Notes under the pieces: model-generated | What the model was told of the DNA's origin: nothing | What the model saw: only the letters and a program-made list of their open reading frames with translations | Databases searched by the model: none | Source: Mytilus californianus | Lineage: Eukaryota | Assembly (NCBI RefSeq): GCF_021869535.1 | Contig: NW_026262745.1 | Coordinates: 60,388,001 to 60,452,000, forward strand | Direction of reading: 5' to 3' | Length of the DNA stretch: 64,000 nucleotides | Shown here: one piece after another, positions 1 through 64,000 of the stretch | Position numbering within the stretch: the first letter of the stretch is position 1 | How the letters are laid out: every line of letters starts with the position of its first letter | Program-made: the position numbers and the translations under genes

Positions 1-1789
1 TTGTCATTCAAGTTCTTAAATAACAATGAATTAATGTCACCGTCGACAAGTTATTTATAAATGAGTGTATTGTTAAAGCATTAATAACGTAGCTTAAATC
101 AGGTGAGCATACTTGTTTAAATGTATGTATAAACTTTCTTACAAGCCTGTTTCTTTGTTCTATTGAGGTTTAATGCGATTCAAAAAGTTCCCTTATTAAG
201 GCAGCATATGTGAATATGATATCTTCATATCATAATTTAAATGCCATTGCATTTTGTATTCTGAGTGATAGTTAGAGTGATGGGTTCCATTTTTAAACGC
301 CCTTTTCTGCCATTAGTATCCTAATGGGATTTAAAATCAAATAAAAAAGATAAGTAATAGATATTAACTTTGGGTTGTTCAATAATAAATATTTAATCTA
401 CATGTTAATCAGTTGTATTTATTCAAATTCTTTTCTTATTGTCCACTAGGCGTAAACCATACCCACATTTCAACTAATATCGTGCGTCTATGCACTGTTT
501 ATGCAAAGAACTTCATAATGCCTCTCTTCATGCTGTATCTATGAAATCACGTTTTGTCTTAAAATTCCAATTTACACCGAAATGTGTCCGTTTTCATATT
601 CATGTTTGATGGATTAAAATAATAAATGCCAGATATATTTTCAAATCAGTACAATGTACACTGCGGTTGATACATCCTCTATCCATTTCATTATTTGCAC
701 TGTCCATAGTTTAGTTTTTTATAATGATTTTGCTAAAGAATGCAAACGAGATCGGAGCGGAATGACACATATTACTATATCTTTGAATTCTTTTTAAGCA
801 TATTTTTGTCCTCTTATGTCTTAATTACCATTTGATTTTGTACTTTTTGTATGATGTTTGATTTTTTCATTTTCTTATTTAATTTAATCTACTGTTTAAT
901 GTTCGTCATAAGAAATTGATATCTGCTGAAAACCACATACACTGTAAATGGTGTTTCCGCAATGATCTCTACAACAAACATACAGCAGTTTACAAGAGAA
1001 TACGGATAAGTCTAAATAATTTCTTTATGTCATTGAAATTGTATATTTTAAAAGAATGTTTATTCTATTACAAATTTTAAACTCATACTTAAGACAGCTA
1101 AGCATGATACAGCTTTACATGAACAATCTATAGGAAATCATACTTATGAGATGGGAACTATGACAGGGGGAAAAATGTTCATGGCTTCTATTTTATTTGT
1201 CTGTTCTTCTACAATATTTAAGAAATTAAAAAGCAGTGGTATTGTTAATTCTTTCCAAACTAGTTGCTTAAAGTGCATGTTCAAAGCACTGTATTTTTTT
1301 AGATTTTAATCGAATTTGTCCTGTTATTACTGTTCACCTGTTTTTATTGGTAAGAGAGGACACTATAAATAGGATTCGCTTTAATAGAAAATTTTCCTTC
1401 GGGAAATGATTTTCAACTTCCCGATTCCTTTTGTAATAAATTAAGAGAATCTTGATATTTTTTGTACACGTATATTTGTAGTTTTTAAAGTTTGGATGGA
1501 AACATCAACCTCAAAATAAAGTTGTTTATTTTTCTTGTTTATTGCTGGATTGTTAAAGCAAACTAAGATACTGAACAAACATTTAAGCTCATTCTATATC
1601 AGTCATTCGTTTAATATAATTCTTTTAAATATTGGAAAGTTTGACTTTTATTTTTTAACATTTTTAAAATCGATAGCTATGAATAATATTGAGTTTGCAG
1701 ACCATTTTTTTAATATATGTTTTTCCATAAAATTTCAGACATTTGACCTGTTCATACAATTTGTAATGCTTTTTTGTTATTAAATGTTT

Positions 1790-3990
1790 ACTTATTTAAA
1801 GTTATATCTCATCTCTCTATTTTTAATATTAACCAGCTTTGATGATTGTTTAGTGTGACTATAAATTTCAACTCCTGTTATCGTACTGTGAACAGCAAAA
1901 TTATTTATTTTGTAAAAAATATTTCCGTTCTCAATTACCATACACAATTAATTTCAACTACCTGTGTACAATATTCTACTTGGCGGCATTTTGTTTAAGG
2001 TTATAGTTGTTTTTCTGAAATTGTTTAACATATCACCCCTTATTTTATTGATTTTGTATTTACATTGTGTCAAAGATCTAATTTATTCGTTCAGTGTATA
2101 TTCATTTGTTTGTGTTAATATGACTTTTGATTGAGTTAAGCCATTTCAATTGATATTTTATAGTGTGACTTTCTATGTTGTGGTGTTACACTATTGTTTC
2201 AGGTACGGGTGAAGGTTGGTACCTATTAAAACGTTTAAACCCGCTGCATTTGTTTGCACCTGTCCTAAGTCAGAAACCTGCTGTTTAGTGGTTGTCGTTT
2301 GTTGATATGGTTCATAAGTGTTTTAGCACACTTGCAATATTCAATTAATTGGATAAATATTTTGCAATACATATCGTTTCAACCATTTCAGTAGCGACAC
2401 GACAAAAAAAAAAAGAACACCACAGGACTGATAATCGATCAGTGGGTGTTAAACTTAATGAAATTTAATTTAGAAGAAAAAATCAACTAATTAACATGCG
2501 CAGAACACGAACGTCTGACCTTACATGTAAAGATGTTTACCAAAAACTTTAAAGGCCAAATAATTAAACTTTCAAGATTATAAAAGCTCAAACGACCTAC
2601 ATATAATTAGAACAGGCAAACTCGTTTACGGCCAACCAACATGCGCAGGATTACTACTAAGGGTTAACAAAAAATAAATTATGATCAGAAAATTAAATTA
2701 CAGAGGAGAACCATCTAAGATCACACAAAATTAAATTTCTGACAGAAGAACTGAAAGCAGGATTAACCCTTTAACCAATTTGGCAACATTTGACAGAAAT
2801 AGAATATACTTATGTGTTAAACAATTACACATTTTTAAGGTATGGTATTTACTGGTTTATTGTACCTGTTTATACGTTTTTTAATCCAGTGTCAGTCCAC
2901 AGCATAATATCGGGCAGAATCAAATACCATATTATTAATTTGTATTCTTTTCAAACGGGATGTATAAAGACACACACACGTTCATTTTTATCTATAAAGA
3001 GGTTAACTCCTAACTATCCTCTGCCTGTCGATACATTTATTTTTGGCATTGCACTAGTCATGTCTTCTTTGACTGTCCGTGACGTTAAGATACTAAATCC
3101 CTGGGATGTGTTTTAGTTGATTTTAGTCTCTGATGCATGATTTTTTATTATTAATTGTTTTGGCTTTTAACTAGCTGTCAGTAACTGCGAGTACTTTCAA
3201 ATCGTACTTTCTTGTTAATTTGACCTGTTGATACTATTTGTAATGCTTTTTTGTTATTTACTGTTAACTTATATCTGGTCTATATACCAGCTTTGATAAG
3301 TGTTTGGAATTACTATAAATTTTCACTTCTTCGTACTATGAACATCAAAATTATTTCCTTTCTCCTTTTAAACTGTATTATACATCACACTTCCGGCACC
3401 TGTACAGGCAGAACACGAAGTTTTATCGAGCACCAATTTTATAGTTTAAATGTTGATATTCACCCCACATTTACCAAGTTTTTGAATAGTTTATTTGTTA
3501 TGCAAGACATTTCTTGGTGTTCCTAAACGTAAGGTTATACAGACAGAAAAAGAAGTATACTCATCTACAAAATTATTTTCATTTACCTGTGTTTAATTTT
3601 GATATTACAAATGGCGTAATTTTTTTCAAAGCTGATGTTTTCTTCTGAAATTGTTTAGCAGTTTACAGCGGTATAATACTTTTACTATAAATATTCATCA
3701 CTTATTTTTATGAACTTTGTATTTACATTGTAGCATAGATCAAATTTATTCGTTCAGTGTATGTTCATTTGGTCACTACGTTTTTTGATTGAGTTAAGCC
3801 ATTCCAATTGATATTCTATAGTGTGTCTTTCTATGTTGTGATGTTACACTATTGTTTAAGATAAAGGTGAAGGTTTGGTAAAATTAAAACGTTTAAACCC
3901 GCTGCAATTGTTTGCACCTGTCTTTAGTCAGGAATCTAATGTTAAGTAGTTGTCGTTTGTTGATGTGGTTCATAAGTGTTTCTCGTTTCT
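1790..3990. repeat. Diverged direct duplication (about 1790-2330 and 3255-3990) that includes a common interspersed repeat
   Basis: Shared ccagctttgat...actataaattt...cgtact(g/a)tgaaca(g/t)caaaattattt and ttgattgagttaagccatt...aaaacgtttaaacccgctgca blocks. Confidence 0.8.
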
Positions 3991-5156
3991 GGTATTTTTA
4001 TATAGATTAGACCGTTGGTTTTTTCTCGTTTGAATGGTTTTACACTAGTATTTTGTTGGGGCCCTTTATAGCTTGTTGTTCGGTGTGAGCCAAGGCTCCG
4101 TGTTGAAGACCGTACCTTGACCTATAATGGTTTACTTTTATAAATTGTGACTTGGATGGAGAGTTGTCTCATTGGCACTTATACCACATCTTCCTATATC
4201 TATCTTTATACTTGATAATAGATACTTATTTTAAACAGCTACATTACAGAGTGCTATTTTTAACCGATGGTTAATCTTTGGCTCTGTCTTTAGTCTGACT
4301 AACAAAGTACCAAACTATCTAACCTAATATGGGGTAATTACTTCTTTTTAATTACAATCAGTGAAATAGATGAGATCTATCTATCTAACAAAAAGGTAAC
4401 TGATAAAATCCCGAGTGACGTCTCAATTTAAGGTGCAACGGTTCTAATGTTTCAAAGGTCAAACCATAGGGCTGTGCGGCATATTTTCAACATTTAAATG
4501 CTTCGAAATTTTAAGAGTTCAAACTATGCTAATATTTTGTACTACTCCTCCCTTCACTTTGTGTCTCCTTCAGAATTCAATTTGGCCGTAATCCATGTGT
4601 ATTTATACAGGTAACATTTTCAAGTTGTGTCTCTACGAGATGAAGCATAAAGATCATATCTTGGAACCAACAGGTAAACACAACAAAATATCTATGAATA
4701 TTACATTTCTTTTAACTGTAATAAAATAATTCAATAAAACACATTTTTTATTAAACAAAAAAATATCAATAAAAACAAACATACACAATTTCAATTTCCA
4801 CTGCAAAGTCTCAAGACTTCAGGTATCGTATAAATTCACATAAAAATCACCAGTAGTCCATTTATATTTATTAATATATATATTAAGTTTATTATATTTT
4901 CTTAAATACACTGAATGAAGAACACAATTTGGGTGCGATTCCTCTCTCAATAACACTTGTTAAACACGCACATGGTTGAAAGGCCCTTGTTTCCTACATA
5001 GGTCTACGCACTTCAAAACTGAGCTCGGAACGGTTTCCAAAAGTCATTCGCTGCACCAGCTTACTATTCGAGCTATCGGATTCCTCCAAAAAGAGGCATA
5101 AATTTTTGAGAGCGCAGATGTATCGATGGAAAATTATCATAATAATAAAATGCCAT

Positions 5157-5890
5157 ATTATCATTGCATTTCTCAGTAGTTAAAAGAATTAAATAAAAGA
5201 ATTGCTACTTCATCGAAATGTATAAATAAAAATCCTCAAACGAATAGAATAATAGCTCTAACAAGTTTGTTTTTTTATAAAACTAAACCTGAAATAATTA
5301 AATAAATTAATTACATCTATCTACAGTGGTCCACAAACGTTACAATTTTAGCGATTATATTTCAAAATAAGCTCCTAATTTTTTTCTGCAACGCTAGTAC
5401 TTTGCCAGCCCTATTTTCATTTCATAACATTAACCGGATTTATAAAAAAAGTGAACAATACTAGAAAACACAAATCCCACTTCAACAAAATACCAGAATA
5501 AGTGTGTCATGTTGATACTAGTACTTATATACTCTCGACTCTTAATTGTCAACATTAGTTATTTATCTAACATGTCTATTATCATTGCATTTCACAGTAG
5601 TTAAAAAAATAAATATAAGAATTGCTACTTCATCAAAAGGTATAAATATGTTTTTTAAAACTAAAAATGAAATAATTGAATAAATAATTACATCTATCTA
5701 CAGCAATCCACCAACATTACTATTTAGCGATTACATTTCCAATTAAGTTCCTAAATGTTTTTTTGCAACCCTAGTACTTTGACATCCCTGATATCATTGC
5801 ATTTCATATCATTACATGGATTTATCAAAAACGTAAACAAAATACCAGTCTGGAATAAGTTTGTCCTATTGATACTAAAATGCATTAACA
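5157..5890. repeat. Diverged tandem duplication (~420-bp period) immediately 3' of the cGLR1 stop codon
   Basis: tattatcattgcattt(c)cagtagttaaaa...gaattgctacttcatc occurs at 5157 and 5577 with continued collinearity. Confidence 0.85.
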
Positions 5891-7830
5891 TTACAATGAG
5901 CTCATTAACGAAAGTCTCTTTACAGACGTATTATATCTGTAATTAGGGAATATTTTGTGTGACTGCATAAATGCCTGTCGTGCAGATTCACTGTCTCCTA
6001 ATAACTGTGAAGCAATACCAAGAATAGTGTAGGCTCTAGAAACAAAACATGTATTATTTTCAATAAAATAGTTTTCAGCTATAATAAGTTTTAAAGTGTG
6101 GAGGCAATCGTGACATTGTCTGATATTATTGAGATGATAATGACATACCAAGTTTAGAAAATAAGCATAAACTATAGAGGAAATGTGATATTGTCCATTT
6201 TCTACTTCCATTTGTAGTTCATATGGTATTAGCCTAGAATTTCTTGTAAATATCATAAAATCTACAAGTAATATTTTCCACATTTGTACAATACTTTTTC
6301 TTTGGAATACTTGCAAATCGGACAATTGGACATGCATATCCGACATATCCATGAAGCGATGTATTTTTTCGGGAGTAACTTTCGATATAGAATAATCGAT
6401 AATGTGTAACGCATTACTATATTGTTTATACTTATAGAAAAACGATGCTAACATCAGCCAACCAGAAACAGCGTCATGATGAACATTCTGTAGCAAAGTA
6501 CAGAGACAAGATTTGTACTGTTTGTATTGGTGTTTATTATTACTTTTTGTACTGTCTAGTGATATAGACCACACAAATGAGGCAGACATCATTGACATAT
6601 AGTATACGCATATATATTTGTTTAAGGATTTGTCACAGGAAACTATCTGATGTATTCCTGTTTTGTATGCATTCCATTTCAATGCTATACGATATATTGT
6701 ACTGTTTAACATATATAATGATTTTGAATTCAGTGGTTTTTGCAACAAATGTGGTTCTATGTTAATATTATATATTGATACATGAAAGTTGGATATTTGA
6801 TCCGAAAATAATATGCATCGCTATCCGTAACTATGCAGGTTATAAAGTTTCTCTAACAGTATTTCACGAGCGCGTCCTTCTATTTTGTTTTCAAACATGT
6901 TGTTTTCTTGTATGAAGTAATGTAAACAAACTGAATATTCAACATTATATATCAGTCTGCTAAAACATCGCATGAAACAATTTATAAGATTTTTAGGCTT
7001 CCATATTGATTGGGGTAATTCTTCTGATATCCAGAAAATAATTGTTTTCAAGAAATATGAACAGAGTAGTTCTCTACATTCGGTGTAGGTTTCTAATACA
7101 TCTTTCAAAAGAATTTTCAGGAGGGCATAGCATATTAATTGAGTGTGTGTAAAAGTATTTATTAGAAATTTTTCTCCAACAGAAAATGAAATTCGCCATT
7201 CTATATCCTCTTTTGGTGATCCCTTAACTCCGATTGGTACAAAAAGTACTCCGTGTTTTAAAATACTTTGTTTGACGTTATAACTTGGCCATGCGTTACT
7301 TGATCTTGTTATCCACTGTGATGCTTGTGATATCCATGTTGTACAATGTAAGCATAAGGCTTGGTCATACGTTCCAGTTTTGTTTGATAAACATGGTCCA
7401 TGAAGTACACCACTTGTTTTACGCAAAGTCTCTTGTTTAAATAATGCGCTCGAGAAATAATGTTTTCCATTACGTTCTTCACATAATATAGATAGAAATA
7501 GAGGATCCATGTGTTCTATTTGCAACTGAGTGATTTTAACCTTTACATCATCGGTTTCCATTGTTAAATATACATCATCTGAATTGTAAGTTTTAATTTT
7601 TTCATAAACTTTCAAAACTTTCTCTAAATACATTATATCCAAATCACTTCCTCTCATCTCAAGGCCTTCTCCAAAACTTCCACTTGTGATAATAATAAAC
7701 TCTTTGCCGCTTGTAAAATTATCCCTGACAGTATTGATCAGTCTCATTGTTTTTACATGATTCTCTGTTCCAACTATGTTCTGACACATGTAAAGATACA
7801 GTGCTAATGATAAGGTTTTTGTGTCTGAGT
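5891..7830 (-). pseudogene. cGLR paralogue 1 (Mab-21 nucleotidyltransferase + TPR-like tail), main exon, interrupted by one in-frame TAG at 6821-6823; pseudogene or a 338-aa truncated gene
   Basis: ORFs 6821-7867 and 5891-6748 share a frame (72 nt apart). Motifs present: TSGSFGEGLEMRGSDLDIM, YDQAL, WRISFSVGEKFL, LCSYFLKTIIFW, HYFIQENNMF. Paralogues read YGWRC where this copy has YG*RC. Acceptor tttatttcag ends at 7831, so the ORF-track N-terminus MTNYFINFVFIS is intronic. Confidence 0.9.
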
Positions 7831-8399
7831 CTGAAATAAACACGAAATTGATAAAATAATTAGTCATAAGGAATGAAAAACAATGTTCGCCATAATGATG
7901 TTAACATAGAACTACTATTAGAATTTAGCTTCAATGAGTTGTTGCGATGTCAACTTCTCTTAAAAATGGACTAGCTTTTGCTATCACTCTGTTAATTATT
8001 GTAACAATTCCTTTTAACTATTTGACAAGAGAGAACGAAACTACCAAAGGGATAGTCAAACTCACAAGTCAATGATAAAATGACAACGCCAAGGTAAAAA
8101 AAAAAAAAAACACCTTGAAAAATAATCAAAAGACAAACAACAGTAACTGTATACAAATACGACAAAGACACTAAATTCTAAGCAACACGAACCATGCACC
8201 AAAAACATAATTCTTGGGGATATCAATTGCTCCGGTAGGGTAGATAGATCTTGCTGGCACCCGCCTAACCATTTAAAAGTTGACTTTATTAATTTCTCAA
8301 AATCTATTCTATCCTATAATGTAGTATTAGCCTAGGGTAATATGAACAAATAATTTTTTGAAAAATTCTAAAAATATACATATATATATATGTAATTGT

Positions 8400-10670
8400 A
8401 AAGAACGTTCAAACCTATGATTGCGTTGGATAAAAACCGCAATTTTTATACTTGTGCATGCAAAAGCAATTTCTTGGTATAGGGGTCTAAATACAGCACA
8501 AACAACATTTTCCAAAAGACCAAAAAAGTGAAAAAGTATATTTTAGCAAAATGTTCTTAAACCCTGCTGACTGCCATTGACGATTGCCAAATAAACGGAT
8601 CACCGATGTAATAAATGGATCTTAATAATAAATTTAATACTAAACGAAAACAATAAACTTGCGGTAAAGATGGTATACCGCAAACAAAAGGTGCAAAGGT
8701 TTTTGTACACCATATCCGGATTTCGACAATTAATGTCTCTTCAGTGGTGTTAGAATTCGAAACGGTATTTGGAAAGCCATACAATTTACCTCAATTTAGG
8801 ATAGACTCTTGAATTTTGAGGAGTCAAAATAGGATGAACGGATCATATAAAACCCGAAGGCAAATATAATACAAGCCCAAACGAAAAAATATAAACAAGT
8901 CTAAAATGAAAACAACGTTCAAACCTATGATTGCGTTGGATAAAAACCGCAATTTTTATACGTGTGCATGCAAAAAAATTATTTGTAAGAGGGGTCTAAA
9001 TACAGCACAAACAACATTTTCCAAAAGACCAAAAAGTGAAAAAGTATACTAGTATTATAACAAAACGCATTTGACTAACAGGTCGAACAACAAATGTTCT
9101 TAAACCCTGCTGACGGCCATTGGCGATTGCCAAACAAACGGGTCACCGATGTAATACATGGATCTTAATTATTAATTTAATACTAAACAAAAACAATAAA
9201 CTTGCGGAAAAGATGGTATACCGCAAACAAAAGGTGCAAAGATTTTTGTACACCATATCCGGATTTCGACAATTAGTGTCTCTTCAGTGATGTTAGGAAT
9301 CGAAACGGTATTTGGAAAGCCATACAATTTACCTCAATTTAGGATTGACTCTTGAATTTTGAGGAGTCAAAATAGGATGAACGGATCCTATAAAACCCGA
9401 AGGCAAATATAATACAAGCCCAAACGAAAAAACATAAACAAGTCTAAATTGAAAACAATGTTCAAACCTATGATTGCGTTGGATAAAAACCGCAATTTTT
9501 ATACTTGTCATGCAAAAGTAATTTCTTGGTATAGGGGTCTAAATACAGCACAAACAACATTTTCCGTAAGACCAAAAAAGTGAAAAAGTATATTTTAACA
9601 AAACGCATTTGACTAACAGGTCGAACAACAAATGTTCTTAAACCCTGCTGACTGCCATTGGCGATTGCCAAATAAACGGATCACCGATGTAATAAATGGA
9701 TCTTAATTATAAATTTAATACTAAACAAAAACAATAAACTTGCGGAAAAGATGGTATACCGCAAACAAAAGGTGCAAAGGTTTTTGTACACCATATCCGG
9801 ATTTCGACAATTAATGTCTCTTCAGTGATGTTAGGAATCGAAACGGTATTTGGAAAGCCATACAATTTACCTCAATTTAGGATAGACTCTTGAATTTTGA
9901 GGAGTCAAAATAGGATGAACGGATCCTATAAAACCCGAAGGCAAATATAATACAAGCCCAAACGAAAAAATATAAACAAGTCTAAATTGAAAACAACGTT
10001 CAAACCTATGATTGCGTTGGATAAAAACCGCAATTTTTATACGTGTGCATGCAAAACAAATTTCTTGTAAGAGGGGTCTAAATACAGCACAAACAACATT
10101 TTCCAAAAGACCAAAAAAGTGAAAAAGTTTATTTAACAAAACGCATTTGACTAACAGGTCGAACAACAAATGTTCTTAAACCCTGCTGACTGCCATTGGC
10201 GATTGCCAAATAAACGGATCACCGATGTAATAAATGGATCTTAATTATAAATTTAATACTAAACAAAAACAATAAACTTGCGGAAAAGATGGTATACCGC
10301 AAACAAAAGGTGCAAAGGTTTTTGTACACCATATCCGGATTTCGACAATTAATGTCTCTTCAGTGGTGTTAGGAATCGAAACGGTATTTGGAAAGCCATA
10401 CAATTTACCTCAATTTATGATATACTCTTGAATTTTGAGGAGTCAAAATAGGATGAACGGATCATATAAAACCCGAAGGCAAATATAATACAAGCCCAAA
10501 CGAAAAAATATAAACAAGTCTAAATTGAAAACAACGTTCAAACCTATGATTGCGTTGGATAAAAACCGCAATTTTTATACGTGTGCATGCAAAACAAATT
10601 TCTTGTAAGAGGGGTCTAAATACAGCACCACCAACATTTTTCAAAAGACCAAAAAGTGAAAAAACAAGTC
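8400..10670. repeat. Tandem array of ~540-bp units (about 4.2 copies) derived from an interspersed repeat, inside cGLR1 intron 1
   Basis: The anchor aacgttcaaacctatgattgcgttgg recurs near 8404, 8914, 9457, 9995 and 10534 (periods about 510-543). Units are highly similar, and (TA)n-tgtaa tracts lie at both edges. Confidence 0.95.
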
Positions 10671-11812
10671 TAAATTGAAAATATATATATATATATATGT
10701 AAGAGTCTGAACCGCGATGGTACTCCGAACCGCGCTGGGAAAGCTGAGGTTAGATGGTTTGACGCTGAAGTGCGTTTTTCATCACGCTGAAATGCGATGG
10801 GGGCATTGTGACGCTAGCTTGTTGATAGCTACACCGAAGTGCGATGGTGCGATTGCTTCGTCAATACTTTGGTTCTTCCGAGGTTTATTAGCTACACGAC
10901 ATCTTTCTAAAACAGAATCTAATATTGGCCGAATTCTGGCAAGTTTGTCTGGTGAATCTGCTAATGGCTCATTCAGATGTAAATATCAAGTCAGCTTTTC
11001 TTTTTACAGACATGACATCTTTTACACCTTCTTTATTAAGGAATTCATTTGTCGACCATAAATACTTGTAGTCAGGAACTTGTATAATCCATATTAGAAT
11101 TAGGATTCCTAGTAAAGATAAAATTTACACTTTTAACTTTTTGTAATAAAAATATTACTTTTAATATCACTCTTAAATATACATCATGTACATGAGTATA
11201 TAGGCTGTGCATACATATCTTGAGATGTAAAAGTTCCCTGTCAAGTTTTATTATGTACTCTGCATGCATAGAGTACTAAACCTACTTCTACTTTTGAGAA
11301 TCATAAAATACATGTAACGAACAAACACAATTTTAAAATGACAGACATGTATAAAGGCATGTACAAACAAATAAATATTGTAAATTAGAACATGTGGTAT
11401 GAGTGCTAATGAGACAACTCTCAATCCAAGTCACAATGTATAAAAATAGTTAATAATTTTGGGTCAACGTACGGCCTACAACACAGACATCAAACAGCAA
11501 GCTATAAAGGACCACAAAATGACTATTGTAAAACTGATCTAACAGGAAAAATAATGGTCTAATCTATATACAACACGAGAAAAGAGAAACACATATAAAC
11601 CACATCAACAAACGACAACCAACTTCAACCACTGAACAACAGGCTTGTGACTTAGAACAGTGCATATAAATGCCTACATATGTATATATATATACCAGTT
11701 TCCAGGGAGTTTACTATGCATTTCGATTTTAACTTGATTAATTAACCAACCTTACAATCGTACACATATATAAACCATTGTTAGTTTGAACGGATATTTT
11801 TTTTTCACTTAC

Positions 11813-12254
11813 CTAAATATGCAGACATTTCAGCAAAATCTGTCTCCGTCCAGTTTGTGTCATTTCGTCCTGCTTGTTGCTATTTGTGTATTGCATTTAG
11901 GTTGGTCTCTTGGACAACTATACTGATCATATCTGTTGTGAAGAAGGTATTAAAACACTAACATCAGCATTCAATAAGACTTGAGATCCGGTACTTACGG
12001 TAAACTGTCGAACATTAACATCTTGATTGACCTCGCTCCATATAATTTTATTCGTGTCAGTATCATCATTTACATCCTCTTGATCCTGCAAGAATTCATC
12101 ATCAATGTCCTCTTCCTCCTTGCTTACAAACGTAACAACTATATCGGACACATTTCCGTTATCCTCACCTTCAATGCTTTCGTCAACTGATGTATTTTGA
12201 AGTGCTGGTTCAGACACAAACATCCCATACACTCGGCCTGCTGGAGGCCGCCAT
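11813..12254 (-). mobile_element. piggyBac (PGBD-like) transposase 5' relic with frameshifts and a stop
   Basis: ATG at 12254 in an AAATATGGCGGC context, an acidic N-terminal tract (ORF 11927-12232), then in another frame TFFTTDMISIVVQETNLNAIHK*QQAGRNDTNWTETDFAEMSAYLG, typical of the piggyBac transposase N-terminal region. Ends at a GTAAGT donor; no TTAA-bounded termini found. Confidence 0.8.
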
Positions 12255-12654
12255 ATTTGTTATTGTCGTCTGTTATTACATGTGAGAATCTCATGAATAT
12301 TCATTGCGTAAGTGTATAATTACCGCCCATTTCCTACGATAAGCACTGGCACTTGTCTCGTTTATTTATTTTTAAATGTCACCACATTTATTTATACGTG
12401 AAATTTTTACATTGACGTTTTCAAGACAAAATACATGAAAAGCGTAGGAAAGCGTATTTGCGGAGGACGGGGATAAGCGTAAAAGACGTATACGCGGTGT
12501 GAGGGGATAAGCGTAAAAAGTGTATATGCGTGGTAAAGGATGAACATACGTTAGAAATGCAGTTATTATATCTGATAAAGGAGTTCTTAAAACATACCGT
12601 TTTTCCATTAAACAGTAAAAAGAAATGTATATATATAAATTTTAGACCGATTTT

Positions 12655-14137
12655 ATTTTGTTTTAAATTCATAATGAAAATTTTCGAATTTAAAAGTGTC
12701 ATCAAGTGTATATTTACTTTCTACATTAATTTGAATACAGACAATTAATGATTATATATATTTAAAAAAATTAAAACATTATTAGTAAACGTCAATTATG
12801 TAAACCTTATGTTTTGTACTAGTATATCATTTAAGGATCATACAGAATTAACAACTTCAGTTTATATTATACCTGTCATCGTAGTTGGTCTGTTACGGTT
12901 AACGTGAAAATTTGTGTTCCTGTTTTTATCTGCAATCGTTGGCTATTCTATATAAATATTACTATACAACCTACACATCATTTATGTCTGTATTTTATAA
13001 TTAATGACACGTATTATTATTTTTCATTGGATAATATTGTCATTTCCACATCTTGTTCTAAGTATAAGTCAAAGGTTAAACAATAGTTTGAAAATAAACG
13101 GAAATAGAATGAAAGTTGGGGTACAATGGAGGGAAAATGTGTCTTGAATATTTATTTTTAGAAAATAATAAAAAGAATGGTTCCAAATTCCAACAATTTA
13201 CACGTTTTCCGTTAAGTAGATAGACATGTAAGAGTCATCCATAATGCAATTAACACAACAATCGAAAATCTAATTGACCACTGATGCTCATTTAATATAT
13301 CTATTTCCAAGAAATGACACAAAAACCGTTGCAAAAAGTATCACTATTACCAAACAAAACAAAAAATTAAACAATTCTTGTTTTAAGTATTAGTATATAA
13401 AGTCAATGTGAAATTAAAAGGATGCACACACGACAGTTGTTTAAAGTATCAAAATGCATAGAAAATGTTTTGTCATGTCTGCATTGTAGGCGATTAAAGG
13501 TCAGTTGGCAGTCAGTTATGTAGTATAACTGTTGAAAAGAATTTTGAAACTTATAATATTGATTTAAAACTGGATACTTAGTGACAAAAGGTCAATTGTG
13601 GTGTTTCTGTGATGTCATAAAATGTTGACATTGAAATATTTTACCTATCTTTGTCCCTTTACAGATAATTGACATGAGTCAAGGATTTACACAATAAGAT
13701 ATTATCTACATTGACATCTATATTAATTACATTTTGAAGTAAAATATCTTAATTAGGAAAAACTGTGTCTCACAGCTAAAAACAAATCCAAGATTATAAA
13801 ATACAACATAAGAAATTTAAAGTAGAAGTAAAAAAAAAAACGACAACATCATGACCGGAAAAAGGCGAACAGACAAAGTAAGGAACACAAAACACTGTGT
13901 TTCAATGTGAGTTATGGAGAAAAACATTTGTATTATATTGTTTTTAATTCATAAGGAAAAGTTTAGAAATTTTAAAGTGTCATCAAGTGTATATTTACCC
14001 TCTACATTAATTTAAACACCGAAAATTAATGATCATATATAAATAAAGACATTCTTAGAAAACGTCAATTATGTAAACTTTATGTTGTAGACTAGTATAT
14101 CATTTAAGGATCAAACAGAATTAATAACTTAAGTTTC
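12655..14137. repeat. Direct duplication of ~200 bp (12655-12862 and 13940-14137)
   Basis: aaagtgtcatcaagtgtatatttac...gtcaattatgtaaac...actagtatatcatttaaggatca is present twice. Confidence 0.85.
12873..12879 (-). CDS. Candidate 7-nt first coding exon of cGLR paralogue 1 (ATG ACA G, giving M-T-D-S-D-T-K)
   Basis: Minus strand reads taacag-accaactacg-ATGACAG|gtataa. Phase 1 matches the acceptor at 7830, and the aacag-N10-ATG spacing is the same as in the other two paralogues. The donor is weak. Confidence 0.5.
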
Positions 14138-15172
14138 TGATTTCAGTTGAGATTGAAGAACAAATTATAATGTTTTGATCTGGGCGTCGCTGGTGGGTCT
14201 TATTTAGACGAAGCGCGCGTATGGTGTATTAGACTGTAGGACTGGTACATTTGATAAAATTTAGCATGTCGAAATGTCCTATTGTAATGTTTATTTGTGT
14301 ATTTCTCTTTCCGTTATGTTCTTGCATTTTTTTGTACTGTAGTCCCGTCGAGTAATGTTATCATTTTAGTGTTATATTTAGCAATGCCATAAAAGCGGGA
14401 GGTTTGGCTAGCCGCAAAATCAGGTTTAACCCACCATTTTTTTATTTTCTGTACCAAGTCAGAAAAATGGCAGTTGTTATGTTATAGTTCGTTTCTGTGT
14501 GTGTTGCATTGTCGTTTTGGTTTTTGTTGCACTTCAGTGTTTCTGTTGTTTCGTTGTTTTCCTCTTATAGTTGATGTGTTTACCTCAGTTTACCTGGATT
14601 TGTTTTCTCTCAATCGACTGATGACTTTCGAACAGCGTCATCATTTTGCCTTTATTTAATAAGCAAAAAAGAAGATATTTTCATAAGGTCGGCATATATT
14701 AAGAAAATAGTAAATTGTAGAGCTAATAATACATAAACAGATACACAAGATACACCTAAATTATACTGAGAGGTATCAAAGACCACGAAAGCCACCAACA
14801 CCCAATTGACCTTGAAATCCAAACATAGAAATACAAACAACGTTCAACTTACATATAAACAGAAGATGGGATATGATTGCTAATGAGACAACTCTCAATA
14901 ATAGACCAAATGACACGAATAGTCAGCTTTTAAAGGCCCCGAAATTACAAATGTAAATCTATTGAAACAAGAAAACTAACGACATAATTTAGGTACAAAA
15001 TAATGAACGAAAAACAAATATGTAACACAGCAACAAATTAAATGACAACCACTGAATTACAGGCTAATAATTTAGGTCATGCACATACATAAAGAATGAG
15101 GCGGGGTTGAACATGTTAGCAGGATCTGAACCCTTCCTCTAACCTGGGACAGTTGTGTAACAGTAACCAAAA

Positions 15173-15860
15173 ACTAGAACGAAGAAAAAGGCAAATTATG
15201 TGACATGAATAAGTATTATGTCTGTTGAGCATTTCTTACTACTTATGTTGACTTATTCCACATCAGAATTACTCTAAATGCTTTAGTTGCAGAGATAAAA
15301 GCCAAAAATCTTCATTTTACCCCTATGATCAATGTTTTGCCATGTCGGCCATGTTGGTTAGAATGCAGGGTTTTGGGGCACATTTTCTTTTAACTAGCTA
15401 CACTAATGATTATTGTGGACAAGTTTAGTCAAAGTTGTCTCAGTAGTTTCAGAGAAGAACGAAGATTTTTACATATCATTGATGATCACAGTTTATTTAT
15501 ATCTATAATAATTGTCAAGATAATAACAAAAAACTGCAAAATTTCCTTAAAATTACCTATACAAGGGCAGTAACCCAACAACAGGTTGTCTAATTCGTAT
15601 GAACATTTCAGTGTTAAATCTTAACCTGATAAACATTGCTATAAATGCTTCAGTTTCATAGATAGAAGCCAAAAACTGCATTTTATCCATATGTTCTTTT
15701 TAGCCATGTCAGCCATATTGGTTGGCAGTATTGGTCGACGAATAAGATGCCCTAATGATGATTGTGGCCAAGTTTGGTTAAATTTGGCCCAGTAGTTCAA
15801 GAGCAGAAGATTTTTTTAAAAGTTAAATGACGACGGACGACGACGACGCAATAATGAAAA
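15173..15860. mobile_element. Degenerate Helentron-like non-autonomous element (HINE type) with two internal sub-repeats
   Basis: Starts aaactagaacgaag, has two related blocks (about 15270-15480 and 15630-15825) and ends in a gacgacggacgacgacgacg microsatellite. Confidence 0.55.
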
Positions 15861-18800
15861 GCTACATTTACATATATCGGAATCTCCTACTGTGGAAATG
15901 GGCTAGAACAAAAATAAATTCAAAGTTAAGGTCAGGTTTGTTGAGATGTCATCTACTTTCGTATGTAAAGTAAGTCTTCACTTTGTATTTGTAAAGTTTA
16001 TGTCGTTTTATATAAACCAAAGCAGGAAGATATTATTTCTTTTTAACACACGAAACTAACTTTACTTTACACCCACATCAGATAATTATTTATATTTCCC
16101 TTTCACATGATCCTGAATCATTGTCGTAAGTGCTTCGTACTTTTGATCTGATCTCCATCTATGACCAAAGTGACAATTGCTAAATATTTCCCTTTTATGT
16201 GTGAACATAACATAAATCTCCTTATATGGAAAGTTTAGTTAGTAGAGTTATAAGTATAATGTACTCATAGTTTTTGTCAATGTTAATTTAAGTTGTTGAT
16301 CTTCACAAGAAAACAACTTATATGTCATTGTCTTTTTTATTATTTTTTTTAGGTTTTTTTGCTATTTTATTCCCTCCTTAACTTTGCCGCTCTAATAATT
16401 TTACTATTGCAAACTATGTAAACAGTTTCAGAAAAGGTACCACTTCAAGAAATATATTCTACTTCTGGGTAAATTTTTTAGAAATATGTAACAACTTCCA
16501 CCCATTCCCCCACCTACCCTTTTGCAATATTTTTAACAAACAAATGCAGATTGTTGCCATGGATACATCAAAAAGAAATTATATTTTACTATTTTAACTA
16601 CTAGATATAAAATATATTTTACATATGCACATATATGACACAAACAGTAAGCTTGATTTGCAAGAAAGCTAGAAAAAGGAGAAGATAAAATTCATCAGGG
16701 TAATTTTCAATAATTTTTCCTAACTGTTCATTGCTACCTAACATAAACACTTTTAAGTTTGGCGCCAGTTATTTTGATAACTTTTCGGTACACGTTATGA
16801 CGTCACTTATATGTTTGTTCTATACACGCCAAACAATCATGCTACAATAATTACGGAGACTGAGTAGAGTGATATTGGTACAATGGAGTACTATGATGAC
16901 CATTTTAGTTTCTAGATTTTCTTTTTTTTCAATTTTTTAAATCATTGGTTTAAAGGATGGCATAGAATAAAACATTTTGTGAAATTTTTTCCATTTTTAT
17001 AAGTGGGTGATTAATTACGGTCAGTCAACTAGCCGGGAAAGAAAGATATTGCATTTTTTTTCAAACTGAATATTTCGAATAACGGTATGTCATGTCCTTA
17101 TCTTTTATAAATACTAATAAGAAAGAAACAAAAAAATAACAAAAAACGAAAAGCAACAATGAAACAAAGAAACAACGCATCAAAACAAAAACACCATAAA
17201 AGATTAAACACTAGAATAGTTTTGAACTACAGTATCAACTATAAAGAAGTTTGGGAATCATTAATCCTATTGGTTTACAAACTCATTCTACTATTAAGAT
17301 CAAGTGAATCGCTGCTTTATTTAATTGCATAACATTATTTATCTGAAACTTTGTCGGTAAGACATGCAAATCAATCAAATAAAAGTGAACAAATTACACC
17401 AAAATGACAAACAATTAGAGTTAAGTAATGATTATTTTTCAGCGAGTTGTATTCAATTTCAATATCAGTTAAAAGTACAGTTTCTATCGAAGTCATTCTC
17501 AAATTCTGAACTTTCTATGATCTAAAGCATTATTTCATATCAACTATATCGCGCATTTATATGTTATAGTGAAATAAACATTTTGTCATTAAGGTTTTTA
17601 AAGCAGTTCTGACAACATGTCCCATCTAAATGCAACTAAAAACTCCAATTGTACATAATTACTACATACTAACTGAAGCTATCCAGCTTTAGTTTTATAG
17701 TCAGGCAATAACGATTGTTTGGTGAGCTTATAAAGGTAACCACTAATGGGAGGTCAATGATAAGTGGTATTCAGTTGTATCAGCATAGGCTCATTAAAAA
17801 AAAACGTTTTGGCCCCGCCTCTTATGTCATGCAGTGTTTGCAATTTGAAAATTTTGCTTATTTGCATGTTAATGTTTGTGATTATGATAGTTTAAGGGGA
17901 ACCACATGTGATCAATCAATCATAATTGGTATCCAGTTATGTATACATGTGTAAGCATTGGTACATCTCATTCCATGGTATCATTTGACCCGCCCTATCA
18001 GTCTTACCGTGTATTGACTTTGGAATTTTTGCATAGTATACATGAATCTGTAATGGTAAGTTAATGATATTTGGTATGTTTATGTAGTTGTATACACATT
18101 TGTATGTATATTTTCCATTAAAATTACATTGCTCCGCCATCTCACCTTGGTTCATTGACTTACATTTTTGCACAGCTTATATGTTAACTTAATGTAGGGA
18201 ACCACAGACTGACTCATAAAAATGGTATATGGTATTATACTACTAAAATGACATGAAGGCAATGCATATCTCTGTGTCAACAGTTTAATTGTAAAAAGTA
18301 AAATCACAAAAATACTAAGCTCCGAGCGTGTATCTATGGACAATATTTTTTTTTAAATTCTAATTAGTTAACGACATCTTTGACTATCAAATAAAAAAAT
18401 CTTTTCTTCTTAAATCCGCCATCTTGATCATTTAATTGCCAATTGCAAAGTTTTCAGAAACATGGCTGAGGTTCAAAGTTTTTCAGGTGTATAAAAGTAC
18501 ACAAAACATTTAACAATGACAAATCCCGAAAGTCTCCATTTCCATTGGTCTTTCTAATCATTGAAAAGAACAGAGTGAAAAGTGCAATTATAGCAATTCA
18601 AAGCCATGTCCATAAGTGGAAATGCTGTACCGATACCTCGTCTTTTATACGATGCGATGAAATCGTGTCTAAATTGTCATCGCGCAATAGACTTGACCTG
18701 GTATGTTTAATGAAAACATTGGAATCTGGACTAGAACGAAAAATACAGTATATGACATAATGTCTTAGGAGATGCGTTGGTTATTTTTATATTTCTTTGT

Positions 18801-19841
18801 TAAACTTCGCCATGCAGATTGTTTCCTCTTTCTCGGGATTTCTGGAATATTAATTCGAATGATATTGTCAGGTTGTGTTCGTTTAGACTCTGTCGATTTG
18901 GAAAACACTTGTTGTTTAAGTTTATTTGATCATTTGGTTTAATCACTTTTTGACATTCTGCACATACGCTGAGTATGAGGTACACAGTTTTCTCAGCTTT
19001 CAAAATGTTTCTGTTTGAACCCGTAGACCAAGAACTTGTTTTACATTATTGATAATGTTATTCATGTGTAAAACAAAAGAACATGGAATGGTGTAATAGT
19101 TTTTAAGTAACATAATTTTTCATTGTAGTTATTAAATATAAAGTTGAATTCTCTGATTATTCTATTTTACATCATGCCGGCTATAAAATTGGACATCGTT
19201 ATTTTAGTGGTTTAGAAATGCAAAGCACAATCATCATATGCATAAATGAACTCTTTTAAATTATATGCGACCGGAATGAAATGACACGGTACTGTAACAA
19301 GTGTAAGTGGAAGCACGAAATAAAATAATAAGGATTGAAGGAAATACAAATTTCGATTGTGCTAGAGGGGCTAGTAAGTAAAATATCGTATTGTAAAATC
19401 CCTTAAACATAGAATTATGGACGCTTGACCTACTTGAAATTTGGTCTTCTATGATTTCGAGATAAAAACTTGTATGGTCGATAATTTCCATGTTTAATCT
19501 ATCCGACTGCGCACTGACTACACACGGCCCCAAAGATAAATTTTAGAATCTGTCATACACACTCTTCTGGCTTGATACTTAAAATGTGGTTATAAGTTGA
19601 ATTTCATGAAGCATTCCTTCAGAGCAACTGAACATAATGACTTAGTACTTTGTCAGCAGCTTAACAGCGATAATTGTAACGTGTGATTTTTTTTAGATCT
19701 ACTCGACACTGATGTCTTAGCTGAAATTTTCGTCCCCCTTTTCTGAAGCATTGAGGAAAACAATGACGTAATGCTTATCGTTTTCTTGCAGTTCAGCTTA
19801 CATAATCTTGTTATTTTGTTATTTATAAATAAAGAGACCAA

Positions 19842-21083
19842 GGCCGTGTTCACATTGACCTAAACTCGTTGTTGTGTTAGTGTAACTCACACGTAAACTA
19901 AAAACAAATACGTTCCCATTGATAAAACTCAATGTTTACATGTAGTTTAAATCATGTTTTGTCTACATGCAGTCGCTAGTAAATGTAGGCCTTGTGTAGG
20001 TTAAGTTTAAAACTAGGCATTTAGAACATTAATTTTACCATTTATATTTAAAGAAGAAACGGTTTTTGAAAAAAAATGATATTTATAACAATTATTAACA
20101 AAATTCTTTACAAAATGTATAAATTAGATATATTTATTTGTTATAAAAACACTCAAAGTAATTTTATTAACCGCTTATCAAGACTCAAAGCATCATCATT
20201 TCCGAACAAATAATTCATTTGAAAAGGTCTTCCCGAATCGACTTGACGTACACAGAAATATTTGCCACTGGTCTTTAATCAAACAACGATTCAATCATAA
20301 ATGCATTACTAAAAAAGTTGTGAGGTAAATTGTTTTGGTTGTCTAGTATCTCAGATCCGTTAAAATTCACTTAGAAATATAAAAAAAAATCATTATCCCC
20401 TCCTTTTGCCAAACACTCCTTGCAGAACAAATACCAACAAAAGAAAAAGAAACAAACAGAAATGATAGAAATGTAGTGATCCTTAATATCTCAATCCTTT
20501 TCCTCGTCTGTAAGCACGCTGATGCAGCCTGCATTTTCTAATCATCAAAATGGTTTTCATAAAGGAGCAACAATTTAACTTAAAAAGGGGGGGAGTGTTT
20601 CTGAATCAGAATTGTTTTCGCTCGAACATTTTTATTCAGTTTTTATCGATGCTAGCAATCACATATTTGTTTTTCAATATTTAACACTATAATGTATGGG
20701 GAGGCTCTGGATTCAGAATATTTTTTTAATCATCTATGGCCACAATATTTTTTTTTATCAAATTAGGGATCAGAATATTTTTCAGAGAAACCCCCCCCCC
20801 CCCCCTTTTTGAATTCAAATGGTCGTTCCCTAACTGCTAGAAAAGTTGTGCGAAAAATTTGAATGAGGTTCTACGTAAAGACCATTAAAATGGCATCTAG
20901 ATTACTAGTGTGAACAAATCTTATGTACAGGTAATTAAACAAGATAAAATTGAGAATGGAAATGGGGAATGTGTCAATGGAAGATGTATAGATGTGAACA
21001 AAATTATAGTGAAACCAGTGTACATTACATTTAACTAATTGTAAACATGTTTACTGTACATGGCGTTTGGTGTGAACATGGCC
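19842..21083. mobile_element. PIF/Harbinger-like non-autonomous element with nested repeats
   Basis: TIRs GGCCGTGTTCACA / TGTGAACATGGCC (12/13) flanked by a 3-bp direct repeat CAA. A G/C-tract MITE is nested at about 20562-20832. Confidence 0.65.
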
Positions 21084-21454
21084 CAAGTTGCATACATCCA
21101 CGTGTTATTTGTTGCATTTTGAAAAAAATATATATGCTAGTCCTTACGACAGCCGTGTTAAAAACATTTATGTGTCGATCATACATGAAATTACAGCAGA
21201 AAATATTACAGTATAAACGTAACTGAGAAATAAATCATATCTAAAGTACTTTTGGCTGCTTGGGTCTGCTTTGCTGTGCTTTGATTTATTCATGATTATA
21301 CCATTTGGTATATATCTGTCATTGAGTAGTCTTTTGTTAGAAATTATAATGAATTAAAACTGATATGATTCATGAGTGTTTTTATAGTTATAATATTTCT
21401 TATTCCATCATGCAAATGGATCGAGACTTACAGTATTTTAATCCCGAACTCGGT

Positions 21455-22170
21455 GATGTGTTAGTGTAATTCACACGTACACTAGACACAGTTAAAAACC
21501 AATCGTTCAGAGAACAATTCTGTCCACGTCAATTTTCTTAATTATTGATGGGAAGCTACTTCCAATTAACTAAAATTGCATAGACAAAATGTATACGGTA
21601 GAAAAAAAAAGTGGCAGAGGAAGAAAAATAAATTAATCAGAAGAAAATCAAAAGGTCTTTCCATAAAAAAGTGGAAAAACCTAATTACGTTCCCATTGAT
21701 AAAACAGAAATTCACATGTAGTTTAAATCATGTTTTGTCTACATGCAGTCCATAGTCAATGTAGGCCATGTGAAGGTTAGGTGTACACAAAAAAAAGTAT
21801 TTAGTACATGAATTTTACCATGTTTATTTAAAGAAGAAATGCATTTTGAATAAAATTGATAATTATAACAATTGTTAATAAAGTTCTTCGCCGAATTACT
21901 TGTCTCAACTCCATATATTGCTTTGTTATAAAAAAAAACTTGAAGTAGCTTTATAAATCCCTTATCAAGACTCACAGCATCATCATTGCTATGCACATTT
22001 TTCATTTGAAAATTTCTTCCAGAATTGATTGGTTGCACACATAAATATTTGCCACAGGTCTTTACTCTATCGACGATTCACTCATGAATGCATTTCTAAA
22101 AAAAGAGTGTGCAGTAAATAGTATTGTTTGACTAGTATCTCAGATCCGGTAAAATGCACTTAGACATAAA
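21455..22170. mobile_element. Partial second copy of the left arm of the 19842 element, with a ~200-bp insertion
   Basis: tgtgttagtgtaa(c/t)tcacacgta and acgttcccattgataaaac...catgtagtttaaatcatgttttgtctacatgcagtc...ctagtatctcagatccg repeat 19870-20370. Confidence 0.8.
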
Positions 22171-22414
22171 ACAGCATTAATTTGGAAGGTACGAACTGTT
22201 ATTTTTAAGAAGTATCTGAATGGTAGTATCGGGTCATGAATTAGTTCAAACTCGTGATTTTGCGTTTTTGCATTTTAGCGATTTTGCGTTTTCGCGATTT
22301 CGTGTTTTCAATTTTTTTTTGCGTTTTTGCGTATTCGCGACTTCGCTTTTTCGTCTTTTGTCATTTGACAGATTATTATTTACATGGATCTGTTCTATAG
22401 GAAGAAAGTTACTA

Positions 22415-22621
22415 CTGTGGATTCATTGCTTTTCGAAGGTACCAATTTTCGTTGTTTGAGGAGAATTGCAGTTTCGTGGATATTTAATTTCGTTGTTTTG
22501 ACAAAGACTGCATACATTCCTTTAGAAAATTCGTAATTAGTTCATCATTTGAATTCGTGGTTCCTCTGTACCAACGGAATCCAAACACATTGTTATTCAA
22601 CGAATAATAATGAAATCACAG
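22415..22621. mobile_element. ~200-bp TA-flanked MITE (CTGTGG...CACAG family), copy 1
   Basis: ta|ctgtggattcatt ... tgaaatcacag|ta; same family as 22819 and 61505. Confidence 0.85.
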
Positions 22622-22818
22622 TAGTATAAAGAAATTGTTAAAATATTGTCTTATCCAGAAGGAATTACTATTTTGTTAGATGTATTTGTTTTAAGGTTGC
22701 ACGAAAACAGCACATTTTTATATAATAGCAGTTTCCGTCAGTTCTTTTTTGTCCTTACAGGATGCTACACAGATATATCTTACTGACAACAACAAAAATT
22801 AACACCAAACATAGACTA

Positions 22819-23027
22819 CTGTGGTTTTATTTATTTTCGTGGGTACCAATTTTCGTGGATAACGAAAACCTTGCATTTTCGGGGTTATGTGATTTCGTGG
22901 TTCTGCGAAAATCTGAATAACTACTTTATAGAAATTTGTATTTCGTTGAAAATTTAAAATATCTGGTTCACCTGTACCCACGAAACCCACGAAAATTGGT
23001 ATCCAACGAATAATAATGAATCCACAG
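22819..23027. mobile_element. ~200-bp TA-flanked MITE, copy 2
   Basis: ta|ctgtggttttatt ... aatgaatccacag|ta. Confidence 0.85.
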
Positions 23028-24479
23028 TATACAACACAAGGAAAGTTGTTACATTTGATAGCTATCATATGATAATCACAAAAAGGGCATTATATGAGAA
23101 TCACATACAAATCATTTGTAGTAAGTTTGCTTGTGTGTTAAAATTAAAATATAATGCATATATCTATTTCCTTAAAACTCTTCCATAAAGTGCAAGCTTT
23201 ATTTTCAATATAGAAGTAATATTAAAATAAATCAACGGAAACAGCTAAAATGTCCTTTTTGGTGCAACATGAAAACAAATATACATGTATCTAATAAAAT
23301 ATTCATTATTGGTTGGTAAGATAATATTGTAACAATTTCTGTATACTAATTACTTTCTTCCTATAGAACAGATCTATTTAAATAAGAATCTGTCGAATAA
23401 AAAAACGAAAAAACGCGAAAGGACAAAAACGCCAAAATCACAAAAAACGACATCACAAAATCGTGAAAACCCTAAACGCGACGAAGCAATAAAGCGAAAT
23501 CACGAAAAGGCGAAAACACGAAATGGCGAAGTCGAAAATGCGAAATAGGAATGAAAAGGTAATTCGAGTTTTCGCATTTTATGCAGCCAGTATAAAACTG
23601 ACAAAAAAATTAACCTACTAATCAACGGGACCAGTAAAAAAAAATGCCATATTTCTGACTTGGCACAGTCTTTGTCCGACGAAAATTGTTCGAAAAACGA
23701 TGGGTTTTATAGTGGATAAACAGCCTACTGGTTTGAAAATTGTTTATAATTCCGTTATATTGACCAAATTGAGTCATATTATAAAGGGTTGAAATTAACA
23801 AGTTAAATAAACCGGTAGATTGTGATCGCTTATTTTGCGAGAATAAGATCTACATAAATACGAGACTTTTCATCAATGTTCATGAATATCCCTTTAAGAA
23901 AAAAAAATCAGAACTTTCAATTACTTTAACATTTTTAGAGTCAGTGCTGATTCGCGTTTGTTTGTTATTACATGGGCGATTTGCTTTTACCGTTGAAGAC
24001 CAATAATGTGCTGATATATATTCTTCTGTTGAACGATTGTTTTTTTTAATTGTTCAGAACTTTTTAGAAGATATAGAACATGACAAACTAGAACTGATCT
24101 ATATATTTTCTTGTAACATAAGTTGTTGGGTTTCTGTCTCGTTGACGATGCATCAAATCGTCTAAATTCACGGACGAAAACATAAAAAACGGTTGATTAG
24201 ATGCTACAAACTGCATAAAAGACGAAAATAATTAGTTAAGAATAGGCATCAGTAAAACAATGACAATAACCGAACACATACATCATATTAACCAGAAAAA
24301 AAAAAAACATTCTCAATGTGTCAATCAAAATCAAAATCTGATGGAAGACAAGCAATATCATAACAAAAGAAACCAAATAGTTGTCCTCAAATATTATTTA
24401 GAAATTCAGGAAGTTCACTTGTCATGTTTTGGAATTGTTGTAAGATTTTCGAATCCTCTGTTTTTATCTATTTGAATGC

Positions 24480-24796
24480 CTTAAAAATTTTCCCAATTGA
24501 CTCCCATTTCCTTTTTATGAATCTTTTACATGCATAATTATAAGCCATCTGTAAAAGTCTTAAACAAACTTAATTAATTTGGAACAGTTTTTGAGAACTT
24601 TAACTTGTCAATGATAAAGCTATGAAAAATCAAGAGATAACATTTCCCCGCTAAAATATTTAATGGCTTATATCCCGAAAACAAGCACATTGACCTTTAC
24701 TTTATTTTTGCTCTTTTTGTTTCATTTCCTCATCCCCTATCAATATATACTAGTGTTATGAAAAGCTTTAGAAACTGAGTAGCGAACTCCTTTAAG
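24480..24796 (-). mobile_element. Truncated Kolobok-like MITE, same family as 59208-59596
   Basis: Ends gagtagcgaactcctttaa, the inverse of ttaaggatgttcgctactc; internal gatataagc...gcgggaaat block shared. Confidence 0.6.
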
Positions 24797-24844
24797 ACAT
24801 AGTTTCTCGTATCAAACTGCTAGATGACTGAGTAATGATATATT

Positions 24845-25050
24845 TAGGTGTTTCACCATTTTCAGCACTGTTAGCTGTTTCATAGCGGCCAATTTTTATT
24901 GATAGATGAACAGGAAAATAGTCAATCCTTGATAATTGAGATTGTTACGAACGCAATTGCCGTGGATGAGGTCAAACTCATGACAACGGTCAATCCAGGC
25001 TAGCGATGCAGAGGTTGTGTAACTTAGACCACGCGGTCACGATATCCATC
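24845..25050 (-). mobile_element. Degenerate tRNA-derived SINE
   Basis: Minus strand reads gtgaccgcgtggtctaag (A-box-like), gagtttgacctc (decayed B box), body tctcaattatcaaggattgactattttcct and tail aataaaaattggccgc...tgctgaaaatggtgaaacacc; related to the 57566 copy. Confidence 0.6.
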
Positions 25051-25295
25051 CAAATCGTTAGACATAAGTGTGAATGAATACAAGTGGTCTAAGAAGTAAA
25101 AAGTTATTGCTCCACTAAATGAATCATTGGTTACAACAATTTTGTATTTCCCACTGTAATCAATATTTCTAGTTTTTAGATTTGTATTGATAGAAACAGT
25201 TTTAGAAAACAAAAATTAATCTTTTTGTTCGAAATTCATTCCTGTGAAACATGTTTGACAGTCTTTTACAATTTTTTCAACTGAATGCACAAATA

Positions 25296-27251
25296 TTACA
25301 ACAAGTTCATAAGTGTAAGTTTTTTTACAGAAGTATTACATCTTTGATTTGGCCCTATTTTAAATGACTGCAGAAATGCATGTCGGACGGATTCAATGTC
25401 TCCTAATAATTGTAAAGCAATTCCAAGAATAGTGTAGGCGTCAGATTGAAACATTACATAATTTTCAATTAAAAAAGTTTTCTGCTATAACAAGGTGCAA
25501 AGTTTGGATGGAATCCTGACATTGTCCGACATCATTTAGATGATAATGACATAAAAAGTTTAGAAAATAAGCATAAACTATAGAGGAAATAAAATATATT
25601 CCATTTTACACTTCCATTTGTAGTTCATTTTGGTATTAACCAAGAGTTTCTTGTAAATTTCATATGATCTATACGTATTATTTTCCACAATTGTACAATA
25701 CTTGTTCTTTCGAATAATTGCGAATCGGGCAATCGGACTCGAGTATCTGACATATCCTTGTCGCAAATTAGTTTTTCATCAGTAAATTTCAATATAGAAT
25801 AAGCAATGATGTGTAACGCATTACTATATTGTTTTGACTTATAGAAAAACGATGCTATCATCAGCCATCCAGATAACGCGTCATGATGAGTATTCTGTAG
25901 CAGAGTACAAAGACAGGAATTATACAGTTTGTAATGGTGTTTTTTTTTACTACTATTCGTACTGTGCAATGGAATAGACTGTGCATTTTGTCCAAACAAC
26001 AATGACATGTAGTATGTATAAAAGTGTTTTACTGGTGGTTGGTAACAGGAAACTATCCCGTGCATTCCTCTTTTGTATGCATTAGTGTCCCATTTAACTT
26101 CAATCGTTGCATTTGCCAAACATGATAGTTCTGAATTAAGTGTTTTTGCAACCTCGACAGTATGCAGTGTTTGTGGTTCAATTTGAACCATCCACATTGA
26201 TACATGAAAGTTAGATAATTGATCTGAAAATAAGATGCATCGCCATCCGTAACTATGCAGGGTATACAATTTCTCTAACAATATTTTGCGAGCGAGTCCC
26301 TCTATTTTGTTCTCAAACATGTTGTTCTCTGATATGAAGTAATGTAAACAAACTGAATAGTAAACACAATATATCAGTCTGCTAAAACATCTCATGAAAC
26401 AATGTATGAGATTTTCAGGTTCCCATATTGATTGCAGTAATTCTTCTGATATCCAGAATATAATTGTTTTCAAGAAATATGAACAGAGTAAATCTTCACA
26501 TTTGGTGTAAGTTACTATAACATCTTTCAAAAGAATTTTCAGGAGGGCATAACATATTAATTGAGTGTGTGTAAAAGTATTTATTAGGAATTTTTCACCA
26601 ACAGAAAAAGAAATTCGCCATTCTATAACCTCTTTTGGCGATTCCTTCACTCCCACCGGTACAAAAAGTACACTGTGTTTTAAAATACTTTGTTTGACAT
26701 TATAACTTGGCCATGTGTGACTTGATCTTGTTATCCACTGTGATGCTTGTGATACCCATTTTGTTCAATGTAAGCTCATGGCATTATCAAACTTTCCTGC
26801 TTTGTCAGCTATACATGGTCCATGGAAAACACTATCTGTATTACTCAAGAGCATTTGTTTGAATAATGCGCTCGTAATGTGTCCCATTAAGTTCCACAAA
26901 GCATTTATACGGAAATAGAGAATTCTTTTTTTCCTCTATCAACTTAGTGAAACCTGCTTTTACATCATCTGTTTCCATTGATAAATATATACCATTTGAA
27001 ATGTAAACCGGTTTAATGTCTTCATCAATCATAAAGTGTTTATTTACAAGCATTATATCTAAATCACTACCTCTCATCTCAAGGCCTTCTCCAAAACTTC
27101 TGCTTGAGATAGTGAGATTAAACTTGTCGCTTGTCACATTATCCCTGACAGCATTCATCAGTCTCAGATTTTTATACATGATTCTCTGATCCAACTATGT
27201 TCTGACACATATAACAATACAGTGCTAATGATATGGTTTTTGTTGCTGAGT
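25296..27251 (-). pseudogene. cGLR paralogue 2, main exon, multiply disabled
   Basis: Collinear with paralogues 1 and 3. Lesions: +1 frameshift near 27170, G>R in the GS loop (SSRSFGEG, 27099-27101), 5-nt deletion near 26876, TGA at 26765-26767, +1 near 25630, TAA at 25606-25608 and a further frameshift. Acceptor tttatttcag ends at 27252. Confidence 0.92.
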
Positions 27252-29335
27252 CTGAAATAAACAAGAAATCAATAAAATGATATTCATAATAGGAAATGAA
27301 ATACATTTTTCACTATTTTAATGTTAAAATAGAACTACTATTGCAATTTAGCTTCAATGAGTAGTTGCGATCTCAATTTATCTTAAAAATGGATGATCAA
27401 TTCACAATGATCATTTGTGATACTGATTTAATGGTGAAATTTTATACTACCCGACCGTTTAATAAAACTGTCATTATAACGAGTAATATTTGTTCTCGTT
27501 TGAAATAAGTCGAACATCTTTTATATATATCAGAAAGCAAACAACTATGAAATCTTGAGAGAACAGCATCTTCCTGCTCACATCCAAGTAGTAGTATTTT
27601 CGATTGATCATTTTATATTTTGCAAGTTAGTGTGTTAGTTTTTTAACGAACCTTAAATGACTTAAATAGTCCTTATGAGGCATCCACTGCGTAGTGCAGA
27701 GTACCAAATATGAGGAGTTCTTGTATCCTATGAAACAAGTCTACTAAACTATCGATAATAAAATACGATTGATATTATGATGGTCAATAAAGCAACAATC
27801 AACAAGAATAAAGACAAAATGGTAAATATTAAAGTACGATATATATATCTATATACTAGTATACTGATATCGTAAAGTAAGCGTTTTGACAAAACGTTGT
27901 GTAAAGCAAAAGATAAAATTAATTAAAATAGAATAACACAGACCGAGGTAAATGACAAGCACTGAATAACAAACTCCTGACGTTTCGTAACATAACAAGA
28001 AGAACATGTTGGAGATGAACATGTTTGTGAACCTGTCCCTCTTACATGTGACTAGTACAAATCTTTTGCAATAGATAATTCATGTATTAACCGCATTCTG
28101 TGACAGCGGTGTAACAACATAAAATAAAACCAGTATGTAAAACAGGATGGAAAGGGCTTGGCTGAACGTGATGTTTACCAAGCACATAAGAAAATAACAA
28201 CATTTAATATAAAAAGTACATAATTTACCGAGGTATGAGTAGTAACAGTTAAAAATCATAGTTTGTCCTTTTCATTACTATTTTGTCAAAAAGTTTGAAA
28301 AAACAAATTAAGACACGTAAATTATCACTTATATTATTTGTTTTATCACAATATCTTTTATGAATTTACAATGTGGGCTATTTTCATTTCGAGGTTTTGG
28401 TCCTGCATGGTATACAGTTTTGTACTTCATTTGGCGTTTAAACTGTTTTGATTGGAGCACCGAAAAGTTATATGTAGACGAAACGCGCGTCTATCATACA
28501 AAATATCAGCGTTGTATCTTTGATTAGTTTTTTAACATTGCAAATTCATGTTGAGGTGAGATATTTCTTCGGGAGGCCACTGTGGAGGACCGCCACGAAT
28601 TATTGAATACAGCAAAGGTATGCGTGTTAAATACAATTTTGACGATTCTATATGCATAATGATTATATTGGGACAGACAACCGCGGAATAAAATAGACAT
28701 CAAACTTCGCAACAGATGGTCATTTTACGAACGTATATGTTGAGTACCTTGTGTAATATACAAGCATGTTAGTTAGCGGTCGGTTTGTTTTTCGTTGTTT
28801 CATATGAGACAGATGAAGTGCAGCCAGCAGATTGATCGATATATAAAATTTCACAGAATAAAAGTAGAGTAAAATGATACTAAGAAGATTACGCTCATAG
28901 GTGCAGAATTCATGAAACAGTATGATAGTAAACATAATCCGTTATTGGGACATTTAGTTAAAACAGTTTCTTATTTTTTAGTCCTTTGTAAAAACTAAAA
29001 ATAATAAATAATCGCAAAATACAATTAATTATTACATATTTGAGGCCAGTTATAAGCTGTTATCTTGTGTAAATAAGTATATACATCGAATATTTCTAGT
29101 GTTTACTATTGATGTTAGCACCAGATAAAATCATAATATGTTGATTTATAATGTGATGTTATAATTCGAGTCACAAGTCTTATGTAGATTTTATTATTCG
29201 GATGCTAGTGTGCTAATTATGAGAAACGTTCACATTTCCAAAATGAATTGCCTCAAATGTTTTTTTTTGTTAGTTACTAGTTGCCGAATACAATTAGAAC
29301 ATTTCTTAGTTAAATATATGTCTGAATTTTCTCAC

Positions 29336-29342
29336 CTTCCAT
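29336..29342 (-). pseudogene. Candidate 7-nt first coding exon of cGLR paralogue 2 (ATG GAA G, giving M-E-D-S-A-T-K)
   Basis: Minus strand reads aaacag-actagagaaa-ATGGAAG|gtgaga: a good donor, phase 1 matching the acceptor at 27251, and the conserved aacag-N10-ATG spacing. Confidence 0.65.
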
Positions 29343-29789
29343 TTTCTCTAGTCTGTTTAGGTTTGATGTGATTCGACGGGATAAAGTATTTATGATATTT
29401 TCTTTGTCCGCATAAAAACACAATATGTCATTGTCCTGGTTAGAATGACCTAATTAAGAAAATTACTTTAGTATCAATAATATTTAGTTTCAGTTTATAG
29501 TTTAAATTGCATTGCTTTTTGGCTTTTCATATCGGTATATCGTTTCAAAACGTTTCTATCTTCTACAATTTGAAACCTAGTATGAGTTTAAATCATAATA
29601 TCGCAATAATCTAAACTCGCATTTTGAAATATTTTATATGAATGAAACAGGATTTTTCTCAATATCGCATGATTAAAAAATGAGAAATGAAAATGAAATT
29701 TGAACTGTGGAAAAATAAATATATTATTCGTGTGCTAATTAATTTTATCCTTTTCTTTCTTGTCCACTAGTTCTTAGTAAAATATAAAA

Positions 29790-30500
29790 TCACAAAAATA
29801 CTGAACTTCGTGGAAAATTCAAAACGGAAAGTCCCTAATCAAATGGTAAAATCAAAAGCCCAAACACATCAAACGAATGGATAACAACTGTCATATTCCT
29901 GACTTGTTACAGGCATTTTCCTATGTAGAAAATGGTGGATTGAACCTGGTTTTATAGCTAGCTAAACCTCTCACTTGTATGACAGTTTCATCTAATTCCA
30001 TTATATTGACAACGATGCGTGAACAAAACAAACAGACATAATAGGTAAAAATGTCAAAAATACAGCAGTCAATATTATTTTGTGTTGTGTTATCATCTTA
30101 ATCACTAAAAAAAACATACAAATATGTAACAAAGAAGCACAAAATGGCATATAGACCAAGCATATTAGCAAAAATTAAAGACAAGAATACATAGATTTAC
30201 CATAGTACAATAACACAATGATGGGATGTATAAGTACAAAGCCACGTCATATATGTAACGAAGAAACATAAAAAAGCACACAGACAAAGCACATAGCAAA
30301 AATGAAAGACAAGCAACAAACAAGTTTTCGAAGTAACACCAAAAGGCATATAGACAAAGCACATTAGCAAAAACGAAAAACAAGAATACGAGAATATCAT
30401 AAACAATAATGATAGGATGTACAAGTACCACAAGTATCTTAATAGCAATAAAAACAAACAAATATTTTACAAAGAAGCACGAAAAGGCATATATCAAATA
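29790..30500 (+). mobile_element. Common interspersed repeat (Helitron/Helentron-like) with internal sub-repeats
   Basis: aaaatcacaaaaatactgaact...ggaaaattcaaaacggaaagtccc start, also seen inverted at 32140-32195 and 36530-36580. Internal tatgtaacaaagaagcac...catattagcaaaaa repeats produce the spurious ORFs at 30165 and 30197. Confidence 0.7.
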
Positions 30501-30747
30501 TCAAATAATGCATGCCTATTTGCTTTCTGTAGACATTTTCTTTTCTTTTGTGTGATAGAAAGAATTGAAATATTTCCATCTTTCAAATAATAGATATACC
30601 AAAAATTCGTTATCTATCTTATAAAACGAATACGGAATGATAATACCGACAAGGCTTAATTAAATATTAATGTCATTGAACGGGTTTGTTTTTATGTACT
30701 ATTTATTCTACTTCGAATTCAATATAAAAACTTACAAAAATCTGTAT

Positions 30748-31840
30748 GATACTATTTACATCAGCAATAGATGGTCAAACATACGTTTGAGCTGGAGACA
30801 AAAGAAAGAGAGAAAGTAAGAGTGTAAAAAAAGTTTAAATGGCTACAAATGTGCATAATTGCTAAATAAAATTGACCTGTGAAAAAAATGCTATGGTAAA
30901 TTGATACGAGTTGATTCATGTACATTTTCAAAGACGTGTTGCATGTGGGATTTTAATATAATTTGTCCTGTGATCATTGATCACGTCCGTCCATTGTTCA
31001 TAAAGGACAATGAAAATGGGATTTTCAACTAAGATGTATTTCCATTTATTGATGTTACAAATAAAATACTAGTCATATTGAATTATTTCAATTCAAAAAT
31101 GATTTGCGTGTAAAAGTACAGAGCCACGTCATATTTATAAAAGAAACACGACAAGGCATATTGACACAGCACATTAGCAAAAATGAAAGACAGAACTTGT
31201 ACTGTTTGTATTGGAGTTTATTATTTATTTTCATATTGTTCAATGGTATACACTAAGCACTTGATGTACACTTCATGGACATGGAGTATGCATATGTGGA
31301 TTGTATTGAAGATTCGTTACAAGAAACTATCTGTTGTATTCCTCTACGGGATGTTATCCTGTCACTGTCAACTCTGAATAAATGTCATTGACTATCCATT
31401 CTTCTTCAAATTTGAAATAAAAGCTGACGCAAATCTAATTAGATACTATTTAACATCAGCAAATAGATAATCAAACATGCTTTTGAATTGTTTTGCAGTA
31501 GTCATTTTGGGGCCCTTTTTCTGACTTGAATAGAGAGTTGTCTCATTGGCACTCATACCACATTTTCTTATATTTATTTTAAACTGGAGGCAATAGGAAG
31601 AGAGAGATTCAGAAAAGATTTATGGCTATAAATGGGGGCTTTAACAAGAAATGACTGGTGGAAAAAGTGCTATTGTTAATTCATGCGAGTTAATTCAAGT
31701 ACATTTTTAAAGAACTATTCCATTTAATTTAATTTGTCCTGTGGTTATTGATCATGTCCATCAATTGTTCAGAGAGGACAATGAAAATTAGATTTTCAAT
31801 TATAGATGTATTTCTATCTATTAATGTTATTAATATAAGA
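30748..31840. repeat. Diverged tandem duplication (30748-31070 and 31442-31840) bracketing the cGLR relic
   Basis: tactattt(ta)acatcagcaa...tgtcctgtg(a/g)t(c/t)attgatca...ggacaatgaaaat...gatgtatttc occurs twice; the second copy has an inserted repeat near 31490-31580. Confidence 0.75.
31196..31345 (-). pseudogene. Relic fragment of a fourth cGLR copy (post-Mab-21 linker region)
   Basis: ttgtactgtttgtattggagtttattatt...aagaaactatctgttgtattcctc aligns to 6513-6659 and 34553-34692. It translates RGIQQIVSCNESSIQSTYAYSMSMKC, with a stop and a frameshift. Confidence 0.8.
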
Positions 31841-33102
31841 TTTACGGAAATACAGCATGGTTTTTTTACATTAATTTAGTCGATTAGGCATTAGGTAATA
31901 GCAAAGTATCCTTTTTGGAAAACGTAAAACATCCTGTTTCAGTTCTTAATGGTTTTTAACTAATTTCGATTAGTTTTGTAGACGTTTTTTGAGGTTTGTA
32001 ATGTAGGAATGGACATATGCTTAAGAAAAATCTAAATTCTACCACTAATTAAACATGATAAAGTTCTGAACTTCCTTGTTTTTTATATAAAAAACTGAGT
32101 TACGGTTAACCCAAACATTTAAGCCCATACGAAATCAGACTTACGTGATTTAGGACTTTCCGTTTTGAATTTTCCTCGGAGTTCAGTATTTTTGTGATTT
32201 TATTTTCTTAAATTGAGAGGTAACAGATTGACACCTTTTGAAAATCGATATGCACGAATAAGATTTGTGTCTGTAGAACCCTTTTTATTTCTTCATTGAA
32301 TAGCTAATTTCATAAAATTTAAGACATATCTGGTCATTTAAACAGTGTTATAAGAAATACTAGTTAGTACAAATATCTGTCTATTGGTGACTATTTATTG
32401 TAATTATTGAAAACACTGGGAAGTTGATCAGTTTTCATTGTAATTTTTTCTTTCACCTTTACTGTAATCATTTTACCCTGTACCATTTGAATTTCAATCT
32501 TATTATAAAATTTTTTTTCAATATGAAGACGACAGCATAAAGTTTGTATTCAAAATGTTTTTTTTATTTTCAACAAGACTATATTTATTCGAACGTTTAA
32601 ACTGATATCTCGCGTGTAAGCACTGTTTATGCAACCAACTGCATAATGCCTCTATCTGTGCGGTATCTGCGAAACAGTCCAATTTACACTCAAATGTGGC
32701 CGCTTTTATAAATTTAAATGGTGGTTTGAAATATTAGATTCCAGATGAATGTTCAAATCTCATCTCGATGTTTAATGAGAAGACTCATAGTTCTAAATTA
32801 TGCACGAAAAAGCTAATATTTTATTGCAAATTCGTTGCTCATTATTTCATGTCAACTATTAAAATTCTGGTAGATAATTTTTAAGTGTTTTCCATTAAAT
32901 AATAGATTATGAGTCTACTCGGTTGTCATGCATTTTGCAGGCAATCATACTTTTACATGTCGACAGTTATTTGTTTGTGTACAATGTTCATTTTTTTTAA
33001 CAGTAAAGGAGGGCAAATATTATTACAGACTTAATTATTTGTTTTTCATTGTCTGTTTTATTCCTATTTCTATTGAATTGCTAACAACTTTTAAGACAAT
33101 TC

Positions 33103-33326
33103 TGTTAACCAACTAATTTTCTTGAGCGATTTATTTTCGCGTCTTTCGCGAGAAGAAAAATGACGCAGATATGAATCACCACGAATATGTTAAACTTCGA
33201 TCTAATTATATATTGATACATCAATTAAATTACAACATCGCAAAAATAAATCGTCGCGAAGAAGAATACTAGTAAAAACGGTTAAACTTGAAATAAAGAA
33301 GCCGCAAAAATAAGTCGGTTTACAGT
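33103..33326. mobile_element. Mariner-type MITE (CTGTAAACC...GGTTTACAG family), degenerate
   Basis: ctgttaaccaactaattttc ... aaaaataagtcggtttacag inverted ends with internal tcgcgaa repeats. Confidence 0.6.
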
Positions 33327-33916
33327 CGGCCGTTAGTTTTCTCGTTTAAATTATTTCAAATTTTACACGTCATTGTCCTTTATACATGACTATACTGTAT
33401 ATGGTTTTTCATTGTTAAAAGCCGTACAGTTACCTTTCATTGCTTTTATCGTCGTCAATTGAACACTGTCGGATAGTTGACCAATTAGCGGTCATACTAT
33501 ATCTCCTTATTTTTATTAATACATTGACATTAACATTTGTGGAGTAATGCGAAATAATAAAACATATGCTAAATAACATGTCAAAAAGTCAATAAAAACC
33601 ATAAAAATTAAGAGGAAAAGTAGTTATCACCATTGCCTAAAAAAAAGACGAATATCAAAACACTCCATTGAAAATTGAGTTGCAATTACTTCGCGAAAAC
33701 TAGTTGGTTTAAGTACTTAACGATTTTTTCATGGTTATATTATAAAGTAGTTATCGCATTTCCCGGAAAAATTAATAACAAAGATTTCATTAAAATTATG
33801 GTATTGCTGTTATACTAAAAAACACCTATATGTATCGAAATACCACTTTGAAATAGGCCTTTCCCCTACTATCTGCATTTACACTGCACATCTGTATATA
33901 TATATATATACATGTA

Positions 33917-35895
33917 TCACAACAAGTTTGAGTTCATTAACGAAAGTCGCTTTCCAGCAGCGTTGCATCTGTCGACTGGAAATAATTTAAATGACTGCAT
34001 GAAAGCTTGACGGGCGGATACTATGTCGCCAATCATCCGTAAAGTTATACCAAGAAGATTATAGGCTTCAGCTTCATCTGAACCGTTTATAAAATAGTTT
34101 GATGTGATAATCGATTTCAAATATTTGATGCAATTATGGCATTGTATGGTATTATTTTGATGATAATGACAAAGGAACTTAAGAAAATACGCATAAGCTA
34201 AAGATGGAAAACAAAATGATCCATATCCTAATTCTTCATCCATTTGTAGTTCATCTGGTATTAAAGCAGATGTCCTTTGAAAATGCAAAACATCTACATA
34301 TATTATTTTCCACAATTGAACAATACTTTTCTTCTGGAATGATTTCAGTTTGAGTAATTGGTGATGAATATCCGACATATCCATGAAGCGGCACAGTTTT
34401 TCGGGAGTACATTTTGATATAGAATACATAATGATGCGTAATGCTTTACGATATTGTTTTGCTTTACAGAAAAACGAAGCTAACATCAGCCATCCAGAAA
34501 CAGCGTCATGATAGATATTTTGTAGCAGAATACAAAGACAGGAATTATACAGTTTGTATTGGTGTTTATTACTTTTTCTAGTACTGTTCAGTGGAAAAAA
34601 TTGTGCGTATTGCGCACACCACAATGACATGTTGTATGTATATGCATATTTTAGTGAGGATTCGTCACAGGAAACTATCTGGTGTATTCCTCTTATGTAT
34701 ATATATGATAAATATGGTGTCCATACAAAAAAAGATATCATATCATTTGACAAATGTAATAATCTGGAATTCAGTGTTTTTTCAACATCGCTAATATGCA
34801 ATTCGTGAGGTTCAATCTGAACCATCCACATTGATGCATGAAAATTAGATAATTTATCTGAAAATAAAAGGCATCGCCAACCATAACTATGCAAGGTAAC
34901 TAGTTTTTGCAAAAGTATTTCACAATAACTCCCCTCTATTCTATTTTCAAACATGTTGTTTTCCGGAATAAAGTAATGAAACAAAGCTGAATACTCAACA
35001 CAATATATCAGCCTGCTAAAGCAACGCATAAAACAATGTATAAGATTGTCAGGTTTCCATACGGATAGTGGTAATTCCTCTGATATCCAGAACATAATTG
35101 TTTTCAAGAAATATGAACAGAGTAAATCTTTACATTCGGTGTCGGTTGCTATTAGATCTTTCAAAAGAATTTTTAATAGGGCATAGCATAATAATTGAGT
35201 GTGCGTGAATGTATTAATAAGAAATTTTTCGCCAACAGAAAAAGATATCCGCCATTCTATATCTTCTTTGGGTGATCCCTTAACTCCGACTGGTACAAAA
35301 AGTACTCCGTGTTTGATAATACTTTGTTTGACACAAGTCTTCGGCCATGAGTTCCGCGATCTTGTTATCCAAGGTACTGCTGGTGATATCCATTTTTTAC
35401 AATGTAAGCTCCTGGCATTGTCATACGTTCCGTCTGGGTCAGATACACAGGGTCCATGAACTACACTTTGTGTATTCCTCATAAGGTCTTCTTTATATAA
35501 TGTGCTCGAAAAATAATGTTTTCCATCAAGTTCTTCAATGTATTGGAATAAAAATTTACTATTACCTTGTAGTAGCAACTGAGTGAAACCAGGTTTTACA
35601 TCATCTGTGTCCATCGAAAAATATACAACCCTTAAATTAAAAGGCTTTTTTATATCATGTATATCTTCACAAACCTCAATGAATTTAAATACATACATCA
35701 TATCTAAATCACTACCTCTCATCTCAAGCCCTTCACCAAAACTCCCACTTGTGATCTGGGTACGGAGCTCGTCGCTTACCACACTATCTCTGATAGTATG
35801 CAGTAGTCTCATTGTGTTAACATGACGTTCTGTTCCAACTATGGTCTTGCACAAAAAACGATAAAGTGCTTTTGATGTGTTTGTTGTAACAGTAT
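33917..35895 (-). CDS. cGLR paralogue 3 (cGAS-like receptor, Mab-21 NTase + TPR tail), main coding exon, intact
   Basis: Open frame with TSGSFGEGLEMRGSDLDMM (catalytic DxD), YDNARSL (third acidic residue), WRISFSVGEKFL, LCSYFLKTIMFW, HYFIPENNMF and two TPR-consensus helix pairs. Acceptor tttattttag ends at 35896. 1979 nt plus the 7-nt exon gives 662 codons. Confidence 0.93.
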
Positions 35896-37370
35896 CTAAA
35901 ATAAACATAAAACTGATAAAATGATTTATTAATAAATTAAATACAATGTTGACCGTTAACACTTTTAAGCTTCATTGAATTGTTATTATAATAGTAAATA
36001 AGCTTAAATGTGGATGAGTTGTTGCGATGCCAATTTAACTTAAATGTCTATAAATATTTGCTATGGCTTTTTTTTTGGTTGTTATAAAACAATGCAAATA
36101 AACATTTCAAAAGAGAGCCAGAAGATACTAAAGGGTCATATATATGCAAACTCATACGTCGAAAACAGACCCACAAAGCAATGGAAACAAGACAAAAACA
36201 AACGATTAACAGTCTACAAACGCTAGAAAAAAAAACTATAAAGATAGAATAACACGAATCCCACCAAAACAGGGGGCTCTCATGGATTTCAGAATGGTAG
36301 TTGGATCTTGCTCCACATGTTGCACTGCTAAAATCTTGGAAACTTAAGACGACTGTAATGTCTCTAAATCTTATATTGCAACCTAAGGGTAATATCAGTA
36401 TACAGTTGGGAGGTTCACCTAGCTTTAGGTTAAACTCACCATAATCTTCAGAAAATACATGTACTAAGTCAAGAATATGACAGTAGTTTCTATTCGTTAC
36501 GTTGGTTGTTAACGTTTGATTTTGTCAGCTTTTATAGACTTTCACTTTTTTAATTCACCTTGGAGTTCAGTGATTTTGCTTTACTTTATTATCGACAAAT
36601 AATGTCTTGCGAAATTCTGAATTATCGGTATATGGAAATAAATTAATTGTTTTCCAACGTTATAGTAGTTACATGTATATAAAGTGCTTGCGTTTCAATT
36701 GCAGTCCTATTAAGAGGAGAGGGAAATTACCTAAATGGGCAAGAAAAGAAAAGAAATCATTTTTGTCCGAATGATCATATTATATGTTATATTGATCAAA
36801 TTGTATGATTCGATTATAACCCATTGGCTAGTGATAATGTCATTTTAAGGCGTAACATTTGAACATTTTTGAAAAACTTGAACATCTTTTTTTTTTAAAC
36901 AGGTCAAATATATAATCACGACTGAAGTTCTGAAAATATTTTTCTGCTAAGTTGAAGTATTTTCGACTGACAACCTCATATTTCTCAAGGTCGGGTCTTA
37001 GTTTTCTAAAAACCTCTAAATACTTGTAACTGTCCTTATGGGACATTCACGTAAACTGCAGATTGCTCTAATGAGGAGTTTAGGTCATATTCAGGAGCGT
37101 ATCAAGTATTTTTGAAAGAGGGTCGTTATCCCAAAAAGCTGAGGAAATGCCGACGAGCGGATCGAGGAGGATACAAAATGTGGGCGATTTTATGCCCAAC
37201 ATTGTTCAGTTTTGAATCAATAGAGGGTACATGTATAACACCCCCCCCCCAAAAAAAAAAACCAAAAAAAAACCCAAACCCACGTATCCACCACTAATGT
37301 TCTTCTAGAGTTAAAAATATTACATTTTGTAAATTTATAACGTTTATAACGTGAAATATTTATCAAGTAT

Positions 37371-37765
37371 GGACTTTTGACGTCAATACGTTGTATATGG
37401 ACCTGTTCAGATTATATTGACCGAGGACGAAAAATTGGAAAAGCGTTTTATGTTATTGTGGAGACACTGTTTGGCAGCCGCTCGCCCGTCCGCCCGTTCT
37501 CCCGCCCGACCGCCGTACGTCCCTAAATCAATAATCGATATTTCCTTTGATAATCCGGTTAAAAATACGCAGAAAGAACATTGAACGCCATATTCCTAAA
37601 TTAAATACATTATTTACATATTTAATATATAAATTAAAGACTTTCACTCAATACGTTATAATATATATGGACCTGTTAGATTATATTGACATTTGGACTT
37701 CGTCCTCGGTCAATATAATCTGAACAGGTCCATATATATAACGTATTGACCTCGTCAAAAGTCCA
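37371..37765. mobile_element. MITE with ~60-bp TIRs and an extra internal TIR copy forming a hairpin at 37668-37735
   Basis: ggacttttgacg...atatggacctgttcagattatattgaccgaggacgaa is the inverse of ttcgtcctcggtcaatataatctgaacaggtccatat...cgtcaaaagtcc. Confidence 0.8.
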
Positions 37766-37879
37766 TAATTGGTAAACATATATCGTCAATATATTTAATA
37801 AACTGTTATAACAGAGACATGTACTCGCTTTTTTGTAATTTTGATTATGCAAATGTTGACCATAAAATAGCAATACTTA

Positions 37880-39412
37880 ACATGTTACATAAATTAGGCA
37901 AATGTTCAAAGTCAATGAATCATGACTGAGATACTTGGCTTAGCAATCTCAATGTAAATGAGATGTGCCAATGTTAATACAACTGCTTATCATATACTTG
38001 TATAAAATATGACTAAAATTTTACAGTTCAATAACATTTAAAAATATTAAAAGGCTATAAAAGGATTACTAGGCATATTGACCAGATTCCTAAGAAATTA
38101 CTCAGCGGGCTGATAAAGTAACCTTTATTGACTGCTTCCGGAATGTTATCACATGCTTTCCATTAATTTCCGTGACGTTTATCACATGCAACTGCGTGCA
38201 TTTCCCGAAATTTGTTCGAAAACGACAACACAGTGCGGAAAACCGCAAGTGATTTAAGACTTTTCACAAAATGGTTGAGGAGCAAATTTCAAACTAAGAA
38301 CATGATAATTGTTGTGACAAGATAAATAAAATGCTTGTTATATCAATAAAAACAATTAAAGTTAAGAAATTAGTATTAAGTTGTCTGTAAATTATTATCT
38401 AAAAATTCATAGAAAGACAAAATTTTAACTAATAGTTCTTATCTGTATTTCTTCTCCTGAAGTATATGATAAAAAGATCATATGCATTACACGTCATTTT
38501 TCATATCGGACCCTTTACCTGCCCTCGTTATTGATATCAGCCCTCGAGACTGCGGCTCTTGGGCTGATATCATGACCTAGGGCCGATAAAGGGTCAGATA
38601 TGAAAAATGCCATGTAATAATCTATACATACCAAATATCATTGACTTATTATAAGTCGTTCCCTTTAAACAAACCTAAACACAAACATTAACTTGTAAAC
38701 TTTGAAAAAGTTTCAAAATCAATGAACCATGAAGAGGGGGTGGAGCTATATAATCCCCATGGAAGCAATACTTACAAATGCCATTAAATTTGCATACCAA
38801 ATACCATTAACTTAACATTAATATTTCATCTTAAACTGATCTAATCACAAACTAATACATATAAACTAAGCAAAAGTTTCAAAGTCAATAGACCATGACT
38901 GAAAGGATGGGGCCAAATATTCTACATGGAAATGAGATGTGCTAATGCTGATACACCTGAATACCAATTAACATTGACCTACCACTAATGGTTCCCCCTG
39001 AACTGACCTAATCACAAACTAATACATGTACATGTTAACTAAGCAATTTTTTCAAAGTCAATAGACTATGATTAAGGAGGCGGAGCCAAATAAACTCCAT
39101 GGAAATGCGATATGTCAATGCTTATACAACTGCATACCAAATATCATTGATCTACCACTAGTGGTTCCCCATAAACTGACCTAATCACACACTAATACAT
39201 GTATAATAAGCAAAAGTTTCAAAGTCAATAGACCATGACTGATGAGGCAGGGCCAAATAATTTCCATGCATGACAATGAGATGTGCCAATGCTAATACAA
39301 CTGCATACCAAATATGATTGACCTATACCACTTGTGGTTCACCATAAACTAGACCAAATCACAAACTAATACATTGTTGACGCCGCCGACGACAGAAACA
39401 GCGAGACAAAAA
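37880..39412 (-). mobile_element. Helentron-like element carrying a ~180-bp satellite array, inside cGLR3 intron 1
   Basis: Repeated caaaagtttcaaagtcaatagaccatgac...gcataccaaatatcattgac...aactgacctaatcacaaactaatacat units (about 38620-39375), ending gacgccgccgacgac...gcgagacaaaaa. Confidence 0.75.
38486..38618. mobile_element. 133-bp palindromic MITE nested in the 37880 element
   Basis: attacacgtcatttttcatatcggacccttta ... taaagggtcagatatgaaaaatgccatgtaat inverted arms. Confidence 0.8.
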
Positions 39413-39862
39413 TAGAAACAATGATTCAGTTACGTAAAATAACATTTGAAACACGTGATCGTAATATCCAATGAAAACAGTAGAATGCTATACACCATAT
39501 GTAATTCAGTACCGCTTACGTATGGATAGGACTTTATCATGTTATGTCTTGAAAAAGAGTAGACTCTAGAAAAGTCAAGTACTGTTTTCTAATTTTTGTT
39601 GCTTCAATTCGGGAAATTTGTATGGGAAATGTCCTTAAAATATTTCCAATGTTACATTGGTTAAACGAGGAAGCTATATTGATATACTGTCCCCAGGTTA
39701 AACATTTGTTTTGAAAGTATAGGTTAACGTGCGCTTTTTTCTCTCGCTTTTAATTTACGTGAAAAAGAAAGTTGACAAAGAATGATGAATTATTTATATA
39801 CTTTAAAGATTATATAAATTGAGAATTTTTAACTATTCTAATATTACGTAGGTATTCCTTAC

Positions 39863-39869
39863 CTGCCAT
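39863..39869 (-). CDS. 7-nt first coding exon of cGLR paralogue 3 (ATG GCA G, giving M-A-D-T-V-T-T)
   Basis: Minus strand reads taacag-ctcaaacaaa-ATGGCAG|gtaagg: aaaATGG start context, a strong donor, and phase 1 restoring the frame of exon 2. Confidence 0.75.
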
Positions 39870-39928
39870 TTTGTTTGAGCTGTTAAAGTTGGGTATTTCC
39901 GTAAATCATCATGATCATGTTAAATCTG

Positions 39929-39938
39929 CTTTCGTTTC
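39929..39938 (-). promoter_or_regulatory. ISRE/IRF-element-like motif GAAACGAAAG 60 nt upstream of the cGLR3 ATG
   Basis: Plus strand ctttcgtttc; the core GAAACGAAA is the one in the human OAS1 ISRE. A second copy lies at 40936-40945. Short motif in AT-rich DNA. Confidence 0.35.
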
Positions 39939-41548
39939 TTTTTTCTAATCAAATATCAAATCAAATAATTTTTTATGTGTTTATTTTCTAATCTATGTGT
40001 TATTTAGGGAATATACATTATAAACATAGTAATTAAAATGACAAACGTATACACATTCATGAACAGAAGAGCCAGTTGGGTAAAGGAAAGACAACTCCAC
40101 TTTACATAAATGTGTATTCGATCATGTTTTTGTTTAAATGTACTTTAATCATTCTAATCATTCTAATCATTTAGTGTACTTTATTTTGTATTTCGTTTGA
40201 TTGTATAGCTCAAATTTTAGGCACAATGATTGGTTAATAGATCATCATACAGTGTAATATATAACATGTATAAATATCCCATCGGAATCTTAAATTATAA
40301 ATGGTAAATTATCATCAAATTAAATCAATTTATTTGAAAGTTCACCTTTCAATTAAGCTCCTAAATGAACTCCAGAAATTCATCTCCTGATTTGTATATA
40401 TAAGTATAGGTCATTCTCTATTAGATATTCATAGTAAAGGTATCAGTGTTATTTTTCAGCACAAGTCAGGATAAGGTATATATAAGGCAAAATCATATCC
40501 GCGGATAAAATATCATTTGGCGAAAAAAATGTTACAGATGATATTGTTAGATTTTTCCGTAGGAAAATATTTCATTGTGAGACTATTTTCCATTGCCATG
40601 AAATTTTTGCCAGGAAGTTAAATTATTGAATTGTTAATAAAATAAACTAAATCTTTACAAATAATATGGAATAATTTGAATATAAGCTAAATTAGTGATC
40701 ATGAATAAAAACCAAATAAATGTATCAAAATGGGAAATGTTTTCAAAGATAATAATTAAAAATAATACCCTGAATGAGGTTTTAAGTAAATATCATTCTT
40801 TTTCAAGACAATTATTATGAAACATATAAAACAAAACGAGAAGTGATTTCACAAATCTCAATTGTTAGAACATACTCTCCCCTTTTCGTCCGATTCAAAG
40901 TCAGTTTTTTTCCCTTTAAATTTCATAGTACATGGCTTTCGTTTCTTTTATCTAGTCAATTATCAAATCAAATATTTTTTTATGTGTTTATTTTCTAATC
41001 TATCTGTTATTTCGGAATATACATTATAAACATAGTAATTAAAATGACAAACGTATACACATTCATGAACAGGAGAGCCAGTTGGGTAAAGGAAAGACAA
41101 CTCCACTTTACATAAATGTGTATTCGATCATGTTTTTGTTTAAATGTACTTTAATCATTCTTATCATTCTAATCATTTAGTGTACTTTATTTTGTAATTC
41201 GTTTGATTTTTATAGCTAAAATTTTAGGCACAATGATTGGTTTATAAAATTGTCTTATTTTATCTTATCTTATCTAGTGTCGGCAAATTGTTTCATTCTG
41301 TTAAATGGTGGGTTGCTTATCATTTGGGAGCCCGGAATTCACTTCATGTTATTGGGTGTACAGGATTTATATGTGCCAAAAATATGGGTCATGATTTTGC
41401 GAGATTTTATATAAAAATGACCCTCCTTTTTATATCATCCTATATTAAAATGCCTTTACGTTTGGTAACTGATTTAGGGTATGTATGATCATGGGAGTAT
41501 TATATTGACGTCAATATAATACTTCCATGGTATTATCTACATATCATA

Positions 41549-43683
41549 CACTACAAAAGTCTAAAAGTCTGAAAAGACTAGTTTTTGTCTTAATTTGCAT
41601 GAACTTTTACTCGACATTCTCCAAAAGTATGACTTGTGTCTTAATTTTTCTTGACAAATTCTCATTTATATTAAATTTGTATGAAATTTACTCGACATAT
41701 TCTCGACATTCTGAATATGGTCTTAAAATTTCTTGACAAATTCTTGACATTTGAATACTGTCTTGAAATTTCTCGACATGTTCTCGACATTCTTATTTTT
41801 TCTCAGTATGGCTTGACATATTCTGAACATTTTGAATCGTGTCTTAAATTTACTTGACAGTTCTGAGTTTTACAAATCATGACCAATATTCATGATATAA
41901 CTTTAATCTTTATTTCTCTTTATATGATATACTGTTGTTTCAAGTTACACTTCTTTACAACAAAAATAAAAGTTGGGCATGTAAAATCATTGAAAATTTG
42001 GGTATATAAATATTTTTACAAATGCAAATATGGCTATGAAATCTAAAGTATAAAATAATTCAAATGTGGGTGTGTTGATATAAAACAATTTCAATGTGGG
42101 TTTTCAAATAATTACAAATTTTGATTCCTAAATCTTATAAATTAAATGATTCAAACCAATCATACTGTAGACATATTTCATTCTACATTCATAATATTCA
42201 ATGTTGATATGGTAAATAATTATTATACCAAAATGTGGTTTATATAAATAGCAAATTATGATGATATACAAATCATTCATTTAACAGAAGAAAAATTTGT
42301 GTAATGTCATCTGTTGGAATATATTAAGTATTAATTACACATGAACAGGATGTTCCCCATAAAATTAAGGTATTCCACACCCCAGAGTACACGCAACTGT
42401 CAAATAGAAGTTATTGCTTTACCTGTAATCAGCCATACAACTTATCAGTTGACCGACCATGCCACTACAATTTAAAAAGTTTGTTTATAGATGAAAATGA
42501 AAATCATCATTTTGATGAAAAAAAATTGAATTGAAATGGATTTTCTTCATCAAAATTATGAAGTTAATTATTTTAACATAAAAACAAATTGAATAATTCC
42601 CAAAGATTAAAAGAAAATTATTATCTACTCCAGGAAGAATAAAAAAAATGTATTTATAATGGGTCCCAACAATATAGAAATCATCGGTCTTATGAAATGG
42701 TTCTCAAACAGACATGCATAATATAGATCTAAACATTTATTTCTTTTCAGGAAGGAGTTATCACAAATATATATTTTTGATAAAAAATTATAAAATTCAA
42801 CACTCAAATTTGAATAAAAAATGTTTTTGGGTTGTTCTAAAAAATGAATAAGGTTTTTGAATCAAGATGGGAACAAATTCTTTGACCTAAACGAAAGCCC
42901 CCCCCCCTTTTTTTTTAGCCACACAAACCCAAAAGGTGAATTGTGGGGTCCAAAAGAGATACAAGGCACCTATTTTAGTAAAGCAAATTTGACTGACAGT
43001 TTTGCGAACGGCAAAAATCTAAATGCTGTTTGTCAATACCTTCGACTTATATTCCAAGTGAAAACAATTACTTAAATGTTTAATAAAAATAAATCAAAAT
43101 TAAACTACATGGGGGATTATTCAGGGTATTCCAACTTAGTTGCACCAAAAGGGTATCTTACTATACCAATTAATCCTTGATTCTTCAAAGTTTAGTTTAA
43201 CCATAATAAAAAGGAGTATATAACAGCAATAGAATGTCATAAACAGTGCAGAATAAGTCTGATTACATTTCAGGCGAAATTTATACTGTTGAGATAGTGT
43301 CAAGACATATTTAAGACTGTCAAGAATGTGTCGAGTCATATTCAGACATTATTTAGAATGTCAAGAATATGTCGAGACATATTCAGACATTATTAAGAAT
43401 GTCAAGAATATGTCAAGACAGATCGAGACAAATTTAAGACAGTCAAGAATTGGTCGAGACTAATCCAGACTCTTATCAGATGATACAGGAAGTGTCGAGA
43501 AATTTTAAGACAATGTTCATACTGTCAAGACACTTGTCAAGAAAAATCAAGAACCTTATTAGACAAATTCATACTATGTCAAGAATTTTTAAAAATTATT
43601 CAGACAAATTAAGAATGTCGAGTAAAAATTCATGCAAATTCAGACAAAAACTGGTCTTTTCAGACTTTTTGACTTTTGTAGTG
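41549..43683. mobile_element. Non-autonomous CACTA (CMC-EnSpm) element, 2135 bp
   Basis: Termini CACTACAAAAGTC...GACTTTTGTAGTG, ~70-bp TIRs, 3-bp TSD ATA on both sides, dense subterminal tcttgaca/tcgacattct repeats, no transposase ORF. Confidence 0.9.
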
Positions 43684-45920
43684 ATAGACTCTGAGATCAT
43701 AGATCATCATACAGTGTAATATATAACATGTATAGATATGCCATCGGAATCTTAAATTATAAATGGTAAATTATTATCAAATTAAATCAATCTATTTGAA
43801 AGTTCACCTTTCAATTAAGTTCCTAAATGAACTCCAGAAATTCATCTCCTGATTTGTATATATAAGTATAGGTTATTCTCTCTTAGATATTCATAGTAAA
43901 GGTATCAGTGTTATTTTTCAGCACAAGTCAGGATAAGGTATATATGTAAGGCAAAATCATATCCGCGGATAAAATATCATTTGGCGAAAAAAATGTTACA
44001 AATGATATTATACATTTTTCCGTAGGAAAATATTTCATTGTGAGACTATTTTCCATTGCCATGAAATTTTTTCCAGGAAGTCAAATTATTGAATTGTTAA
44101 TAAAAAAAACTAAATATTTGCAAATAATATGGAATAATTTGAATATAATCTAAATTAGTGAATGAAAAACCAAATAAATGTATCATAATGGGAAATGTTT
44201 TCAAAGATAATAATTAAAAATAATACCGTGAATGAGGTATAAAGTAAATATCATTCTTTTTCAAGACAATTATCATGAAACATATAAAACAAAACAAGAA
44301 GTAATTTCACAAATCTTAATTGTTAGAACATACTCACCCCTTCTCGTCCAATGAAAAGTCAGTTTTTTCCCCTCTAATTTTCATAGTACACGGCTTTCCA
44401 TGCACTATGAAATGCTTTACATGAATGACTTTTCATTGCAGATTAATTATGAAAGTGAACTCTTAATAACTGCACTAACGAAGTGTTCAATCCCCTGAGG
44501 CATTTTCCTTTTGAAAATAGCCTCTTGATTAAAGATGAAAGAGAAAATAATAAAAAAACAACATTGTGAATTTTGCAAATTTTTATACATTTTGTAATGG
44601 TACACATATATTGAATAAACAAAAAATGAAATGGGGGTAAAGATGTAGGTAAAATAATATTTATTTAATTTATACAACTGACAATTGAGTGAATTGTAAT
44701 TTTTTTCTTCAAGAAAACAATGCCAGACTGCAGCGCTGATGTATAAAGCAAAAATACAATACATGTACATTTATCAATAAAAAGTTACAGCATCTAATAT
44801 TAAATGGTCTGAATTAAAATATTTATACAGTGAGATTTATAATTATAAAAAAAAATCAAATTTCAAAAAACGGATTAATATAACATTGTGTGCTTTTAAA
44901 AAAAAATAAGATAGGGTATGTTGGTAATACGTCGACCGGTCTTACATTCTATATAAGTATTAAATTTTACCTGAAGCAGAAGAAAAACAATTTATCCTTT
45001 TGGTCCTCGCAAACTATGTCAGTGCTATTTCATTCCATCCATTGAAATGATCATTACCTATGTTTTACATTCAGTTCATTATAAAAAGTGAACTCTTATT
45101 TAGGTTTGAATATTACAATTTAGAACATACTCACCCCTTCTCGTCCAATGAAAAGTCAGATTTTCCCTTCTAATTTTCATAGTACATGGCTTTCCATGCA
45201 CTATAAAATGCTATACATGAAAGACTTCTCATTGTAGATTAATTATGAAATTATGAAAGTGAACTCTTGATAACTTCACTAAAGAAGTGAACAATCCCCT
45301 GAGGAATTTTCCTTGGGAAAATAGCCTACTGATTAAAGATGAAAGAGAAACGAATTATAAAAAACATTTTGAACATTGCAAATCTTTATATTAATGGTAC
45401 ATATATATAACAAACAAAAAATAAAATAAAATGGGGGCAAAGATGTAGGTAAAATTATTTTTTATACAATTTTTATACCAGTCATTCGAGTTGATTATTT
45501 TTTTTTTCAAGAAAACAATGTCAGACTGCTGATATATAAAGCAAAGGATTTTTTTTAGAACAAAAACCCACAATACATGTACATAAAAAAAAAATAAGCA
45601 TCTGATGTTGAATGGTCGTAATTCAAATATTTATAGAGTTAGTTTTATAATTATCAAAAAATATTCAAATTTCAGAAAGCGGATTGATATAACATTGTGT
45701 GCTAATTAAAATCAAGAAATTTAAGGTATATAACTAATAAAGTATTACATTTTTACCTGATACAGAAGAAAAAACTCAAATGTTTGAACAATTTATCCTT
45801 TTTGTCCTCACAAACTATGTCAGTGCTATTTCATTCCATCCATTGTAATGGTCATTACCTATGTTATATACTCACTTCATCATAAAAAGTGAATTCTTAT
45901 TTAGTTTTGAATATTACAAT

Positions 45921-46228
45921 GGGAAAGGATAATTTTGTAAAGTCACTCGAAAGTGTGAGTATGTTCTAAAGTGGTCAGACAATACTTGGTCATGTTTTAT
46001 GAAGATTTAAAGCCCTCGGCTACGCCTTGGGCTTTAAATCTTCATAAAACATGACCAAGTATTGTCTAACCTATAAGGAAAGGATAATTTTGTAATGTCA
46101 CTCGAAAGTGTGAATATGTTCTAAATTGGTCAGACAATACTTGGTCATGTATTATGAAGATGTAAAGCCCTCGGCTTCGCCTTGGGCTTAAATCTTCATA
46201 AAACATGACCAAGTTTTGTCTAACCTAT
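45921..46228. repeat. Two tandem ~155-bp units, each containing a ~99-nt near-perfect palindromic MITE
   Basis: 43-bp stem (42/43 paired) with loop tcggctacgcctt at 45973-46071; second copy starts at 46128. Confidence 0.9.
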
Positions 46229-46416
46229 AATGAAATAATATCATGATCAATAAGGTAAGTGAAATACAGGTAAAAGTGAGTTGTTTTTAGATCTCAGTAC
46301 AAATAAATTGTGAACGTAATTAATAAGTACATTTATTAAAAGTGCAGTTTAATTTTTAAAGTAGTTGGTGATAATGTGACAAAATCAGATGAATCATAAC
46401 GCAACAATATATAATA

Positions 46417-47705
46417 AACTGCTTCGCTGAGCGCAGCTATATACGCCCGCAGAGGTCCAGCCCTGAACAGTTGGGGCAAAAATGGACACAATATTCAAGC
46501 TTGATACAGGTCTGAATTTGGATTGTAATTAAATATTTGACATATTATAGGTTTCTGAATAAATGTAGTCAAAGAACTTGAAATTGGTTATATGAATTGA
46601 ATTTATATTCAATTAAAGATTTCTTGCTGTTGTGCAATACACTGTGCTGTTGCGCAATACTTAGTAAATCTGTTGTCAGACTATAAACAAACAATAACTT
46701 CTCAATGTTATATCAGAAATTTATAAAAAAAAAACTAAAGGGAAGTTATCTTAATAGATATAAATCAGTCATCAAAGTTTAATGAAAACTGATCTAAGCA
46801 CTTTAAGGATATTGTCCAAAAACTTGAAAATCAACCCTTTTTTATGAATAAAATCTTATAACTCGGAAACGTAATATCTTAAATTTATAAAAATCAAAAG
46901 GGAGCTTACAACAATAGATATAAACAATTTACCAAAGTTTCATAAATAATGCTGAAAGCATTTTTGAGTTATTGTCCGAAAACTGGAAAATCCCCCTTTT
47001 TGTAATGAATAAAACCCCATAAATCGGAAACGTATAGTCTAAAATTAAAAAAAAATCAAAAGGGAGCTCATGGCGATATAAATAAACAATTCACCAAAGT
47101 TTCTTGCAAATTGGTGAAATTGTTTTTGAGTTATATTGTCCAAAAACCCCCCTATTTTAATGAATAAAACCCCGTAACTCGGAAATGTAAAATGTAAAAT
47201 TTATAAAATTCTAAAGGGAGCTTACATCAATACTGAATATATATAAACAATTCACCAAAGTTTCATAAAAAATGCTGAAAGCATTTTTGAGTTATTGTCC
47301 GAAAACTGGAAAATCCCCCTTTTTGTAACGAATAAAACCCTATAAATCGGAAACGTATGGTCTAAAATTTATAAAAATCAAAAGGTAGCTCATGTCAATA
47401 GAAATAAACAATTCACCAAAGTTTCTTGCAAATTGGAGAAATTGTTTTTGAGTTATTGTCCACAAACTGGAAAATCCCCCCTTTTTTAATGAATAAAACC
47501 CCAAAACTCGGAAACCGTAAATCCGAAATTTATAAAAAAAAAAAAACGAAAGGGAGCTCACGTCAATAGATATAAACAATTCACCAAAGTTTCATGCATA
47601 TTGGTTAAAGCGTTTTTGAGTTAATGTCCGACATGTTGACGACGGACGGACGGACAGACGGTCAACGGTATACCATAATACGTCCCGTAAACGGGCGTAT
47701 AAAAA
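46417..47705 (+). mobile_element. Helentron-like (HINE) element with a ~160-bp satellite array (~5 copies)
   Basis: Start aactgcttcgctgagcgcagct; aaacaatt(c/t)accaaagttt repeats near 46923, 47084, 47245, 47405 and 47574; gacggacgg microsatellite; terminal hairpin tacgtcccgtaaacgggcgta followed by taaaaa. Confidence 0.85.
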
Positions 47706-49047
47706 CAAAAACAATTTCAACAGGTGATAGTATTTACCTGTGAAATATTTCCTGTCTTGAAAATTTTAAATTAAAGTAATTCTTTAATATTAATTAATAA
47801 AAAAAAAATTAAGAATAAAGGAAAAATTTCACTATGAAATCGATTCCTGAATGAAATATCTATAAAATGAAAATTTCTCATAATTACCTCCCTTTGATTG
47901 ATAAATTATTTAATTATGATCTACCTTGGTGACAAATTCATCATTATGGTCAGGTATATATAGATTGCAAGTACCTTACATAGTAGACCATGGGATTGTA
48001 TTTCATAATTAAGCTTCCGTAAAATGTGTAACGGAAAAGATTTACTGTTAAATACTATCCGTATATGATGGATAGAATTTCACTCCTCTGGACAAATTAT
48101 AATCTACCCGTGAAAAACCATGTCTGGAAAAAAATTAATGTGACAAATTCTCCTCCGGATATAATATCACAGAGGAAGAAATAAACTGTTACATATATGG
48201 CTTTGACAAGAAATGACTGCCACTTTATTTGAACTTAAAACAAAGTAGCCAATAATGCTTGAAATTGCAGAATTTGACATAGAGAGCAATGGAGCTATGG
48301 ATTGCATGGTAGTTTTATACCTAAACCACAAAATAAGCAAATCCACTATTCTATGTCCTTCTTCTGCGATATCGGGTTCATGAGTATGCATTTTCAATGA
48401 ACGACATGGTGTTCAATATACCTATAGTAGTCTTAGGAGCATTGAACAGTTGAAACTGTATTTGAATACAAAATGGGTGCGTACGAAAAACAGGGGCGAA
48501 CGTGTACAGTGCGAACGTGTTCTGGGAGCGAACGGACACGATGCCAAATAGACCTCAGATATCTAGTATTAATATTGTAACTCACATTACAGCATACCAT
48601 GCTGGTGATTTGCAATAAAACATCGAGAATGAAACATGCATGCAGCATAGTATTATTATTGAACAGAAGACCTCGCATTCGTAATTTGTAAATGTTCATA
48701 ATGGGGCGAAATACATTTGGACCGAAATAGTTAAATCCATAGGATCACTGCTGCGTTTAACAACTAGGAAAATGCAAGAGTACATTCAAGTTTACGATAC
48801 ATCGAAGAAAGTGACGAACCAAATTTTAGAACTTTTACAAACTGACAAATATATATTTCCCCTGTATATGTGCAAAGGTTTCCTTCTGCAATAAGGGAAT
48901 ATTATGGTGATGTTATACAACAGTACAGTAAAATAACTACATTATATGTTTGTCTGATCCTATGACTGTCTATTTTTCTTTCTTTTTTTCAATTTTTTGT
49001 GCGGTCCGTTCTACAGTTCTATTTCGGCGCACTCTAAAACTAACAGT

Positions 49048-51134
49048 TTGACCGTACACAAACAGTGGTTATAAATGGAATAACATCAAAAACAGTACCA
49101 GTTACATCAGGTGTGCTCCAAGGAACTGTCCTTGGGCCTATACTCTTTCTAATTTATATAAACGATTTTCCAGAATACCTCGATCACAGCAAATTACGAC
49201 TCTTCGCTGATGATAGCGTTATATACCTTGAAATAACATGTCAACAAGATTGCACAAAACTAAAGCAGATCTTAACGCAGCTGCAAAATGGGAGGCTGAT
49301 TGGCTCATGGCCTTCCATCCAGGAAAATGCACAATTTTGACAATAACACAGAAAATGAAACCATTCAAACACAATTGCATTCTGCATAACCATACTTTAG
49401 AACCAGTAACAACAGCAAAATAACTTGGCGTAACCTTACAGTCAAATTTAAAATGGAACAATCACTATGACAACATCATATCAAATGCAAACAAATATCT
49501 TGGCTTCCTGAAGAGAAACCTAAAAGTATCGAACACCAATATCAAATCCTGTGCATACCAATCCATAGTGAGACCAAAACTTGAATATGCCTGTAGTTTA
49601 TGGGATCCACACACAACAGAATACAAAAATAAACTAGAAATGGTACAGAGGCGTGCGGCCCGTTATGTATGTAACACAGGCATGGGGTAATGCAAATTTG
49701 TAATTGTAATGCATGGTAATGCATTACATTTTTCCAAGTAATTGCATGTTATGTGTAATGCAGCAATTTGTGCATTACATGTAATTGTAATATAATGCAT
49801 TACTTTAGCAAAAAGTTGTGTAATTTCATGCATTACATGGCATTACATGTCATTACATGTCATTACATTTTTCACATACTACATCTTTAACATATTGTTG
49901 GAGTTTTAACTAAACCAAATTTAAGATTTCTTGATTAACTAAGAATATGTTAATCATTAGAATATATTTTTTATTTCATCTTATTTCATACATTTTCCTG
50001 CATCAAAAGATTGATATTTGAAAAGCATAACTGTATTGTTGTCATAAGATCAAAGAATATCTTGTCTTGCTTAAATGAAAGACAATTAAACTTTGTTATA
50101 AACACTAATTAGTTTGTTTTACAATCAATATTTTCACCATTTAGACAATTTTTCATTAAATAATGTCTATGTTTATTTTATTATTAGGGAAGTAATTCAC
50201 TGTAATTAAATATTTCTTTTAAAATTAAAAAAAAAACAACAAAAAGTATATTTATAAAAGTAAAGTCAACATTAAGTTAAAATAATTAAAATTGTAAAAG
50301 TCGAATTAAATAGACTTTTTACATGTATACTTATATTCAATTCATGGAACAGTTACTGCATATGCTAGAATCTTTTGTGACTTCTAGTTGTTTTTCAAAA
50401 TGTTTAATTTTTCTAGTCACTTAATAAAATTTTCAAATGTAATGTGTATTTCAAGGCATTACTTTGCAAAAGTAAATGTAATATAATGCATTACTTTGAT
50501 AAATGCATGTAATTGTAATTGTAATATAATGCATGGTTTGGTCAAAGTAATTGTAATATAATGCTTTACATTGCAATGTAATTCGCCCCATGCCTGAATT
50601 GTAACAACTACCACAATACCAGTAGTGTTGCATCCATGTTAAACAATCTCCAATGGCCCTCACTGAGCGCCGCCTCAAAACCAGATTAATTATGTTCTAC
50701 AAAGTCATCCATGGACTCATTGCAATTCCATCGCTAGTCCTTATACCAGCAGATACTAGAACAAGAAAATTACACAACCAATCATTTCGGCGAATATCCA
50801 CCTCAAAAGACAGTTACAAATGGTCATTTTTTCCGCAAACAATAATCCAATGGAACATGTTACCACAAGTTGTGGTAGCATGTCAAACAATTGAAACCTT
50901 TAGAGATCAGTTGACACCAACTGTTCTCCACAACATAAATTAACTCTATAAATACCAATGTACATATTTTTAATCACTTGTTATTTCTATTTCATGTAAA
51001 TACCACCATTCAAGTATTCTACAAATTTAAAAATAAATTTTTGTTCAACTATATTTTTAATCACATACTCCGTGCATGTAACAGTTCGTAATCTTCAATA
51101 TAAATGAAGCTGAAACTGTATATCAGAAGAAGAA
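49048..51134 (+). mobile_element. 5'-truncated non-LTR retrotransposon (CR1/L2-group LINE): RT C-terminal part and 3' UTR, split by a MITE
   Basis: DRTQTVVING...GVLQGTVLGPILFLIYIND...LRLFADD, WLMAFHPGKC, RPKLEYACSLWDP, LEMVQRRAARYV, then resuming NNYHNTSSVASML...RLIMFYK...KWSFFPQTIIQWNMLP after the insertion. Frameshifts and a stop present; gaagaagaa tail. Confidence 0.9.
49677..50596. mobile_element. 920-bp MITE inserted in the LINE RT region
   Basis: TIRs CAGGCATGGG / CCCATGCCTG, subterminal gtaattgtaatgca/cattacat repeats, and tgtaaca repeated at both junctions (right copy offset by 3 nt). Confidence 0.85.
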
Positions 51135-51253
51135 CATTAGTCTAGCTGCGGAACCATAGCTCTTAGGTCCTTGTGCTATTTTTTTTTTTATCTTTTGCGC
51201 TCTACGGTTCTGCAGCTAACATTAGTCTAGATGTACATGATGTAGGTCTTTCA

Positions 51254-52272
51254 TTTTTGTCGAGCCTTCGACTTTAGTCGAAAAAGCGAGACATAGCGAT
51301 CCTACATTCCGTCGGCGTCGTCGTCGTCGTCGGCGGCGTCCACAAATATTCACTCTGTGGTTAAAGTTTTTGAAATTTTAATAACTTTCTTAAACTATCC
51401 TGGATTTCTACCAAACTTGGACAGAAGCTTGTTTATGATCATAAGATAGTATCCAGAAGTAAATTTTGTAAAAATAAAATTCCATTTTTTCCGTATTTTA
51501 CTTATAAATGGACTTAGTTTTTCTGCCGGGAAATATTACATTCACTCTGTGGTTAAAGTTTTTAAAATTTTAATAACTTTCTTAAACTATCCTGAGTTTG
51601 TACCAAACTTGGACAGAAGCTTGTTTATGATCATAAGATAGTATCCAGAAGTAAATTTTGTAAAAAAAAAAATACATTTTTTCCTTATTTTACTTTTAAA
51701 TGGACTTAGATTTTCTGCCAGGAAACAACACATTCACTCTGTGGTTAAAGTTTTTTAAATTTTAATAACTTTCTTTTACTATTTTGGATTTGTACCAAAC
51801 TTGGACAGAAGCTTGTTTATGGTCTAAAGCTAGTATCTAGAAGGAAATTTTGTAAAAAAATAAATCTATTTTTTCTGTATTTTACTTTTAATGGACTTAG
51901 ATTTTCTGCCAGGAAACAACACATTCACTCTGTGGTTCAAGTTTTTAAAATTTTAATAACTTTCTTATACTATTTTGGATTTGTACCAAACTTGGACAGA
52001 AGCTTGTTTATGATCAAATGCTAGTATCTAGAAGGAAATTTTGTTTTCTTCCAGTTAACATTACATTCAGTCTGCAGTTAAAGTTTTTAAACATTTATTA
52101 GATTCATAAACTATCCGAGATTTTTACCAAACTTGGACAGAAGCTTCTTACAATCAAAAGATAGTATCAAGAGGAATATTTTTATTGATTTACTTCCTCA
52201 TTTTTGTTGCGCCTGCGATTAACAGAAAAAGTAGGCGAGACACTGGGTTCCGCGGAACCCTTACGAATTTTT
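51254..52272 (+). mobile_element. Helentron-like (HINE) element with a ~192-bp satellite array (4-5 copies)
   Basis: Start tttttgtcgagccttcgactttagtcgaaaaagcgagac, gtc microsatellite, attcactctgtggtt units near 51348, 51540, 51733 and 51925, terminal palindrome gggttccgcggaaccc followed by a T tract. Confidence 0.88.
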
Positions 52273-52464
52273 GTATTCTCTAAACATGCATGTCACTTTT
52301 CTATAGACTACATGTAAATCTAGTATAACGTCACAGTCATGACAGTACCGAAATTGCACCTATTCAACAAAAATAGCTGCGGAAATCTTACAAGTTTTCT
52401 TTGAGACTAAACAATTTGTATTTTTTTATGATTTGAAATTATCATGATGTATATACAGCATGTA

Positions 52465-53679
52465 CAGTCAGGGGTACTACTTGTACAAGTATAATCTTTA
52501 TTTACTTGAAGAAGTAAATAATAATATACTTATATAAGTAAATTATAATGTTTGAATAATTTCCTCAAAAATTTACTTGAGATGTAAAAACATGCCTTTA
52601 ACAATTTTTCTCAGGTTAGTTCATAATTTTTGATTAGAGTTCAATGTTTCATCTCATTAATTCAACAAAGAAACTAATTGCGCAAAGATCTTAAGGTCTT
52701 AAGGGGCGTCTTAATTAAAATTGATAGAATTTTTTAATAATTTGTCAAAATGAAGTTTTTATCATGCTTTTTTCAAAAATATAATAAAAAGTATGGGTCA
52801 CTGGACTTTTTTTTGACGCTACAGGTTGTGCAAAATTGTCAGATTTTATATAGATTATGCATGGAAAATCAAATTTTGTGTGATAAAAAGAAAACTACAT
52901 GATAGAATTTTAAGATATAATGTGAGAAGATAGCTCTTATAACATGCTTTCAGATAAGAAAAAGAATAAATGGGGTCACCGAACTTGTTTTCTTGCTACA
53001 GATTAAAATAGGTAAATTCACAACACTTTCTATTATAAAAATTATTTTATCTGAGTTATCTTCCCTTATTTGGCAAATTTGAAAAAAAATTAATCAAACA
53101 CAAATAAGGTGTTTTTGAGAAATTAGAGCCGTAATTATGATAAAACACACAATTTTCTATATATACATCAAAAGTCTTACACATAAATTACATACTAATC
53201 TCAAAATTTGCACATTTCATCAAAGATCTAGACCAACATTATCTCCTACTTCAAAATCCAAGATGGAGGAAGACACCCGAGCCACCTTAAGTATTTGCGC
53301 AAGGCCTTCAAAAATTGCCCCTTGGGGGCTTGTAAATGAGCAGTGTTTTGAAGATAACAGACAAATGAGATTTTCATTGTCCATGAAGTTACACTTAAAT
53401 GATTAGTAAAGACATCTGCAAAGGACAGACAATTAAAAATTCTATTAGAACAAAGAAGTCTTAAGAAATTCAAGAAAAGAAGATAGGATGACTTTTTACT
53501 TGTATAAGTAAAAAAATCTGAAAGTCTAAGGGACATAACTAAGCCATTAAAATAATTTACCTATACAAGTAAATAAAATACACTTGTATAAGTATCCTAC
53601 AAATTTACTTATATAAGTATATTAATATTTACTTCTTCAAGTAAATAAAAATTACTTGTACAAGTAGTACCCATGACTG
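52465..53679. mobile_element. 1.2-kb MITE with ~80-bp imperfect TIRs
   Basis: cagtcaggggtactacttgtacaagt...tacttatataagtaaatt is the inverse of aatttacttatataagta...acttgtacaagtagtacccatgactg. Confidence 0.8.
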
Positions 53680-53798
53680 ATATACATTTCTTTCAACATA
53701 GCTAAATATAGTTAGATATACACAAAACGTTCACAGTAAATATCAACAGATGAAACATTTACAGGAAAAAGTAAATCTACAGAAAAGTTGCCATGCAA

Positions 53799-54782
53799 CA
53801 GTCTTCGAATTTAGCCACAAGTCCGACGGTCCTGGCCAGTAAAATCGGCCGTGGACTTGTCAAATTTGTTGTTCAAAAGTCCGACTGGGCTTGTAGATTT
53901 TTCGGTAGTTGGTAAGCTCTTTGCGTCTTTGGTAATTAGTGATACCAATAAATCGGTTTCTATTTTGCGCTTTTTCACATGAATTAAACGTATTGCGATA
54001 AATACTGGATCGAGACATTGTATTAAATTACAGATCATTGGTTTCCTTCCCCCCTAACTTATATTCCCCTGACAAAAATGTTTCTTCGGCAATGTACGAG
54101 CCTCAATGTACTGGCGGAGCTCGTCCGGGTAAGCCGTTTTAGCTCCCCGCCGATGATAATGTAAGGAAGAGAAAGTACGACGCTACACGGTCGCGTCAGT
54201 TCCTTTCCAGTTGGTTAGAAGGTAGGCCGTGGTTGATGTATGATGAGTTGAAAAACAAAATGTTCTGTTTCATGGTGCACAGAACATAAAATTGATTCAC
54301 AGTTTGTGACCCCAGGTAGTGACAACTTTAAACTGGATACTATTATTTTTATAATTCACGAGAAGAATAAGAGTCACAAATTTATTGCTCTAAATATGAG
54401 AAGCCTGCAGCTGAACCATCAGAGGCTGAAAAATGTTACAGCATTCTAGACAAGGCACCTTCTTTCTAAATTTTTAAAGAGAACAAAATTATTATAACAG
54501 CTACTTTTTACTTTTTTCTCCAATTGTCAATGTTATTCCTATTAAATTTATCTTCAAAACATGACACTCAAAGCTCTCAGAATGTAGGATTTTGCATCTA
54601 ATTTTTCAAAATTTTTCTGGGGGGGCATGCCCCCAGATCCTCCTAGCTGGTTCGCAGCGCTTCACGCTGCTCAGCGGTGATAATAATTTGTGTGGTCTTG
54701 TAGAATTTTCTGGGGACTTGTAAAAATTTATGAACCACAAGTCCTACTGACTTGTAGGGTGAAAAGTTAAGTGTGAAGACTG
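53799..54782 (+). mobile_element. Internally deleted hAT-like element retaining a frameshifted TTF-type zinc-finger segment
   Basis: TIRs CAGTCTTC / GAAGACTG, flanking direct repeat catgcaa(c), acaagtcc subterminal repeats. 54166-54375 encodes KRKYDATRSRQFLSSWLEGRPWLMYDELKNKMFC / SWCTEHK...GSDNFKLDT...HEKNKSH. Confidence 0.8.
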
Positions 54783-55027
54783 CATGCAACGTTCTCAAAA
54801 TGTCATCTTTTACAAATGAGCAAATTAAATATGTTACAAGCATCCATTTCTTAAAAAATGAATAGTAAGCATGGACTAATGTCAAATTGTTCTAAATATA
54901 TGAAGAAATGAAACAAAACATCTGTTATGCAATTTTTAAGGATGTAAATTTAAGTAGGATGCAATTTGGGTACTTGTCATTACCATGATTACAGAATATT
55001 TGTGATATGACTTATAAATGTGGTGTT

Positions 55028-55058
<31 letters not shown>

Positions 55059-56115
55059 CTTTTTTCCACAGAAAATGCAGATTTTTGAGAAAATATCCCA
55101 ATTCGGAGACCCTTATCGATCCACGTCTTATACGCTTTCGCGCATGAGCAGTCAACGTACTGCCTGCGAAATCTATAACACTTAAATAACGAGGTCATTA
55201 TTCAGGGATAAATACTACTAATTTCATTATCTTTGTCACATGAATTTTCCGGTTGTAGTAAGAAAACCAGGATGGGTTCAAACAGAAAGATGTTGATAGC
55301 AGAGAAAACTATATACTTTATCATGTTTATAATCAGTACAACTTTGTCAGATGACAATACGAATACTAAAAATCCAGGCTTAAAATAAGGCGTAGGTTCT
55401 TTACTTTAGTCACGGATCCACATTAACACAGGTGTTTTCTAGTTCTTTATTATATGTATGCCCATTATTCTCCATTCTTCATCTGTGTGGCCTCATGCTT
55501 CATTGCTTGTTGGCGAAACAAGACTATTATTATAAACAATTACTTTGCGGTAATTGAATGTGTGTTATAATTTGTCTTAATTGTTGTTTTGTCTATTGGT
55601 GTATTTCAATAGTAAATACCTGTGAGTATCCACCCGTTATTAACCCTACCACAGGATCAGTAAATCAGGTGTTGGTGATAACCAGTCAGACATTATTAAA
55701 GTATAAAACATTGTTCAGTCCTCATGATTATGATGATAATGATCCTTTATTTTTTAATAACGATCCTCTGATTAAGTATCAATTATCATGATTATAAGTT
55801 TGTCTGCGTATTCATATTGTAAAATATCATCTGTGTGTTTCAATATGAATATTTTTGTGGAGTGTGTGTGTGGTGAACAAGTTCAAAAAGGCTTGATAAT
55901 GCATATCACGGCTTTGTGACGACAACATGGACAAATACATGTGTGTTGACCCGGCCTTAATAACTTTGACCTGGACATATCAACGATGTTATAATGTTCG
56001 AACCAACGTTAATAAGTTTGACCCGAAGTTATCAAGACATCTTCCGGTTTGGTGATGAATCAAAGAAACAATTGTTTCTATCATGCAAAATACACAAATA
56101 CAAGCTGATAAATCG

Positions 56116-56269
56116 ATTATCTGGTTGTCTGCATGTTGATATTGTAAAATTGCTCGACACAAATATGAAACCTTTTTGAACTAGTTTGCTACGCTCACTT
56201 GACAAATAGCTTCATATTGTGACTTGCAGCTGAAATTTTACGATATCAGTTTGCAGACAACCTGATAAT
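56116..56269. mobile_element. Degenerate palindromic MITE
   Basis: attatctggttgtctgca...gatattgtaaaatt versus aattttacgatatc...tgcagacaacctgataat, with a gctacgctcac centre. Confidence 0.6.
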
Positions 56270-57169
56270 TGGTACTTACTGACATGATTTATAACAAACC
56301 TTTCTAAAATTGTCTGTTTATAAATTTTGAAATTATAATTTTAGAAACTAAGGTTTCAACTAGATAGATTTGGCTATTATTCAGGTTCTTTTTTGGTTGT
56401 ATAGCTCTTCAGCTGTGTCGGTTCTTATACATCTTTGGCTTTCAAATATTTGGCATTGAGAGTTCCTGATGAAGATATAAATCAAAAAAAGCTTTGGACA
56501 CATGAAATTTATAACATGTTGTTTTCATTTTTAAGAAAACTTGTTAACAACGCTTTTGCAAATCAAATTTTATTCCAATAATATACAAGATGCAGTGATT
56601 GAACAAACAACATACAACAGTGAATAATTATATGAATTTATAACGAGATGAAATTTTTTTTTCTTCAGAAGTCAATTATCATGATAAAGGAAATGAGAAG
56701 TGGATCATAATCGAAACGTATGTATACTTAATTACAGGAATCTACCTTCACTTAAATGAAAAAATGCATAAATTTCCTGATTACAAAACTTAGATGTGTC
56801 TTAAATATCTAGAGTTGATCCAGGTAATTTCGTACAGGTGGGTAATTATCGTACGTATTAAATTTCTCTTGTTTTTATAATAAAGTTGAGAAATAAAGTG
56901 TGTTTTTATATCATTTTCTGATAATAAGATACTTATAACCTTGTATGTTAATGTTTTTACGGTCTTCTTTCAAAGAATATGTACAAATTTGCCATTGGTC
57001 GGAAAGTTTTGTTCTAAGGCGTTTTGGAAAGATAATGTTGTCCAAAAAGTCACCAGATTTAAGTAAATTCTAAGTTTGGTTAATTTAATGTAAGATCTTT
57101 ATACTTTAATCGAAATTAAGAAAAATAAAGGAAACTGAATGCCAGAAATAGTTTCCAATTGACAGATAC

Positions 57170-57260
57170 CTTTCCGTGTAGCATAAGTGAAAACATTTCC
57201 GTTAAAAAGGACTGGGAGTGGGTGTACGGTATTACCCAACATGCTATTTTACATACAAAT
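57170..57260 (+). other. Possible non-coding first exon of the USP35/38 gene
   Basis: The coding exon is preceded by an acceptor, so a 5' UTR exon must exist. This segment has Ets-like tttccgt motifs and ends at a donor-like aaat|gtaagg (57261). Inference only. Confidence 0.25.
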
Positions 57261-57565
57261 GTAAGGAGTCTAATATCGTACACGTCAGCTTTCAAAAATG
57301 TCAATTTTCATTTAGTGATTAAGAGGACGTTCAATGTTGACATTATCTTTGCTTATGTCAATGATTTTTGTTACATAATTAAACTAATTGCAAAATAAAA
57401 CAAACAGAAAAAACAACCCCAAAACAACATCAATTCGATATAGGAAAGAAAGAGGTTAAAAAAAATGTTATTTTCGATTCTATGAACCATATGTCAGCTG
57501 TCAAATGCGTAATAGAGATTGAAATTGGCGTGTCTTCAACATATTTTTCGTTAATTGTGAGGCAC

Positions 57566-57695
57566 GGTCCTCTGTGCCAAAGTGGTATATGTAGTTGCTA
57601 GCCAGTCAACACTAAGGTTATGACTACGAACCCCACACATGGCAGGTGTGTTTGAATATTAATTGACTAGGATTGTCAGTTTTCCTGCCGAACAA
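57566..57695 (+). mobile_element. Degenerate tRNA-derived SINE head and body
   Basis: gtgccaaagtgg (A-box-like), ctagccagtcaacactaaggttatgactacgaaccc (B-box-like) and ttaattgactaggattgtcagttttcct. Confidence 0.6.
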
Positions 57696-59207
57696 TAAAA
57701 CATTAAAAAATAAATACCACACAAAGTTTGAAAACAGCTATGAACATGATGAAAGATGTCAAATATATATGTTATTAAGGCAAGTTTCCATGAAATATTG
57801 CTGAGACAAATAAAGATGATGCTATAAACCAGGAATACCAACCAACTTAAAATTAGTAAATTTTGCTGACTTGATTTTAAAGACCAGTTGGGTCAGAGTT
57901 AAAATTATGTCTGGTGACATATCTTTCTTCGGACTGTGAACTAGAACGTTAAAAACCGGATGAGCGTGTCTGTCTATAATACAAATCAGGGTCTAAATTC
58001 ATATCACTTATCAAACTTAACATGCTTAAGTAATGCATGTAACATAAACCGTCTCATGGTGTTCTCGTCCTGATATCAATGTATTATTTGCCACTAAACA
58101 TTACTGCCTGAAACACCAGTCCGTCATAATCGTATCTAAATCCATACTGATAATTTATTGAAGCTTTAAAACAAAAAATCTTAGGACACTTGCCTTTTGT
58201 TCCTCCTTTTGCAATTTTTGCATAAATACTCAAATTTTGCCAATATATAATCAATTTCAGCTTTGAGTTATCTTTGACTGTTTATAATGTTGTATTCTGT
58301 TATTAAAAATACTGTTAGAATCTAGTTCCAACATGGAGTTGTGATACTGTGAATTTAAATCAAAAATTGAAAGACGTTTTGAAAATGACCCTGGTATTAA
58401 ATAAACAAGTCTTAGTCATTCCCAAATAGAATCCTATTTTGAAATTAATCTATGTATGGAATTACACATCAAGGTGTACGGAAATACACTACATCCGTAC
58501 GATATTAGCCAAAGTGACTTTTCTGTTCGGTATATATGCTCATTCTTGGTATTTTATATTGATTGGCAATGAAAAAGTCATACATTTATACTATCTACGA
58601 ATTATCTAGTTACCGGTTTCCTTTTAGAACATTGTAGTATCAAACAGGGAACCAAATGACATTCATTTTGAACCAAAAGTGTACGGAATTACCCAGACCG
58701 ACTCTAAACTGCAAAAAAAAATTTAATCAAATAATGTTATTTATCATTTTGACATAACACCTGTCATGCCTGTAGTTCGATGTGAAATATGATTAAAAAA
58801 AAATTGTTGGATTTACTTTTTAAAGATACTGTGTTACATTTAACATGTTTATCTACATTTTGTGCATTTATCATGTTTGTTTACTTCAATACACTACACA
58901 CGGTAGCATTATTTGCCTGATGTTATTGGATATTCCCATGATTACAGACATTACCATAAAAAAGTAGTGCCAAGAAGGCTAAAAGTTGGTCCTAAAGACT
59001 GTTATACTATGATCTTAAATATATACAAATTGAGGTTTAATCATTGTTAATCATTGTTAATTAAACATATATACAAATGTAACTTCTGTCCACTATTTGT
59101 TTGAAAGACATGTTGACAGCTTTAAAAGTATGATATTTTTTTCAGTGTTTAGTCATCATGGTCTTACATGTCTTATATGCATTAAAATGCATTTCAAACA
59201 TTGTTAA

Positions 59208-59596
59208 GGATGTTCGCTACTCTGTTTCAAACTAACAAGCTTTTTAAAAGACTGTTAGAAATCAATAGTTTATAAATGAATAAACTAAAAAGCAGAAAAA
59301 AATGAAGGGTCCGTGTGCTTGTTTTCGAGATATAAGCTATTGAAAATTTGGCGGGAAATAATTCTCTCTAGGTTTTTCGTACATTTAACATTGGCACCCT
59401 TTTTCTTTCAAAAGTTATGAAAAAATAACAAGGATTTAATTGCATTTTCAAATATGGCTTTTTAAAATATATGTAATAAAACTATAAAAAGAAAAGTAGG
59501 GGTTAGCGGGGAAATTTTCTTAATGGCACTACATGGATAAAATCAGAGGATTCTGAATATCTGGCAAAAATTCAAAAACAAGAGGAGCGAACACCC
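59208..59596. mobile_element. Kolobok-like MITE, 389 bp, TTAA target duplication
   Basis: ttaa|ggatgttcgct ... agcgaacaccc|ttaa. Confidence 0.8.
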
Positions 59597-59970
59597 TTAA
59601 ACATGTTAAAGGTCTCTTTCTTTATAAAAGGTAAACATCAGCCACACTTTTCAACCATAATATTATACTTTAAAAAAGATCTACATCATGTACATCTTAG
59701 CAAAAATTATTATTGTCTTTGCCAGTAGGCAATGTGGTCTAGAAGAAAATATCAAAAGTAAATTGTCAAAATATTTTTTAGGATTATCAAGATATTTTTG
59801 GCTACTTAATTACAGGAATGCAAGCACGAAGTTACCAACCGTGACCAAAATCTTTAAATTGATTGTAAGAAAAGGAGTTGTTAGTAAAAATATTCCCGAT
59901 ATGAATGTTTAATAGTGAAAACAAACTCTTGGTATCTTCATCTATTATGTCTATGTTTTCTAATGTAATT

Positions 59971-60203
59971 AGACCAAACAAAAAGTATGTGTGTTTACTG
60001 TACCCCTACCTACTCTAATTTTTACCCCCTACCCTAAAGTTTTTTTTTTTACCATTTTTGATTAAGCACTGTTAAAGTCACAATGTTGCTCCCATAGACT
60101 CAATGTAAAAAAAATATTAAACATAAAAAAAAATCCCTACCTACATTTACCCTATTGTTTTTCAGCATGTAACAGTAAATACACATACTTTTTTGTTTGG
60201 CCT
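59971..60203. mobile_element. ~230-bp MITE
   Basis: agaccaaacaaaaagtatgtgtgtttactgt versus acagtaaatacacatactttttgtttggcct inverted ends with cctacc repeats. Confidence 0.7.
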
Positions 60204-60565
60204 GAAGTATACCTTAATATAAATTTCTGAAATCTTTGTTTCAAAAGAGTGTATATTGGAACCCTGAAAGATGCAATTAATGTCATTATGAAAATAAGGA
60301 GATGTGGTATGATTGCCAATGAGACAACTATGCATCAAAGTTCAAATGAAGTGGATGTAAGCAATTATAGGCAATCATATGTCCTTCAACAATAAAAAAA
60401 AACCCATACCGTATTGTCAGCTACAAAAAGCCCTGACATGAAAAATATCAAAATAAACGTCATGACCATATTATCATGATTATTGACATACATAATTATG
60501 AAATACTTTTTTTCTCTTTCAGTAATTTTCATTAGCAAGAAAAGTTACATCTGCATGTAAACAAC

Positions 60566-61489
60566 ATGGATGCCTTATTGAATGGAATTTTGTCCTCCAA
60601 CCATCCAGATCAACTGAAGAAGCAGTTACTGCATAAAATTGCAGATAAAGGGGCACAACCACAGGCAATAAAAACAATAAAATCTGTATTTGAACTCACT
60701 GTAAACTGGTACCTGGAAATTGATAATGAGCTAGCATCAAATGAAAGCTTGACTATTTTAAAATCTTGGGCTAAACACAATTTGTCAACTTTTGAACAAT
60801 TTTTTGACAGAGATTATTTAGTTGGTTTACTTTTGAAAAAATGTCGCAGAGAATGCAACATACCGATTCTTGTCAAGGAATGTTTACATCTTCTTCAGCG
60901 TTCGTCCATATTTTATAGTCACCTAAAAGTTGTAGAAGCGATGGCTATTAATTATGTACAACAACACCCTTCAATGGCTTCCATCGTGAACTTCATTAGT
61001 TTGTTAAGAACTTTTAAAGAATGCATACCGAAAGGTGATTTCACGTCAAAATTTTGTGTTGCATTGATAAATGGGGTCGCATTAGTAGGTCATCCAGATG
61101 GAAAGGTCTTAGAATATATTCAGGGTTCTGAATTAATTTTCAAGTTCATCAACGCGTTATGGAACCAAGCAGATTCTAAATTCATTTTGGAATCATTAAA
61201 AGCCGTGTTCACCTTAATTTCTGACGAAAGCATAGAAATGACTTTCTGTCTTGGAGCGATTGTTCAGCATATTCCAAAAGAGATGATCGATATCGTTGTT
61301 AGATATGCGGTGTTTGAAAGTAATATAGATGATGACAGTATGACGAGGGCATTAAATAGGATCATAGGTTGGATCCAATGGCCAACAGCGATAAACGTCA
61401 GTGTTTGGATAATTGGATTTTTGCAGAGTCTTGCAGCAGAAAAGAGATTCACTGTTTTGATATCTGTCACTGAGGCCAAAATAGAACAG
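60566..61489 (+). CDS. USP38: USP35/USP38-family ubiquitin carboxyl-terminal hydrolase, first coding exon (N-terminal helical region, 308 codons); gene continues beyond the window
   Basis: MDALLNGILSSNHP...ECIPKG...LGAIVQHIP...MTRALNRIIGWIQWP...WIIGFLQSLAAEKRFTVLISVTEAKIEQ matches, from memory, the USP38 N-terminus (MDKILEGLVSSSHP...QCIPKG...LASLVQHIP...MTQALCRMIDWLSWP...KIELV). Phase-0 donor CAG|gttaga at 61490; upstream acceptor tttctctttcag ends at 60522. Confidence 0.88.
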
Positions 61490-61504
61490 GTTAGAAATCG
61501 ATTA

Positions 61505-61705
61505 CTGTGGATTCATTATTATTCGACGCGTACCAATTTTCGTGGTTTTCATGGGTACAGGTAAACCACGAATTTAAATGTTCAACGAATTACAAATTTT
61601 CTTGAAGATTGTATGCAGTATTTGGCATAATCAAGTATCCACAAAAATGCAAGTTTTTCTGAATCCACGAAAATTGGTACCCACGAAATATAAATGAATC
61701 CACAG
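61505..61705. mobile_element. 201-bp TA-flanked MITE, copy 3, just inside the intron after the first USP35/38 coding exon
   Basis: ta|ctgtggattcatt ... aatgaatccacag|ta with TIR and TA target duplication. Confidence 0.9.
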
Positions 61706-62290
61706 TATAATGAATAACTGAGACCACTTTGATTCTTTCCTGTTTGACATTTCTATGATTTTCTTTGTTTTCAGTAAACTGTCTTGGTAGTCTTGTGTTA
61801 GGTGGGCTCTCCACGAGTGTGTTAATCTTGTTTTTTTCCAAAAACTAGTCATACAGAAGACTAAACAATTTGAATTTGCTGCTTCTGATCAGTTAACATG
61901 GTTTTAGCACATGAATTAAAGAGGAAAACCAAAAACTATTTCTCATGGTGGCATGACATGACATGTTTTACCACTACCTTTTAAAATAGCACTACACATA
62001 CATGTATGTAAAAAACCTTGCTCTGACAGCATGCAAGTCGGGAGTACAAAGCAACCTTCATTTACATGTGACAAATGTTTTTTTCAAAAATATACAAATG
62101 TTATATTTGTGCTTCACATTGTGTGCACAGTCATCATTTTCAGAACATCAAGGTGTAATAATTGAAAACTTTCCAGTATGAATTGATCTGTGTTGTCTCT
62201 GATATTATATTGATTTTATCTTGCATATTTTATGACATATTTTGTCAAAAGTGTACATGTACATGAATTCTTTTATTTCATATTTTTTCC

Positions 62291-62700
62291 TGATTTTTAT
62301 ACGACCGCAAAAAAATTTTTGTGGTCATATATTGGTATGACGTTGGCGTCGTCGTTGTCCGGCGTTGTCGTCGTCGTCCGAAGACACATTAGTTTTCGCA
62401 CTCTAACTTTAGTTTAAGTGAATGGATCTCAATGAAATTTTACCATAAGGTTCAATACCACAAAAGGAAGGTGGGGATTGATTTTGGGGGTTATGGTACC
62501 CACAGTTAAGGAATTAGGGGCCAAAAATAAGCATTTTTGTAACTTCCAGACATAACTTGTGTGTAAGTGTATGGATCTCTCTGACATTGTACCACAAGGT
62601 TCCATATCTCAAAGGGAATGCTGGGATTGATTTTTGGGGTAATTGCCTCCAAATTTTAGGAATTAGGGGCCAAAAAGGGGCAAAAAACAAGCATTTTCAG
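62291..62700 (+). mobile_element. Truncated Helentron-like (HINE) element
   Basis: tttttatacgaccgcaaaaaaatttttgtggtcatata hairpin start, gtc microsatellite, two related gggattgatttt..gggg...ggaattaggggccaaaaa units. Confidence 0.7.
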
Positions 62701-63380
62701 GGGTTAAAAAATCCACTAGCACGACTCCCGGGACTCAGCATTTAGGCCTCGGGCAACCAAAACTTGTAACCCAATATTCCCCGACGGTTTAGTAACAAAA
62801 AAATCTTGGCGTTTCCAAAATAAAAAGTGGAAAATCCACACATCACTATTCTATCTTAGAACAGATTCAACTACATCATCCAGGATTCCCAGAATTTGAA
62901 CTGATTTTGTACAAGTTTTAAAATAGAACAAATAACTCGGGTGGATCCCGTACTTACAATATCGATTTGTCAGTACAGGGGGTATTGTACATTGCTTATG
63001 CAACCAGAGAAATATAATGTAACCGGACTGTACCTCCTTCTGAATAATTTTTTGCTATATAAATGTGAATCGCTTTTGACAGGAGAAACCTGACTTTTGT
63101 CAGATATAAATTTGTAACATGTGCACATGTTATGGATGCCATTTTGTTTTTGTTTACATACTGTGAAGAAGCCTCTAGAACCATGACCTAAACATTAACA
63201 GTCTTCAGAAAACTTAAACTTGATGCAATAATATTTCATCAATCATGATTATCTTCATTGATATTCAAATAAATTAGATTTTTAAAGAAATAAAATTTAT
63301 AACAAATACAATTTCAGTTTACAGACTGTACTCAGTTTGTAATCTATTTATAGCCCACAATTAGCTTACCTGTGATAAAT

Positions 63381-63856
63381 GAGGGTAGTAATGCCCTTTA
63401 CCGTCAGGCGTCAAACGGTCATTTACGGCTACCGTTAGCGTCAAATTGGTTAAAATTTTAGCGTGACTCGTCAAAATATCCTTATCGTGACTCGTCAGAG
63501 GTCTCAAATAATTATCGTTACCGTTATTTTTGGAAAAAATTTAACGTGATTCGTCAAAATCAGTAGATTTTCTTATCCGTTGTACAGTAGATTTTTGCAA
63601 ATCGGACACCGCAAACTTATGTCAGCAAAAAAATATCCCAGTAGCATGAATAGCAGATATATTCAATTAATCGATAATTGTATATTCATTGAATATTCTG
63701 TAATAATGAGTTGACCAAATCCTGAGATGGTACAAGTCTTGACCATCGCTAAAGAAAGTGTACATTTTATCGTCATGCACCAAAAATTACTGTTAACGTC
63801 ATTTGGCAAGATTTTTTACCATTATTCGTCATGAACGTACCCTCATTACGACCCTC
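63381..63856. mobile_element. 476-bp MITE with cgtca subterminal repeats
   Basis: TIRs gagggtagtaatg / cattacgaccctc, with ataaat on both flanks. Confidence 0.7.
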
Positions 63857-63896
63857 ATAAATGTAAATATGGATATTACTGTACCTCGTTTATAAT

Positions 63897-64000
63897 CACT
63901 ACAAAATTCAAAAAGTCTGAAAAGACCAGTTTTTGTCTGAATTTGCATGAATTTTTACTCGACATTCTTAATTTGTCTGAATAATTTTTAAAAATTCTTG
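63897..64000. mobile_element. End of a second CACTA copy (runs off the window), inside the USP35/38 intron
   Basis: 103 of 104 nt match the reverse complement of 43580-43683. Confidence 0.9.

What the first reader, a model, noticed from the sequence alone, without database searches (positions are those of the whole stretch)
6821..6823. Single nonsense codon cuts off the TPR tail exactly at the end of the cGAS-like domain
Seen: the only lesion in paralogue 1 is TGG>TAG in YG(W)RC, immediately after HYFIQENNMFENKIEGRAREILLEKLYNLHSYG; the next 309 codons stay open to the normal stop, and catalytic residues are intact. Known: the equivalent segment (YFIPEFNLF...) lies about 30 residues from the human cGAS C-terminus, and a stop in the last exon escapes EJC-dependent NMD. 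Inference: the product would be a complete 338-aa minimal cGAS-sized enzyme with no TPR tail, possibly deregulated or with a new trigger, rather than a dead gene. The TAG-C context also allows leaky readthrough to two isoforms. A recent null allele or a consensus error are the alternatives.
Basis: partly seen in the sequence, partly recalled or inferred. Interest (0 to 1): 0.8.

Follow-up and report, generated by a model that had tools for sequence, protein, structure and literature searches.

The report
Young nonsense allele in mussel cGLR-TPR gene
One copy of a very large mussel family of cGAS-like immune enzymes carries a real, recent stop codon that cuts off its helical-repeat tail right after the enzyme domain; this is most likely ordinary gene turnover, not a newly invented enzyme.

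Summary
On the minus strand, 6821-6823 reads TAG where both neighbouring paralogues and 98% of family members have TGG (Trp). It lies just past the last helix of the Mab-21/cGAS-like domain. The 309 codons after it stay open to the normal TAA.

The window is Mytilus californianus. The 338-aa product is already in RefSeq (XP_052078277.1, LOC127716191). The TAG is not an assembly error: contigs from two DNA runs of different studies carry it, and no TGG was seen. The stop sits in the last exon, because the only intron follows the 7-nt ATGACAG first coding exon. The catalytic GS/DxD/D residues are intact.

The "new deregulated enzyme" reading is not supported:
- Tail and enzyme domain show the same purifying selection, so the stop is very young (under about 1.5-3.5% neutral divergence).
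- No P1-specific RNA was found.
- The full-length AlphaFold model (pTM 0.87) treats tail and core as one rigid unit.
- The family has hundreds of copies, with a decayed pseudogene next door and many truncated members.

My verdict is a recent truncating, probably null or nearly neutral, allele in a birth-and-death cGLR-TPR family. One weak side lead: a distant paralogue has a single stop at the adjacent codon, also followed by an open tail.

The parts
12873..12879 (-). P1 first coding exon end: ATG ACA G followed by a GT donor. It supplies M, T and the first base of D3.
   Evidence: 77% identical over 472 nt to the exon-1/promoter region of the M. edulis homologue (L001). That homologue's annotated CDS starts ATGACAG|GT.
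7831..12872 (-). The only coding-region intron of P1 (about 5 kb, GT...AG).
   Evidence: Donor and acceptor checked. The same two-exon plan is seen in M. edulis L001.
6824..7830 (-). Exon 2, Mab-21/cGAS-like nucleotidyltransferase domain (residues 3-338), with G53 S54, D65, D67 and D158.
   Evidence: Pfam PF03281 and PF20266. PDB profile hits to Sp-cGLR1 and cGAS at E 4e-19 to 1e-14. Foldseek on the P3 model hits cGAS at E 5e-10. 100% identical to XP_052078277.1.
6821..6823 (-). Premature TAG (W339*), derived from TGG by one G>A transition; next base is C.
   Evidence: Read support in two DNA runs.
5894..6820 (-). 309 open codons of the TPR-like alpha-solenoid tail, now downstream of the stop, with all family-invariant residues kept.
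   Evidence: AlphaFold model is all-helical. TPR support is weak only: Pfam 18 bits against a cut-off of 27, and Foldseek E of 0.02 or worse to MamA/CTPR/LGN/Rap.
5891..5893 (-). Ancestral stop codon TAA of the full-length 648-codon frame.
25290..27262 (-). Paralogue P2: a decayed pseudogene copy, with at least 4 frameshifts and 3 in-frame stops. It keeps TGG at the W site.
   Evidence: tblastn frame map.
33917..35895 (-). Paralogue P3 exon 2: an intact 661-aa cGLR-TPR gene. Its exon 1, ATGGCAG|GT, lies at 39869-39863.
   Evidence: Called as a 661-residue product in the public annotation.

Best explanation
P1 is LOC127716191 of Mytilus californianus. It is one member of a tandemly duplicated, very large mussel family of cGAS-like receptors, in which a Mab-21 nucleotidyltransferase core is fused to a TPR-like helical solenoid of about 310 residues. 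A recent single G>A transition turned the conserved Trp339 codon into TAG, just after the last helix of the core.

The allele is real and is not private to one animal. Everything else in the gene is still pristine: promoter-proximal exon, splice sites, catalytic residues and tail ORF. That fits a mutation too young for decay or selection to have left a trace.

The most likely reading is an incipient pseudogene, or a nearly neutral truncation allele, in a redundant birth-and-death immune gene family. If transcribed, the mRNA would encode a 338-aa tail-less core. That core would lack a module which the family keeps under purifying selection and which is predicted to pack rigidly on the core, so it is more likely impaired than newly empowered.

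Shown: the lesion, its reality, its position, the gene model and its young age. Inferred: loss or neutrality of function.
For: - The lesion and its ancestral state TGG.
- Reads: TAG in X1 and in X3, which are different studies, with no TGG contig.
- Species and annotation.
- Family size: 799 hits with E<=0.001 among Mytilus spp.. Bivalve cGLR radiations and TPR-fused cGLRs are described in PMC9980059.
- Neighbouring copy P2 is a decayed pseudogene.
- Annotated family members end at many positions between 140 and 635. Two that I checked are frameshifted, with decayed tails.
- The tail matters to the family: pairwise omega is 0.38-0.46 in tails against 0.20-0.41 in cores, with invariant tail residues.
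- P1-branch N/S is 26/23 in the tail against 20/14 in the core, while the pseudogene P2 tail shows 21/6.
- The absence of a second lesion bounds the stop's age at about 1.5-3.5% neutral divergence.
- The full-length model has pTM 0.87. The tail modelled alone loses confidence in its first 110 or so residues.
- No P1-specific RNA. Only 1 partial read out of 10.3 M raw RNA reads was laid. The RNA-like contigs cover only the multi-copy conserved core at 6995-7234. The 338-aa protein is on record from one contig only.
Against: - The truncation leaves a complete catalytic domain, and most animal cGLRs have no appended domain (87%, PMC9980059), so a tail-less product could be active.
- The stop is in the last exon, so EJC-dependent NMD would not remove the mRNA.
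- The allele turned up in the one independent individual examined, so it is probably not rare.
- A distant paralogue (L004) has a single stop at the adjacent codon, also with a fully open tail. This hints that truncation at the junction may recur more often than chance.
- The expression evidence is thin: one RNA run was sampled at 6%, its tissue is unknown, and I had no positive control.
Confidence: 0.65

Rival explanations
1. Functional tail-less enzyme. The 338-aa product is expressed, folds, and works as a minimal cGLR whose regulation or trigger differs from the TPR-tailed parent, and the allele is kept or favoured by selection.
For: - Complete Mab-21 domain with an intact GS/DxD/D triad.
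- The stop is in the last exon.
- The allele is present in two samples.
- Mab-21-only cGLRs are the commonest architecture.
- Other family members are cut within about 10 codons of the same junction while keeping an open Mab-21 ORF: L004, L002/P0141 and L005/P0222.
Against: - No signature of selection is possible or visible yet, since both halves show the same omega.
- No RNA evidence.
- The tail is conserved across the family and predicted to be rigidly docked on the core.
- Enrichment of truncations at the junction is marginal: 4 of about 43 clean end points fall in 18 of 650 codons, the cases were found by looking for them, and other clusters of end points exist.
Confidence: 0.2
2. Two isoforms from one gene. 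Leaky readthrough of UAG-C, or A-to-I editing of UAG to UIG (read as Trp), yields both a 338-aa core and a 648-aa full-length protein.
For: - C at +4 is the weakest termination context (established knowledge).
- The downstream 309 codons are open and pristine.
- UAG to UGG recoding by ADAR is known from hepatitis delta virus (own knowledge).
Against: - The stop is not conserved: P2, P3 and Mytilus homologues all have TGG.
- The open tail is explained by the young age of the stop alone.
- There is no unusual RNA structure within 100 nt either side (z = +0.46).
- The second junction stop, in L004, is TGA-A, a different context, and the M. edulis relative has GGA there.
- Basal readthrough is typically below 1% (own knowledge).
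Confidence: 0.05
3. Assembly or consensus error: the animal really carries TGG.
For: None found; this was an a priori possibility only.
Against: - Independent short-read-derived contigs from two studies read TAG with zero mismatches across the site. One of them is at full unique-copy depth of about 23x.
- No alternative letter was listed at 6821-6823.
Confidence: 0.02

Closest known systems
Animal cGAS-like receptors (cGLRs) with appended TPR repeats (Li et al. 2023, PMC9980059)
   Same: - Mab-21/cGAS fold.
- Invariant GS...DxD...D active site.
- C-terminal helical-repeat module.
- Very large lineage-specific radiation in bivalves.
   Different: This copy carries a premature stop that removes the repeat module. 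The tail matches TPR only weakly (Pfam below threshold, Foldseek E of 0.02 or worse). No enzymatic product or ligand is known for any member of this mussel clade.
Human and mouse cGAS catalytic domain, and Stylophora Sp-cGLR1 (PDB 8gjy)
   Same: The 338-aa product spans the whole equivalent of the crystallised catalytic domain and ends about 8 residues before the end of the mouse construct. The third catalytic Asp aligns with the VDLTL/SVDITL motif.
   Different: About 20% sequence identity. There is no disordered basic N-terminus, ligand specificity is unknown, and the parent protein normally carries a tail of about 310 residues.
Young (unitary or polymorphic) pseudogenes in birth-and-death immune gene families, such as bivalve TIR and lectin expansions with presence/absence variation
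   Same: A single disabling mutation in an otherwise pristine ORF, a decayed tandem copy next door, and many truncated relatives.
   Different: The lesion falls exactly at a domain boundary and in the last exon, so a folded and possibly active fragment remains conceivable.

Membership tests
cGLR / Mab-21 (cGAS-like) nucleotidyltransferases | Mab-21 NTase core plus C-terminal helical lobe fold | tested here: met
   Pfam PF03281 (26 bits) and PF20266 (55 bits), both above the 24.1 cut-off. Profile hits to Sp-cGLR1 at 4e-19 and to cGAS at about 1e-15. Foldseek on the paralogue model: cGAS at E 5e-10, target-normalised TM 0.64-0.70.
cGLR / Mab-21 (cGAS-like) nucleotidyltransferases | Active-site G-S ... 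[D/E]x[D/E] ... D triad | tested here: met
   G53 S54, D65, D67 and D158 in P1. These positions are invariant in 88 family members. The third Asp aligns with the catalytic Asp of Sp-cGLR1.
cGLR / Mab-21 (cGAS-like) nucleotidyltransferases | Ligand-activated synthesis of a cyclic (di)nucleotide that signals through STING | not testable with these tools
   Needs biochemistry.
TPR repeat proteins | Significant match to TPR sequence or structure models | tested here: inconclusive
   Pfam TPR_1 and TPR_2 score 18.6 bits against cut-offs of 27-28. All the best Foldseek hits are TPR proteins, but at E 0.02-0.15. The model is an all-alpha solenoid.
Pseudogene | Disabling lesion relative to intact relatives | tested here: met
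   W339* removes 48% of the ancestral protein.
Pseudogene | Relaxed selective constraint | tested here: not met
   Tail omega is 0.38-0.46, the same as in an intact pair. P1-branch N/S in the tail is 26/23, against 21/6 for the P2 pseudogene tail. This is expected if the lesion is very young.
Pseudogene | No expression | tested here: inconclusive
   One partial read out of 10.3 M RNA reads. RNA-like contigs lie only on the multi-copy conserved core. One run, no positive control.
Programmed stop-codon readthrough gene | Stop conserved in relatives, with a conserved downstream ORF and a stimulatory context or structure | tested here: not met
   Relatives have TGG. There is no structure (z +0.46). 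Only the +4 C fits.

The most novel reading that the evidence does not exclude
Cutting the TPR-like tail off at the Mab-21/tail junction may be a recurrent, tolerated or even favoured way for mussels to diversify their cGLR repertoire. P1 has TAG at W339. LOC127720287, on another chromosome, has TGA one codon earlier with 302 open tail codons. P0141 and P0222 have frameshifts within about 10 codons after the junction, with decayed tails but open Mab-21 ORFs. On this reading P1 would be the youngest example of a natural series of tail-less, differently regulated enzymes.
Probability: 0.12. Interest if true: 0.55.

Novelty: new member of a known kind. Interest (0 to 1): 0.25.

Why it matters
If the truncated allele were expressed and active, it would be a natural separation-of-function variant. 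It could show what the TPR-like module does in TPR-fused cGLRs (autoinhibition, ligand capture or partner docking), an architecture that has been catalogued but not characterised. As it stands, the locus mainly illustrates rapid birth-and-death turnover in the huge cGLR repertoire of mussels. It also warns that RefSeq models such as XP_052078277.1 can be recent truncations of longer genes.

Tried and rejected
1. Assembly error. Rejected by contigs from two runs.
2. A close paralogue confusing the read placement. The best non-self protein hit is 73-75% identical, and only the conserved core at 6966-7400 shows multi-copy depth.
3. I ran it pairwise and on the P1 branch and found no difference, which gives information on age only.
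4. L004 and L005 as an orthologous pair, to test selection on tail-less genes. Rejected: 54% aa identity and dS 1.3, so they are not orthologues.
5. RNA structure near the stop, as support for readthrough or editing. None found.
6. Metagenome scan for either allele with a 33-nt pattern. No match.
7. First conservation script was out of frame. I discarded it and redid it.
8. Earlier notes of this scan by place. Nothing near.
9. The bacterial promoter/terminator scan and Pfam on small intronic ORFs were uninformative.
10. I could not lay reads across both exon 1 and the stop in one call because of the 6000-letter limit, so splicing was not observed directly.

Full report
**Observation**

Read on the minus strand, window 5891-7867 translates as a Mab-21 domain ending ...HYFIQENNMFENKIEGRAREILLEKLYNLHSYG. 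Then comes TAG at 6821-6823, followed by RCILFSDQ... and 309 open codons up to TAA at 5891-5893.

The aligned codon is TGG in both paralogues in the window and in an M. edulis homologue. The Trp is present in 98% of 93 full-length homologues. The lesion is therefore one G>A transition, and it is not at a CpG.

**Identity of the locus**

The N-terminal piece is 100% identical over its whole length to a 338-aa RefSeq protein, XP_052078277.1 (LOC127716191) of Mytilus californianus. That protein lies on the 99.9-Mb scaffold JAKFGE010000009.1 of GCA_021869535.1.

The gene model was recovered by comparison with an annotated M. edulis homologue (L001):
- Exon 1 ends ATGACAG|GT at 12879-12873. It sits inside a 472-nt stretch that is 77% identical between the two species.
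- A 5-kb intron follows.
- Exon 2 starts at 7830, after an AG acceptor.

It also shows that the stop lies in the last, and only large, coding exon.

**Context in the window**

Three tandem copies lie on the minus strand:
- P1, the subject of this report.
- P2 (about 25290-27262), with at least four frameshifts and three stops.
- P3 (33917-35895, plus exon 1 at 39869-39863), intact and called as 661 aa in the public annotation.

The family is very large. A search with P3 gave 799 proteins at E<=0.001, nearly all from Mytilus species. Li et al. 2023 (PMC9980059) had already described extreme cGLR radiations in bivalves and a minority of cGLRs fused to TPR or ankyrin repeats.

**What the protein is**

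Several results place the N-terminal half in the cGLR family:
- Pfam Mab-21 and Mab-21_C score above threshold.
- A family profile hits Sp-cGLR1 (8gjy) at 4e-19 and cGAS at about 1e-15. The invariant Asp159 of the family aligns with the catalytic Asp of the VDLTL motif.
- An AlphaFold model of the intact paralogue (pLDDT 87, pTM 0.87) finds cGAS structures first, at E 5e-10.

P1 keeps G53-S54, D65, D67 and D158.

The tail is an all-helical solenoid. Its only structural neighbours are TPR proteins, and those matches are weak (E 0.02-0.15). Pfam TPR hits are below threshold. 'TPR-like' is therefore a fair description, but membership of the TPR family is not proven.

The stop falls between the last Mab-21 helix and the first tail helix. 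That is about 8 residues before the end of the mouse cGAS catalytic construct.

**Is the stop real?**

Yes.
- A contig from run X1 covers 6648-6874 with no differences at depth 23, which is the unique-copy depth of that run. X1 may come from the reference animal.
- A contig from run X3, from another study and sample, covers 6610-6848 with no differences. The site is 25 nt from that contig's end, short of the tool's 31-nt bridging rule.
- No alternative letter is listed at the site.

Because contigs can drop minor alleles, heterozygosity cannot be excluded.

**How old is it, and is the tail still constrained?**

- P1 departs from strongly conserved family columns at only P310Q, W339* and L564V. 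It ranks in the middle of intact members for both halves.
- Pairwise dN/dS for P1 against P3 or the M. edulis gene is 0.28-0.41 in the core and 0.38-0.46 in the tail. The intact P3/M. edulis pair gives 0.20-0.37 and 0.43-0.44.
- Changes assigned by parsimony to the P1 branch are 20 N / 14 S in the core and 26 N / 23 S in the tail. The pseudogene P2 tail shows 21 N / 6 S.
- 5.3% of substitutions in the tail would create a stop. With indels at 5-20% of the substitution rate, the absence of any second lesion in 927 nt bounds the neutral age of the stop at roughly 1.5-3.5% divergence (95%).

The tail was therefore under selection for essentially all of P1's history, and the stop is very recent. 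It cannot show retention of the truncated gene.

**Expression**

- From 10.3 million raw RNA reads of the same species (about 6% of run X21), only one read was partly laid on the 2.6-kb stretch.
- The RNA-like contigs of X15 lie only on 6995-7234. That is the family's most conserved segment, where DNA depth is 10-60 times the unique level, so they cannot be assigned to P1.
- The exact 338-aa protein is on record from the genome contig only.

This is absence of evidence from a thin sample. It is not proof of silence.

**Structure-based inference**

The high pTM of the two-domain model (0.87) indicates a fixed core-tail arrangement. When the P1 tail is modelled alone, its first 110 or so residues drop to pLDDT 35-63, while the equivalent region scores 72-92 in the full-length paralogue model. 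I infer that the proximal tail docks on the core, so truncation would expose an interface. This is an inference from confidence scores across two different sequences. I could not measure the interface directly.

**Readthrough and NMD**

The +4 base is C, the weakest termination context (established knowledge). However, the stop is not conserved, and there is no stable RNA structure around it (z +0.46).

The last-exon position does avoid EJC-dependent NMD. From my own knowledge, NMD in Drosophila, C. elegans and yeast does not depend on EJCs and is triggered by long 3' UTRs. This stop would lengthen the 3' UTR by about 930 nt. Which rule applies in molluscs is unknown to me.

**Family-wide view of truncations**

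Annotated family proteins end at positions scattered from 140 to 635 on the P3 scale. I examined three loci whose products end near the junction:
- L004 (M. californianus LOC127720287, scaffold 11; 43% identical to P1). It has a single in-frame TGA one codon before the W-equivalent, where the M. edulis relative has GGA. Then come 302 open codons ending at the family's normal C-terminus.
- L002 (P0141). It shifts frame about 8-12 codons after the junction. Its tail is twice frameshifted and more diverged.
- L005 (P0222, M. edulis). It also shifts frame shortly after the junction.

Four of about 43 clean end points fall within 18 of 650 codons. That is roughly a three-fold excess, but I found these cases by looking for them, and other clusters of end points exist. 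I record this as a lead, not a result.

**Verdict**

The best-supported reading is a young, real nonsense allele, already annotated as a 338-aa protein, in a redundant and fast-turning-over cGLR-TPR family. I regard it as an incipient pseudogene or a near-neutral truncation (0.65). A functional tail-less enzyme remains possible (0.2) and could be tested with ordinary genotyping, RNA-seq and biochemistry. Readthrough or editing (0.05) and assembly error (0.02) are unlikely.

Noticed in passing
L004:4001-5950 (M. californianus JAKFGE010000011.1, LOC127720287): A second family member, on another chromosome and only 43% identical to P1, has one in-frame stop (TGA, where the M. edulis relative has GGA). 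It lies one codon before the W-equivalent at the Mab-21/tail junction and is followed by 302 open tail codons.
   Followed up: partly
L002:9769-11675 and L005:4001-5943: P0141 (M. californianus) and P0222 (M. edulis) keep open Mab-21 ORFs of 352 and 359 codons. Both shift frame within about 10 codons after the junction, and their tails are further frameshifted or partly deleted.
   Followed up: partly
window 25290-27262 (-): Paralogue P2 is a decayed copy. It has frameshifts near 27172, 26880, 25645 and 25480, and in-frame stops in 'LH*TKW', 'LG*YQ' and 'EV*NG'. The public annotation still calls a 378-aa fragment from it (P0177).
   Followed up: yes
window 13946-14134 (-): A second copy, 83% identical, of the intron-1 start of the M. 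edulis homologue lies about 1 kb upstream of P1 exon 1. It has no matching exon and is probably a remnant of another duplicate.
   Followed up: no
window 60566-61564 (+): An ORF of 332 aa matches the USP38-like N-terminal domain (PF21246, E 1e-63). It is probably an exon of a deubiquitinase gene flanking the cGLR array.
   Followed up: no
window 5300-5890 (-): No AATAAA or ATTAAA hexamer occurs within 590 nt downstream of the ancestral TAA of P1. The 3' end of the transcript is therefore undefined.
   Followed up: no
window 6966-7400: DNA contig depth is 10-60 times the unique level over the GVKGSPKEDIEWRISFSVGEKFLINTFTHTQL core. Near-identical 31-mers must be shared by many paralogues, which could reflect very strong constraint or gene conversion.
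   Followed up: no
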